A stretch of 64,000 nucleotides of DNA. Source: Leucoraja erinacea. Lineage: Eukaryota. The notes below the pieces were generated by a model. That model did not search any database. It was not told the DNA's origin and worked only from the letters and a program-made list of their open reading frames with translations. The position numbers and the translations under genes are program-made. The stretch is from positions 5,456,001 to 5,520,000 of the forward strand of contig NC_073391.1 of the NCBI RefSeq assembly GCF_028641065.1. The letters run 5' to 3'. Each line of letters begins with the position of its first letter. Within the stretch, counting starts at the first letter, position 1. Of the stretch, positions 1 to 64,000 are shown in pieces.

Positions 1-690
1 TGGTGAAGTCCTGCCAGAACTCCAGTACAGGTTTTTGTTGTAGTTGAATGTGTAGTTCCTGTGTTTGAGCAGTTTCTTCCCACTTCTTGATGTTCGTCAG
101 GTATGTTCCCTAGTGGACATGCGATGGAATGCTGTCATCATGTTGACAGTGCTGTCTGATCCAGGCTGAGCAGTGGTCTTCCCAATTCTGCAATCCAGGC
201 CCAGCAGTGGTCTTTTAATGGCCATGTCCAGGACCACTGGGAACCATGACTGTGGGTTTAGTCCACTGTATTTTGCGTAGTACCCAACTGATGAGGCCCT
301 AGTACCTATTGATGAGGTAGAAGAAGGGGAGAACATAGAGATTAGACTACCCCCCCCTCCTCAATACGTGGGAATGGATCCATAGCCGCTGCCTTGAGTT
401 TGGTTTCATGCGACATACATTGGTACGTGGCGCTTTAATTAGAATATAAGGAAGTTGATATACTGGTGACCATATTGCTTTGTAATCTCAGCAAATATTT
501 TGGTTTAAATGTTCGTTTACAGTGTTTAGCTCACCTGATAGGTAAGTTACTGATGGTGAAACATGTTTGACGACATACGGTTACCAATTGTTAACTAAAT
601 TGTCACATGATATCGATTTTATTCCGCCCAATTGGTTTGGTATATGTCACCACTGTGATGTTGTTAGTTTATAAACGAACATGCAAAACT
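1..690 (-). mobile_element. DIRS-type retrotransposon fragment (RNase H/methyltransferase to YR N-terminal region), degenerate, runs off window start
   Basis: Colinear similarity to 36760-37685 and 41940-42755 of the complete DIRS copies in this window. Confidence 0.85.
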
Positions 691-739
691 CAGGAATAAA
701 CCTGCCTGGGAAAGTTTGTATATTTATTCTTAAGGCTTA

Positions 740-1180
740 AGGGCCTGTCCCACGAGCATGCGACTGCATGCGGCAATGGCAACCTAACGTGGTTGCTTGA
801 GCCGTACGGCCTCGCAGGGCCTGTCCCACTTCGATCGCCGGAGCTGTATGGAGTTGTGCGGAGCTGGTCCCGACAACGCGCGGGCTACGAAAAACTGACA
901 CTGTCCAAAAACTCCGCGCGGCAATGGCCTGCCGGTCTGCAGCCGCTTTGAGGCCGTACCCACCGCCTCGACGGGTGTGCGCAGCGTCTCGACACCGTAC
1001 GCAGCGTCGGGATCACTCGACCTCCGCGCGGCCCCCGCTTCCAGTTTGATTGCACTCGCCGCATGCAGTCGCATGCTGGTGGGACAGACCCTATACGGTA
1101 CCACTCGACCTCCGCGCGGCCACCGCTTCCCGTTTGGTCGCGCTTGCCGCATGCAGTTGCATGCTCGTGGGACAGGCCCT
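740..1180. mobile_element. PIF/Harbinger-like MITE
   Basis: TIR AGGGCCTGTCCCACGAGCATGC...GCATGCTCGTGGGACAGGCCCT, TTA on both sides (737-739, 1181-1183), no coding capacity. Confidence 0.85.
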
Positions 1181-1287
1181 TTAGTTATTTTTGATATTTT
1201 GAAGCATTTATTAATATACTGTAAGAATGTATATATGAACCTTAACAGAGCAATTACCTCCAGTCAATGTAAATTATTTTACTGCAG

Positions 1288-1411
1288 CTATTCACCAGTG
1301 TCTTTGGTGTTGGTGTGAAGACAGCTGACAAGTGGTATGGACTAGGCTTTCGGACTTTGGAGGAAATAAAAGCAGCAAAGGATATTACGTTTACCAAAAT
1401 GCAGAGGGCAG
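1288..1411 (+). CDS. DNTT: Terminal deoxynucleotidyl transferase internal exon (124 nt; probably equivalent to mammalian exon 6)
   Basis: ttttactgcag acceptor, G|gtaat donor; translates LFTSVFGVGVKTADKWYGLGFRTLEEIKAAKDITFTKMQRA(G), the PolX fingers/HhH segment of TdT. Confidence 0.93.
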
Positions 1412-1692
1412 GTAATATTTGGAATAGTGAATTGTACATATAATGTGCACAGTATTAACACAATGGGCAAAACCATACTCGTCAATGATTATGTTTATTT
1501 CAATTCTCCCTTTGCTTCTTCCCTGCTTCTATATGGATTGTGATTAATATGTTGACACCAAGGCAAAGGTAAACTCAAATTTGTTGCAGTAGCATCTGTG
1601 TGTTGAGAATCGTGGCAGGTTGGTTTTGAATTTCCTTCCTAATCTTGATACAAGAATGTCATAAACTGATGCTATGAGTTTGCCTTTGTTTT

Positions 1693-2272
1693 CATAGAAA
1701 CATAGAAAATAGGTGCAGGAGGAGGCCATTTGGCCCATCGATTCTTTGTGATCATGGTTGATCATCCACAATCAGTAACTCATGCCTGCCTTCTCCCCAT
1801 ATCCTTTGATTCCACTGGCCCCTAGAGCTCTATTTAACTCTCTTTTAAATTCATTCAGTGAATTGGCCTCTACTGCCTCCTGTGGCAGAGAATTCCACAA
1901 ATTCACAACTCTCTGGGTGAAAACGTTTTTTTCACATCTCAGTTTTAAATGGCCTCCCATTTATTCTTAGACTGTGGCCTCTGGTTCTGGGCTCCCCCAA
2001 CATTGGAACTTTTTTCCTGCATCTAGCTTGTCCAGTCCTTTTATAATTTTATACATTTCTATAAGACTTCCTCTCATCCTTCTAAATTCCAGTGAATACA
2101 AGCCCAGTCTTTCCAATCTTTCCTCATATGACAGTCCCGCCATCCCGGGAATTAACCTCGTGAACCCATGCTGCACTGCCTCAAATAGCAAGGATGTCCT
2201 TCCTCAAATTAGGAGACCAAAACTGCACACAATACTCCAGATGTGGTCTCACCGGGGCCCTGTACAACTGCA
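1693..2272 (-). mobile_element. CR1 LINE 3' fragment
   Basis: ORF2 C-terminus (GLSYEERLERLGLYSLEFRRMRG...FTQRVVNLWNSLP) and (TATGTTTC)n tail. Confidence 0.9.
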
Positions 2273-2793
2273 AGAGTCCATCTGTCTCCTCAGATCCTGG
2301 TGAACTTCTACCGCTGCACCATCGAGAGCATCCTTACCAACTGCATCACAGTATGGTACGGCAACTGCTCTGTCTCCGACCGGAAGGCATTGCAGAGGGT
2401 GGTGAAAATTGCCCAACGCATCACCGGTTCCTCGCTCCCCTCCATTGAGTCTGTCCAAAACAAGCGCTGTCTGCGGAGGGCGTTCAGCATCGCCAAGGAC
2501 TGCTCTCACCCCAACCATGGACTGTTTACCCTCCTACCATCTGGGAGGCGCTACAGGTCTCTCCGTTGCCGAACCAGCAGGTCGAGGAACAGCTTCTTTC
2601 CGGCGGCTGTCACTCTACTCAACAACGTACCTCGGTGACTGCCAATCACCACCCCCCACCCCCCCCCGGACACTTATTATTATTTATTCAAATCGTTTGC
2701 TATGTCGCTCTTCAAGGGAGATGCTAAATGCATTTCGTTGTCTCTGTAGTGTACACTGACAATGACAATTAAAATTGAATCTGAATCTGAATC
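2273..2793 (+). mobile_element. Rex1/Babar LINE 3' fragment
   Basis: NFYRCTIESILTNCITVWYGN...LQRVVKIAQRITG...LLPSGRRYRS C-terminal motifs and (TGAATC)n tail. Confidence 0.85.
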
Positions 2794-4689
2794 TGGAGGA
2801 CCTCTTTACTCCTATATTCACATTTTCATAGAACATTGAACAGTATAGCACAGAAACAAGCCCTTCGACCCCCAATGTCTGTGCCAAACATGTGCCTCTG
2901 CCTGCATTCGATCCACATCCCTGCTTTCCTTGCACATCCATGTCCATCGATCATCATCGGCCACCCTTCCCTAATAATGTTAGTGGAATCTCAAACGTTG
3001 GCCTATTTTCTTCTCATCCATCTCTATGGCCTTTCACATTAGCAAAAACAGAAGAGCTGCTCGAGGAACCCAATGGATCTGACAGCATTTCTGGAGGGAA
3101 ATCAGAGCTGGTTGACATTGCAGGTTGAGATGCTTCATCTACACTGAAAAAGAAGAGGGGAGGTAGCCAATATATTGGGGTATGGGAGGGGGAGGGCAAG
3201 AGCTAACACAATCAGGTGCAGAGGGAACGAAGGGTAAATATGTTTTGTACCTATTCTAGCCACAAGTTCCAGCATCTGTATCTCTTGTGCCTTATTTCAC
3301 CAGGACTGGCTTGCGGAAGTTGACATTAAGTTGACATTGGCAAGAACACATCAGAATTCTTTACGCGCTCTCTGCTTTTCTGCTCTAGAAAATCTTCCAT
3401 GTAGACGTCGGGATTAATAGACTTAGTGAAATCAATAATGTGCTGGTGTATAAGTAGCAGTGTTAAGGGCCTGTCCCACTGTACAAGTTTACCCAAGAGC
3501 TCTCCCGAGTTTAAAAATAAATCAAACTCATCGTAAGTACGTAGAATAGTAAGATTAAACGAGAACTTACCAGTTTGAAGTTTGATCTGTATTTTATGAG
3601 GAGTTACGGTGAGGGATTTCGTGAAGAACCCCGCTTCCACGCATGCGTGTCATTCTTCAAAGCAGCGGTGTGAGGTCACAGGAACCTATAATGATCTAAC
3701 ATAGTAAGATTATCAAAGAGATACCAGTTTTTGATATGATCATAAGAGGGTGGGAGCGGAGGGCACGAAATCCCTCACCGTAACTCCTCATAAAATACAG
3801 ATCAAACTTCAAACTGGTAAGTTCTCGTTTAATCTTACTATTTTACTTCGGAGTCACGTGAGTGACTTCGTGAAGATTTCAAAGCTCTGTGACCTCATGC
3901 CGTGGAACGAGTCCATGCTTCACAACTGCCTTGGGTATTGGGAGAGAGCATCATTAGTAATTTTAAAACACAATTATACAAAGAGTTATGTGGTATAATG
4001 AAAAAATTATATAACATTTTTTTAAATTTGAGAATCATAGCCCTGTAACCTTTCGGGCAATTATTTTGTTGGACATAAAATGTCTTCTTAATACAAATGA
4101 TGGCTCCAAAATTTAACTGGTTTATTATAAAAACCTGTGGAAAAACCCTTTTTGAATGACCATCCTGCCATTCTGAGGATTTGGTCTGTGGGTACCTGTA
4201 CAAATTTTTGCTGCGGATGTTGCTGCAGCCCTGGTGGAATGAGAGTTAAAACATTAGTGTCATTTTTAGGACCTATTTGAGCCACCTAATATAGTTTGAG
4301 TCGTGACCCTTTCATGCGGTTTCTTTTAAGAGATAAACAACTCCATTTTCTGACCTCGAATGTTCTTAGTATATTCCATATATTGTTAGATGTGTCTTGC
4401 TATACACCGTTGTAGTTGAATTATCCCTAGTACCCCATTGATGGGGCCGAACGGGGGAAAAACATCACCCTATGGCTTTGTTACATAACAATGCCAAGCT
4501 GGTTTTAGAATTTTAGTAAATAATCTTGGAGCTAATGATTGCCCCTATTGTAAGCTCTATTGCCAAAGTTCCTCTTTTGAGTCAATGCCTGCCATATAGA
4601 AAACCCCCGTACTGACGGTACTGGTCCCTTGCGGTCGTTGCAGCCGGTCAACCCCACTCTAACGCCCTCAATTCTGGGCACTCCTACTT

Positions 4690-4742
4690 ATATGGTCCTT
4701 AGCTAAGGAACATATAAGACATTAAAACTGATGATAACAGCT
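4690..4742 (-). pseudogene. Second, more diverged U2 snRNA fragment (about nt 40-90)
   Basis: Minus strand ctgttatcatcagttttaatgtcttatatgttccttagctaaggaccatat aligns to U2 stems IIa/IIb and to the adjacent copy. Confidence 0.75.
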
Positions 4743-4754
4743 ATTATAGATTTT

Positions 4755-4850
4755 ATTTAATATATGGTCCCTAGATAAGGGACGTATCAGATATTAAACT
4801 GATAAGAACAGATACTACACTAGGTCTTAGCCAAAAGGCCTAGAAGCGAT
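4755..4850 (-). pseudogene. RNU2: U2 snRNA-derived sequence, nt 1-96, truncated just before the Sm site
   Basis: Minus strand ATCGCTTCTAGGCCTTTTGGCTAAGACCTAGTGTAGTATCTGTTCTTATCAGTTTAATATCTGATACGTCCCTTATCTAGGGACCATATATTAAAT is near-identical to the vertebrate U2 5' half; GTAGTA branch-pairing motif intact. Confidence 0.95.
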
Positions 4851-5007
4851 CATTGTAACTAAAACCCTGGTACTCACATACTGGTCCCTTGTAGTAGATT
4901 GCAGCCAGACAACTGCCAAGTCCTTTGCTGCTGAAAAATGAATTTTCTCACCGTGCTGGAGCGAAGTTGGGCACAGGTGTTTTCCTCCTCCGGGAATCGA
5001 TGTGCCC

Positions 5008-5232
5008 ATGCTGCTCCTGCCGTTGCCAGCTCCTGCCGTTGCCAGCTCCTGCCGCAACCTGCGCTCCTGCAGCTGTCAGTGCTCCTGCAGCTGCCGGCTG
5101 CCACTGCTGCTGCCCGTACTCCTGCAGCTGCCCGCACTCCTGCAGCTGCCCGTACTCCCGCAGCTGCCGGCTGCCACTGCTGCTGCTGCCGACTGCCGAC
5201 TGCCGCTGCTGCTGCTGCCGCTGCCGCTCCTC
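5008..5232. repeat. GC-rich low-complexity/tandem tract (18-bp CTGCAGCTGCCCGTACTC-like units and CTG/CCG runs) inside DIRS copy A
   Basis: Visible tandem units; source of several overlapping spurious ORFs. Confidence 0.8.
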
Positions 5233-6702
5233 CGCGGTTCTCCCGCCGGCCTTCTGCAGCTTACATGGACCCGGTCCATGTCTGCACCTAGAAGGTAAGT
5301 TGAAGGAAACGCAGGGTCTCTTACCTGCTGTTCCCGACTTTCCTTCTCCCGCTGGTGACCGTCGTTCCCTCCGTTGCGGGTTGGAGCCGCTCGGACCAAA
5401 CCCCGGTGTTCACGGGCCTGGTCCTTCGCGGCAGTTCCGCAGCCGGTAACCCCGGCTGTTCCTATCCTGGTGCCTACCTTTTGAAGAAGGTTTTCGTCCC
5501 CAACGTCCCGTTCCGACTCCATAAGTGCCGCTGCACTCGCTGAGCGTTTCGAGCCCCGGTACCGCTGGTCCGTGCTGTCTGTCCCGCAGCCTCTGCGCTG
5601 GCTGCTAGCGACTGGTCCCAAGTCAGTCTCGCTTGAGACTGGCATACGGGACCTCTTTACTTTGCTTCCCGCCCGGCCGAGAGGTGAATTTTGCCGGTGC
5701 GGGAGCAAAGTCGGGCACAGGTTGTTCCCCTCCAGGGAACTCGTGCTGTTGCTGCTGCCGGCTGCTCGCCCTCCACGGGTCTCCCCGCCAGCTTTCCGCA
5801 GCCACCTAAAAGTAAGTAGTAAAAGAGGGAAACGCAGAGTCTCTTACCTGCTGTTCCCGACTTTCAAATTCTCCCGCTTGGGGAACGCCGTTCCCCCTGT
5901 GTGACTCGTTGCAATGCGTGTAGCGATATGACACGCATGCGTGGAAGCGGGGTTCTTCACGAAGTCACTCACGTGACTCCGAAGTAAAATGTACGTAGCG
6001 GGTACGTCAGAGCTCAGGACGCCTCTTAGCAGCTTGTAAGGCTAATGACAGGTACTCGGGAAATGAGGTAAGCTCGGGAAGATTTTTCAACAGTGCGAAG
6101 AGTGTCCACGAGAGTCCCCGAGTACCTACGAACGGCTATTACCGTAATTCTCCGAGGTCTAATCAGGGGAAACTCGAGAGAACTTGTGAATTACCTCGTA
6201 CAGTGGGACAGGGGGCTTAACTGTGGGAGTGGGCTTGCTCTTGGTGTTTGGAATCCTGCTGTTGTCACCATTCGTCTGAGCTGGCCTCAAACAATGACAC
6301 TTGCTCAGGGTTGAGATCGGTTTTAACTTGTAATGAGCTCACACTAATGAGGCTTAACATCTTGTGCAAGATGGCAGCTTTCATTTTAGTTTACTTTATA
6401 TTATCACATGCGCCGTCGGTACAGTGCATAGTTTTTATTGCATGTGATTCAGTCACAGAAAAGACTGTATATGATTACAATCAAGCCACTACAGTGCACA
6501 GATAAAGGATAAAAGGTGCAAGATAAAGTACAATTAAAGATAATTCAAAGATCTTCAATGAGGTAGATGGGAAGTCAAGACTGCACCAACTGGTGAGAGG
6601 ACAGTTCAGTTGCTGATAACAGTTGTGAAGAAACTTTAAAATGGAATGAGATAGGATATTAAAAATGGAATGATATTAGACTATAACATGTTCCATGACT
6701 GA

Positions 6703-7032
6703 AAGCCCTGTCCCACGGTCCGAGTTCATGCCAAGAGCTCTCCCGAGTTTGCCCTGATTCAAACTCGGAGATTTACGGTAATGGCCACTCGTTGGTACTC
6801 GGGGCTCTCGTGGACATTTTTCAACACGTTGAAAAATCTTCACTAGTCTTCCCGTGCTTACCTGCCGTTAGCGAGTCTTCCCGAGTACCTGCCGTTAGCC
6901 TTACGAGCCGCTAAGAGACGTCCCCGAGCTCCGACGTACCCGCTATGTTCATTCTCCGTGCTTACCACGAGTTAGATTTTTTTTTAACTCGGGAGAGCTT
7001 TTGGAATGAACTCGTACCGTGGGACAGGGCTT
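6703..7032. mobile_element. Harbinger-like MITE (inverted relative to 3466-6217 and 7511-7809)
   Basis: TIR AAGCCCTGTCCCACGGT / ACCGTGGGACAGGGCTT, TGA/TAA flanks. Confidence 0.85.
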
Positions 7033-7510
7033 TAAGGAACATAATATGATCTAATTTGTCTGTATATAGCTCTTCGTGTTTTTGTTTTGATATTAGCTTT
7101 AATTTGATATGTCGTGCCTTCAATTTCACCAAACAAAAACACAGTCTTCTGATAGTTTAGTTGACTTTATTCATAGAAAGAGCTGATAAAAACAAGAAAA
7201 TATCACATAACTATTCCTTTGCTCATTAATTAACAATATACTCAATTTGTCATTTGTCATTCTTTGACCAAATCAAAAGCAAATCAATTGTTATAAATAT
7301 TTAATTGGATATTCTGATGGAATATCATTATAAGGCGTAATACTAATAATAAAAGAAAAAATAGCTATTGCCAGTAACTTCAAAGATGTCACCTCCAGAC
7401 ATCAGTCAGCGCCATATGATTTGTTACCTTCTCACCGATGTTCATAGTTCGACTAAAATGATTCTTCTAAACTAAACTGCCTTCAATTGCAGACACCTAA
7501 AAGAGACTAA

Positions 7511-7809
7511 AAGCCCTGTCCCACTGTAGGAGTTAAAAAAAAAAAATCAAACTCGTGGTAAGCACGTAGAATGAACGTAGCGGGTACATTGGAGCTCGGG
7601 AACATCTCTTAGTGGCTCGTAACGCTAACGGCAGGTACTCGGGAAACGGGGTAAGCGCGGGAAGACTCGTGAAGATTTTTCAACATGTTGAAAAATGTCC
7701 ACGAGAGCCCCGAGTACCGACGAGCGGCCATTACCGTAAATCTCCGAGTTCGAATCAGGGCAAACTTGGGGAGAACTCTTGAATGAACTCGTACAGTAGG
7801 ACAGGGCTT
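7511..7809. mobile_element. Harbinger-like MITE
   Basis: TIR AAGCCCTGTCCCACTGTA / TACAGTAGGACAGGGCTT, TAA/TTA flanks. Confidence 0.85.
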
Positions 7810-8347
7810 TTATGACTTTGGTCATCGGCAAAGATCAACAATAGAAATTTGCAGATATTAGCCCAGGTCATGCTTGCTGTAGGAAATTATAAGTTTTTAT
7901 TAAAGAACTGAAGAAAAGGAGATAGCAATAGATATAAATATATTCATATTATAATGTAGCGGAATATAACATTCGTTATTTGACTGATTTGGGCAACAAA
8001 ATTCCAGCAACTGGAGGCGATACTCCTTGGATATCAAACTGGCTGGAAATCAGCGGTGCAGTTCCTTGGACAATCAGGGACTATTCCCCTTCATTTAAAT
8101 CTCATGTTAAACAAAAGAGTTGAAGGAGAATACTTATTACACACTGAAATAATGTAGCCCACTTTGATGGAGTTGACCCAATTTCACCTATTTAAATAAA
8201 TCATACCTCCATTGAGTGAGGAAATGTTGACCTGATCTCCCTCATCATCACAGCACTCATCCATGCCCACCACCCTCATGCCCCTTACCTCACCAAAGAC
8301 ACCCTTTCTGGGTGTGGCCCATAGACCTTAAACACGGCCACACTGTA

Positions 8348-8480
8348 GAGTCTGAAGAAGGGTCTCGACCCGAAATGTCACCCGTTCCCTCTCTCCAGAG
8401 ATGCTGCCTGTCACGCTGAATTACTCCGACATTTTGTGTGTATCTTCGGTGTAAACTAGCATCTACCGTTCCTGCCTACA
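8348..8480 (+). mobile_element. Penelope-like pseudo-LTR fragment with minimal hammerhead motif (representative of >25 fragments in the window)
   Basis: CTGAAGA-A-GGGT-CTCG-ACCC-GAAA-TGTC; the same repeat follows GIY-YIG ORF ends at ~53240, ~56440 and ~58380. Confidence 0.75.
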
Positions 8481-8654
8481 TACTGTAGATGTAGCTCCAA
8501 CATCTTTATTTAGTGCAAGGCAATAATTGAATCTGGACTTGAGAGAAAGAAAACCAACTGCAAGTTTGGTTTAATAGCTGGGGACAGCTATAATAATGGC
8601 TGACAATGTGGAAGTTATTGAACTGCCTAAACTTAATAACCAGCCCCTTCCTGA

Positions 8655-9003
8655 AATAATAATATAATAATAATAATTTTATTTATAAAGCACTTTAAAC
8701 AACTGCAGTTGCCACAAAGTGCTGTACATGAGAACTCATGGACAAGAAGTTATTACAAACCATTAAAAACCGTAAAACAAAGGACTATAAAACAGTAAAA
8801 ATTAAAAGACATTAAAAGCACTAAAAACAGGAGCAATGTCTCAGCCAGTGTCGAAAGCCAGAGAATAAAAATGAGTTTTTAGGGTGGATTTGAAGATGGA
8901 CAATGAGGGGGCCTGTCTGATGTGCAACGGCAAGGTGTTCCAGAGTGCCGGAGCAGCAACAGAAAAGGCTCTATCCCCTCTGAGCTTCCGCTTAGACCTT
9001 GGT
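8655..9003 (-). mobile_element. L2 LINE 3' end
   Basis: (TTA)n tail, terminal stem-loop TGTACAGCACTTTG...AAAGTGCTTTATAAATAAA, and a GDRAFSVAAPALWNTLP motif on the minus strand. Confidence 0.8.
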
Positions 9004-9841
9004 TTACTGTTCTTTGTTGTCCATGGTTTTGCTGCTAATGCACTGTGCTTAAAGAGGCTGGAGGAAAGATTGAACTCTTACTTGTAGATGTTACTGAAAC
9101 TGGCATTTTACCTAAACAAATGAGGTGAGATTTATATTCCAGTCTTTCTCATTCTGACAAAAAAGTCTTCAAACTGAGTATTTCGTGCATTTTCCTCGAC
9201 TTCAGAATTTCAACAACTGCCATAGTTTGTATCTCACAGCTCCTGCATTGTTTCTCCTTGCTGTTCGCTATTCTCATTCATCTCCTTGTCTTTACATTTC
9301 CTCCAGACAGCCCAGCCACAATGAACAAGCCTTCACCTCCCTCTGTCTAGCGGGGAGCATCTTCGCTGTCTCTTGTTCTCCAAACTTTCACACCAATTCC
9401 CTTTGTTCTTTCCATTTCCTTTCCTTCATTCCTTTCTCTGCTCCATTCTCTCCTTCCTCTCCATGCTTGATTTCCAATTTCATTCTGTTCTGATGAAAGA
9501 TCATTAACCTGTAACTTTAAGGTTACATTACCTTTTATGACCTATCAAAGGTCATTACCTCTCAAAGGTCCATTAAATTTCTCTTCCTGCAGATACTGTC
9601 AAAACGTCGGATAATTTACAGCTTTTCTTTTTCAAGTCCGATGTGGCAAAGTTCAATGTACTTTGGAAATATTTAACGAATCTTGCCTTTGTACTGCTGT
9701 AACCACAACATGAAACATCTGCATTACCTGGTGTATGGCCAGCAGGCGTATGTGTGATTGGCAGTGGCGTAATTCTCTGGAGACTGTTGCAACACTATGA
9801 CCACCTTGAGATCCATCCAGGGATCCAAGCCCAAACCTAAA

Positions 9842-10105
9842 GGAGATGAGGAGACATTTATTTAGTCAGAGGGTGGTGAATCTGTGGAATTCTTTGCCAT
9901 AGAAGGCTGCAGAGGCCAAGTCAATGGATATTATTAAGGCAGAAATAGATTGATTTTTGATTAGTACAGGTGTCAGAGATTATGGGGAGAAGGCAGGAGA
10001 ATGGGGTTAGGAAGGAGAAATTAATGTCATGATTGAATGGCGGAGTAGACTTGATGGGCCGAATGATCTAATTCTACTCCCATCACTTATGACCTTATGA
10101 CCTTA
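9842..10105 (+). mobile_element. CR1 LINE 3' end (subfamily with (TTATGACC)n tail)
   Basis: QRVVNLWNSLP motif; related copies at 15072-15410 and 45998-46357. Confidence 0.8.
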
Positions 10106-11262
10106 TACCCTAAATCCTGCCGCTATATTCACTGAAGTGTGCTGTTTGGATGGGGCCTGTTGCGGTTCCCACTGATGTGTCCCATGAATTTGTGCATAAT
10201 GTTCTGGCGTTAAGGGAATCCTCAGGAATATAGATTTCCGTACTTTTGAAAGAACACTTCAGAAGCAAGTGGTTAACAGCTATACCTCGGTAGATGCGGC
10301 AATAAACTAAACTGAAACTGCACATATTCTCATAATTGTTTCTCTCAAAACAGAAGGAAGCAATTTGGCACATCAAGTCAATGTCGACTCTCCGACCAAC
10401 CCCATCAAACCCAGACCCTGCTCATTTTCCAATAACCTATTCTCTCTCTCCCATGCCAATTAATTCCATCCTGATTCGCCACCCACCTGCACTCAGGGGT
10501 AATTTACAGTAGCCAGTTAGTCTACACACTGGAACATCATTGATTGAAGAAGGGTCTCGACCTTGAAACGTCACCCATTCCTTCTCTCCAGAGATGCTGC
10601 CTGTCCCTCTGAGTTACTCCAGCTTTTTGTGTCTATTTTCGGTTTAAATCTGCAGTTCCTTCGTACACGGGACGTCTCTGGGTAGTGGGAGGACACTGGA
10701 CCACTTGGTGGAAACCCACACGGTCCCAGGGAGAACATGCAAACTCCACACAAACAGCACCAGGATCAGGATTGAAGCCTGGTGGCAGGAACAGTGAGGC
10801 ATCTGCAATTCCTGCTGCTCTAATACCTGTCGCCCTACTGCCCTCCCAGCTTCAGTCATGTCCTTGCCTGGAACTTCAGCACCAAGCCTCATGCAATGCC
10901 AGAATATATGGTGGGGGGTGGGATCAGATAGCCAACTGCCCGACCAAACCGTTCAAACCATAATTACCTCATCGTGTGTCATAAAGATTTACAGCACCTT
11001 TGACTGCAGGAGGCAGTAGCATTGTTGCTGTGTTGATATATGCTATAGAGACTCTGCAGGTAATGCCCTCTCATTTAAAGTTAATGGCTTCGGTGTGAAC
11101 TCACTGAGCTTTGCATGATATTGCATGTCCTTTGGCTTGACTCCATTATCTGAAGCATGGACCGACACTGCCATATTCATACAGTTCAGATTACATTCCC
11201 TGCATACTTACTTCTCTAAAGATGAAAAAGTTCCATTCAAAAATGGATAAATTAAATTATAT

Positions 11263-11484
11263 GTAGACATAAATGCTGGAGAAACTCAGCGGGTGAGGCA
11301 GCATCTATGTCTGAAGAACGGTTTCGACCCGAAACGTTGCCTATTTCCTTCGCTGAGTCTGAAGAAGGGTTTCAACCCAAAATGTTCCCTATTTTCTTTG
11401 CTCCATAGATGCTGCCTCACCCGCTGAGTTTCTCCAGTATTTTTGTCTGCCTTCGATTTTCCAGCATCTGCAGTTCCGTCTTGA
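11263..11484. mobile_element. Penelope pseudo-LTR fragments in inverted arrangement with two tandem hammerhead motifs
   Basis: Arm 11263-11309 is complementary to ~11405-11450; CTGAAGA cores at 11311 and 11359. Confidence 0.72.
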
Positions 11485-11696
11485 AAATTAAATTATATGA
11501 ATGGTTTACTGAAAAGGGTCCCTAACTGGAAATCTATTATTGGCATAAGACCTGGTACCACTCAGACTAATAAACTATGATGAATTTACTAGAAATTTCT
11601 GAATTTGTTGAAGTAAACGAGAATTCTTGAATCATAAATCAGTACCCATAAAGTTAACCTACCAACCTTATTATTTGTGCTATTTATTTTTAGTGT

Positions 11697-11983
11697 GGGG
11701 GGCACGGTGGTGCAGCAGTAGAGTTGCTGCCTTACAGCGCCAGAGACCTGGCTTGTCCGTTGTTTGTACGTTCTCCCAGTGACCTGCGTGGGTTTTCCTC
11801 GAGAGCTCTAGTTTTCTCCCACACTTCAAACACGTGCAGGTTTGTAGGTTAATTGGCTTGGGAATAATTGTATATTGTCCCTAGTGTGTGTAGGATAGCA
11901 TTAATGTGATGGAATCGCTGGTCAGCATGGACTCGGTGGGCCGAAGAGCCTGTTTCCGTGCTGTATGTCTGAACTAAACTAAA
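11697..11983 (+). mobile_element. tRNA-headed V-SINE (HE1-like) with CR1-derived tail
   Basis: A-box-like head, V-domain-like core TGCGTGGGTTTTC...TTTCTCCCACAC, tail GGGCCGAAG.GCCTGTTTCCGTGCTGTA + (CTAAA)n. Confidence 0.8.
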
Positions 11984-13578
11984 GGCCGATAAATCCCCAG
12001 GGCCAGATAGGCTGCATCCCAGAGTACTTAAGGAAGTAGCTCCAGAAATAGTGGATGCATTAGTAATAATCTTTCAAAACTCTTTAGATTCTGGAGTAGT
12101 TCCTGAAGATTGGCGGGTAGCAAACGTAACCCCACTTTTTAAGAAGGGAGAGAGAGAGAAAATGGGGAATTACAGACCAGTTAGTCTAACATCGGTAGTG
12201 GGGAAACTGCTAGAGTCAGTTATTAAAGATGGGATAGCAGCACATTTGGAAAGTGGTGAAATCATTGGACAAAGTCAGCATGGATTTACGAAAGGTAAAT
12301 CATGTCTGACGAATCTTATAGAATTTTTCGAGGATGTAACTAGTAGCGTGGATAGGGGAGAACCAGTGGATGTGGTGTATCTGGACTTCCAGAAGGTTTT
12401 CGACAAGGTCCCACATAAGAGATTAGTATACAAACGTAAAGCACAAGGCATTGGAGGTTCAGTATTGATGTGGATAGAGAACTGGCTGGCAAACAGGAAG
12501 CAAAGAGTAGGAGTAAACGGGTCCTTTTCACAATGGCAGGCAGTGACTAGTGGGGTACCCCAAGGCTCAGTACTGGGACCCCAGCTATTTACAATATATA
12601 TTAATGATCTGGATGAGGGAATTGAAGGCAATATCTCCAAGTTTGCGGATGACACTAAGCTGGGGGGCAGTGTTAGCTGTGAGGAGGATGCTAGGAGACT
12701 GCAAGGTGACTTGGATAGGCTGGGTGAGTGGGCAAATGTTTGGCAGATGCAGTATAATGTGGATAAATGTGAGGTTATCCATTTTGGTGGCAAAAACGGG
12801 AAAGCAGACTATTATCTAAATGGGGGCCGATTGGGAAAGGGGAGATGCAGCGAGACCTGGGTGTCATGGTACACCAGTCATTGAAGGTAGGCATGCAGGT
12901 GCAGCAGGCAGTAAAGAAAGCGAATGGTATGTTAGCTTTCATTTCAAAAGGATTTGAGTATAGGAGCAGGGAGGTTCTACTGCAGTTGTACAGGGTCTTG
13001 GTGAGACCACACCTGGAGTATTGCGTACAGTTTTGGTCTCCAAATCTGAGGAAGGACATTATTGCCATAGAGGGAGTGCAGAGACGGTTCACCAGACTGA
13101 TTCCTGGGATGTCAGGACTGTCTTATGAAGAAAGACTGGATAGACTTGGTTTATAATCTCTAGAATTTAGAAGATTGAGAGGGGATCTTATAGAAACTTA
13201 CAAAATTCTTAAGGGGTTGGACAGGCTAGATGCAGGAAGATTGTTCCCGATGTTTGGGAAGTCCAGGACAAGGGGTCACAGCTTAAGGATAAAGGGGAAA
13301 TCCTTTAAAACCGAGATGAGAAGAACTTTTTTTCACACAGAGAGTGGTGAATCTCTGGAACTCTCTGCCACAGAGGGTAGTTGAGGCCAGTTCATTGGCT
13401 ATATTTAAGAGGGAGTTAGATGTGGCCCTTGTGGCTAAGGGGATCAGGGGGTATGGAGAGAAGGCAGGTACGGGATACTGAGTTGGATGATCAGCCATGA
13501 TCATATTGAATGGCGGTGCAGGCTCGAAGGGCCGAATGGCCTACTCCTGCACCTAATTTCTATGTTTCTATGTTTCTA
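11984..13578 (+). mobile_element. CR1 LINE, 5'-truncated, young (RT domain with frameshifts)
   Basis: ORF 12051-12884 with NYRPVSLT, YLDFQKVFDKVPH, GVPQGSVLGP, FADD; (TATGTTTC)n tail. Confidence 0.95.
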
Positions 13579-13730
13579 TCTATGTGTGAGAATCTGACAG
13601 CTGGGATGGAATGATAAGCTATTTTGGATGCAAAACATAAAGATTTGTACTTTCTACTTTCTGCCTTAACTGTGGTTTAACTTCCAAGGTAGCTATGTAT
13701 CAATGTGTAACAAAGCTATCTAATCCTCAG

Positions 13731-13863
13731 GGTTCTTGTACTATGAAGATATCCTACAAGCTGTAAGCAAAGCAGAAGCTGAAGCAGTGATTCAAATAAT
13801 CGAAGATATTGTCGATCAATGTACTCATGATGCCAAGGTGACTTTAACAGGAGGATTCAGAAG
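13731..13863 (+). CDS. DNTT: Terminal deoxynucleotidyl transferase internal exon (133 nt; probably equivalent to mammalian exon 7)
   Basis: ctaatcctcag acceptor, AG|gtggg donor; phase-compatible with 1288-1411; translates (G)FLYYEDILQAVSKAEAEAVIQIIEDIVDQCTHDAKVTLTGGFRR, reaching the PolX GGFRRG signature. Confidence 0.95.
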
Positions 13864-14024
13864 GTGGGTAAAATGGAGAGAATCTATCATGTTCTAACAC
13901 ATTATTTTAATATGTACTGTGGTTAAGAATGCTACTTCCAGCTGTTGAAAGTCATTTGTATGAAGATGGAACAAGGAAGCTGAGAGTCATTTGAAAGGCC
14001 AGTGTTTCTCATGTACTTGTGTTA

Positions 14025-14302
14025 TCACCTTCCCCACAGTCAACGATGGACCATTGTGGGCTCAAACTTGCCCTGGTCATCTGGCTGGCTTCGATATGTT
14101 CTTTTCATATTTTTCATTCTTTTGTTCTTTGTACCTTTTCGTACCTCTAGTTTCCCTCTCCCCCGACCCTCAGTCTGAAGAGGGATCTCGACCCGAAACG
14201 TCACCTTTTCCTTTTCTCCAGAGATGCTGCCTGTCCCACTGAAGTATTCCAGCATTTTGTGTCTATCTTTGGTATAAACCAGCACCTGCAGTTCCTTCCT
14301 AC
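14025..14302 (+). mobile_element. Penelope-like pseudo-LTR with hammerhead motif (core at 14175)
   Basis: Similarity to the other copies; CTGAAGA...GAAACGTC. Confidence 0.7.
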
Positions 14303-15071
14303 CCTGATTGATCATGTAATTGCCTGTTTGTTGATGTGCATTCTGAAATAATGATTGCATTTTATTATTTTTCAAGTGTTTTAAGAGTATTATTTGTTCT
14401 GATTTGCTTCTTATTTTTGGAATGTATATTTGAATGCCACATTTTAATTTCAGCAGCTGGCTGTTTTGCATTCTTAGGAATAATTAGGAACCTCAGTGAC
14501 ACTGAGGACATTTCAGGTCATGTGTAAAGTCTGAACTAGGCAGAGGAGATTAGCTGCTCTGATGTTTCTGGATATTCTGGGTGGTGGACTCATCCACCTA
14601 TTGTGACCTGGAATTTGCTCTGATATTTCTGAGTCTTGGTGTCATCCATTAATGACCAGAGATTCTGGGTCAAATCCAGGAATTTCCCATGTACATCTTT
14701 TGGATTGGAGCTACTTTGCAGTAAGATGTGATGCTTTTCATTGGTATCATGCTTGTACACTGTATGCAGACCCATAACTACATAGCATTGTTGTCTTTCA
14801 TAAATGGGCTAAATGTTCCTGTCCATATCATTTCAAAATTACTTTTCTTATTATCCACAACGGGATTATTTCTAAAAAACCCTACAAAGTGCTGGAGTAA
14901 TTTAACAGGTCAGTCAGCATCCCCGGAGAACATGAGCAGAAGAAGGGTCCCGACCCGAAACATCACCTCTCCATGTTCTCCAGAGATGCTGCCTGACCTG
15001 TTGAGTTACTCCAGTACTGTGTCTTATTTTGTAAACCAGCATCTGCCTACAAGCATCTGCTTACATCTGTT

Positions 15072-15410
15072 TATAAGAATGATCCCAAGAATGAGTAGGT
15101 TAACCTATGATGAGTGTTTGTCGGCATTGGGCCTGTACTCGCTTGGGTTTAGAAGAATGAGGGGGAACCTCATTGAAACGTACAGAAAAGTGAAAGGCTT
15201 GGTTAGAGTGGATGTGGAGAGGATGTTTCCATTAGTGGAAGAGTTTAGGACTAGAGGTCATAGCTTCAGAATTAAAGGATGTTATTTTAGGAAGGAGATG
15301 AGGAGAAATTTATTTAGTGAGAGGGTGGTGAATGTGGAATTCTTTGCCGCAGAAGGCTGTGGAGGCCAAGTCAGTGGATTAACGCAGAGATAGATAGATT
15401 CTTGATTAGA
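15072..15410 (+). mobile_element. CR1 LINE fragment
   Basis: RMIPRMSRLTYDECLSALGLYSL...RTRGHS motifs. Confidence 0.8.
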
Positions 15411-17094
15411 ACTTCATTGTTATTGTACAATTTACAGTGTAACAGAGTTTTATGTTTTACACTGCGTAAATAATCATAATCATAATCATAACAGTAATTT
15501 ATTAGCCAAGTATGTTTTGCAACATACACAAGGAATTTGATTTGCCGTACAGTCACATCAATAAAGAGCAACAAGACAGCCAAATGCATTTTTAACATGA
15601 ACATCCACCACAGCCGAACATCCACCACAAATGGAAAAAATATTCAGGCTTTCATAGCTTAAACTTTACATTAATTAAAATACTTCAGCATTTAAATTCA
15701 TCACATTTCATACATTAAATAATTCCCTTTATTTTTGAGCATATGTTGATTTATTTTTGAGAGGAGGATTCCCATGTTTTTAGTGAGCCCAGTATGTCAG
15801 GGTTGTAGATATAAGCAAAATGCATCAAGGTAAATAATGCAACACTTGGATATTGGATCATATTTCTAGTTTATAATGGTGTGAATTACATAGTAGATTT
15901 ATGTTAACACCACCATTTGGATCCAGCACCAAGCAGTGATATCATATAAAATGACCGGCACTGTTATAAATGCAGTTTATTGAAAGCTTCACTATTAATC
16001 ATCAATAGTACAACATTTCACCTTCATTTACATTATACAATGAAAGGAGTTAAAAGGGTCATGCAGTGGCTGGTATTCCTGTTTCAACAGCTTCAGGGAT
16101 CAGATACAGACTGCAAGGAAATATCCCAGTAACTGTGTTTGGCTTCCTCTGGGTGCTCCGGTTTCATCCCATATTCCAAAGGTTGATATAGTTGGTTACT
16201 ACGGATTATGTTTTGGTATAGATCAGTAAAAAAGAGGTACTGATGGGGGTGTGGGATGGAATATGTTTCAAGGCTACAGGGAAATAAGGAAGGGAGGGGA
16301 GGTGGAGGATGGAACAGATTGACTTTCTCTGCTGAAAGCTAGCATGGACACAACAGACTTTATGGCCTCATTTGTGTTGCAGCGAATACATTGAAACTGT
16401 TGAAATATTAGCAGGTATCCCAGGGAATTCTGTCTAGACCAATGCGTCAGTGAAAGCAATCATGAACTGGCAGCACCAAATTAAATAACCTCATCCTTTT
16501 GAGAGGTGAGAAGATCTGTACCATGTAGGTAAGCATCAGAACATCTACACTACACATTTTTAATGTACAAAGACCAACAAAAGAGGAAGAGTCCCGACCC
16601 AGAATGTGACCTATCCATTTTCTCCAGAGATGTTGTCTGACCCATTGAGTTACTCCAACATTTTGTGTCTATCCAACTAAAAAGGCATTGTTTTGGTATG
16701 TGATATTGTTTTAAGTTCCGACCATCTTCACTCTCTTGGCTCACTGACCTGGACCTTTTCTTTCTCCTCCTTCTCTTCTTTCCCCATCACAAATCCTCCC
16801 TCTCCTAAGCACAAAGAGGAAGGATGTAAGTATAAAATAAATATGAAATTGTATTCCAGAAAGAATCATTCCTTGGCTAGAAGATGTAAATAATTTACAA
16901 TACCTTGATTTCTGTTCACAGCTTTTTCAGTAGTTTAGGACTTGTGGTTCTATCACTTTAGCGTCATGGGTAAATAACACGAGGCAGGGTCTTACACGAT
17001 TAATACGATGAAGAATTTGCTGGTTAATTTACATCACTATTTCTATCATGGATTGTGTGTATTCTTCAAGAACTGTAACTGAAACAACTAGATA

Positions 17095-17679
17095 CTTAGA
17101 GACATAGAGAGATGCAGCGTGGAAACAGGCCCTTCGGCCCAACTTGCTGCACACCAGCCAACACGTCCCAGCTACACTAGTACAACCTTCCCGTGTTTGG
17201 TCCATATCCCTCCAAACTTGTCCTATCCATGTACCTCTCTAACTGTTTCTTAAATGTTGGGATAGTCCCAGCTGCAACTACCTCCTCTGGTAGCTTGTTC
17301 CACCCACTGAGTGAAAAATTTACCCCACAGATTCCTATTAAATCTTTTCCCCTTCACCTTAAACCTATGTCCTCTGGTCCTCGATTCATCTACTCTGGGC
17401 AAGAGACTCTGTGCATCTCCTTGATCTATTCCTCTCAACATATTATACACCTCCATAAGATCACCCCTCATCCTCCTGTGTTCCAAGAAATAGAGTCCCA
17501 GCCTACTCAACCTCTCCCTATAGCTCAGACCCTTTAGACCTGGCAACATCCTTGTACATTATCTCTGTACCCTTTCCAGTTTGACAACATCTTTCCTAGA
17601 ACACGGTGCCCAGAAATGAACACTATACTCTAACCGCGGCCTCACCAACGTCTTATACAACTGCAACATGGCCTCCCAG
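17095..17679 (-). mobile_element. CR1 LINE 3' fragment (third subfamily)
   Basis: LPGLKGLSYRERLSRLGL...SRTRGHRFK; related pieces at 34700-34980, 47945-48270, 50725-51322. Confidence 0.85.
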
Positions 17680-19083
17680 CAGATGCTAGTTTAAACCGAA
17701 GATAGACACAAAATGCTGGAGTAACTCAGCGGGCCAGGCAACATCTCTGACTTTAAAGAATGGGTGATATTTCGGGTCGAGACCCTTCTTCAGACCTTCC
17801 TGAATTTTACCGATTCTCATCAGTTTATTTTTCTCCTCCTTGCAAAGTTTTCAGCTCCAGCTGTTTAAGGCCGGATCATATGGTAAAATAACTCCCTAAA
17901 TTGAATGAGAATATCCTTAAAACATTTATGAGTAAAATTTCCTTTGACAATAAGAGTTTGTTGATGCTGCCTTCAAAATGGTGTGTGTGTGTGTGGGTGT
18001 GTGCACAGTTTTGCTGCTGACAGTATAATGTAGAATAACACATATAGTGGGTCTGAAATGTAGTGGGGCACTGCTGACTAATGAGGCCTGGCAAAGGCTA
18101 CAGGCACAGAACAACAGCATCTATGAAAAGACTCATGGAATTAGCAGGATCATTATTTTTCATGCCAGTGGGCATTTTGGAGCAGTACCTCAGATGGCTG
18201 AGCTCACCAGCAGCACCTTAGCAAATAGCCTTCCAGAATCCTCATTATCTGCTGCATGCTGCAAAACTTTGTTATCCCAAGACCTCAACTCAAGGCAATA
18301 TCAGAATGGAAGTGCAGAGCAAGAGGATGCAGCTGCGGTTACACATAGGAAGCCAGGAGAATTAATGTACCACCACTCAACCTGATGCATTCAATTTACT
18401 GTAAGTTCCCCTTTAAACAACAGTGTGCAACTCAGAAAGAGTAGGCAGGAAATCATAGTTCCCTTGGTGCATCCCCGTTTTGTCTCTAATACACAGAAGC
18501 ATGCATACATATGTTACTCAACAGTGCTTCCTCCTCAGTATTTTGTAACATGTAATTCCCAATCTGTGGGCAGCCAGTGGAAAGAGTATGTGTGTTGTCA
18601 TGCTTCAAGGTTTAAGTGAGAACTGGCTGTAATTCAAGAGGGAAATTAAATACTGAAAACATTGCAGCTGGAACAAAGGAGTGAGCTTGTGTGTGGATTC
18701 TTGAAACGGGTTGGAGAATGGAACGTTTCTGTATTCGGAATATGTTAAACAATGGTATCTTTGGAGAGGAGGAGGAATCGACAGCAAAGTTTCCTACAGC
18801 ACCACAGTTATTCCCGGAGCTGAAAGCACCAGGATCCATTAGAAATGTGTAGGCAGGGTCTGCAGATGCTGGTTTAAACCGAATATAAACACAAAAAGCT
18901 GGAGTAACTCAGCAGGACAGGCAGCATCTCTGGAGAGAAGGAAGGCATAGGTGATGTTTTGGGTCAAGACCCTTCTTTAGTCTGAAGAAGGGCCTCAATC
19001 CTTCTCTCCAGAGATGTTGCCTGTCCCACTGAGTTACTCCAGCTTTTTCTGTCTATCTTAGGATCCATTAGAAGCTGGATCAG

Positions 19084-19755
19084 TGTCACAGTCTGCCCTC
19101 TCCTCATTCTCATCCACTTAACCTCCCAGTACTTTTCCACCGGTCCCACCTTCTCCTCGCCTGCCTGCCACTCCCCTCTCATCAGCCCAACTCTCCTCAC
19201 CTGTTGCACTCAGTTGCCTCTGATCACCTATTAACCCGGTATATAGACTCTCCTCACCGTTCACACAGTGCCAGATTGTTCTCAGCATTCATGCAAGACT
19301 CCAGCGATTTCCCGACTGCCTACACGGATTCGAACCTGCCTGCCCCTGACCATTCCGTCTTGTCGTCTTCCCGGATATCACCTCAGCCTTCTGTCCCCGA
19401 CCACGGCCTTCGTCCCGTACCTCCTGGTTTCTGTCTGCCTCTCTCCTGGGCTGTTTGGTGTATCCCTGCAACGGCTCCTCGACTTCCTGCTTGGCTTCGA
19501 CTCTCCTTTCGTCTGTCCCTCACTGGTTTGTTTGCGTCGTGTGTTGGATCTCCTGGTTACCGGACCTTCCGCTACCCCGACTACGTCTCCTGCCTGCCCC
19601 TCTTCGGAACCCTCGCTCAATCCTGAGCCTCTGTGTGAGTACGGTGTACCCATTCCTGTGTTACTACTCTGTGTTACAGTATCGTAATTAAGTTCATTAC
19701 CAAATATACCTGCCTGATTCTGTACTGCTATTGGGTCCAAGCTATACCCGTTACA
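19084..19755 (+). mobile_element. Solo LTR (Gypsy/BEL-type), 672 bp
   Basis: TGTCAC...GTTACA termini, perfect 5-bp TSD ATCAG (19079-19083, 19756-19760), TATA-like TATATAG near 19240; strand is tentative. Confidence 0.88.
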
Positions 19756-21104
19756 ATCAGGAATGATAGGGATATGTTGCCTTGGCAACCAGTACAATTT
19801 CTAGCACCTCATAGACTGCCACAAAAAGTTTAATGAGGTCACAATATTGACTAAAGTAAATGGAGACTCGGTTCTGTGTTCACAGCCTGAGTGACTGATC
19901 AGAGCATGATTCAGTCTCTTGCATGTTGTACTAATAACTGTCTGACAATCATTTTGTATGATGTGTGTAACTGATATAAATTCACATCATAAACATTCAC
20001 GTCTTGGCCAGCTAGAAACATCAGTGCAATGCATAGTAATTGCTAACTAATTTTATGATTTATTCCAGAAAGGGAGAAAATTGAAATTATTTTGAATGTA
20101 TTATCTGAGTCACCATCTTTTTTTTAAAATCTATTAATAAGTGCAGAAGTCACAGAACAGCTGTGGGGTGTGTAGATCCAGAAAAGGTTGGAAAGTATAG
20201 TTCTGCATAAGCATCCCTCACATACACATGGACACAATCAACAGCAGAACTTCCAGTCATTAGAGACGAGCAACCATTTTGAGCCATGACTTACAGAAGC
20301 GTAGAATATATAGGGAGCAGTCAGCAGACTTTTCCAACAACAATGAACTAACTTTTATGAGCAGTTCGTGGATGTTTCAGAACATTGTTATATCTGAAAT
20401 TATATCAATAATATAATATATAATTCCAGGCGCTCCAGTTATCTCCCACAAGCCAAGGATGTGTGGGTTTGTAGGTTAATTGGCCTCTGTATATTGGCCT
20501 GATGTGTAGGGAGTGGACGAGAAAGTCTGATAACAGAGATGTGTTAACCCTAACAGGTTGATCGATAGCGGATCTTGTGGGCCAAAGGACCAGTTTCCAT
20601 GCTGTATCTCTAAAACTAAAAAAATAAAATTTCTATTGATTAAAAATAATAACACTGGATGAACTGGTAGTCTGAAATAAAAATAGAACATGCTGGAAAT
20701 ACCCAGCATCTGAGGAGAGAAAAAACACAGTTAACCTTTCAAGTTGATGACCTTTTGAGTTGTGACAAAAGGTTTTCATTCTAAAATTCAAATTCCATTA
20801 CTCACAACACAATGTTACCTGACCTGCTGAGTATTTCCAGCCCTGTCAACATTTACAAAAAACACATTGCTGGAGGAATGCAGCAGGTCAGGCAAGAAAA
20901 TGGACAGACATTTCTTTGAGAATGAGAGGAAGGGGAAAGGGAAACGAGGGATATAGACGGTGATGTAGAGAAATATAGAACAAATAAATGAAATGTATAC
21001 AAAAATGTAACAATGATAAAAGAAACAGACCATTGTTGTTCGCTGTGTACAAGGTGAGAACGAGTACAGACAATGCAAACGCATTCATTCCCATTCCCAA
21101 TCCC

Positions 21105-21495
21105 ACACTGACCTTTCTGTCCTAGGCCTCCTCCATGGTCCATTGCCAAATGAAAATTGGAGGAACAGCATCTTATATTTTTCGCTTGGGCAGCTTAGAG
21201 CCCAGTGGTATGATTCTTGATTTCTCTAACTTCAAGTAACCCTTGCACGCCCTCTCCCCACCAAGGTTGTGCCAGCTTCAAAGTCGTCTTATTGCGTCTC
21301 ATTGGCAGAAAAGTCAGTGTGGGAATGGGAGGGGGTATTAAAGTTGGCAACTGATTGTCTGTACTCGTCTTCACCTAGTTACACAGCTAACAATGGCCTG
21401 TTTCCTTCGTCATCCTCACTTTTTTGCATATCTTTCAGTCATTTGTTCTATTTCTCTACATCATCACCTATATCTCGCGTTTCCCTTTGCCCTGG
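21105..21495 (+). mobile_element. Penelope-like element: GIY-YIG endonuclease C-terminus plus start of pseudo-LTR
   Basis: KLEEQHLIF/RLGSLEPSGMILDFSNFK* (one frameshift); an inverted pLTR piece precedes it at ~20860-21080. Confidence 0.75.
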
Positions 21496-22049
21496 CGCTG
21501 TCTCCTCCCCTTCCTCAGCCCTCGGGGTGTCTCCACCCTAGATTTGTACCTGGCTGCACAGTGATGGGTGTACAAGGAGTAAAGATGGGAGCTGAGAACG
21601 CATCCTTGCAGTGCACTAGTGGATTATTGTGGAGGATGAATTGTCATCTAACCTCACTGATTGGGGTCTGTTGGTCAGGAAGTCGAGGATCCAGTTGCAG
21701 AGATGAGAGCTGACTCTAAGTCCCATGAGTATGGTATAATGGTGAATAAAGAGCTGTAGTCTCTGAAGTATGTGCCTCTCTTCTTCAGGTGTTCCAGGGA
21801 TGAGTGTAGAGACAGGGCAAAGGCATTGTCCGTGGACCCGTTGTGGTGGTTGGTGAACTGCAGTGGGTCATGGGCATTGGGTAGACTGGATTTAATGTGT
21901 TCCATAACCAGCCTCTCAAAACATTTCATGTCAAAGCCACTGGACGGTCATTGTTTAGGCATGAGTTCTTGCCTTTCTTTGGCACTGGGATGATTGTGGT
22001 CTTCTTGAAGCAGGTGGGTACCTTCGAACGGAGTAGGGAGAAATTAAAG

Positions 22050-23149
22050 TAGCAATGTAACAACATTTTGAGATTTTAAAAATCAACTGCAATTTATCGC
22101 ATCAGAGAATGCATAAAAAGAAGTTTAATTTGGCACCTAATTCACTTTCATATCTTCAGTATTAAACAAGATATGGCCATTTTCATAATCTTGTTCCCTT
22201 TTGCTTTTCCCTTGACGCCGTACGTCACGCGCGAACTTCCCGCGGACTTCGCTTGAACTTCACATCGCTCGACCTCCGCGTGGCCCCCGCTTCCGGTTTG
22301 GTTGCGCTCGCCGCATGCTGGTTGTACCGGCCCTGTACGGTGATCACTCGACCTCCGCGCGGCCCCCGCTTCCGGTTTGGTTCATGGGACAGGCCCTTAA
22401 GTATCCAAATAACAAACTAATCCCATTCACACAAGAATTCACAATATAACATGATTTTTAAATCTCACTGTCATGAACATATGCCAGATGGAAGGGATTT
22501 AATGTTTAATTCCCATAAACAAATCTAGAAACTTCCACTTTCAAAATGATCACAATTATTATTTTTTTGCACAATAAATGTGGCTCAAGCTGTTGTGTAT
22601 ATTTCGTATAAAAATATTGATTATGGATGGACTATTCACAAAATATAGACGATTTAGATGCTCTTATGACATGATTGTCCAATAAAAAGAATTTTAATCA
22701 TCTTGCGTGATAAATAAATAAATGTTGTATTGAGTGGGTGTTTCTGGAACGCGATCGATTGGAATGTTGCGGTTGCGGTGAATTTGACCCCAATATAGGC
22801 AAGAAAGACACTGCCGGTTCGTGTGGGGCCCAAATCACATTTTCGCAACGTAAAATTAGATTAAAGCCACCCCAAGAAGCAAGATTATATGTAAAATAGA
22901 CGACTTACCCTTTCTTTTGTCCTCGTATTGCGATCCGTGACGCTGCAGGTGTGGAGGACTTTTGAAGTCGCATTTTAAACTATTAAATTCTACAACGATT
23001 TAAAAAAAAAAACAGGGTAGTCAGATCGGTTTTTCTTCATCGACTCGCAGCCCGAGAAAATCTCGCTCTGATAAGCGATACAAACATACATTTTATCCCC
23101 CCCCCCCCCCCCCCCCCCCCCGCTGAATGTAGGTTTTGTAACATCGCTA
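22050..23149. mobile_element. Non-autonomous TIR DNA transposon (hAT- or P-like) containing a Harbinger MITE fragment (~22212-22398)
   Basis: Imperfect TIR TAGCAATGTAACAA / TTGTAACATCGCTA; target duplication ATTAAAG on both sides. Confidence 0.8.
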
Positions 23150-23310
23150 ATTAAAGATGTCCGCCAATACTCCCACTAACTGGTCTGTGCAGCTGCTAAT
23201 CACACGACCAGGAACTCTGCCTGGGACAGTTGCTTTCCGTGGGTTTTCCCTCGGGAAGGTCAATCTGACCTTTGCTACAGTCACCCTGGGAAGAGGCCCA
23301 CTGGAATCTG

Positions 23311-24270
23311 AAACATAGAAAATAGGTGCAGGAGTAGGCCATTCGGCACTTCGAGCCTGCACCGCCATTCAATATGATAATGGCTGATCATCCAACTCAG
23401 TATCCTGTACCTGCCTTCTCTCCATACCCCCTGATCCCTTTAGCCACAAGGGCCACATCTAACTCCCTCTTAAATATAGCCAATGAACTGGCCTCAACTA
23501 CCTTCTGTGGAAGAGAATTCCAGAGATTCACCACTCTCTGTGTGAAAAATGTTTTCCTCATCTTGGTCCTAAAAGATTTCCCCCTTATCCTTAAACTGTG
23601 ACCCCTTGTTCTGGACTTCCCCAACATTGGGAACAATCTTCCTGCATCTAACCTGTCCAGCCCCTTAAGAATTTTGTAAGTTTCTATAAGATCCCCCTTC
23701 AATCTTCTAAATTCTAGCGAGTACAAGCCGAGTCTATCCAGTCTTTCTTCATATGAAAGTCCTGACATCCCAGGAATCAGTCTGGTGAACCTTCTCTGTA
23801 CTCCCTCTATGGCAAGAATGTATTTCCTCAGATTAGGAGACCAAAACTGTACGCAATACTCCAGGTGTGGTCTCACCAAGACCCTGTACAACTGCAGTAG
23901 AACATCCCTGCTCCTATACTCAAATCCTTTTGCTGTGAATGCAAACATACCATTCGCTTTCTTCACTGCCTGCTGCACCTGCATGCCTACTTTTAATGAC
24001 TGGTGTACCATGACACCCAGATCTCGTTGCATCTCCCCTTTTCCTAATCGGCCACCATTCAGATAAAAGTCTACTTTCCTGTGTTTGCCGCCAAAGTGGA
24101 TAACCTCAAATCTATCCACATTATACTGCATCTGCCATGCATTTACCCACTCACCCAGCCTATCCAAGTCGCCTTGCAACCTCCAAGCATCCTCCACACA
24201 GCTAACACTGCCCCCCAGCTTCGTGCCATCCACAAACATGGAAATGTTGCATTCAATTCCCTCGTCCAAG
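23311..24270 (-). mobile_element. CR1 LINE, 5'-truncated, same young family as 11984-13578
   Basis: Uninterrupted 297-aa ORF2 C-terminus (23397-24290) and 3' tail. Confidence 0.95.
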
Positions 24271-25193
24271 TCGGGGCCAGGTGTCACCACCCTGTTGGCC
24301 TTCTGCTCAAAGCGAGCTTAAAAAGCATTCATTTCATCAGGGAGGGTTGCACCATCACCAATAATGTTGCCTGACCTTGCTTTGCAGCCAGTTATAGTAT
24401 TCAGACCTTGCCACATTCTCCATGTGTCCGAGTGATCATACTGGGATTCAGGTCTGACCTGGTACTGTTTCTTGGCATCCTTGATGGCTTTGAGGAGATC
24501 ATTGCGGGCCTTCTTGTACTTCTCGGGATCGTTTGACTTGTGTGCAGCGGACGTGGGCCTTGACTGGTGAATGTACCTCGCGGTTCATATATTGTTTCCG
24601 GTTGGGGAACACTCGTATTGACTTTGTCGGACCACAGTCTTCCACGCACTTGCTGATGAAGGCAGTCGCGGCAGTGGTGTAATCATTCTGGTTAGCTGCG
24701 GGAATCCCTGAATATGGACCAGTCCACTGGCTCAAAGCAGTTGCGTAAGATGTCATTCATGTCCGTTGACTAGCATTTCACAACTCTCTGTACCAGATCC
24801 TCCTGCTTCAATTATTGTTTGTAGGCAGGGAGTCTCGGCATTCCAATGATATGTAGTGACAGATGAATCGCCACCTATTCTCTACCCCAGTATAATATAG
24901 TGACAGACCAGTGCCGGCCTGCATTGTACTCCTGTGTTGCACTGTTACAGACAGTCCACCAGTCTGTGGCAGTTCACTGGTCCACCCGTGCAGTAATCGA
25001 GAGATGTAATATGGGTAGACAAAAATGCTGGAGAAACTCAGCGGGTGAGGCAGCATTTGGCAAGATCCTTCGATTTCTCCAGCAAATGCAGTTCATTCTT
25101 AAACAGAGATGTACTGTGATTATTTTGTGTCCAGTATTTTGGTGCTGTACAATGACAGACATTAGATGTATCCCGAGGACAAGTCCCAGATTT

Positions 25194-25598
25194 AGAAACG
25201 TAGAAAATAGGTAGAGGAGTAGGCCATTCGGCCCTTCGAGCCAGCACCACCATTCAATATGATCATGGCTTATCATCCAAAATCAGTACCCCGTTCCTGC
25301 TTTCTCCCCATATCCACTGATTTCATTAGCCCTAAGAGCTATATTTAACTGTCTCTTGAAAACATACAGTCAATTGGCCTCCACTGCCTTCTGTGGCAGA
25401 TAATTCCACAGATTCACAACTCTCTGGGTGAAAAAGTTTATCCTCATCTCGGTTCTAAATGGCCTACCCCTTATTCTTAAACTGTGACTCCCTGGTTCTG
25501 GAATCCTCCAACATGGGGAACATTTTTCCTTCATCTAGCCTCTCCAATCCCATAAGAATTTTAAATGTTTCTATAAGATCTCCTCTCATCTAAATTCA
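25194..25598 (-). mobile_element. CR1 LINE 3' end
   Basis: Same 3' UTR and tail as the other CR1 copies; also at 29545-29675, 47622-47765, 54121-54230, 56788-57135. Confidence 0.85.
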
Positions 25599-25844
25599 AG
25601 TCAAGTCAAGTTTATTTGTCACACACACATACGAGATGTGCAGTGAAATGAAAGTGGCAATGCTCGCGGACTTTTGTGCAAAAGACAAACAACAAAACAA
25701 CCAAACAAATTATAAACCCAATCATAACACACATTCTTTTACATAATGCAATGAATATACTGTATACTGTCTATATATGGCAGTTCCGGCATCCCGTTAA
25801 TTAACCTGGTGAACCTACGCTGCACTGCCTCCCTGGATTTGGCT

Positions 25845-26168
25845 GGACCTCAAGAAAATCGGCATTGTGAGGGCCCAAGGGACTCAATCCCAACATTGTA
25901 TGGGCCCAGGAAACCCAGACCTGGCATCAGATCACCCCTAAAACCCAGTCTCAATGTTGTGTGGGACCTGGGGATTCATTTTCAATATTGGGTGGGCCTT
26001 GGGCACAAATTCAACATTGGGTGGGCTTTGGAGTCCCAGTACCAGTATTGATAGGGCCTCGAGGACATGGACCCAACATTGGGTGTGAGCTTGGGAGCCA
26101 GTATGAACATTGACCAGGGTCCAGCAATCCCAGCCAGGCAACCTGTCCAAATATTGGATGAGTCCTAG
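25845..26168. repeat. Degenerate ~30-bp minisatellite
   Basis: About 10 diverged units with core (C/T)CAACATTG(G/T)GTGGGCC..GG. Confidence 0.65.
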
Positions 26169-26868
26169 GTCTGAAGAAAGGTCTTGACCCAAAATGTCAC
26201 CCATTCCTTCTCTCCAGAGATGCTGCCTGTCCCGCTGAGTTACTCCAGTATTTTGTGTCTACCGATTTAAACCAGCATCTGCAGTTCTTTCCTACACAAT
26301 GACTTTGAACTGCATCTGCCAAAGTGACTCAAGCTCAGCTTGGGATTGGCACCTGGTCCTGATATCCGTTAGGCTCGGGAGTCTAATCGCAGCATAGTGA
26401 GGTAGTGGGGGACTATGCAGAGGCAAATACTTCCCATGATCTTTGAGCTGCTGTTCACATCAAGCTCCTCCTATTCATCCCCTGGCAAGGGGCTTTGGGG
26501 CAACTAAATGATCATGGCACTGTGATTGCCTTGTGAATTCCAAGTTCCATGGCTTCTTTTGCTTTGATGGGAAAATCGCTTTTCTGTATCAGTGTACTAC
26601 TGGATGTCCACCTTTCCTTTGCCTATCTCAATTATCCATTCTACTGAAGACAGACCCAAAATTTTGTAGTAACTCAGCGGGACAGCCAGCATCTCTGGAG
26701 AGAAGGGATGGGTGACATTTCTGAAGTAGGGCCTCAACCCAAATTTTACCCACTCCTTCTCTCCAGTGATGCTGCTGGTCACACTGGGTTACTCCAGCAT
26801 TTTGTATATATTTTTGGTGTAAACCAGCATCTGCTGTTCAAAGTCATTGTTTACAAGGACGAGCACTT

Positions 26869-29480
26869 TTTTTTGGGGGGGGCGATTTTTTTAAAAATCA
26901 AAAAATGTATTCAATGATTTAAAAAATAATATTTACACCACAATAAAACAAGCCAGAGCCCACCACCATAATACAATACAAACATATATCCATAGTAAAC
27001 TATTGTACAATGATGATACAATCCTTATTGAGGATACATTCTACATCCTGCGGAGCCCAGCGGTCCCGGAACTCCCTCGGGGTGCCCACAGACAGGGCGT
27101 ATTCCCTTTCTAATCCCACCCGGGCATGGACGTATCCCCAGATAAGGGGCAGGCAGCCGGCTCGGGTAGAGCCCTCCACCGCCTGGCGCCGTGACTCGCG
27201 GATGGCCAGCTTGGCCAGGCCCAGGAGCAACCCAACCAGGACATCTTCAGCCCTACCCTCTCCCCTACGCACAGGGTGTCCAAAGATGAGGATGGTGGGT
27301 GAAAAATGCAGCCAGAAGGCAAGGAGCAGCCCCTTTAGGTATTCAAACAGTGGCTGCAGCCTCACGCACTCCATGTACACGTGGTACACAGACTCTTCCA
27401 GCCCGCAAAAGTGGCAGGCGGCTGGCGAGTCTGTGAACCGTGAGAGAAACAGGTTGCAGGGAACACCTCGGTGCAATACCCTCCACCCCAGGTCCCCAAT
27501 GTAGAGGGGGAGAATCCCTGCGTAGAGGGACCACCACTGGGGACCCCCCTCGCGACTGGAAGGCAACTTGGTGTCTGGACGGTGGATCAGGGCGAGGAAG
27601 TGCAGGGTTTGGAGGAGGAGCCCGTACAGGACGCGCCTCCCTGCATCTTGGAGGGAGACGAAGGGTGTCGAGGAAAGGCGGCTCAGATTGTGTGGGACCG
27701 GCTCCCGGGATGGATTACGGCGCCTGAGTCCGATGAGTACTTCCGGCTGAGCGGGGGCTTGCTCAACCACAAGTACTCCACACATTTGAGCCCCCCGGTC
27801 ACCCGGTGGGGTGGGACAAGGACCGGCTGCTCTCACGTCCGGGCAGTCACCCTCCGCCGACGGAGGGGGGGCCTGGTCAACGGCAACCAGGTTCCAGACT
27901 CTCAACAAGTCCCTGTAGAAGCCAGGCATCCCCATCAGGACCACACGACTGATGCCCACCATCGGGATCCGCGTACCTCGTTGAAGGCAGCGGCTCCGTT
28001 GGAAAAAGTGCGTCGCCAGCACGTGCCACCTGGGAGGATGCCCTGAGTACAGGTATCTCTGCAAGGTCCTGAGGCGGAGAGCCGCCAACTTGGTGCGAAT
28101 GCACACCAGCGACTGACTGCCCTCCTCGATCGGGAGACTCAGGACCGCTGCAGAGACACAGTGCTTTCCGTTGCCCCAGAAGAAGTCCACCAACCTCTTC
28201 TGGATGATCCCAGCAAAGGTGGCTGATGGGACCAATGTGGTCAATCTGTACCAGAGCATGGAGGCCACAAGTTGGTTAATGACCAACACCTTGCCCTGGT
28301 AGGAAAGCACTCTGAGGAGACCCGCCCAGCGTCCCAGCTGGGTGACGACTTTCACCTCCAGCTCCTGCCAGTTCGCCAGCCAGGTCTCCGCACCGGGACT
28401 CAGGTAGGCTCCCAGGTAGAGGAGGTGCGTGGTACTCCACGTGAAAGACCTCATCTCTTCCGGGAGGGAGTCTACCTGCCAGGGACCCACCAAGAGTCCA
28501 GAACATTTCCCCCAGTTGATCCTGGCAGAGGAGGCGGCCGAGAAGACTCGTTGGCACTCATGCATCCTCTGCAGGTTGACGGGGTCGGTGACCATGAGGA
28601 GCACGTCATCGGCGTAGACCGAGAGGACCACCTCCATGTCCGGCTCGCGTAGAACCATGCCCGTCAACTTCCTCCGAAGCAGACTAAGGAATGGCTCCAC
28701 GCAGATGGCGTACAGTTGGCCGGACATGGGGCACCCCTGACGTACTCCTCTGTGGAAGGGAATGGGGGCCGTCAAGGATCCATTGACTTTCACGAGGCAC
28801 TCTGCGGTGGCGTATAAAAGTCGGATCCGGGACACAAAGTGCGATCCGAACCCAAACGCCCGCAGAGTCCTCAACAGATACTCGTGATCCACCCTGTCAA
28901 AAGCCTTCTCCTGGTCGAGGGAGAGAAAGGCAGTGGGTACACCGGTCTCCTGAGCCAGGTAGACCAGGTCCCGGACCAGATGGATATTGTCCTGGATGGA
29001 CTGGCCCGGGACTGTGTAAGATTAGTCAGGGTGGATCACTTGAGCCAGCATTGGGCCCAGGCAGTTTGCCATTGTCTTGGCAAAGACCTTGTAGTCGGTA
29101 CAGAGGAGGGAGACTGGGCGCCAGTTTTTTTAGACGGCGGAGATCGCCCTTCTTGGGCAGAAGGACCACGACAGCCCTTCGCCAAGACAGGGGCATCTCT
29201 CCGGTCGCCAGGCTCTCCCTCAGTACCATGGTGTAGTCCTCCCCGAGGATCCCCCAGAAACTGCGGAGCAACTCTGCTGTCAGTCCGTCCAGGCCAGGGG
29301 ATTTGCCCAGTTCATCCAGTGTCAGGGGGGCATCCAGATGCTCGGCACCCTCCGGGTCGACCGTGGCTAGACCTTCTGCACTCGTCCCCGACAGAGCTAT
29401 CTGGTGAGAACAAGGTCCCATAAAAGGAACAAACTGCTGCGTTAATGTCCTCTGGTTCAGTGACGGAGGAGTCGGGACAA
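26869..29480 (-). mobile_element. L1/Tx1-clade LINE, 5'-truncated
   Basis: RT motifs (KSPGLDGL, DQEKAFD, GVRQGCPMS, YADD), C-terminal CCHC finger, A-rich tail, candidate 8-bp TSD GAGCACTT (26861-26868, 29481-29488). Confidence 0.92.
27000..28892 (-). pseudogene. Tx1-type ORF2 remnant, 630 aa open (RT C-half and zinc finger CHFCGLEESVYHVYMEC)
   Basis: ORF track translation; the upstream part is frameshifted and there is no endonuclease domain. Confidence 0.9.
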
Positions 29481-30199
29481 GAGCACTTGGTGGGTGATGC
29501 TATAACACTCATTCAATTGTCAAAATTGATGGGTTAGTAATCAATAGACTATAGACAATAGGTGCAAGTAGGCCATTTGGCCCTTCGATGTGATCATGGC
29601 TAATCATCCTCAATCAGTACCCCGTTCCTGCCTTCTCCCCATATCCCCTGACTCCGCTATCTTTAAGAGCCCTATCGACCACATACTGTATGAATAGGGT
29701 GGTGGTTTGCCATATTGGTTCACCTGCATATACACATCGCCATGTTAAACCAGACCATTGATAGTACATTAAGTGCTGGAGCAACTTGGTGGATCAGGCA
29801 CCAACTCTGGAGGACATGGATACTGTAGGTGATGTTTTGGGCATGCACCTTCTTCAGTCTAAAAAAACGTTACTGAACGAAACCTTTACCTATCCATGTT
29901 CTCGAGAGATGCTGCCTGAACTTCTGAGTTACTCTAGCACATTGTGTTTTTTTTGTGTGCAAACCCGCGACTGCCGTTCCTTCTGTCTCAACTGATGGTA
30001 CATTTCTGAAACTTGCCGGGAAAGCACATTAGTAAACTGGGTTGTTCAATGCATTTCGGCCCGAAACGTTGCCTAATTTTTTCACTCCCTGTTGCACCCG
30101 CTGAGTTTCTCCAACATTTTTGTCTACCCTGTGTTCTTCAATAAACCTGTTCCCAGCTTATGATTTACCATTCCCCTTTAACAAGTTGAAAATGTGTTT

Positions 30200-30505
30200 A
30201 AATGTACGAATAATCAAACAACCTATCATTTATTGACTGCCATTCACACTCAGTGTGTACCAAAACACATTAAGAAATGATGCATTTCTGAATCTGATTT
30301 ACTGTTGGAATGTAGAAACTACAGCAGCCAATTTACAGACTTCAAGTGCCCATAATTAACAGCTCATCCCAAAGATGAATGCAAACCCACAGTGCAGCAC
30401 CAGAGTGTCAGCACATATCCTGCGCTTTTTGCTGGAGTGGGACGTCGATCATCATTTTTCTTCAGTCAGATGGGAAAATCGGACCCCAATGAGCCATGGC
30501 TGAAA
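30200..30505 (-). mobile_element. Ancient DeuSINE (SacSINE1/AmnSINE-like) remnant
   Basis: Recognisable CTCATCC.AAAGA...ACAGTGCAGCAC...AGTGTCAGC...CTGGAGTGGGAC string; heavily diverged. Confidence 0.5.
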
Positions 30506-30807
30506 CTAAAGCGTTGCCAAAAATGGAAATAAAGTGACTTTGGGACATTATGTTGTGCTGGTGGAGATTTTCCAGTGTCTGCACTCAGGCAGGAGAGAAT
30601 GCTGATCAAAATGCGTGAAGCATGTTTGTATGATTGTTCAGGAATTAGGGAAGAAAGACAAGATTCTGAGCAGCATGTTTCGGCAGAATCCGAATATCTC
30701 CAAGGTGGGACATACGGTTAATTAGTATTCTGAGGAAATATCATCAACATAATTTAATCTAGCGGTAAAATGAGAAGAAACAGTAATTTGTGGTGTCTCT
30801 GGTTATT

Positions 30808-32353
30808 CATGCAATGTTTTGCAAAAACATAACAGATGCTGGAGACAATAATCTACCTGTCTGAACATGGACACACAATTGCTGGAGTAACTCCCTGTCT
30901 AACTCCCTTTAATTATTAACTATTACAAGTAAGTAGATTTGTTTGAATGATATTCCCAGTTGACATTAAGCATTGCAACACCAGACCCATGCCTGATTCA
31001 CTTTAAACATCCCAGATATGTACAGTTTAAGGAAAACTAGTTTTCAAAATATCAAAAATTGCAAGAATGGACATTCATAATGGAAGGGAAATGTAAAATT
31101 CATTATTATTCCAAAATCAATTCTAATTACAAAATTGTTGGTTGAAACATCTTTTTATTTTATCATGGAAATAAACATAACTCCTATGAATGTCAACAAA
31201 CATCACAAACCACATTTGCATCCCATTAGAATGCAAAAGGATGCCTTCAGTGGGAAACTGAAAATCCATAATAACTCTGCCAGACTATCTGTATGAGGTC
31301 CACATGGGTTTCCTTTTTAATTAGAAGATACTATGAAATTGTTTGGCTTCAGTCATAATCAAGAAATGATTACAACAGTTTCTACATATATGAGTACAGA
31401 AATACTACCATAATATGCTTCCACAATGACAACCTTAATGAAAAGATAAATGTCAGTAATTGGCAATCTATCTAACATGCAAATGTCAAGTGTCAACCAA
31501 AGTTCTGCAATTAACACTAGAAAACAGTGCCAAAGACTTAGCAGATCAGACAGCATTTGTGGAGAGAGCAGTAATGGTTCACATGCAATGTTTTTGCAAA
31601 AACATAACAGATGCTGGAGACAATAATCTACCTGTCTGAACATGGACACACAATTGCTGGAGTAACTCCCTGTCTAACTCCCTTTAATTATTAACTATTA
31701 CAAGTAAGTAGATTTGTTTGAATGATATTCCCAGTTGACATTAAGCATTGCAACACCAGACCCATGCCTGATTCACTTTAAACATCCCAGATATGTACAG
31801 TTTAAGGAAAACTAGTTTTCAAAATATCAAAAATTGCAAGAATGGACATTCATAATGGAAGGGAAATGTAAAATTCATTATTCCAAAAGCAATTCTAATT
31901 ACAAAATTGTTGGTTGAAACATCTTTTTATTTTATCATGGAAATAAACATAACTCCTATGAATGTCAACAAACATCACAAACCACATTTGCATCCCATTA
32001 GAATGCAAAAGGATGCCTTCAGTGGGAAACTGAAAATCCATAATAACTCTGCCAGACTATCTGTATGAGGTCCACATGGGTTTCCTTTTTAATTAGAAGA
32101 TACTATGAAATTGTTTGGCTTCAGTCATAATCAAGAAATGATTACAACAGTTTCTACATATATGAGTACAGAAATACTACCATAATATGCTTCCACAATG
32201 ACAACCTTAATGAAAAGATAAATGTCAGTAATTGGCAATCTATCTAACATGCAAATGTCAAGTGTCAACCAAAGTTCTGCAATTAACACTAGAAAACAGT
32301 GCCAAAGACTTAGCAGATCAGACAGCATTTGTGGAGAGAGCAGTAATGGTTCA
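30808..32353. repeat. Near-perfect direct tandem duplication of a ~773-bp unit (30808-31581 / 31582-32353)
   Basis: Units identical by eye apart from a 1-nt indel, a 3-nt indel and a substitution. Confidence 0.95.
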
Positions 32354-33596
32354 GGTCTTTCGAAAGTTGATCAGAACTGGGAACTGTTGGAGCTGCAGAG
32401 TATTGGTTTTATTTTGATTTCTATCATCTGTAGTATTTTACTTCTGGTTTGAAACAACTCGTAAGACTTAATAATGGTCATAAAACAGCTTTTTATAATT
32501 TTTGAATATCAAAAGTTTACAACAGAAAAATGATACCTAATTATACCAAGGTATTTAAAAACAAACTTTGATAAACCTGCATACCAAACACACTTGCTAC
32601 TGTTCTGCATATTTATGCCAACAAATGCCTACTGAGCTTGGGTAGATTTTCAACACAAAATGCTAGAGTAGCTCAGGCAGCATCTCTGGAGAGAAAGAAT
32701 GGGTGATGTTTTGAGTCTGCATGGGTAGATTTTAATGGTTATAGATCATTAGGTATATTGCGATCAGCATGTTTGTGCAGGATGCCAAAATAAAATTAAT
32801 CGATCCACCAAGAGTGAATAATTATGGTGGGAAACTTCTGACACCATTGAAGATAATCTGGACAATTTGTGACAGCGATAGAATGTCATATAAAATACAG
32901 TGTCATATATTGAAGATGTTTATCTGCTGACATTTAATATGCAAGGACATCAATTTTAAAGTAAGCCAGACATTTCAGTTCTTCCAGAAAACATATTCAA
33001 TATTTATTGTAGAGTCATATGGCAGCAAAAAATGGAATTAATGAATGTAACTAGTTATCATAATATGCAAAAGTCATGAGCAGGACTACATAGCCTAGCA
33101 TCATAGACATCAGGATCAAATAGAATCTCTAGTAATTGCTATCTTTCTGGTTCTGTGAAAGAGACAACGGGGAATATGTTATGCTTTGCTGTCAAATCTG
33201 CAAGCAGGGCTGTAACTACAATTCCACTTTTGCCGCAAAAATGTGTTTGCTGTGAAAAAAAAAAATCCTGAGTTGCATATTGTGAAAGCACTTAATGAGG
33301 TCTAAAAATACCTCATGGCAGTGTGGTGTTACAGAAGGAAAGTCGGTCGGATTTAAGGTTAAACCCAAGAATCTCTCGTAAGCAGCAGTTATGATCTCAG
33401 TGTTGCTGCTGGGGAAAGTGGCAGCAACACAGAGTACAGCCTCATAAGAAAGGAGAGACGGTCGGTCTAGTCTGAGAGCAATTTTATGGAGGTCGAGAGT
33501 TTATAATCCTGCTGGGATTTCAGTTGGAGGAAGACTTCTAGTTAGCAAAGGAGAAAGAGAGAAAAATGCTTTAAAAATATGAATGTTTATAAAACT

Positions 33597-33893
33597 AAGT
33601 TTAGTTTAGAGATACAGTGTGGAAACAGGCCCTTCGGCCCACCGAGTCCGCACCGACCATGATCCCCGCACATTAACACTACCCTACGTGCATTGGGGAC
33701 AATTTACACTTATACTAGGCCAGTTAACCTACAAACCTGCACGTCTTTGGAGGAAATCGAAGATCCCGGGGAAAACCCACAAAGGTCGCAGGGAGGACGT
33801 ATAAACTCTGTACAGACAGCACCCGTAGTCAGGATTGAACCCGTGTCTCTGGCACCGTAAGGCAGTAGCTCTACCGCGACACCACCATACCGC
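33597..33893 (-). mobile_element. V-SINE (HE1-like), full length
   Basis: Reverse complement of the 11697-11983 family; B-box-like GGGTTCAATCC; another copy at 45300-45578. Confidence 0.8.
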
Positions 33894-35480
33894 CCTAATC
33901 ACAGTTATCAAAATACTTACTAACGATATGTTATAAAAACTAGTTTTTCTTGTACACAACAGAAATATTCCTAATAGGGAATATTTAGTTTGTAAGGTAA
34001 TATTTAGTTGAACAAATAATAATACTGTTAAGCAAGCCAAATGCTTACTGAAGGCATTTGGAAAGTAAATGCCAGACAAATATGCCAGGTCTATTTAAAT
34101 GTTCATAGACTTTTGCATTTTAATTACTTCTGAGAGCAATTTCATCTACACAATTGGATTTCAGTTTGATTCATAAAAAGTAAATGATGTACTGACCAGA
34201 AATGAAACCATTTGACCTTTAGTAAGTCAAAACTAACTTCCAATGATTGGAATAGAAAAAAAACATGAAAAGATTCTATTAAGATTGAAAGCCTTTTCAG
34301 AGAACATAACATGATGTTATGCAGAAAGAATTTTAAATATTTTAAAGGCAAGTTGTTGATAAAATATTTACCGAAACTGAACTTTGGAACTGTTGGAAAA
34401 GAAATTGCTGCAGACAAGGAAGTAGTTTAATAATTTCAAAGGTTTGATAACGATAACAGTGATTCATAATAAATCACTGCAAAGCAGGGGCTAAACTGGA
34501 ACTGCACCTTCAGACTATTTAAAGAATGCATTTTATTATTTTTTTCTGGCCACGCTGAGTTGCAACTGTTCATTATTTTGACCCCACCTTCATCCGACAG
34601 CCTTTTTCTAAACAGGATCTAATTTAACGTTTAAAATTGCTTCCATTACAAGAGTCCTTACTGGGAACCAAACACTGGTATAGCAACTGAAATTGGCAAA
34701 CACAGGCCTTTTGACCCAACTTGCCCACACTGGCCAACATGTCCCAGCTACGCTACTCCTGTCTGCATTTGGTCCATATCCCTCCAAACCTGTCCTATCC
34801 TATCCATGTACCTGTCTAATTGTTTTTTAAACATTGGGATAGTCTCAGCCTCCACTATCTCCTCTGGCAGCTTGTTCCATACACCCACCACCTCTTTGTG
34901 CAAAAAATCTACCCCTCAGATTCCTATTAACTCTTTTCCCCTTCACCTTAAACCCATGTCTTCTGGTCTTCGATTCACCTAAATTCAAGTTCATAGAGTT
35001 ATACCTGCAAAAACCAGCCACACGACACCACTCGTACAGTCTCCATAGCCTGTTATGCCTTGGCAATTCAATTGTTCATTCAGATTATCTTAAGTCTTGA
35101 AGATAAACACAAAATGTAGCGTGACTCAGCGGGACAGGCGGCATAGAATGAAAGGGTGACGTTTCTGGTCGAAACACTTCCTCAGTGTTGGTTCATAACT
35201 TCACCAAGCCCTCAGGCAAAGCGGCTCAGATTGCAAGCACCCTCTCGATTAATGAGAAATCTTCTGCAGTTCCCCTCCAAACTGCTAATTCCTCACTAAT
35301 GCCTTCTGGTTTTAGATACCAAAACCATGAGGAATAACCTCTCACTATCTTACCTTTGGGCCACAGAGTCCTACTTTAATCAGAGGAACATGACATGTCA
35401 TCTCGTGCTGATTTGGTCGCACTCCAGCTTCTCAATCAGGAGATTGTGTTGAAGATCCAACTCTGGACACTAGCCACAAA

Positions 35481-38400
35481 AATAGTAAGATTAAATGAGA
35501 ACTTACCAGTTTGAAGTTTGATCTGTATTTTATGAGGAGTTACGATGAGGGATTACGTGAAGAACCCGTCCAGCACGCATGCGCAACATACTTCAAAGCA
35601 GCAGTGTGGAATCATAGAAACACACAATAATTGAAATAAACATAGTAAAGACAAGGAGAACTAAGTTATCAGTTGATCTCTATAATTGAGGGTGGGAGCG
35701 GAGGGCACGTAATCCCTCATCGTAAGTCCTCATAAAATACAGATCAAACTTCAAACTGGTAAGTTCTCGTTTAATCTTACTATTTTACTTCGGAGTCACG
35801 TGAGTGACTACGTGAAGATTTTAAAGCTCTGTGATTTCAAACCGTGTAACAGTTCATACTTCACTCGCTGCCGAAGTCATTCGAGGAAGGAAATATGTTA
35901 TCATAATCAACCATGAATCTGTTTGTAAAACAATAATGGTGTTATTAACAATAACAAGACCAAAATGCTCCCCCGGGCTTAAATTATATATTTTTGCAGA
36001 TTCTAATACTTTTTCTGCAAACGATACAGGTTCTGCCAGCGGCTTGTTATAAAAGTTTGGAACGTATACTCCCTAGACCACCCCGCTGTAGCCAGGATGT
36101 GGTCCATAGGCACGTCCATCCTCTTAGTCACCGATGTGGATGCTGCCCTGGTGGAGTAAGATTTATACACGTTAGTATTTACTCCAGCAACTCCCAGTAC
36201 CTGCTTGAGCCACTTGAGATAGTTTGGCTCATCACCCGACCATGAGGTTTCTTGTGGCTGACCCATAAGGCTTTTTCTCTCCCTCAGGGATTTCTTATTG
36301 TGTCGATGTAGTTCAATAAGTGAGTCATGACACATAACCGTGGTTCAGGTGGGTATGCCCGGAATTCCATGACTGGACCTGATGTTCCTGGTCTGCTCTG
36401 TTTGACCAGCCCCTGAATGGTAAATGTGACATGGTCTGGTGTTATAACCATATTGTCCAATCGTAGTAGATGGAGGAACTCGATTCTTTGTGCTGAGACA
36501 AGGCCATCAGCATGACCGTCTTCAGGGTGGGCTGTTCCAGGGTGAGGGACCTGGCTGGTGACCATCCCCTAAGGTACGTCAGGACCACACTGACATCCCA
36601 GATTTGGGTGTCTGGGGGATTAGAGTTGAATATGCCTCTCCTGAATTTGATCACCAGTGGGTGGTACCCTATGGCCTGTTGTCCTGGTGCCTGAGTTAAG
36701 TAGGCTGACAGAGCACTTCTGGCTGTATTGATGGCGCAGTAGCTGAGTCCTTCATTGTGGTGAAGACCTGCCAGGAACTCCAGTACAGGTTTTGTTGTAG
36801 TTGAATATGTAGTTCCTGTATTTGAAACAGTATCTTCCCACTTCTTGATGTTCGCCAAGTATGTTCCCTAGTGGATATGCGATGGGATGCTGTCATCGTG
36901 TCGATAGTGCTGTTTGACAATCCAGGCCCAGCAGTGGTCTTCCCAATTCTGCAACCCAGGCCCAGCAGTGGTCTTTTCAAATCTGCAACCCAGTAGTTTA
37001 ATTTATCGTGGCATGGGTGGCTTATGCCTGAAACTGGGTGAGTTGATAAGTCTGGGCTACTGGGAAAATCATTAGGGTTTTGATGACCATGTCGAGGACC
37101 ACAACTGTGGGTTTAGTCGGGTACTATCAAAATACTTGAAGCAGAGTCCATCTGTATTTTGTGTAGTACCCGACTGATGAGGCCGTAGTACCTGACTGAT
37201 AAGGTAGAAAAGGGGAGAACATAGAGATTAGATAGATCCCCCCCCCCCCCCCCCCAGTTCAGCGGGAATGTATTCATTGCCACTGCCTCAAAGTTTGGTT
37301 TCATGCGACATACATCAGTACGTGGTGATTCAATTGAAATACAAGGAAATCGATATCTGGTGTTCCATATTGCTTTGTAATTTCAGCAAATACTTCAGTC
37401 TGAAGAAGGGTTTCTGCCCGAAACGTTGCCTATTCCCTTCGCTCCATAGATGCTGCTGCACCCGCTGAGTTTCTCCAGCATTTTTGTGTACCTTTGGTTT
37501 AATATGTCTGTTTACAGTATTTAGCTCACCTGGTAAGTAAGTTACTGATGGTCAAATATGTTTGACGACATACGGTTACCAATTGTTAAATAAATTGTCA
37601 CATGATATCGATTTTATTCCGCCCAAGTGGTTTGGTATATGCCACTACTGTGATGTTGTTAATTTATAAACGAACATGCAAAATGGTGCACTACTGAACA
37701 ATATGCTTTTGCCAATAGAACGTACTCAATATTTCCAACTAGGTTTTATGCCCAGTGTCTATAGTGATGACGACTCCAGATTAGTCCATTTGCCACCATG
37801 TTCTGGGTATGGGTTATTTTGTTTAAACACTAGCACCTTAGCTCTAATGGAAAGGTTCAAGTTAAGTAGCTGGTAATGCTGCTACTAATTCCCAATTACT
37901 CTTGCCACTTTGTTGAATGGTTGGTTGATTGTTACCATTAATTGTTACAGGTTGTGCCATACGCTGACTCTCCTTATGGCAATGTTATAGATGAGTGGAT
38001 AGAGTTAATTGAATACCAGATAGTCAATAGTTGTGGATGGTGTCAACGTAGATTTATCTGGATAGTATGACAGAGCCCAGGCTAAATAAGTTTTAGTAGC
38101 TAATGCTGCTGATTTAGCTATTTCCATGGATTTGTCTGTCGTTAATATCATAGAGACATGCCATGACGATATGTTCCTTAATAGTGTCAGGGCTGGTTTG
38201 AATATCTGGAAACAGTTTTGGCTCATATTAGCCATTGTCAATAATTTATACTGCCATAGTTACCCCATCCAGGTAAATTGTGGTATCTCTGAAAATCTTT
38301 TATGAATGGCTACTGAATAGTATGCATCTTTTAAGTCGATGTCTACCATAAAGTATCCTAGGAAATCCATGGTTAGCAGTTACAAGTTTCCATAAAATGT

Positions 38401-40447
38401 GTATACCTGGTGAAAATACTCAAGTGGTTAAGTCAATGATGGTGCGACATTCACCATCTTTGGGTTTTTTGGTACCAAAGGTTCATATTAGGCTTCTTTA
38501 ATAATAATAATACATTTTATTCATGGGCGCCTTTCAAGACTCTCAAGAACACCTTACAAAATTTAGTAAACAGAATACAAAACATGTAAGCGGAATGAAA
38601 CAAAATAAAAAATAACGACAAAAAAAAATAAAAAATAGTAAAGACATCAACAATACACAATTCAAAGACACAATTCAAAGACACAATTCAAAGAGAGAGC
38701 AGCGACAACTAATCATGCCATATATACTTTATGACCCTTTGTATATCTTCTCCAGTTAGCTAGTCCCTCATGTACTTTTTTTTTTTAGTGGGAGGGTATT
38801 TCTTAATTCAATTTTTATCCTTGAATACTTCTGGTATATAACTACCAAGTGTGATAGTTCTTCATGTTTCCAACCCAGGTGTGATTTCCTTTCACCTTTT
38901 ATGTGATGGTAGGAACCATACTTATCTGTCTTCACTGTTGTTTAGTGGTGTGTTCATTTCTTTGGTTTCTGGTTCCTTGTCTGCAGGGATGGTGTTGTTG
39001 GGGGGTGGTGCATTTTCCATGGGGCCCGCTCTGGACCCTGGCCTGAAAAGGCTTACGGGGGTTGGCATGCGGTCCCCGAGCTTTCACCAGTAACATTAAG
39101 TAGACGCCTACTGGTGGACGCGTGGAGGTTCTGCTGTCTGGTTTTGTGTGGTGCTCATTCCAGGCCCTGCCCTCTTGATGCCGAATATCTTGGACACTTC
39201 GTCCAGTTTTTTAGGCTTGGTTTGGTAACCTTGCCAGATAGCAGGATCTGTGGTTGTGAGGTCGGCGTTCTCACAGTCCTGTGAAATTTCTAGGTTGAGG
39301 GCAGGTTTTATGACTTCCTTCGAGAAGTTGCGGAGCATACTGTGAAACAGTAGGGTCAGGTGTTTAGCCATACTACCCTGCCCCTCTGGAATGAGCATGC
39401 GAAAATGATAGCCGACGTCAGGGGTATCAAATGCAATTTAAGATATTTGGGTTTTTTAAATGCCCTGCTCAATGTACCCCCAATAATGGTGGGCACTTTG
39501 AGTAAATGTAATTTAGGGGAGGCGTGATGAAATCCAACGCCTCATGACTACCTGTCTTGGAGAGGTTTTTTGGAAAGAACAGGTAGTAAGCTGGCCGTCA
39601 GTTGAGACTGAAAAGCCATCTCGCTAGTGGTGTAGCCACATAGCGGCCACACCCAGCAGCTCTTCCTGATCCTGTACCTCAAGCATACTCCCAATGTTGT
39701 TCAGCCAGTGACCCCTCTTCTTGACCAGCCCAGCCCTGGTCGCCATCGATCCCTCGATAATGGAGATGGCCAGTGCTGTTAGTGCACTGGAGCAGGAGTG
39801 TTATGCTCCCTTGGCGAGCTTGCCCCAGCTCCCGAGGCAAGTCTCGCTGGAGTTTTTTAATCCATGACCTTACTCTAGGCTTGGCGAACAGACACTTACT
39901 TGCTCTCGGGCGGTAGTTTGAAGTGCCGGTTCCATCTTCTGTGTCTGTCTCCAGCCCGAGGTTTGGTGCTGACTTTGCTGCTAGAGGCTGCCTGCCGTTT
40001 TCGGGCGGCATCTGCGGTTCTCGGGCGGCGAGTCTCCTTGTCGGGAGTATGCAGGGGTTACCGGACGGTTTTTGAGTTTCCCTCCAGTCCGCTGCTGTTG
40101 GTCAGACAGCTGTTAGCAGACTCGGCATTGGCTCAGTACCCTGACTGTGGACCGCAGCGTGTGCGGTCCAGGTGCCGTCTCTCGCCCCCTCCACTGACGG
40201 AACGCTCCTTCACTGGAGTCGAACGGGGGCCACTTCCCTCTGTTCTGCTTTGCTCTCTCCAGTTTCCCCTGGAGCAACAAACTCGAACCTGTGGGTAATT
40301 ACATACCTAACGGTCCATTCTTTCAGGCTTGTAGCAGGAGCGCCTGCACTCCCGTTCGTCGCTGTTGCATCCGCGTGAACACTCAAGTCGCGCATGCATG
40401 CTGGACGGGTTCTTCACGTAGTCACTCACGTGACTCCGAAGTAAAAT
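35481..40447 (-). mobile_element. DIRS retrotransposon copy B, complete ends, degenerate ORFs, with Penelope (~37394-37493) and L2-tail (~38500-38720) insertions
   Basis: ITR and ICR (~35706-35818); YR motifs YSTRAASTS..ILATAGW; RT DLKDAYYS-like; AAT at both junctions. Confidence 0.93.
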
Positions 40448-41165
40448 CAATGTTGTTTCTCCAGTTTGATGTAATTGGAAATTTAGGTTTGTATTAGGTA
40501 GACAAAAATGCTGGAGAAACTCAGTGGGTGAAGCAGCATCTATGGAGTGAAGGAAATAGGCAACGCTTCGGGTTGAAACCCTTCTTCAGACTCTTGTATT
40601 GCTCTTTTTTCTGTGCTGCATGTTTGAAGTTTGTTTTCTTACAATGGCGTATAATAGTAAGATTAAACGAGAACTTACCAGTTTGAAGTTTGATCTGTAT
40701 TTTATGAGGAGTTACGATGAGGGATTATGTGAAGAACCCGTTCAGCACGCATGCGCGGCATACTTCAAAGCAGCGGTGTGGAATCACAGATAGACACAGT
40801 TATTGAAGTAAACATAGTAAAGATAAGGAGACATCAGTTTATGAATTTGACCCATATTATTGAGGGTGGGAGCGGAGGGCACGTAATCCCTCATCGTAAC
40901 TCCTCATAAAATACAGATCAAACTTCAAACTGGTAAGTTCTCGTTTAATCTTACTATTTTACTTCGGAGTCACGTGAGTGATTCCGTGAAGATATCAAAG
41001 CTCTGTGATTTCAAACCATGTAACAGTTATTACTACATCCCTGCCGAAGTCTTTGAGGGAGGAAGTGTGTTATCGTAACCAACCAATGAATCTGTTTGTA
41101 GAAAAACACAATGGTATTTTTTAACAATAACAACAAAGAAATTAAATTGCTCCCCTGGGCTTAAA

Positions 41166-42083
41166 TTAAATATTTGCAGTCTGTAAAATCTTTCCTGCAA
41201 ATAAAACAGGTTTTGCCAACGGCTTATTATAAAATTTCTGAACGGTCTTTCCCCCCCACCATCCTGCTGTAGCCAGGATGTTGTTTATAGGCACGTTCAT
41301 TCTTTTAGCCATCGACGTGGATGCTGCCCTGGTGGAATGAAATTTGTATATGTTCGTTTTTATCCCAGCAGCTTTTAGCACCTGCTTGAGCCATCTCGAA
41401 ATGGCTTGTCACCTGACCATAAGGTTTTTTTATGACTGACCCAGAAGGCTTTTCATCTCCCTCGAATATTTTGGTTGTGTCTATGTAGGATAATAGGGTC
41501 ATGGCACATAACCGTGTTTCTGGCGGGTAAGCCCGGAATTCCACAAATGGATTAGGTGTTCCTGGTCTGCTCTGTTTGATCATTCCCTGGATAACAACAG
41601 AGATCTGGTCTGGAGCTGTGAGCATGGAGTCCAGTCGCAATAGGTGTGGTGACTGGACCCTCTGTACAGCTACAAGTGCCATCAACATGAGTGTTTTGAG
41701 CATAGATGGTTACAGGTTGAGGGATCTGGCTGGTGGCCATCCCCCGAGGTATATCATGACCACACTGACATCCCATATATGGGTGTACCTTGGTTTAGGG
41801 GGTTGGAGTTGTAAATACCCTTCATTAGTTTGATCACCAGCTGGTGGGACCCCATGGCCTGTTGTCCTGGAGCTGGTTTTAAATAGACAGGCAGGGCAAT
41901 TCTAGCTGCGTTGATGGCTCTGTAGCTGAGTCCTTCATCGTGGTGAAGGTTCGCCAGGAATTCCAGTACGTTGGTAAATGTAGCGGTTGAGTAGGTGGTC
42001 CCTGTATCCAAGCAGTACTTCTCCCATTTTTTGATGCTGGACAAGTGCTGTTTTTTAGTGGATGTTCGGAGGGATGCTGACAT
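41166..42083 (-). pseudogene. DIRS tyrosine recombinase remnant (SAM-like N-domain plus catalytic HSTR..AGW..FY)
   Basis: ORF pieces 41754-42083, 41305-41703 and 41166-41381 joined by frameshifts. Confidence 0.9.
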
Positions 42084-42161
42084 GGTGTCGACGGTTTGTT
42101 ATGATAATCCCAGTCCCAGAAGTGGTTTGTGCAGAATCTGCAACCCAGGAGTTTGATTTTT

Positions 42162-42721
42162 TCATGGCACGGGTGGCTTGTGCCCGACACTGGGTGTTAA
42201 CAACTCTGGGCCACTGGGGAATACCATCGGAGTTTCAACCACCATGTCATGGAGTATTGGGAACCATGGCTGTGTAGGCCAGTCGGGTACTATCAAAATA
42301 CCTGAAGCAGAGTTCATTTGTACTGTGCGTAGTCCCCAACTGATGAGGTAGAAGGGAGGAAATGCATAGAAGAAGAATTTCCCCAATCCAGCGCGAACGC
42401 ATCTACCGCTGCTGCCTCAGGGTCTGGTTCCCAAGCGACATACATAGGTACCTGGTGATTTAGCCTTGATGCAAATAAATCGATATATAGCGTGCCATAT
42501 TGCTTAATAACTTTTGTGAAAAGATTTTGGGGTTTTAACATCCATTCGATTTTGTCCTTAAATTTACGTGACCTGGTGTCTGCCACTGTATTTAGCTTAC
42601 CTGGTAGGTAAGTTACTGATAGCCAAATATGTCTTTGGACATACCATTGCCAAATTGTGTTGACCAACTTGTCGCATGATACCGATTTTATGCCGCCCAT
42701 ATGGTTAATGTAGGCCACCAC
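42162..42721 (-). pseudogene. DIRS RNase H end and DNA N6-adenine methyltransferase-like domain remnant
   Basis: IDLFASRLN..VDAFALDW..YAFPPF..LIVPDWPTQPWF motifs typical of the DIRS MT domain. Confidence 0.88.
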
Positions 42722-45700
42722 CGTAGTATTATCTATTTATAACCGTACATGCAAGTGATGCATATTTATGCATATGCTTTTAAACCATAAAAGTCACCCA
42801 ACATCTCTAGATAATTAATGCCCAGTGTAAGTGGTAACGGTGATTCTGGGTTAGTCCTCTACTATATAGTTGCTCCCCAGTCTTGAGCACTGGCATCTGT
42901 TTGGATAACTGACGTAGGGTTAGTGATGATAATAGGCTGAAACTATGTCAAACGTTGATATTACTTCAGTGGGTAACTTCATGAAACGATCATAATGACC
43001 TGTATGTCGTTTTTGGTACAAAGGTCCGAATTATGTAGCCGGAAATGCTGCTACCATTATCCCAATTACTCTGTTACTTGTCGAGTAGTTGGTAGTTTGT
43101 TGACCATTAAATTGTTGCATGATTGTGCCAATTCAACTATGTTGTCTTTTGGCAATGTTACAGTCACGTAGACTGAATTAATTATGAAGCCCAAGTAGTC
43201 CATGATAGTGGATGGCTTCAACTTAGATTTATCTGGATGTAAGATAACCCCAGGGTTTCGAATAACTGTTTGGTAGCTGAACAGCTAACATAGTCAAATT
43301 CATGGTCTTGCCTACCATTTAGGATATCATCAAGATATGCCATGACAATATGTTTTTGTCTTCTGAATATTGCCAGAGCTGGTTTTAGTGTCTGGGTGAC
43401 ACTCTTGGGCTGATGTGAACCCATTGGGTAACGCTTTAAACTGCTATAGATGCCCCATCCAGGTAAATTTCAGGTATCTGCGATGATCCTTGTGAATGGT
43501 ACTAAATAGTAAACATCTTTAAGATGAATGCTTGCCATGAAGTATCCTTTGGAATTTAGTTGTTTGGCAGTAACAACCGGTTCCATTTTGAAATGTATAT
43601 ACTTAACAAACATATTTAGTGAAGTTAAGTCAATGATGATGCGACATCCACTTTTTTTTTTTTTTTGGGTTTAGTGAATATATTTGATACGAATTGCAAG
43701 GGTTCAGGTTTTTCCCATGATACCCTTTGTAATTATTCTCACCAGTTCAGCTTGTCCCTCTTGTTTCTTTAACGGAGAGGGGAAAAAATACCCTCTGGGG
43801 TGAATGTTGAAGTGGTGGCAATTTTTCTAGTATGAATTGTATTTGTATTCACTAATGCCATTGAGTATATAGTGATCACTCGTGATAGACTCCCACGTGT
43901 TAGTATTACTCTATATACTGGTAGGAACCAGACCCACCTACCTCCATGGTTAGGGGTATTCTTCTGTTTCCTTCCGGTCCAACGAGTGTTGCACGTCGTC
44001 TGACGTGGCGGTGACGTTGGGGGGTGGCACATTTTCCATGGTGTCCGCTCTGGGCCCTGGTCTAAAGAAGATTTTCGGTGATGGAATGCGGACCCCGAGC
44101 TTTCATCAGTCTGATATGGTAGACGTTGACTGATGGACGCGATGGGGTGCTGCTGCGTAGGAATTACTGTTTTTGGTTACTCGTCCCGGCCCTGCCCTCA
44201 TGAGCCGAAAATTTTTGTAAAACCTCTTGCATGTCCTTGATATGCTTTGTGAGGTTTTTGCCAAAGAGCAGTGGGTCTGGCTCAGTGGCTGGGGTATGCA
44301 CAACCCCGCAATGTAGCATTTTATGGCAGGTCTTATGACTTGTTTACGAAGGTTGTGGTCTCTCCGTATTTGTCCATGGAACGAGGAAAAAACAATGTGA
44401 TGGCTGTCGTCCGGCTTTTAACGGCCTCCTGCACGTGGGGTTCCACGGTGCTGTCCTCCACACCTAGCAGCTCTTCCTGTTCCTGCACCCCTTGCATACT
44501 CCCGAGATCTTCAGCCATTGCCCCAGTTCTTGACCAGCCCAGTCCTGGTCACCAAAGCTATCCTCTGGAAAGGAGGAAGCAATGGACAGTGCACAAGGCA
44601 CTGTGGAGGGAGTGCCTGACCCTCCTCTGCGAGAGTGCCCCTCCTGGGGTGCACCTCGCTGGAGCTCCTGCGCCAAGAACCGCTCCATGCGACTCATGCG
44701 GCTGTCTCCCCCCCGGACGGGTGGAATGACGTTCCTTCCGATAAGTCGGAGCCACCGGCCGGACGCCTCCGTGGCGTTACTTCCAGCCCGCTGCTCAGGT
44801 GCTAGCGGGGCTGGGCTCAGCACGGTGTCGGGATAGCGGAGCGCCAGGTAAGCGGTCCTACTGCCTTGATGCTGCACCCCCCAGATAGAACGCTCCTCCG
44901 TGGAGTCGAGCGGTTGACAGGTTTGTTGCAGAGCTTTTCTTCTCTGCCGGACAGCAGAAGGCTCCCTGTGAAAGAAAAACCCAACGTCAGCTTACCTGAC
45001 GGTCCGTTCTTTCACCTCCATAGCGGGAGCGCCAGACTCCTGCTGTGCCGCTGTTGCTCTGCTGGAGTAATGCTACGCATGCGTGCTGAACGGGTTCTTC
45101 ATGGAATCACTCACGTGACTCCAAAATAAAATTGTAGTGATTTCTGTGCCAAAAAATAATGCCATAGAATTCCAAACAGATATTTCTTGATTGTGTTGAT
45201 ATTGGGCCTATGTTCTCTTGAATTTGAAAGAATGAGGGGAAAGTTCATTGAGTTATACAAAGTTCTTTCAGGACCTGACAAGGTATATGAAATTCAGATG
45301 AGTTTAGAGATACAGGTCCATTGGCTCACTGAGTCTGTGTCGACCAGCGATCACCCATGCAGTAGTTCTATCCTGCACAGTAGGGACAGATTTACCAAAG
45401 ACAATTAACCTACAAAACTACACGTCTTTGGAATGTGGAAGGAAACCGGATCACCCAGAGAAAACCCACACGGTCACCAAAAGAACGTACAAACCTCTGC
45501 ACAGACAACAGTTAAGATCGAATCCGGACCCTGGTGCTGTAAATCAGCAACTCTACCACTGCACCACCGTGCCGCCCCTAAATGTTGATGTTTCTCCTGA
45601 CATCAACCACATGCACCAATCCCTCTATTCCAGAAGAGGAGAGCAGTAACCCAACGGGTCAGGCAGCATCTCTGCAGAACATGAAGCGGTAATGTTTTTG

Positions 45701-46690
45701 GGTTGGGAACTTTCTTCGTGCCCTTTTATGTAAACCAATACTCCTTGTTTCTACTTCCCTCTATTCCAGGTTGGGCTCACAATCCTTTCCCAGATGCTGA
45801 TCTGATGTCCCAGGCACCCGGCTGCTCTCCCGTTGTAATCCCTGCATCGAGACTCAATCCCAGATTATTTCCTGTGATGTTTCGCTCCGTTCACATAAAA
45901 GATCTATGGAACCTTTACAAATAAGAGCAGAGGCATTATTCCAGTCAGTATTGATTAAATAAGCTTACTGGTCATTATCACTTTGCTGTGTGTGAACAGT
46001 GAAAGGCCTGGATAGAGTGGATGTGAAGAGGATGTTTCCAATGGTGGGAGGGTCCAGGACTAGAGGTCATAGCCTCAGAATTAAAGGATGTTCCTTTAGG
46101 AAGAAAATGAGGAGGAATTTTGTTAGTCTGAGGAAGGTGAACCTGTGGAATTCTTTGCCACAGAAGGATGTTGAGGTCAAGTGAATGAATATTTTTAAGG
46201 CAGTGATGGGTAGATTCTTAATTACTGCAGGTGTCAGGGGTAATGGGGAGAAGGCAGGAGAATGCGGTTAGGAGGGAGAGATAGATCAGCCATGATTGAA
46301 TGCCAGAGTAGACTTGATGGGCTGAATGGCTTAATTCTGCTCATATCACTTATGAACTGGTTCTACATTACAATGAATGCACAACAGAAGTACTCCACTG
46401 CTTGTCGAGTGCTCTGGGATCTCCTAAGGTCTTGAAGAGTAATGTAGAAACAAAAGTCTTAGTTTATATTATTTCTTCATTTGATTTAGATGAGTTTATT
46501 GTCAAATACGCTAGGCTGCCATAACATTTCTTGTTCACATGAAGCTTGTGGAGTAATCTCTATGCATAGAATACAATAATACGTACAATAAAGTGCAAAA
46601 TAGCAGAGTGGTACAAGATTGTAGTGCAATCCAAATTAGTAGGAAAAAAAATGAAGTACAATAATGAAATAACCAAATGAAATAGAGTTA

Positions 46691-46924
46691 AGGGCCTGTC
46701 CCACATGGCGTGTTTTTCAGCGACTGTCGGCATCATTAACTGACGTATCAGGTCACCGAAAAAGTTGCGGCGTGACGACGTATTGACGTGCAATGCCTTT
46801 TCAAATATCGCAACATTTTTTTGTCGCCGCTGGATTTTGAAATGTTCAAAATCTTTCAGCGACCTGATACATCAGTCAATGACGCCGGCAGTCGTCAAAA
46901 AAATCAGCAAGTGGGACAGGCCCT
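46691..46924. mobile_element. Harbinger-like MITE
   Basis: AGGGCCTGTCCCAC / GTGGGACAGGCCCT with TTA TSD on both sides. Confidence 0.88.
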
Positions 46925-46929
46925 TTAAG

Positions 46930-47620
46930 CGTATTTGCCAGCACCTCTGGGAAAGGCGTTTTGAAAGAGGTGATTTTTTTTTAGGAATCTAACAACAGTA
47001 GGGAATGTTGGAAAACTGGGATTTCAAGTTCCTATATCTTCTCCCAGAAGGTAGAGGAGAGAAAATGTAATGGGCAGGGCAATAGGCTTCTTGATGCTAT
47101 GCACCATGAATGTGACCAGGATGGAAGAAGTGTAGGAAGGAAGTGTGGATCCTGAAGAAGGGTCTCGACCTGAAACTTCACCTATTCCTTTTCTCCAGAG
47201 ATTGCGTCTGACCCGCTGAGTTACTCCAGATTTTTGTGTCTATCTTCAGGATAGAAGGAAGTGTCGAGCCTTTGATGGACGAGGCTGTGTTCACCACTCC
47301 CTGCAAGAGCAGAGCAGTTGCCGTATCAGGCTGAGATGCATTGCATCAAACTACCTTCCGTAGGGCTTCGGTAGTGGTGCCAGAGAATCTTTGTGGATGT
47401 GCCTAATCTACTCAGATGCCTAAGAAAGTAAATACACTGATGCGCTTTCTTAATCATTGTGTTAATGTGAATGGACCAGGTTAGGTTGCTGTTAATATGG
47501 ATACTTACAAACTTGAAATGGCCAACTACCTCTACTGCAGCTCCAGTGTAGAGGACAGGATTGTGTTCACTATCTCGCTTCCTTAAGTTAACAAGCAACT
47601 TTTTTGTCTTCCTGATGTTA
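46930..47620 (-). mobile_element. Old Rex1/Babar-like LINE 3' fragment
   Basis: NIRKTKKLLV..EVVGHFKF..NLTWS..KKAHQCIYFLR motifs. Confidence 0.7.
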
Positions 47621-48513
47621 ACATAGAAACGTAGAAACATAGAAAGTAGGTGCAGGAGTAGGCCATTCGGCCCTTCGAGCCAGCAACGCCATTCAATTTG
47701 ATCATGGCTGATCATCCAGAATCAGTGCCCTGTTCCTACTTTCTCCCCATGTCCTTTGATTCCGTTAAAGGCTAGGCTGTGGTACTGACACCAATGGCAT
47801 AAACATTTGAAATCTACATGAAATTAGGCAAAAAAAGCACTGGAATCCTTTTACACATTATGCAATTAATTTTTATCACAAAACCTGAGCTCATTCCTTG
47901 TATTCTGGTCACAGTTCTAGAACCTCTGTGCAATGAAGATGCTAGGACATAAAACAGTATAGCACAGGCATGGGCCCTTCGGCCCACAATGTTCATGCCT
48001 AACCTACCTGAACTAGTTAAATCTGCCTGTACATAATCCATATCCCTTTATTCCCTATATTTCCATGTACCTTTTCAAAAGCCTCTTAGTCACCACTTTC
48101 ATATCTGCCTCCACCATCACCTCTGGCAATGTATTCCACCCACTCTTTCCCTGCTCATCTCCATTAAACTTTCCCCCTCTCACCTTATAGCTACGCCCTC
48201 TAGAGTTGGACATTTCCACCCTGATAAAAGGTTCTGACTGTCTGCCCTATCTATGCCTCATAATTTTATGAATGCTGCCATATTTCAGAGTTTAATGTGC
48301 ACCATAACACGTGGAAAATCACTCTACACAAGGAGAACGGACTTTCATCATTTCTTGTTCTCCTTCCACAGATGCTGCCTGACCAGATGAGTGTTTCTGC
48401 TGTTTTTTTATTTTAAAACCGTCTTTGTTTCCGCTTTCTGCAGCAAATTTGTCATTTTGTCAAGACTCACCAGAGACTTCTTCTTTCGTGTCCATCATCT
48501 ATGTTTCAAATAA

Positions 48514-49020
48514 TTGACCGGGCTATTGCACAGTGGACAGCCTTATCTTTTGCCATCGCTGGATGTTCCAGGCAGCATTGTTCACCAAGAGGTGGGCATC
48601 TTAGTAGGTGTGGCATGGATTATACAGATGTTCCACATTCGCATTCTGTGCCTGCTGCATCTGCATAGCCCCATTGTTCATATTGGTCTTGCATCGGCCT
48701 ATCCTGGTACAAAGCCTATTGAGGCACTTCCAGGTCGTCCGGTCACACCTGTGACCAGGTGGTAACTGTTCCTTGGTTGGGATTGGCATCTTTACATGGT
48801 GGCGGTTTTCACTGTGTTTCTTTTCCCATTAGGCTAGTCTGGTTGCTTGAGGAGACAGTGACAGTGGCTGGACTGTGTGGGGGAAGCTCTTCCTCGACTG
48901 TTGGGGCTGGGTGATGGGAGTGACAGGAATACCTACTGTATCTCCGGAGACTACTAGAGTGACATATCGCGTTCCTGTGGTATTTTGCCCGTATTGTCAT
49001 CACAGTTCAGTCATCAGGAG
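48514..49020 (-). mobile_element. RTE-X-like LINE C-terminal remnant
   Basis: TWKCLNRL.TRIGRCK motif followed by a decayed C..EH..CP-like finger. Confidence 0.5.
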
Positions 49021-49025
49021 AACTC

Positions 49026-49661
49026 TACGCCTGTCCCACTTGGGCGTCATTTGCACGTCATTTATGTGACAGGCCAGTAGTGACTGACGTGTGACAGTCG
49101 CACGAAAATCATCTAGCAGTACGACAGATGCCGCCAAGTGCTATTGAGGGCCCTGCTTCTTTAGGAAGCCATTTGCGATGTCGTTCGCACCTAGTACGAT
49201 CTCCGTGACAAGGATTTTCCCAGTGAAAATTTTTCAAAAACTAGTTGCGCTTTTACACGGGTGGTCACGTGGTGCGGCGCTCAAAGGACGTGCAAATTGC
49301 GCGCCAATGGCGTACAGGCTGCACATGGTTACGGACATTGACGCACGGTGATGCATAATAAATTAGCATAGGCAATGTTCGTGCGTCACCGTGCGTAACC
49401 ATGAGTCACCATGCACTACACGTAAGCTGTCAGTACATCAGCGTACGCCATCAGTACGTCAGCGTGCGCAAGGGATATGTTATGCAAGTGGCGGGCGAAG
49501 ATTTTGAGCATTCCAAAATCTTGGGGCGCCGCGCGTTACCGCGCATCACTGCATATGCCACCATACCTCACCACGTGCCATTCACACGTCACGACGGGCA
49601 AACCAATTGTTAGGATGTCGCGTAAATGATGCGCAAATGACGCCCAAGTGGGACAGGCCCT
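49026..49661. mobile_element. Harbinger-like MITE (longer subfamily)
   Basis: Extended TIR GCCTGTCCCACTTGGGCGTCATTTGC / GCAAATGACGCCCAAGTGGGACAGGC. Confidence 0.85.
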
Positions 49662-50724
49662 TCACTCTTTGCCCGAAGCCTTTCTGCCACAGCATAATGG
49701 GGTGTTTGTGGAGGAGTTTGTGATGGTGGAGATTGCAGTGACGGGATCCCACCCCCCTTGCGATGTGCACTACTTGCTGACGAAAATTGCTGCTGATTCT
49801 CTTGAGATTCCCACTCTAATGGCGTCACCGTAACCACTGTCTACACTCAAACTGCTACAAAGTTTGCACCAAATAGGCCAGATGCTACTGAAGGACACAA
49901 TGCATAGGAAGGAACTGCAGATGCTGGTTTAAACCAAAGGTAGAAACAAAATGCTGATGAACTCAGCTGGACAGGCAGCATCTCTGGATAGAAGGAATGG
50001 GTGATGTTTCGGGTCGAGACCCTTCTTCAGTCTGAACCCGAAACGTCACCCATTCCTTCTATCCAGAGATGCTGCCTGTCCCGCCGAGTTCCAGCATTTT
50101 GCGTCTGTCTTCACTGAGGAACTGAATATTATTCATGTGCTTTTCCAGCCTGACTAAGCTATGAGAGGGAATGAATTTTCTTGATTTGTAAATGATTTCC
50201 TGCCTTTATTGCACCCACTCCAATGTCCCAAAGTTAAGAAATGTATAACGGAGGAAGCGTCATCAGAAGCAGCGACATCATCACAATGATTTCTCAGCCT
50301 CCCCTGAAGTATCATTTACCGCAATCAAATGGTTCCATTGTTACAGAAAGGTGCACTGATTAAAGCTTCCATTACTGATCTGGGAACATTATCCATACAA
50401 TTGCATATCTCTGCAATGCCCAAACCCAGAAAACTCTAAGTGTGTGACACTTTTGGTGACATCACCACGGCACAGGTCCACCTACCATCAGACCAGCGAG
50501 AAAGGGAAATGTGTGTTAATCCTTGATCTTCACAAATCAATATTACCACATTGAGCACCATGATATGAACAATAATCTGTACAATCAGTGGCCTAAACCT
50601 TATATGGACAGAGAATAACAATGAACACTTCAAAATATTGACCTTTCTCTGCTGCCATGCCGTCCATCATCCAAATGTAAGACATTGTGTAGAATTAGAC
50701 CATGTCGGCACAATCATAGCACAT

Positions 50725-51322
50725 CAAACATAGAACAGCACAGCACAGGAACAGGCCCTTCAGCCTCCACTGTCTGTGCTGTACATAATGCTAAGCTATC
50801 TGATCTCCACAGCTTGCATCTGGTCCATATTACTTAATTCCCTGCATATTCATCTGACTATTTAAAAGCTTCTTAAACACCACTATCATATCTGCTGTTA
50901 CCAGCACGCCCAACTTCCCATTCCAGAACTACCACTTTTTAAACAAAAAAAATTGTCCCAAACATCTCTTTTAAACTTCAGCATCTGGTAAAAGGTTCTG
51001 ACTGTTTACTCTATCTATGCCTCTTATAATTTTATCAACTTCTATCAGGTCTTTTAGCCTTCGATATTCCATAGGAAACAATTCTTGTTTGTCCATCTTC
51101 TCCTTATTGCTAATGCCCTCCACTCCAGGCAGCATTCCGGTAAACTTCTCCTGCACTTTTTTCCAAAGTCTCTGCCTCCACATCCTTCTTGTAATGGGGG
51201 TGATCTGAACTGCACACTGTACTCCAAACGAAACCCAACATTGACCTTACCAAAGTTTAATAAAGCTGCTGCATGACTTCCTGACTTTCATATTCAATGC
51301 CCCAATTGATGAAGGCAACCAT
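50725..51322 (-). mobile_element. Old CR1 LINE 3' fragment
   Basis: KVQEKFTGMLPG..YRRLKDLIEVDKIIRGIDRV. Confidence 0.75.
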
Positions 51323-52115
51323 ATATAATACCGTTTATTTGTCATTTGAACCTCACATGAAGTTCAATCAACATTTGGTTTCTGCAGTCATACAAGAAAA
51401 GAACCAAGACATACACCAACACAATTTACACAAACATCCATCACAGTGAATCTCCTCCTCACTGTGATGGAAGGCAAAGTCTTGTCTCTGCCCTGCTCTC
51501 CATTCCTCTCTCAAAGTCAAAGCCCTGGCGGGCGCTAGCAAGGCCCACGGCCACTTAAAGCCGCGGCGGGCGATGTAAGGCCCTGCTCCGGGTATTGATG
51601 TTGGAGCCCCCGGCGGGCGCTAGCAAGTCCGCGGCCATTTAAAGCCGTGCCGGGTGTTGTAAGGCCCCGCTCCAGGTCACTTTCAACCCCGCAATTCGAG
51701 CGGGAGAAGTCGCCATTGCCGGTGCCCCGCAAAGCGGTCTCCCACCAGGGACCCGCGAGCTCCCAGTGTCACCATCCACCGGAGTCGGGTTGCAGCCACG
51801 CGCCACCACAGCTCTCCACGCTCCGAAGCTGGCCAGCTCCACGATGGTAGGTCCGCAGCTCCGCAGGCTCCGTGACTTGAGCCCCCAGGTCGTTCCGGTT
51901 GGAGGCCGCTCCACGGTGCTTGGCCCCAATGACAACGGAGACCCTACAGGGAAAAGGTCGGGTCCCCATGCAGGGAACAGATTTAAAAGTTTCCCCCATC
52001 CACCCCCCCGCCCCCCACACATACACAGTCAAAAACCCACCACAAATTATACATTCAACAGGACAATAAAATAAAAAAAGACAGACGGACTGCAGAGGCG
52101 CCGGTCGTGCCGCCA
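51323..52115 (-). mobile_element. GC/CpG-rich non-coding retroelement with Rex1/Babar-like 3' tail
   Basis: AATAAA-ending tail on minus, resembling 15410-15630; internal ~85-bp duplication; no credible ORF. Confidence 0.5.
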
Positions 52116-52651
52116 ACCCAACATTGTGTAGGAAATAACTGCAGATGTTGGTTTAAATTGAAGATAGACACAAAATGCTGGAGTAACACAGCGGGACAGG
52201 CAGCATCTCTGGAGAGAAGGAATGGGTGACATCTCGACCCGAAACGTCACCCATTCCTTCTCTCCAGAAATGTTGCCTGTCCCACTGAGTTGCTCCAGCA
52301 TTTTGTGTTTACATACCATCTACCTTCTTCACCACTCTGTCTACTTGGTGTTGCCAGTCTGGAAATGGAACAAATGAAGGTGGCTGCCCATTCTACGGAA
52401 ACATTTTACCTTCTGTTGAGAAATCACCTACAATGTTTTCTTATATTTTCAAGGAAAACATTTGAACTTTGACTGTGTAGAAAATCTTGAGGCCTCTGTT
52501 CAGAATACTGCCTGCGTGTACACTGTCTTACACATCCAGTTGGCTTGACTCTGTGGTGATTAACTAGCTTAGCGTCAAGCCTAAATCTGCGTGCCATTAT
52601 TTCTGACTTTCCAAAAATGTCTGACTGAATTTCAGGTCCAGGGGAAGACTC

Positions 52652-52670
52652 TGCTTCCCCCTGGTGGTGT
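52652..52670 (-). promoter_or_regulatory. Candidate CTCF site
   Basis: Minus strand ACACCACCAGGGGGAAGCA matches the CCACCAGGGGG core, in non-repeat sequence. Confidence 0.4.
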
Positions 52671-52892
52671 GGAGAATTCCACATCTGAAAGAATAAAAGG
52701 CACTGACTCATGAGAGCTGATGGAAGACATCACCCTTTCAGCTGGACCAGAGGAGGTCCAGAGTGTGGGCTACTGGGTGAAGGGCAGAGTATGGGCTACT
52801 TGGCTGTAGAGTGTATGTGAGCACTTCCACCAAGAGGAGAAATGCACAGCACCTCATAATTCACTTGGGCAGCTTACACCCCAACTGTGTAA

Positions 52893-53206
52893 AGGACAAG
52901 GGGTCACAGCTTAAGGATAAGGGGTAAATCCTTTAAAACCGAGATGAGAAGAACTTTTTTCACACAGAGAGTGGTGAATCTCTGGAACTCTCTGCCACAG
53001 AGGGTAGTTGAGGCCAGTTCATTGGCTATATTTAAGAGGGAGTTAGATGTGGCCCTTGTGGCTAAGGGGATCAGGGGGTATGGAGAGAAGGCAGGTACGG
53101 GATACTGAGTTGGATGATCAGCCATGATCATATTGAATGGCGGTGCAGGCTCGAAGGGCCGAATGGGCTACTCCTGCACCTAATTTCTATGTTTCTATGT
53201 TTCTAT
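52893..53206 (+). mobile_element. CR1 3' end, nearly identical to 13265-13578
   Basis: Only a handful of differences over ~310 bp by eye. Confidence 0.93.
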
Positions 53207-53412
53207 GGTATGAATTTTGACTTATCTAACTTCAAGTAACCCTTGCTTTCCCTCTCTCTCCCTCCCCCATCATAGTTCTCTGACCAGTCTGGCTGTCTCC
53301 CAGACCAATGTTATCTCTGTATGCTAAGTTGTCACCTTCTCCTAGATATCAATAATTGATTCTACATTTTCCTTGACCGTCATCTCCTTTGGTGTCTCGT
53401 TTTCACACCTCA

Positions 53413-53865
53413 AGGGCCTGTCCCACTTAGGCGATTTTTTTAGGTGACCACCGGTGACTAGGCTATCACATGGTCGCCGGGTTGTCGCCTGTATGGCCGT
53501 GAATATTCTCCTCAATCGACCAAAGAGTCATAGCGCCTTTCTGGTTGCCGCTGGATTTTGAAATGTTCAAAACGTTTCGGCGACAGTCGGCGACCGTGGT
53601 CTTGTCATAGCTTGTCTTCTCCTGATGTAGGTGCTGTCGTAGGTTGTCGCCAGGATGACATAGGTTGTCACCGGTGCTGACTTCTGCGAATTCCATTGTC
53701 ATAGACAATTGCAGTCGCCTAGAAAATCCCCTAAGTGGGACAGGCCAAGTAGTCCAGTCGCCGTTTTTTCAGCGACCTGCTACGACTGTGACAGTCGCTG
53801 TTTTTTCAGCGACCTGCTACGACTGTGACAGTCGCCTAATAAAATCGCCTAGTGGGACAGGCCCT
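53413..53865. mobile_element. Harbinger-like MITE with an extra internal terminus
   Basis: AGGGCCTGTCCCACT TIR; GTGGGACAGGCC at both ~53735 and ~53852; TCA/TAA flanks. Confidence 0.85.
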
Positions 53866-54820
53866 TAACTCTCCCTTATCTCTGTGTCTCCCTCTCCCCT
53901 AACATTTAGTCTGAAAAGGGACTCGACCCGAAACGCCACCCATTCCTTCTATCCAGAGATGCTGCCTGTCCCGCTGAGTTACTCCAGCATTTTGTTTCTA
54001 TCTGCTGATGTCATGTGATTGGAGTGCCCTTATGAGCTCTGTAATGCAAGTGGAACTCTATTAGGGTCCAGACATATTACAGGTTGTGTTCCCACTGTGC
54101 ACCTGCCATTAAAGCTTCTTAGAAACATAGATACATAGAAAATAGGTGCAGGAGTAGGCCATTCAGCCCTTCGAGCCTGCACCGCCATTCAATATGATCA
54201 TGGCTGATCATCCAACTCAGTATCCTGTACTAACAAGATGATCTACTCCAACATGTTTGCAGTCTTCTTCCTGATGGATGTGGTGTGATCCTAGGTGTCA
54301 GCAATCCTTTCTGGCAGAACAGGATTCTGTTCCCGAAGAACAAGCTAACAGAGTTCTGACTGAAGCAGCCTTTGACCGCACTGAGGCATGAAGAATTCGG
54401 ATGGCCTATGCCCTAGCCTCAATAGAAGCAGAATCCTGCTCCATCACCTGCAGTCTTGGGGATGTCAACACCCCAGGCTTCAAGATTATTGCACTCCAAG
54501 CACTGCATGAAATTAGAGTCATGTAGTCAGAAGGCTCCCTCAGATCAACTCATCTATGCCGACCAAGTTCTGAACAAGGTAGACAAAAATGCTGGAGAAA
54601 CTCAGCGGGTGAGGCAGCATCTATGGAGCGAAGGAAATAGGCAACTTTTTTTCTTCAGGGTTTCAGCCCGAAACGTTGCCTATTTCCTTCGCTCCAAAGA
54701 TGCTGCCTCACACGCTGAGTATCTCCAGCATTTTTGTCTACCTTCGATTTTCCAGCAGCTGCAGTTCCTTCTTAAATAAAAAAATTCTGAACGTCCCATT
54801 TGCCTATATTTGACACATAT

Positions 54821-55022
54821 TGTAGTGACATCAGGCAGGTTGAGCGAAATGTTTTAATTCCAAAACACAAACAAAAACTCGTAATACCGCGTACCTAGTC
54901 TAGCTAACATATACAGCTCCTGTCGACATGAGGAGCGCTAATTACTAACTAAAAGCCAACAAACAAAGCCCCGCGGTCACGAAGGTTCTGACTTCCCAGC
55001 CCCACCACTAGGTGCCGCTACA
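54821..55022. mobile_element. Short solo LTR (Gypsy-like), 202 bp, inserted in an old CR1 3' UTR
   Basis: TGTAGTGACA...TGCCGCTACA inverted termini and 4-bp TSD ATAT. Confidence 0.8.
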
Positions 55023-56162
55023 ATATCCCTCTAAACACCTCCTACCCAGAAATCTGTACAATTGTCTTTTGGAAGTCACATTCGTATCCACTGGCAACTT
55101 TTTCAAAGTTACTGACCACCCTCCGAGGGAACAAAATGCCCCAGAGCAATTAAATCTCTCTTAAATTTTACCCCCCAAAGAATATTCCCAGCCTCTCCCT
55201 ATATCTCAAGCCCGCAAGTCACGATACCATCCTGGTAAGTCTCTTCAGCGGGACTGGGAACCATCAAGACTTGGATCCAGCAGCTGTAGAAAGTATAATG
55301 ACCTGAATGGACAAGGTCAGGAGATACATCTAGAATTGCCTCATCCCATCACACAATTAGTCTTCATCTGAAGAAGGGACCCGAAACGTCATCCATTTCT
55401 TCTACCAAAGATGCTGGCTGTCTCGCTGAATGACTCCAGCTTTTGTGTCTATCTTCAGTTTAAACCAGCATCTGCAGTTCCTTCCTACACAATAGTTCAA
55501 GCGTATACATTTCACACCCCTCACACCTTTCGCTTGTAAGACCAAACCCTTGTGTATCTCTTCCTCCAGAGAGTTGGGACTTTGCAAGGAGTGATGGCTG
55601 CACTGGAGCTTTGCTGCATAAGCTGTAATGATTATCTGGCTGATGTTGTGAGCAATAGTTCATTCTTTCTCTAAGCAGCCACTACAGTTTGGGCAACAGA
55701 GTCAGACATTTGCTAATGTTTGGGGATGAATTTTCAAGTAACTCTGTCAGTGGAAAGTGCTGACTTTAAGTGGCTGAAGAGATGTCCTGCTGCTTATTCT
55801 GCTCAATTTGGATCATGTCGTTGCTGGAGTTCAGTTCCGTTTAAGTTAATGTAAATAAAGCATCATATATGCTCCTTTTCTCTAGGGTGGTTTTAATGCT
55901 CCCATTGGGGAACATTTCTGGGCAACAGAATCTATATTTACATGTGCAAATCCGAATATTAAATTAATTGGCTGGATTTTCGAGCCAGCAGCAAAACAAT
56001 GAAGATTATGAGGATTTTTTAAAAAGTAATAAACGATTGTTTTTAAAGCCATGGGCTTAAAAACTTATTTACTCTGAATGGCGGGTCGAAGGGCCATTAC
56101 ACCAAACACAGATAATATTTTAGTTGCAGGCCCACTAGAGCAAATCAGTAGCATCTGACAAT

Positions 56163-56495
56163 TAGGCACAAAATGCTGGATTATCATCTCTGGAGAGAAG
56201 GAATATGTGACATTTCGGGTTGAGACCCTTCTTCAGACTGAGAGTCGGGAGAAGGAGACATGGGATGGTAAGGTGTGAAAACGAGAGATCGAAGGGGACA
56301 AACATCCGAAGAAGGTAGAATAGATCATTGTTAGCTCGGGGAAGGTGACAACGAACCATACAAAGGTAAAATTTAATCAGGAGGGCAGTCAAACTGGTCG
56401 GAGCACTAGGATGGGGGAGGGATGGAGAGAGAGGGAAAGCAAGGATTAATTGAAGGTAGAGAAGTCAATATTCATACCGCTGGGTTGTAAGCTGC
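56163..56495 (-). mobile_element. Penelope-like ORF end plus pseudo-LTR
   Basis: SLQPSGMNIDFSTFN* on minus followed by the hammerhead-bearing repeat; similar copy at 58075-58455. Confidence 0.75.
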
Positions 56496-58579
56496 ACTGC
56501 CCTTGGACAGCGTTTGTCTCCCCAGTGCCCACAGGAAGAGGGCACTGCCCTCGGGCTTGGGAAGCCTCTTGCTCTGCAAGGATATCTCTTCACTTTACTG
56601 GGACAGGTGTTGTAATTTTGTCCTTTTTTTTTTTTTGCTTCCTGTTTTTTCCCCTGCTGTACCTACCTACTACAATCAGTCTGAAGAAGAGTCTTGACCC
56701 CAAACGTCACCTATCCATTTTCTCCAGAGATGCGATCTGACCAGCTGAGTTACTCCAGCATATCGCACCTATTTTTGCTGTACTTACACATAGAAACATA
56801 GAAACTAGGAGCATGAGTAGGCCATTCGGCCCTTCGAGCCAGCACCGCCATTCAATATGATCATGGCTGATCATCCAAAATCAGTACCCCGTTCCTGCTT
56901 TCTTCCCATATCCCTTGATTCCTTTAGTCCTAAGAGCTTAATCTAACTCTCTCTTGAATACATCCAGTGAATTGGCCTCCACTGCCTTCTGTGGCCGAGA
57001 ATTCCACAGATTCACAATTCTCTGGGTGAAAAAGTTTTTCCTCATCCTAGTTCTAAATGGCCTACCCCTTATTCTTACATTGTGACACTGGCTCTGGACT
57101 CCCACAACATTGGGAATGTTTTTGCTGCATCTAGCATCCAACGCAATTGGCAATATGGTATAGTTACAATCTGTCTGGTTGGCTTTGAGTTGTATGGGTG
57201 GATGTGCCGACTTGTATGGTGCGTGCAAGAGGAGGAGCGTCTGTGGGTTTCTTAGCATTCCTGCTTGCATTAGCAAATAAACAGAGATGGTGCTATGAAC
57301 AGATCGTAGTTTATTGAAGGCAATAACACTCAGCTAAACAACAGTGTCTGGTACAACGAGAAATCAAAGACATACCATATGGCCATATGGCATGTTTTGT
57401 TCTTAAAGAGGCATTCAGAGTTACAGTATATATATTGCACTGTAAAATGGAATAAATCCCTGGGAACCCATAACCATTTACATACATAAAATTATATTAT
57501 CAGCAATCTGCTTATATTAATATACAGTGGCAAATTCAACTATAGACACAAAATGCTGGAGTAACTCAGCGCGACAGGCAGCATCTCTGGAGAGAAGGAA
57601 TGGGTGACGTTTTGGGTCGAGACCCTTCTTCAGACTAAGTATAAATTCTCTTTGTCCCTCGCATTCTTTGTTAATGAAACTTTTCATTGCAAGCTGCACT
57701 TGAGATCTTTGAAATATCCACTCCAGGCACTAATAACTCTGCTACTCCAGCTGGGTTTATTGCATATCTGGTCTCTGCATTTTCAGCATTAAGTTCTTAA
57801 AACTTTGGAATATATTGTATTGTAAAGTCCTTATTGTTCCGGTGGAATAGGGGCTCGTGGATAACAAAATAATTGGCCACCTATGGGGGCCCCTCACAAT
57901 GACTACGGCTGCACCGACATATAGTGACCAGTTCTTCCATGGATATTACAACCTCAATTTTCTTAGTCTTGTCAAAACAAGCTGAAGTAGATCAGTATCC
58001 CAGGCCCAAGCTTTGGTCACCAATCTACTCACATTCCCACACTCTGTCTTCATCAGTGAGTCAACAATTCCTGGGATAGACACAAAAATGCTGGAGTAAC
58101 TCAGGCGGACAGCGGGGCAGCATCTCTAGATAGAAGGGGTGGGTGACGTTTTGGGTCGGGACCCTTCTTCAGACTGAGTCAGGAAAGAGGGAGATACAGA
58201 GATGAAGAAATGCAAGGCGTGAAAACGTGACAAAGGGGATGGAGCTCAAGGAAAATGTAGAATAGATCATTGTTAGATGGGAGACGGTAACAGCAAAGCA
58301 CACAGAGATGAAATGTAAATGAGGACAGTCACTAGTCAAAGAACTGGGAAGGGGCGAAGGATGGAGAGTGAGAGGGAAAGCAAAGTTTGCTTGAAGTTAG
58401 AGGTCAGTATTCATACAGCTGGGGTGTAAGCTGCCCAAGTGAAATAAGCTGCCCAAGTTCCTGGGCATGCCTATCACTGCTCATTTGTCCTATGCCCAGC
58501 AAATGGATGTAATCAGAAAGCAAGTTCATCAATGCCAATACTTCATTATACAATGGTGATGGAGCCAGTAGAGCATCAC

Positions 58580-60400
58580 TGTGGATCATCGGCACAATGG
58601 ACTTACCCTCCCTCCAACCAGGGCCTATATGGATGATATGACCTTGGTGACCACAACAGTAGCTTGTACAAGATGGTTGTTAGAGGTTAAATGATCATCT
58701 TAAATGGGCTGGATTGAAGATGAAGCCTAGTAAGCCACAAAGCATTTCTTTGGCAAGAGGAAAAGCAGTAGAGAAATGGTCTTGTGTGGATGAGGAAGAA
58801 ATCCCATCTATAATGGAGAAACCAGTTAAAAGTTTGGGTAGATGGTAGAACAAGAAGTTGGATGACAGTGAACAGGTTCAGCAACTTAGAAAGGATGTTA
58901 CTGACGGGTTAGAAAGGATAGAGAAGTCAGGGCTTCCAGGCACATTGAAGTTGTTGTGTTTGTAGTTTGGGCTAGTCCCTAGGTTGTTGTGGCCATTGAC
59001 AGTATGTGAGAGGCCAATTTCTAAGGTGGAAAGGTGAGGGAGATTGGTTAGTTCTCGTATTAGGAAATGGTTCGGAGTTTCACGGTGTCTTAGTAATGTG
59101 GCTTTATATGGGAAAGGTATTCTCCATTTACCATTGTCTAACCTAACAGAAGAGTTTACGTGTGCTAAGGTGAGGTTAGAGTTGCAATTATCAGGGAGTA
59201 AGGACACTTTAGATAGTAATCTGGTGCCAAGTGTAACTAGAGGGAGGATTGGATCTCAAAGCAGGCAATAGAAGAAGCACAAGCAGCTCTGAGGCATACA
59301 GACATTGTTGGTGGGGTGCAGCAAGGGAAAGGAGGTTTAGGGCTCATCTCAGGGAACCCAGTGTGGAGTAAAGCAGGTTCAACAGAGAGGAGAACATTGG
59401 TTGTCAAGCAGGTACATCGTCAGGAGAAAGCAGTGAGATGTGTAAGGGCAGTAGCTCAGGTTAAGCATGGACAGTGGATGAACTGGGAAAGTGTAGAAAA
59501 TAGGAGGTTTAGCTGGAGGAACCTGTGGTGTATGGAGGCGGGTCAAGGGCTATTTATGATGTGTTGCGATCACCGCAGAACCTCAAATAGTGGGTAGGAG
59601 TCCCTCGTGTTCAGGGGTGGCAAAAATGAGGCATGTTTTGTGAGGATGTAGGACTAGTCTTTCTCAGGGTCAGTATACCTGGTGGCATAACCAGGTATTG
59701 AAGTGCAGAGCTGCAGCAATTAAGAGGAAGAGAGTACAGATGGATTCAGTAGGCATCAGGACTGACAGTGCAGCAATTCATTTTGGCCGTGAGGGAGAGA
59801 AAGGTAGAGGGGGGAAGTTTTCAGACAGGTATGAGTCAGGCCAGTTACGGGGAGCCAGTGATTGGGAGATGTGGGAGATTTAGGAGGAAAGCTTGTTGTT
59901 CCACAGGGAATAATTAGTGCTAGTTTGAGGCCTGATATAGTATTATGGGCAGTGTTTAAGAAGGAACTGCAGATGCTGGAGAATCGAAGGTTACACAAAA
60001 AAGCTGGAGAAACTCAGCGGGTGCAGCAGCATCTATGGAGTGAAGGAAATAGGCAACGTTATGGGCAGTTAGTCAGTGGATAGTGTATTTTATAGAACTG
60101 ACGGTGCCTTGGGAGAACAGTGGATGAGGCTTATGAATGGAATGGGCTTAGATATGTAGAGTTTGCAGCAGAACTTGAGCAGCGAGGATGGAGAGCAAGA
60201 GTATGTCCGGTTGAGGTGGGTTGTAGAGGTTTCATAGCGAGATCAACCATGTCGCTATTTGGAGAGCTGGGAATCTGCAGACAGTTTGCTTCAGGCTGTA
60301 AAGGGGGTGTCAGAGGCAGCAGAGCAAGGCAGTGGGTGGATTTGGTGGAGAAGAAATAGTGTCTGTTGGGGGCAGAAAGGAAACATACGATATGCAGTAT
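58580..60400 (+). mobile_element. Hero/R2-superfamily LINE (restriction-like endonuclease), degenerate
   Basis: RAYMDD (58626), YTW.HNQVL, LRPDIVLW, IELTVPWE, CPVEVGCRGF; a probable 3' UTR piece lies at 61441-61550. Confidence 0.8.
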
Positions 60401-60581
60401 GTGTATTCTTTGTAAATGTAGTTTGTGTAAGTGTATCCCGGTCTTTTGCAAGGGTGATATTTGTGGTGTTACAAGTTTAATGACGGGCTTGGATTAGTGG
60501 AAGATAAATGCAGGTATTTAGCATTTGTTAGAGTGAGGTGCAGCTGCAGCTTCCTTTATTTAGTAGATACTGGTAGTATAG

Positions 60582-61440
60582 GTGGTGAGAGTGAGGGTGA
60601 GAGTGAGGGTGAGAGTGAGGGTGAGTGANNNNNNNNNNNNNNNNNNNNNNNNNNNNNNNNNNNNNNNNNNNNNNNNNNNNNNNNNNNNNNNNNNNNNNNN
60701 NNNNNNNNNNNNNNNNNNNNNNNNNNNNNNNNNNNNNNNNNNNNNNNNNNNNNNNNNNNNNNNNNNNNNNNNNNNNNNNNNNNNNNNNNNNNNNNNNNNN
60801 NNNNNNNNNNNNNNNNNNNNNNNNNNNNNNNNNNNNNNNNNNNNNNNNNNNNNNNNNNNNNNNNNNNNNNNNNNNNNNNNNNNNNNNNNNNNNNNNNNNN
60901 NNNNNNNNNNNNNNNNNNNNNNNNNNNNNNNNNNNNNNNNNNNNNNNNNNNNNNNNNNNNNNNNNNNNNNNNNNNNNNNNNNNNNNNNNNNNNNNNNNNN
61001 NNNNNNNNNNNNNNNNNNNNNNNNNNNNNNNNNNNNNNNNNNNNNNNNNNNNNNNNNNNNGGTGAGGGTGAGAGTGAGAGTGAGAGCGAGGGTGAGGGTG
61101 AGGGCGAGAGTGAGAGTGAGAGTGAGGGTGAGGGGGTGAGGGTTGGGGTTGAGAGTTGAGGTTGGGGTTAGGGTGAGGGTTGAGAGTTAGGGTGAGTGGT
61201 GAGGGTGAGGGTGAGGGTGAGGGGTGAGGGTGAGAGCGANNNNNNNNNNNNNNNNNNNNNNNNNNNNNNNNNNNNNNNNNNNNNNNNNNNNNNNNNNNNN
61301 NNNNNNNNNNNNNNNNNNNNNNNNNNNNNNNNNNNNNNNNNNNNNNNNNNNNNNNNNNNNNNNNNNNNNNNNNNNNNNNNNNNNNNNNNNNNNNNNNNNN
61401 NNNNNNNNNNNNNNNNNNNNNNNNNNNNNNNNNNNNNNNN
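60582..61440. repeat. (GGTGAG/AGTGAG)n hexamer array flanking two assembly gaps (N 60629-61060, 61240-61440)
   Basis: Directly visible. Confidence 0.95.
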
Positions 61441-62795
61441 ACCAACTGTTGAGCCTTCCTGAGGTGTTGTGTGCCTAACTCAATGAACCACCAATGAAGG
61501 GAGGTGCCCACTTGATAACCCCAATGATATACTTGCATCCACAGGATTCGTTTTTTTTTTAAAGAGAGTTAATATGTAGGTAGCTGGCTTTTTTTTTTGC
61601 ACATGGGGTAATTTATTGTAAATTGGTGTATTTAGTTAGTTAATACTTTGGTTTTGGGCTTGGTTTTCTTAGTTGAGTGCTTATCATGGAGTTATAGCAC
61701 AAGTACTTTGTGTTTTAATTGTAATTAGACAGCTCATGCATTTCTTCTGAACCTTATTTTCACACTCCAAATTTGAGACACTCATAAATCTCTGATAGTG
61801 CTGGACCAGAATATCCCTTCAATGTTTATGCTATGTCTTTATGTGAAACATCACCTGTAATCCATTGCAACGGTGGACTCCCTCTTCTGTTTCCTGCCGA
61901 CTACCAGCAACAGTATCATCTCTTTCTTCCTGTATATGACTGCATTTCTCTGTTCTACGATCTGCCCGCAGAGCCTGACAATGTAATTTGCCTTGTGTAT
62001 CATGTGTAAGCAGGATGGATGAATCTGCTGTGAAGGAGGGAACTGCAGATGCTGGTTTGCGCCAAAGATAAACACAAAATGCTGGAGTATCTCAGTGGGA
62101 CAGTCAGCATCTCTGGAGATAAGGAATAGATGATGTTTCAGGTCAAAACCTGACTCTGACGAAGAGTCTCGACCAGAAACGTCACCCATTTCTTCTCTCC
62201 AGAGATGCTGCATGGCCCGCTGAGTTGCTCCAGCATTTTGTGTCTATCTTGGATTAATCTGCTCATACTTTACTGATGATTCTACTGCTGGCCAATGTAG
62301 CTACTTTATGTGAAGAACCTTGTTCTCTATTTTCTTCATGCTAGAACATTGCTTTGCATCAAATCCCAGCCTTGATAAGAATGTAGTATCAACAGATTCC
62401 TTTGTGAAATATTTGCATAAGCAAACCAAGTGAAACAGCTATAAAACATATGCCTATAATTGAAGGCAATAACTCACAACTAGACTGCAATGTCTGGTGC
62501 AGTGATGCATCAAATTCTTATCACACAACACACTCATTCCTTAAAGGTAGGCTGGAGGGAATACAAGGAGGTGCCTGCCAGGAAGCATCATGACTCTTTG
62601 TCTGTATGTCCTTTGTTCAATGTGTGTGTATGATGTGTGAGTTATTGAGAAGGTTGAAAGTTGTGAGGAGTATAGGAGAGTGGAGGAGCTAACTGCTGAG
62701 GTGGGGTATGTGTCTGTGTGTGAGGTGAAGACTCAGAGCTGTGATCAATGTGATTGCCTGTGCTTCAAGGCAATAAAGGTGAGCTACACTCCTAA

Positions 62796-63135
62796 TGGGC
62801 GCGTCCCACTTACGCGACATATTCGGCGACTGCCGGCATCCGTCATAGGTCGTCGCAGGTCGGCGAAAATCTTCGACATGTTGAAAATTCAGCGGCGACC
62901 AGAAAGATGCTATGACTCTTTGGGCAACTGAGGAGACGACTCACGACCATCCAGGCGACACCCTGGCAACATCTCGTGGGGTGAAACCTGTATGGTCGTG
63001 AGTAGTCGCCCAAAGAGGCGTACCTTGTTCTGGTCGCCGCTGGATTTTCAACATGTCAAACATTTTCGGCGACCTGTAACGACCTATGACGGGTGATGGC
63101 AGTCGCCGAAAAAGTCGGGTAAGTGGGACGGGTCT
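62796..63135. mobile_element. Harbinger-like MITE
   Basis: CGTCCCACTTAC / GTAAGTGGGACG termini; interior related to 53413-53865. Confidence 0.75.
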
Positions 63136-63554
63136 ATACTGACAGAAGCACTAACGTTGACATATTGTAAAATGGTAGAAATTCTTCCTGCATTATTGTC
63201 TTGGACAGTGAACTGAAGTACGTTACACCTCAGCCACTTCCTCCTAGTCCAGCAAAAAGTCTTGCATGCTGGAGTGATCTGTTTTAGTAATCTTGATTGG
63301 AACCTAAATTGGAACATGGCATGAGGTAACTCCCCTGTCCTCTCTCACATCTCGTGTGAAAATGGCTGGGCATGTTTTGAATCTAGAAGGGTGATGATCA
63401 TTAGCTCGCCATACCAAATAGCTGACAAACTGTTTCTACATTAAATGCCTTGCTTATTATGGCACAAGGAGATGTGGTTCAACCTATCCAGTTGATGCCA
63501 GCGACAAGCAGAGCATTTCCATCAGTCCATTTTCTTTTTAGTCCAACACCTTGG

Positions 63555-63863
63555 GCGACATCTTGGTGGGGTAGCGGTAGAGTTGCTGCCTTGCAACGCT
63601 AGAGACCCGGGTTCGATCCTGACTACGGGGGCTGTCTGTATGGAGTTTGTATGTCTCCCCGTGATCTGCGTGGGTTTTCTCCGAGATCTTCAATTTCCTC
63701 CCACACTCCAAAAACGTGTAGGTTTGTAGGTTAATTGGTTTGTTATAAATGTAAACTGTCCCTAGTACGTGTAGGATTGTGTTTATGTGTGGGGATTGCT
63801 GGTCCGTGTGGACTCGGTGGGCCGAAGGACCAATTTCCGCGCTGAGTCTCTAAACTAAACTAA
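63555..63863 (+). mobile_element. V-SINE (HE1-like), full length
   Basis: B box GGTTCGATCC, V-domain core, (CTAAA)n tail. Confidence 0.82.
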
Positions 63864-64000
63864 ATGCAACATATTCCTTCTCAGGTGCCTTTTGATCATT
63901 TTGTCACATCATCATTTAGGGGTAATTTACAATAGCACTTGAATATCCCAGCCTGTTTTTCACTGTGGGTGGTTTTCGAGAAAGCAGAATACAGTAAAGG

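What the first reader, a model, noticed from the sequence alone, without database searches (positions are those of the whole stretch)
4601..4906. U2 snRNA cassette carried inside a DIRS retrotransposon
Seen: U2 nt 1-96 (4850-4755) lies in the element's sense strand, starts at U2 nt 1 and stops right before the Sm site. The GTAGTA branch-pairing motif, stem IIa and a fully paired stem IIb (GTCCCT/AGGGAC) are retained. A second diverged U2 piece follows (4742-4690). The cassette is bracketed by diverged ~45-bp direct repeats (4601-4645, 4862-4906), with no PSE, poly(A) or TSD evident. An upstream TACTACAAGG (4896-4887) can pair in cis with CCT-AG-TGTAGTA, and that CCT includes positions that differ from canonical U2. 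I know U2 links for Keno/Utopia LINEs and SINEU, but not for DIRS. Inference: either template-switch capture, or a retained spliceosomal-RNA mimic affecting splicing, localisation or priming of the element RNA.
Basis: partly seen in the sequence, partly recalled or inferred. Interest (0 to 1): 0.85.

Follow-up and report, generated by a model that had tools for sequence, protein, structure and literature searches.

The report
U2 snRNA fragment inside dead DIRS
A skate retrotransposon that has lost its genes carries the first 96 bases of the host's U2 splicing RNA, most likely picked up by accident when its reverse transcriptase jumped between RNA templates; nothing shows that the fragment has a function.

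Summary
Rfam finds U2 at 4850-4683 (-) with 106 bits. U2 nt 1-96 are nearly canonical, start exactly at nt 1 and lack the Sm site. A 77%-identical partial copy (nt 22-90) follows at 4755-4689.

The cassette lies in sense inside a 2.45-kb non-autonomous DIRS-like element (3541-5990). This element shares only its termini with two fuller DIRS in the window.

The bracketing repeats are real but are not an insertion duplication. A third copy lies at 5453-5398, and all three belong to a tandemly duplicated leader.

There is no target-site duplication (TSD) and no A-run. The cis pairing with GUAGUA is at chance level. No U2 was found in the two other DIRS here or in 40 DIRS-like loci from elsewhere.

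Best reading (0.55): passive RNA-level capture by template switching during the rearrangement that made this element.

The run index hints that the stretch is multi-copy. The scan has noted this nowhere else.

The parts
3541..5990 (-). Non-autonomous DIRS-like element (the host of the cassette). It has the termini and 3' region of a DIRS but a rearranged interior with no long ORF.
   Evidence: 3540-4331 matches 35481-36253 and 40648-41435 at 69-70%; 5882-5990 and 5819-5990 match the 5' ends of those elements; terminal and internal inverted repeats, 5954-5990 against 3876-3840 at 37/37 and 5928-5990 against 3653-3591 at 89%; only broken frames.
4755..4850 (-). U2 snRNA nt 1-96: stem I, branch-pairing GUAGUA, stems IIa and IIb. 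It ends just before the Sm site.
   Evidence: Rfam RF00004, 106.4 bits, model position 1 at 4850; the 101-nt stretch folds at z -4.0 with stems IIa and IIb; stem I forms in the 168-nt fold.
4689..4755 (-). Diverged partial tandem copy of U2 (nt 22-90). GUAGUA is lost through a 3-nt deletion and substitutions. Stem IIa has two broken pairs. Stem IIb is kept within a 14-bp near-perfect palindrome (4687-4718).
   Evidence: 54/70 identical to copy 1. (4687-4718 self-inverted, 93.75%). (fold).
4851..4860 (-). 10 nt (AGTTACAATG) between repeat R2 and U2 nt 1, origin unknown. The base next to U2 nt 1 is G.
   Evidence: Read; alignment A1.
4861..4913 (-).
4600..4655 (-).
5398..5453 (-).
   Evidence: 77% over 57 nt to R3, E about 1e-6.
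4656..4688 (-). 33-nt spacer between the second U2 piece and R3, origin unknown.
   Evidence: similarity to the sequence upstream of R1 is at chance (35% of shuffles reach it); no Rfam match.
5205..5900 (-). Tandemly duplicated leader units: 5900-5745 matches 5374-5205, and 5760-5676 matches 5022-4930 (which lies below these coordinates). Each unit carries a conserved GT..AG motif.
   Evidence: 72%, E 5e-20 and 2e-8; alignment A2.
5013..5228 (-). GC-rich minisatellites inside leader unit 2.
   Evidence: TRF periods 16, 18, 36, 73 and 3.
4417..4523 (-). Remnant of the Dam-like methyltransferase region of DIRS pol, with internal deletions.
   Evidence: weak but collinear tblastx hits to 42523-42331 and 37219-37153; the matching ORF of the fuller element hits PF05869 at E 0.006, below the cut-off; homologue P0006 carries PF05869.

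Best explanation
The U2 piece is a passive passenger. An RNA copy of the host's U2 snRNA served as an extra template while a reverse transcriptase, most likely the DIRS enzyme, copied DIRS RNA. In the sense strand this gives leader ... R2 | U2 nt 1-96 | older U2 nt 22-90 | spacer-R3 | pol remnants. The cDNA entered U2 at an internal site just 5' of the Sm site. It ran to the 5' end of U2 (nt 1), where a jump is forced, and landed back on DIRS leader RNA at the 3' edge of repeat R.

The same kind of jump explains the duplicated leader units and the large deletions that made the element non-autonomous. The rearranged element then integrated as one unit.

Shown: the U2 identity and its boundaries; sense orientation; absence of TSD and poly(A); three R copies; the duplicated leader; absence of U2 from other DIRS. 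Inferred: the template switching itself, which enzyme did it, the order of events, and that the cassette was already in the element when it integrated.
For: The boundary falls exactly at U2 nt 1 and the fragment is in sense with the element. This is required for capture at the RNA level and is unlikely for a random piece of DNA.

U2 is complete at its 5' end and cut at its 3' end, with no A-run and no TSD. This argues against insertion by LINE target-primed reverse transcription.

The element interior is a patchwork. It has two leader units at 72% identity, three R copies at 77-78%, and deletions in pol and the recombinase.

The unit1/unit2 junction has the same layout as the U2 junction: the end of R, then 10-24 nt, then the start of a new unit.

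U2 is absent from the two fuller DIRS in the window and from 40 DIRS-like loci, 207 kb, from other organisms, so it is sporadic rather than a DIRS feature.

Precedent: retroviruses package snRNAs and patch host small RNAs such as 7SL into non-homologous recombination junctions by template switching (PMC4997597). LINE reverse transcriptases add U1/U2 sequences by template switching (PMC4494074).
Against: No second copy of the element could be examined, so it is not shown that the cassette travelled with the element.

The two U2 pieces differ by 23%, and R2 and R3 by 22%. U2 copy 1 differs from the consensus at only 3 of its first 66 nt. One simultaneous event therefore does not explain everything. 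It needs two captures at different times, or templates that already differed.

No clear microhomology is seen at the outer junctions. Only UAA(A) at the copy 1/copy 2 junction qualifies.

Template switching by a DIRS reverse transcriptase has, to my knowledge, not been demonstrated.
Confidence: 0.55

Rival explanations
1. The U2 piece entered this one copy after the element had integrated. It came in as a U2 cDNA, inserted by a LINE enzyme or used as filler during repair of a DNA break. It has nothing to do with DIRS replication.
For: Only one copy is seen, and no other copy could be fetched. U2 copy 1 is far less diverged (3 of 66 nt from the consensus) than the repeats around it (22-28%), as expected of a late arrival. 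3'-truncated snRNA pseudogenes are known in mammals (PMC4494074, discussion).
Against: There is no TSD and no A-rich tail. The cassette is two tandem U2 pieces of different age, which is hard to get from one insertion. Its position exactly between two leader repeats matches the element's other rearrangement junction. Small sequencing runs hold 38-47% of the sampled 31-letter words of 3900-5900, which suggests the stretch is multi-copy as a whole.
Confidence: 0.22
2. The U2 5' domain is a retained functional module of a non-autonomous DIRS family. It could act as a mimic that binds U2 snRNP proteins or pairs with the element's own branch-like UACUAC. It could also be a donated splice acceptor: U2 nt 38-50, UCUGUUCUUAUCAG, reads like a polypyrimidine tract followed by AG. 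Either way it would affect splicing, nuclear retention or packaging of the element RNA.
For: Copy 1 keeps GUAGUA and stems I, IIa and IIb intact, while the neighbouring copy has decayed. All three differences from the consensus lie in nt 1-29. The leaders of these DIRS carry conserved GT..AG motifs (alignment A2). The minimum-free-energy fold of the 171-nt and 351-nt contexts does pair CUACUAC with GUGUAGU.
Against: The pairing is no better than chance, since 74% of shuffles do as well, and the larger folds have z of only -1.1 to -1.2. The piece lacks the Sm site and stem-loops III/IV, so by established snRNP biogenesis it cannot form a core snRNP. The second copy lost the motif and stem IIa, as under neutral decay. 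U2 is absent from 2 + 40 other DIRS. The intactness of copy 1 is equally explained by youth.
Confidence: 0.1
3. It is a U2 gene or a DNA-level U2 pseudogene fragment that the DIRS happens to lie next to, or a misassembly that joins a U2 locus to a DIRS.
For: U2 genes are multi-copy, and repeats invite assembly errors.
Against: The U2 piece is flanked on both sides, within 10 and 33 nt, by copies of the element's own leader repeat. The upstream 60 nt are that repeat, not a snRNA promoter. The Sm site and 3' half are absent. The boundary at nt 1 points to an RNA origin.
Confidence: 0.03

Closest known systems
Host small-RNA patches in retroviral recombinants (7SL-containing recombinant; tertiary-template 'patch repair'), reviewed in PMC4997597
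   Same: A packaged host small RNA is copied in sense into a non-homologous recombination junction of a retroelement genome by template switching. No TSD or poly(A) surrounds the patch.
   Different: Here the element is a tyrosine-recombinase (DIRS-like) retrotransposon of a skate and the RNA is U2. Packaging of U2 by DIRS particles is not known.
LINE-mediated chimeric snRNA retrocopies (U6-L1; U1/U2-Alu), as cited in PMC4494074 and PMC4476161
   Same: The snRNA starts at its nt 1 and is fused in sense to the 5' side of retroelement sequence by a jump of the reverse transcriptase.
   Different: Those end in poly(A), have TSDs and carry the snRNA at the very 5' end. Here the U2 piece is internal, needs a second jump back to the element, and has neither a tail nor a TSD.
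SINEU of crocodilians (PMC4494074)
   Same: U2-derived 5' pieces were added repeatedly, giving tandem U2-derived segments of different age. There is no internal promoter.
   Different: SINEU are short poly(A) SINEs moved by Tx1 LINEs and were reported only from crocodilians. This is a DIRS-type element with inverted termini.
Keno and Utopia, LINEs that target U2 genes (PMC4640811)
   Same: A retrotransposon physically joined to U2 sequence.
   Different: They insert into U2 genes at one site; the downstream U2 flank starts at nt 39. Here U2 runs unbroken through nt 38/39, and the boundaries are nt 1, about 97/22, and 90.

Membership tests
U2 snRNA (Rfam RF00004), sequence family | Covariance-model score at or above the gathering score | tested here: met
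   106.4 bits against 46. The score comes from model positions 1-97. The '3' half' of the alignment is a duplicate of nt 22-90.
Functional U2 snRNA gene | Sm site and stem-loops III and IV | tested here: not met
   No AUUUUUG after nt 96. No U2 match in 4590-4692 or 4856-4960 even at E up to 10.
Functional U2 snRNA gene | Proximal sequence element about 55 nt upstream, and a 3' box | tested here: inconclusive
   The upstream 60 nt are the element's leader repeat R2. No skate PSE consensus was available for a scan.
DIRS-type retrotransposon (host element) | Inverted termini plus an internal region complementary to them | tested here: met
   5954-5990 against 3876-3840 at 37/37; 5928-5990 against 3653-3591 at 89%. 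The same termini occur on two fuller elements.
DIRS-type retrotransposon (host element) | RT/RNase H/methyltransferase pol and a tyrosine recombinase | tested here: inconclusive
   This element holds only remnants, and its pieces give no Pfam hit. The fuller relatives give matches below the cut-off: Phage_int_SAM_1 at E 0.013 and Dam at E 0.006. One homologue carries PF05869.
LINE-mediated snRNA retrocopy or SINEU | Poly(A) or A-rich tail, and target-site duplication | tested here: not met
   No A-run of 5 or more in 4860-4560. The longest shared word across the junctions is 5-6 nt. The 54-nt repeats are leader repeats present three times.
Keno/Utopia footprint in U2 | Junction at U2 nt 38/39 | tested here: not met
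   Copy 1 is continuous across nt 38/39. The target site is taken from PMC4640811.
Captured module of a multi-copy element family | Same junctions in several copies at different sites | not testable with these tools
Flanking ORFs and the R pattern found nothing. The only hint is indirect: small runs hold 38-47% of the words of 3900-5900.

The most novel reading that the evidence does not exclude
A high-copy, non-autonomous DIRS family of skates carries the 5' domain of U2 snRNA as a conserved module. It would be kept because it gives the element RNA a splicing-related property, for example a ready-made polypyrimidine-AG acceptor or a dock for U2 snRNP proteins, in a DIRS lineage whose leaders already hold conserved splice-like signals. 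This would be the first snRNA-bearing tyrosine-recombinase retroelement, and a case of a transposon co-opting spliceosomal RNA sequence.
Probability: 0.08. Interest if true: 0.8.

Novelty: new variant of a known kind. Interest (0 to 1): 0.4.

Why it matters
How DIRS elements replicate is poorly known. A U2 fragment that starts at nt 1, in sense, inside a rearranged DIRS is a natural record that their reverse transcription switches templates and can reach nuclear small RNAs. The same holds for retroviruses and LINEs.

If the cassette proves to be shared by many copies, it would be the first snRNA-carrying DIRS family. It would also serve as a marker for dating that family. My searches found no paper linking DIRS and U2.

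Tried and rejected
1. Repeats as the 3' end of U2. I suspected that R2 and R3 were U2 stem-loop IV and that an Sm-like site lay upstream of R2. Rfam gave no U2 match in 4590-4692 or 4856-4960 at E up to 10. Rejected.

2. Repeats and downstream stretch as a LINE 3' tail (LWNSLPQ-type), which would make the cassette a U2-headed SINE. The tblastx hits had E 0.15-0.66, and the same stretch turned out to be a leader repeat. Rejected.

3. Junction at a 5' splice site. The similarity of the spacer 4656-4692 to the AAG|GTAGG context upstream of R1 is at chance, since 35% of shuffles reach it. Rejected.

4. 'SLAPRLFTKILKP' as the RT motif. It aligns instead to the methyltransferase-region ORF of the fuller element.

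5. Other copies of the cassette:
- The search for homologous proteins with ORFs beside the cassette found nothing.
- The R pattern is absent from metagenome contigs.

6. Pfam on short pieces of the element: no hits.

They were used only in closed local scripts for folding and pairwise alignment. In one search the findings tool itself widened my place query (4300-4776) to 2800-6276.

Full report
**1. Is it there?**

Yes. Rfam finds a single RNA-family match in the 64-kb window: U2 (RF00004) at 4850-4683 on the minus strand, 106.4 bits against a gathering score of 46, E 1.8e-20.

Model positions 1 to about 97 align without gaps. U2 nt 1 sits at 4850.
- Stem I, the branch-pairing GUAGUA, stem IIa and a 6-bp stem IIb are intact.
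- Within nt 1-66 the differences from the consensus are A at nt 10, C at nt 27 and U at nt 29.
- After nt 96 there is no Sm site.

The part that Rfam forced onto the 3' half of the model is really a second, diverged copy of U2 nt 22-90 at 4755-4689. It matches copy 1 in 54 of 70 columns (one search gave 81% over 58 nt). In this copy GUAGUA is destroyed by a 3-nt deletion and substitutions, and two of the six stem IIa pairs are broken. Stem IIb survives inside a 14-bp near-perfect palindrome, 4687-4718.

The flanking direct repeats are real: 4913-4861 against 4652-4600, 42 of 54 columns, score 30 against a shuffle maximum of 18.

**2. Surroundings**

The cassette lies in a discrete 2.45-kb element, 3541-5990, on the minus strand.
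- Its 3' 790 bp and its 5' 110-170 bp match, at 67-72%, the ends of two larger tandem elements at 35479-40447 and 40648-45132.
- It has terminal and internal inverted repeats: 5954-5990 against 3876-3840 at 37/37, and 5928-5990 against 3653-3591 at 89%.
- The larger elements have ORFs with Pfam matches below the cut-off: a phage-integrase SAM-like domain (E 0.013) and Dam methyltransferase (E 0.006).
- The methyltransferase-region ORF has 14 homologues, one of which carries PF05869.

This is the domain set expected of DIRS1-type elements (my knowledge of the family).

Element 3541-5990 has no long ORF. Downstream of the cassette it keeps only short, collinear remnants of the methyltransferase region and the recombinase C-terminus, with large deletions. 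It is therefore a non-autonomous derivative. U2 lies in the same sense as the element.

**3. What the repeats are**

The leader itself is duplicated:
- 5900-5745 matches 5374-5205 (72%, E 5e-20).
- 5760-5676 matches 5022-4930 (72%, E 2e-8) (alignment A2).
- Minisatellites fill 5013-5228.

In the sense strand the order is: leader unit 1 ending in R1, leader unit 2 ending in R2, 10 nt, U2 1-96, U2' 22-90, 33 nt, R3, about 55 nt, then pol remnants.

The repeats are therefore part of a reiterated leader, not a duplication made by the U2 insertion. No short TSD and no A-run flank the cassette. R is not derived from the 3' half of U2.

**4. Mechanism**

Four features point to capture at the RNA level by template switching.
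- The 5' boundary lies exactly at the first nucleotide of the U2 transcript.
- The 3' boundary is internal, just 5' of the Sm site.
- The orientation is sense.
- There is no tail and no TSD.

A reverse transcriptase that copies U2 must jump when it reaches nt 1. The landing site is the 3' edge of R. The leader unit1/unit2 junction has the same layout: the end of R, then 10-24 nt, then the start of a new unit. This suggests the same kind of event made both.

The precedent is well described. Retroviruses package snRNAs and other small RNAs, and they patch host RNAs such as 7SL into non-homologous recombination junctions (PMC4997597). LINE enzymes add U1/U2 sequences by template switching, repeatedly in SINEU (PMC4494074).

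Keno and Utopia do not fit. Their target site in U2 is nt 38/39 (PMC4640811), and copy 1 is continuous there.

One thing a single event does not explain. Copy 1 is close to the consensus, while U2' and the R copies are 22-23% apart. Either the U2 pieces were captured at different times, or the templates already differed. A later refresh of copy 1 from genuine U2 RNA is also possible.

**5. Function?**

I find no support.
- The proposed cis pairing (UACUACAAGG with the GUAGUA region) exists and appears in the minimum-free-energy folds.
- However, 74% of shuffled upstream sequences pair with that U2 segment as well or better.
- The 171-nt and 351-nt folds are no more stable than shuffles, z -1.1 and -1.2. 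Only the U2 part itself is well folded, z -4.0.
- Without the Sm site and stem-loops III/IV the piece cannot form a core snRNP (established snRNP biogenesis).
- U2 is absent from the two other DIRS in the window.
- U2 is also absent from 40 of the 80 DIRS-like loci fetched from metagenomes, 207 kb scanned.

An untested idea: U2 nt 38-50 reads like a polypyrimidine-AG acceptor, and the leaders carry conserved GT..AG motifs.

**6. What could not be done**

None could be obtained.
- The window holds none.
- The run index shows holders under two organism labels in 9 studies. Runs of 13 to 125 million letters still hold 38-47% of the sampled 31-letter words of 3900-5900. This suggests, but does not prove, that much of the stretch is a young multi-copy repeat. 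It does not say which part.
- Protein and pattern searches beside the cassette were blank.

In one search the findings tool widened my place query by itself so that it included them.

**7. Verdict**

The best explanation is a passive U2 patch acquired by template switching in a rearranged non-autonomous DIRS-like element (0.55). The rivals are a later private insertion (0.22), a functional module (0.10) and an artefact or gene fragment (0.03). The rest is unassigned.

I found no paper that links DIRS and U2. I rate it a new variant of a known kind, of moderate interest.

Noticed in passing
window 35479-40447 and 40648-45132 (-): Two larger DIRS-like elements lie head to tail, about 200 bp apart, and are about 70% alike at their ends. 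Their ORFs are broken. Pfam matches are below the cut-off: Phage_int_SAM_1 and Dam methyltransferase. Neither element holds U2.
   Followed up: partly
window 5847-5806 and 5323-5287 (-); also in the leaders at about 40300 and 45000: The best-conserved block of the duplicated leader is GAAAGTCGGGAACAGCAG|GTAAGAGAC...YAG|GT, a donor-like site followed 36-42 nt later by a polypyrimidine-AG. It is nearly identical between the two units (blastn 87% over 71 nt; alignment A2), while the rest is 72% alike. It is also recognisable in the two other DIRS. It is too short for a usual vertebrate intron. Other notes of this scan cover it.
   Followed up: partly
window 4687-4718 (-): The second U2 piece holds a 14-bp near-perfect palindrome (UAUAUGUUCCUUAG/CUAAGGACCAUAUA). 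Relative to copy 1, three changes in the left arm all increase complementarity. This could be snap-back copying or chance.
   Followed up: no
window 1-360 (-): Another DIRS fragment at the window edge. It is similar to 4417-4465 and to 37153-37219.
   Followed up: no
window 5013-5228: GC-rich minisatellites (periods 16, 18, 36, 73; a CTG run) lie inside leader unit 2. They give long spurious ORFs on both strands.
   Followed up: partly
window 3466-3547 and 5984-6213, against 6706-7029 and 7538-7806: The element's flanks are pieces of another repeat that is present nearby in uninterrupted form. This agrees with the note that an empty site can be recovered.
   Followed up: no
L035:291-363: A tRNA gene lies about 5 kb upstream of a DIRS-like methyltransferase match in a metagenome contig. 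It is the only Rfam hit in the 207 kb of DIRS-like loci scanned.
   Followed up: no
window 60629-61060 and 61240-61440: Runs of N (gaps or masked). Left untouched.
   Followed up: no

Follow-up and report, generated by a model that had tools for sequence, protein, structure and literature searches.

What does a mobile element gain from a leader in which a splice donor is followed almost at once by a splice acceptor? The question is raised by a 64,000-nt stretch of the Leucoraja erinacea genome (hereafter, the window), where the original prediction placed four very short GT..AG motifs in the leaders of DIRS elements. All four were confirmed on the minus strand, with their lengths, at 5847-5806 (42 nt), 5324-5288 (37 nt), 40306-40269 (38 nt), and 44995-44966 (30 nt). 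While their positions held, their independence did not: they belong to three leaders, the motif at 5324-5288 being a duplicate of that at 5847-5806. Indeed, the two units of element A are 87% identical over 71 nt, which identifies the 37-nt unit as an internal duplicate, and the distance of this unit from the element's left end is 670 nt rather than 140 nt. Likewise, the unit of element B does measure 38 nt and does open with GTATGT, but both traits reflect decay of this single copy (for the length, a deletion) rather than the family form, as its 29 closest relatives carry a unit of 49-56 nt with GTAAGT in nearly all of them. The elements and their relevant parts are as follows.

3545..5990, minus strand: DIRS element A, a non-autonomous, internally deleted copy (family 4.6-5.1 kb)
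5928..5990, minus strand: left terminus of A (inverted terminal repeat), with CACGTG and GCATGCG motifs
5880..5897, minus strand: predicted G+C-rich hairpin in the leader exon of A, 5' of the donor (single-sequence folds)
5806..5847, minus strand: first donor-acceptor unit of A, 42 nt, CAG/GTAAGA..TTTTAG, without an ATG behind it
5288..5324, minus strand: second (duplicated) unit of A, 37 nt, with the ancestral gag ATG kept at 5279-5277
4683..4850, minus strand: U2 snRNA captured by A, the 5' half matching well (Rfam RF00004, 106 bits)
3750..3869, minus strand: internal complementary region of A
35482..40447, minus strand: DIRS element B, decayed, from a family without gag ATG
40269..40306, minus strand: 38-nt donor-acceptor unit of B (49-56 nt in relatives); the family donor lies within the palindrome GGTAAGTACTTACC
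40653..45132, minus strand: DIRS element C, decayed, from a family without gag ATG
44966..44995, minus strand: donor-acceptor unit of C, 30 nt, and 18-33 nt among the family members listed
43937..43949, minus strand: pol start codon of C with a second donor-like site, ATGGAG/GTAGGT
42138..42149, minus strand: acceptor-like site of C ahead of the recombinase frame; in relatives it shares the frame of the second donor

Inverted termini, a right extension, and an internal complementary region are all present in A, B, and C. The coding frames of these copies are decayed, and the domain matches come from a family relative with open frames, which yielded PF00078 (RVT_1, E 7e-18) and PF00589 (Phage_integrase, E 8e-8); its first, gag-like frame had no Pfam match, and a search for a methyltransferase domain behind RNase H gave no Pfam match at E 0.001 in its 644-aa frame. 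Together with a repeat layout as in PMC3266345, the two matches classify A, B, and C as DIRS1-like. The left terminus of A, judged by its CACGTG and GCATGCG motifs, is likely a promoter; the motifs are a putative E-box and a putative NRF1 site. C and B stand head to tail, ~200 bp apart (40653-40447), with a short repeat between them. In the right extensions (3577-3545, 35513-35482, and 40685-40653), a GTAAG..CTTAC inverted pair adjoins the circle junction, and a strong donor-like CTG/GTAAGT occurs in every copy displayed. Elsewhere in the window, the minus strand of 29499-27000 holds open frames of 157 aa and 673 aa, which by motif presumably represent a non-LTR retrotransposon reverse transcriptase.

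By itself, the window is weak evidence against chance: it contains 18 donor-like sites, and of the 14 beyond the four motifs, 2 have, like them, a good acceptor no more than 80 nt away. The genome-wide evidence is strong. The 2.19-Gb genome harbors 3,447 exact DIRS left ends, and we took as a sample the first 51 of contig C1, selected by terminal repeat alone. The donor was present in 48 of them, the exceptions being two point mutants and one diverged leader. When these leaders were sorted into 24 types (omitting L137, L149, and L159, which are cut by deletion or insertion), with a median pairwise identity of 0.51, AG/GTAAG was found at 128-150 nt from the left end in 23. A pyrimidine tract plus YAG scoring at least 8 of 12 followed in 21 of the 23 donor-bearing types, where dinucleotide shuffles expect 0.2, a comparison to be read knowing that leader types share descent and are not independent draws, that the best-scoring YAG was chosen as the acceptor, and that this rule picks a doubtful AG in L134, L141, L144, and L181. 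Splice signals at a conserved position, as originally proposed for the window, are thus borne out in most of the 24 types, with the consensus donor and tract-plus-YAG acceptor of U2-type introns.

The interior of the unit is free to vary. Spacing between donor and acceptor ranges from 21 to 70 nt across leader types, the middle having been deleted repeatedly while both ends stayed invariant. The lengths also bear out the claim that these units fall under the usual vertebrate intron minimum: besides an 81-nt form with a duplicated donor, all types but one (70 nt) measure 21-61 nt, below a vertebrate floor (~65 nt, with the branch point ~50 nt from the donor) that derives from human and other studies and not from this genome. 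For comparison, ~50 nt has been given as the steric limit between 5' splice site and branch point (PMC7969005), human introns show a threshold of 65 nt with the shortest spliced at 43 nt (PMC4463651), and introns of <30 nt are held not to occur in animals, two parasite groups excepted (PMC13644364). Branch-like CTAAC/CTTAAC motifs, such as real introns possess, are present in the families of 55-70 nt.

In leader types that retain the start codon, the gag ATG lies 2-19 nt behind the AG, so that gag is readable from unspliced RNA and splicing is unneeded. In a clade of seven leaders that lack gag, no stretch without variation is longer than those at the donor (15 columns) and the acceptor (10 columns). 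Maintenance of both sites in this clade points to selection in cis, on the RNA. Upstream of the donor, single-sequence folds predict a G+C hairpin in nearly all of the 23 leader types; in the window, such hairpins are predicted at 5897-5880, 40353-40335, and 45044-45022, with sequences that differ between families. Folding of the aligned leader exons gave no consensus structure and no covariation support for the hairpin. The idea that the donor is always locked in a hairpin was rejected, as its pairing ranged from 0.05 to 1.0 and CTTAC occurred in only 10 of the 26 leaders folded.

DIRS elements are copied through RNA, and a segment routinely removed from that RNA should be missing from genomic copies. 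Indeed, spliced marker RNA of Dictyostelium DIRS-1 is copied and integrated (PMC7192593), so efficient splicing should yield many intron-less copies. We therefore counted, with exact-flank patterns over the whole genome, matches that kept or had lost the piece. Copies lacking exactly the segment do exist, but they amount to 4 exact losses (three insertions) versus 2,099 matches that retain it. None were lost for the first unit of A (186 kept), the unit of the B family (54 kept), that of the C family (342 kept, plus one 18-nt variant with both ends preserved), the coding families with 22-24 nt, which outnumber all other coding families counted (667 kept), or the 55-57 nt coding family (47 kept). 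All losses fell in the unit type to which the second site of A belongs (802 kept, five partial deletions, and four exact losses). The prediction that these motifs could be ultra-short introns, if meant as routine excision, finds no support, given the absence of exact losses among 186, 54, 343, 667, and 47 matches and of any skip joint listed in eight RNA data sets, although rare excision may occur.

The exact losses come from two subfamilies, two of the four matches sharing flanks. Both subfamilies include the tandem form, carried by 77 copies, in which the duplicated donor lies 81 nt from the acceptor, and the copies with the loss bear the flank of the first donor. Among the tandem copies listed, GT was missing from the far donor in 18 of 77 (14 by one shared change, probably a single event) and from the near donor in 3 of 77. 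The 60 nearest relatives of the exact-loss copies included 22 tandem and 30 single forms; a tree of 59 of them (one locus was dropped, and bootstrap values were unsettled) did not place the parents of the losses. Donor and acceptor share AGGT or CAGGT, and a microhomology deletion over these 4-5 nt would thus yield a product identical to that of splicing; the five partial deletions occur beside the exact losses. No exact loss was found in the GTGC variant, which makes up 35 of the first 100 copies listed and includes the second unit of A, with another donor ~560 nt upstream.

The eight RNA data sets comprised four runs mapped to a coding-family copy, and three runs plus one contig set mapped to positions 5190-5925 of the window. 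On the coding-family copy, 87 reads covered a base inside the 22-nt piece (place 421), and none of the seven joints listed was of the GT-AG type. On the window segment, the 42-nt piece was covered at an internal base (place 5825) by 19 reads and one contig, and the rows listed contained no skip joint. Depth was low (~10 reads per run for A), and rare skips may hide at this coverage or beyond the rows listed. Furthermore, 23-67% of the mapped reads extend into other sequence, and they do so on both strands; the majority of the reads thus probably come from host pre-mRNA, which limits the negative result.

On the other hand, junction reads do use one of the two sites. In run X14, five reads switch to foreign sequence precisely at 5848, where the exon has its last base (agreement 0.71), and 20 letters of their foreign consensus have a single genomic match, directly behind T12-CCTTCCAG. 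The leader donor is thus used in RNA, joined to a far host acceptor: the receiving host exon (G000:C27:27704013; L201:1501) stands behind a strong acceptor. No family-A copy that could be the source was found in the 300 kb upstream in this assembly, and the element 1.3 kb upstream of the exon belongs to another DIRS family with a different leader. Both sites are usable, the donor in RNA and the exact donor-acceptor junction in three genomic insertions. No loose ends were seen at either acceptor of A among those listed for 5190-5925. Of the back- or trans-splicing also suggested for the motif, neither was seen among the joints listed in the four runs on the coding-family copy; trans-splicing may nonetheless occur, the source copy of the chimeric reads not having been found. 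Separately, in run X12 on L162, 11 and 3 reads, with joints 4961-343 and 4965-338, connect the base of the right terminal repeat back to approximately element position 71-76, and in run X17, 13 molecules begin at 334, a pattern that possibly reflects a transcription start plus a template jump across the panhandle.

The original prediction had also envisaged a switch between gag and the downstream frames. It finds no support, since a junction from leader to recombinase is absent both from the RNA joints listed in the four runs and from the genome. Instead, pol and recombinase have other apparent routes to expression, so the leader donor is unneeded to explain these frames. Near the gag end, 27 of 46 copies examined have a TTTTTTA, a candidate ribosomal frameshift site for Gag-Pol by its position and phase: it stands in −1 phase with the open pol frame in 17 of the 27, over nine spacings, and an out-of-frame ATG follows 3 nt behind it in three families. 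The corresponding sites in the window (44073-44062 and 39052-39037) are decayed, and clear examples are provided by L190, L163, and L191. For the recombinase, the phase of the acceptor agrees, in 13 of 13 relatives, with that of the second donor at the start of pol, and residues upstream of the first ATG are conserved; no junction reads between this donor and acceptor were listed in the four runs on the coding-family copy. An AATAAA comes directly after the recombinase stop, before the internal complementary region (~4345 in L190, and likewise in L163 and L191); genomic RNA must read through it, and RNA depth drops there.

How, then, might a pair that is kept but hardly ever joined be of use? 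We consider it an evenly balanced proposition that the too-close donor and acceptor form a non-productive splice-signal pair that protects full-length RNA. U1 and the 3'-site factors would bind the leader pair, the spacing would fall under the steric limit, and catalysis could not finish; the near acceptor would then cap the donor against far acceptors, and the piece would stay uncut, leaving full-length RNA to survive for copying. Abortive complexes are known to keep Rous sarcoma virus (RSV) RNA unspliced (PMC3082916). The proposal builds on ends that are conserved although the distance between them is free, on the persistence of the piece both in genomic copies and in the reads, and on the joining of the donor to a distant host acceptor; junctions that link donor and acceptor exactly occur only in the clade having the 81-nt form. 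The cap by the near acceptor is leaky, as the donor did splice to a host exon. U1 bound close to the cap has effects of its own, and in these leaders it may aid transcription or block early 3'-end cleavage.

A rather unlikely but serious competitor is a genuine, inefficient 5'UTR intron like that of Penelope, spliced for translation while the unspliced RNA is usually the one copied and copies that lose the intron do not spread. Textbook 5' and 3' site profiles would suit it, as would the branch-like motifs and 55-70 nt lengths of some coding families and the four exact-loss matches, and Penelope does retain a 75-bp leader intron required for expression (PMC2377424). However, units of 21-31 nt in several independent lineages would have to be spliced against an animal floor of ~30 nt (PMC13644364), five families, the 55-57 nt one included, show no exact loss where the integration of spliced marker RNA by Dictyostelium DIRS-1 (PMC7192593) leads one to expect many, and no skip joint was listed in the eight RNA data sets. 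We regard as improbable that the site is a retrovirus-like major donor making subgenomic pol and recombinase RNAs, which the near acceptor turns off for gag. Although acceptor-like sites do precede pol (TTTTTTAG) and the recombinase frame, with the first ATG of the latter in frame in all of 13 copies, and the X14 reads attest that the donor functions in vivo, no such joint was listed in the four runs on the whole coding-family copy and no genomic junction was found; the TTTTTTA data (−1 phase in 17 of 27, nine spacings, out-of-frame ATG in three families) fit a frameshift, the acceptor ahead of the recombinase matches the frame of the second donor, that of the pol start, and the pair is retained in lineages that lack gag.

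The two sites might, still more improbably, serve different partners, with the acceptor receiving upstream donors (from host transcripts, from the right extension on circles or tandems, or by trans-splicing) and the donor feeding chimeric transcripts. Chimeric reads for which the 300 kb upstream in this assembly yielded no source copy, and the CTG/GTAAGT in the right extension of every copy displayed, agree with such a role; yet a polymorphic young insertion is a simple account of the missing source, no loose ends at acceptors and no back-joints at splice sites were listed, and RNAs of this kind would have no 5' end and be uncopyable, so that lineages without gag would lose the site. Finally, it is hard to credit that the motif serves element proteins as a signal for binding or packaging and merely looks like splice sites: some leaders, and the terminal extension as well, do have GTAAG..CTTAC inverted pairs, but CTTAC is missing from 16 of the 26 leaders folded, donor pairing spans 0.05-1.0, the profile fits U1 pairing and the 3' site consensus, and both sites yield exact junctions. 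Collectively, the donor-acceptor pair is real, and the protective mechanism that we favor is unproven.

The U2 piece is family-wide cargo, found in 28 of 29 family-A copies ~440 nt downstream of the motif, and its capture may be linked to the leader pair. Vertebrate DIRS elements might park an early spliceosome on the leader and carry U1 and U2 into the replication particle, which would explain repeated capture of spliceosomal snRNAs (U2 in A); we think this extension unlikely. Frames are decayed in all 27 longer family-A copies examined (L091-L097 and L111-L130), and with copies 98-99.5% alike this indicates that family A spread recently in trans, its U2 cargo along with it.

DIRS gene expression and the maintenance of full-length RNA have barely been studied outside Dictyostelium. 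If the protective role is true, a pair too short to splice would give a retroelement a compact means, as yet undescribed, of exploiting the spliceosome while staying uncut; were the units instead inefficient Penelope-like introns, they would be the shortest vertebrate introns known. In addition, the minimum intron size of a vertebrate could be tested on the natural series of lengths in this genome, which runs from 18 to 81 nt between the same ends, and each of thousands of copies can, through its donor, launch chimeric host transcripts.

With published DIRS1-like elements (PMC3266345, PMC9210276, and PMC7192593), those described here share inverted termini, a right extension, an internal complementary region, gag, RT, and recombinase frames, and NTT ends. 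Neither 'intron' nor 'splic' appears in the main text of PMC3266345 or of PMC9210276, and the splicing reported for Dictyostelium DIRS-1 in the accessible part of PMC7192593 concerns an artificial marker intron. The openly available articles searched gave no account of splice signals or introns in DIRS leaders; older DIRS reviews may have one. The 5' leader intron of Penelope resembles the DIRS unit in being a short GT-AG unit ~50-70 nt behind the RNA start that survives retrotransposition and has ends conserved between diverged elements (PMC2377424), and the DIRS unit is likewise kept in genomic copies (2,099 versus 4). The Penelope intron, however, measures 75 bp, resides in a fly, and is spliced from most transcripts, whereas the DIRS units span 21-70 nt, belong to a vertebrate, and show no excision in the RNA joints listed (PMC2377424 for Penelope): 87 and 19 reads hold the piece, many of them probably host pre-mRNA. 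Retroviruses offer a second likeness, having a stem-loop upstream of the donor where DIRS leaders have a predicted G+C hairpin, and the mode proposed for DIRS is similar to donor attenuation in MLV (PMC2794156). The negative splicing regulator (NRS) of RSV also employs splice signals to restrain splicing and keep genomic RNA (PMC3082916), but it is a degenerate decoy donor inside gag, while the DIRS donor is a perfect consensus, blocked, as we infer, by an acceptor too near. In the mutually exclusive exons of OGDH and Tpm1, the donor and 3' signals are too close for joint U1/U2 assembly, as we propose for DIRS; in those host genes, however, the branch point is close by, with the acceptor at a distance (PMC7969005), whereas in the DIRS leaders the whole 3' site is near, within a mobile element that has no alternative exon pair.
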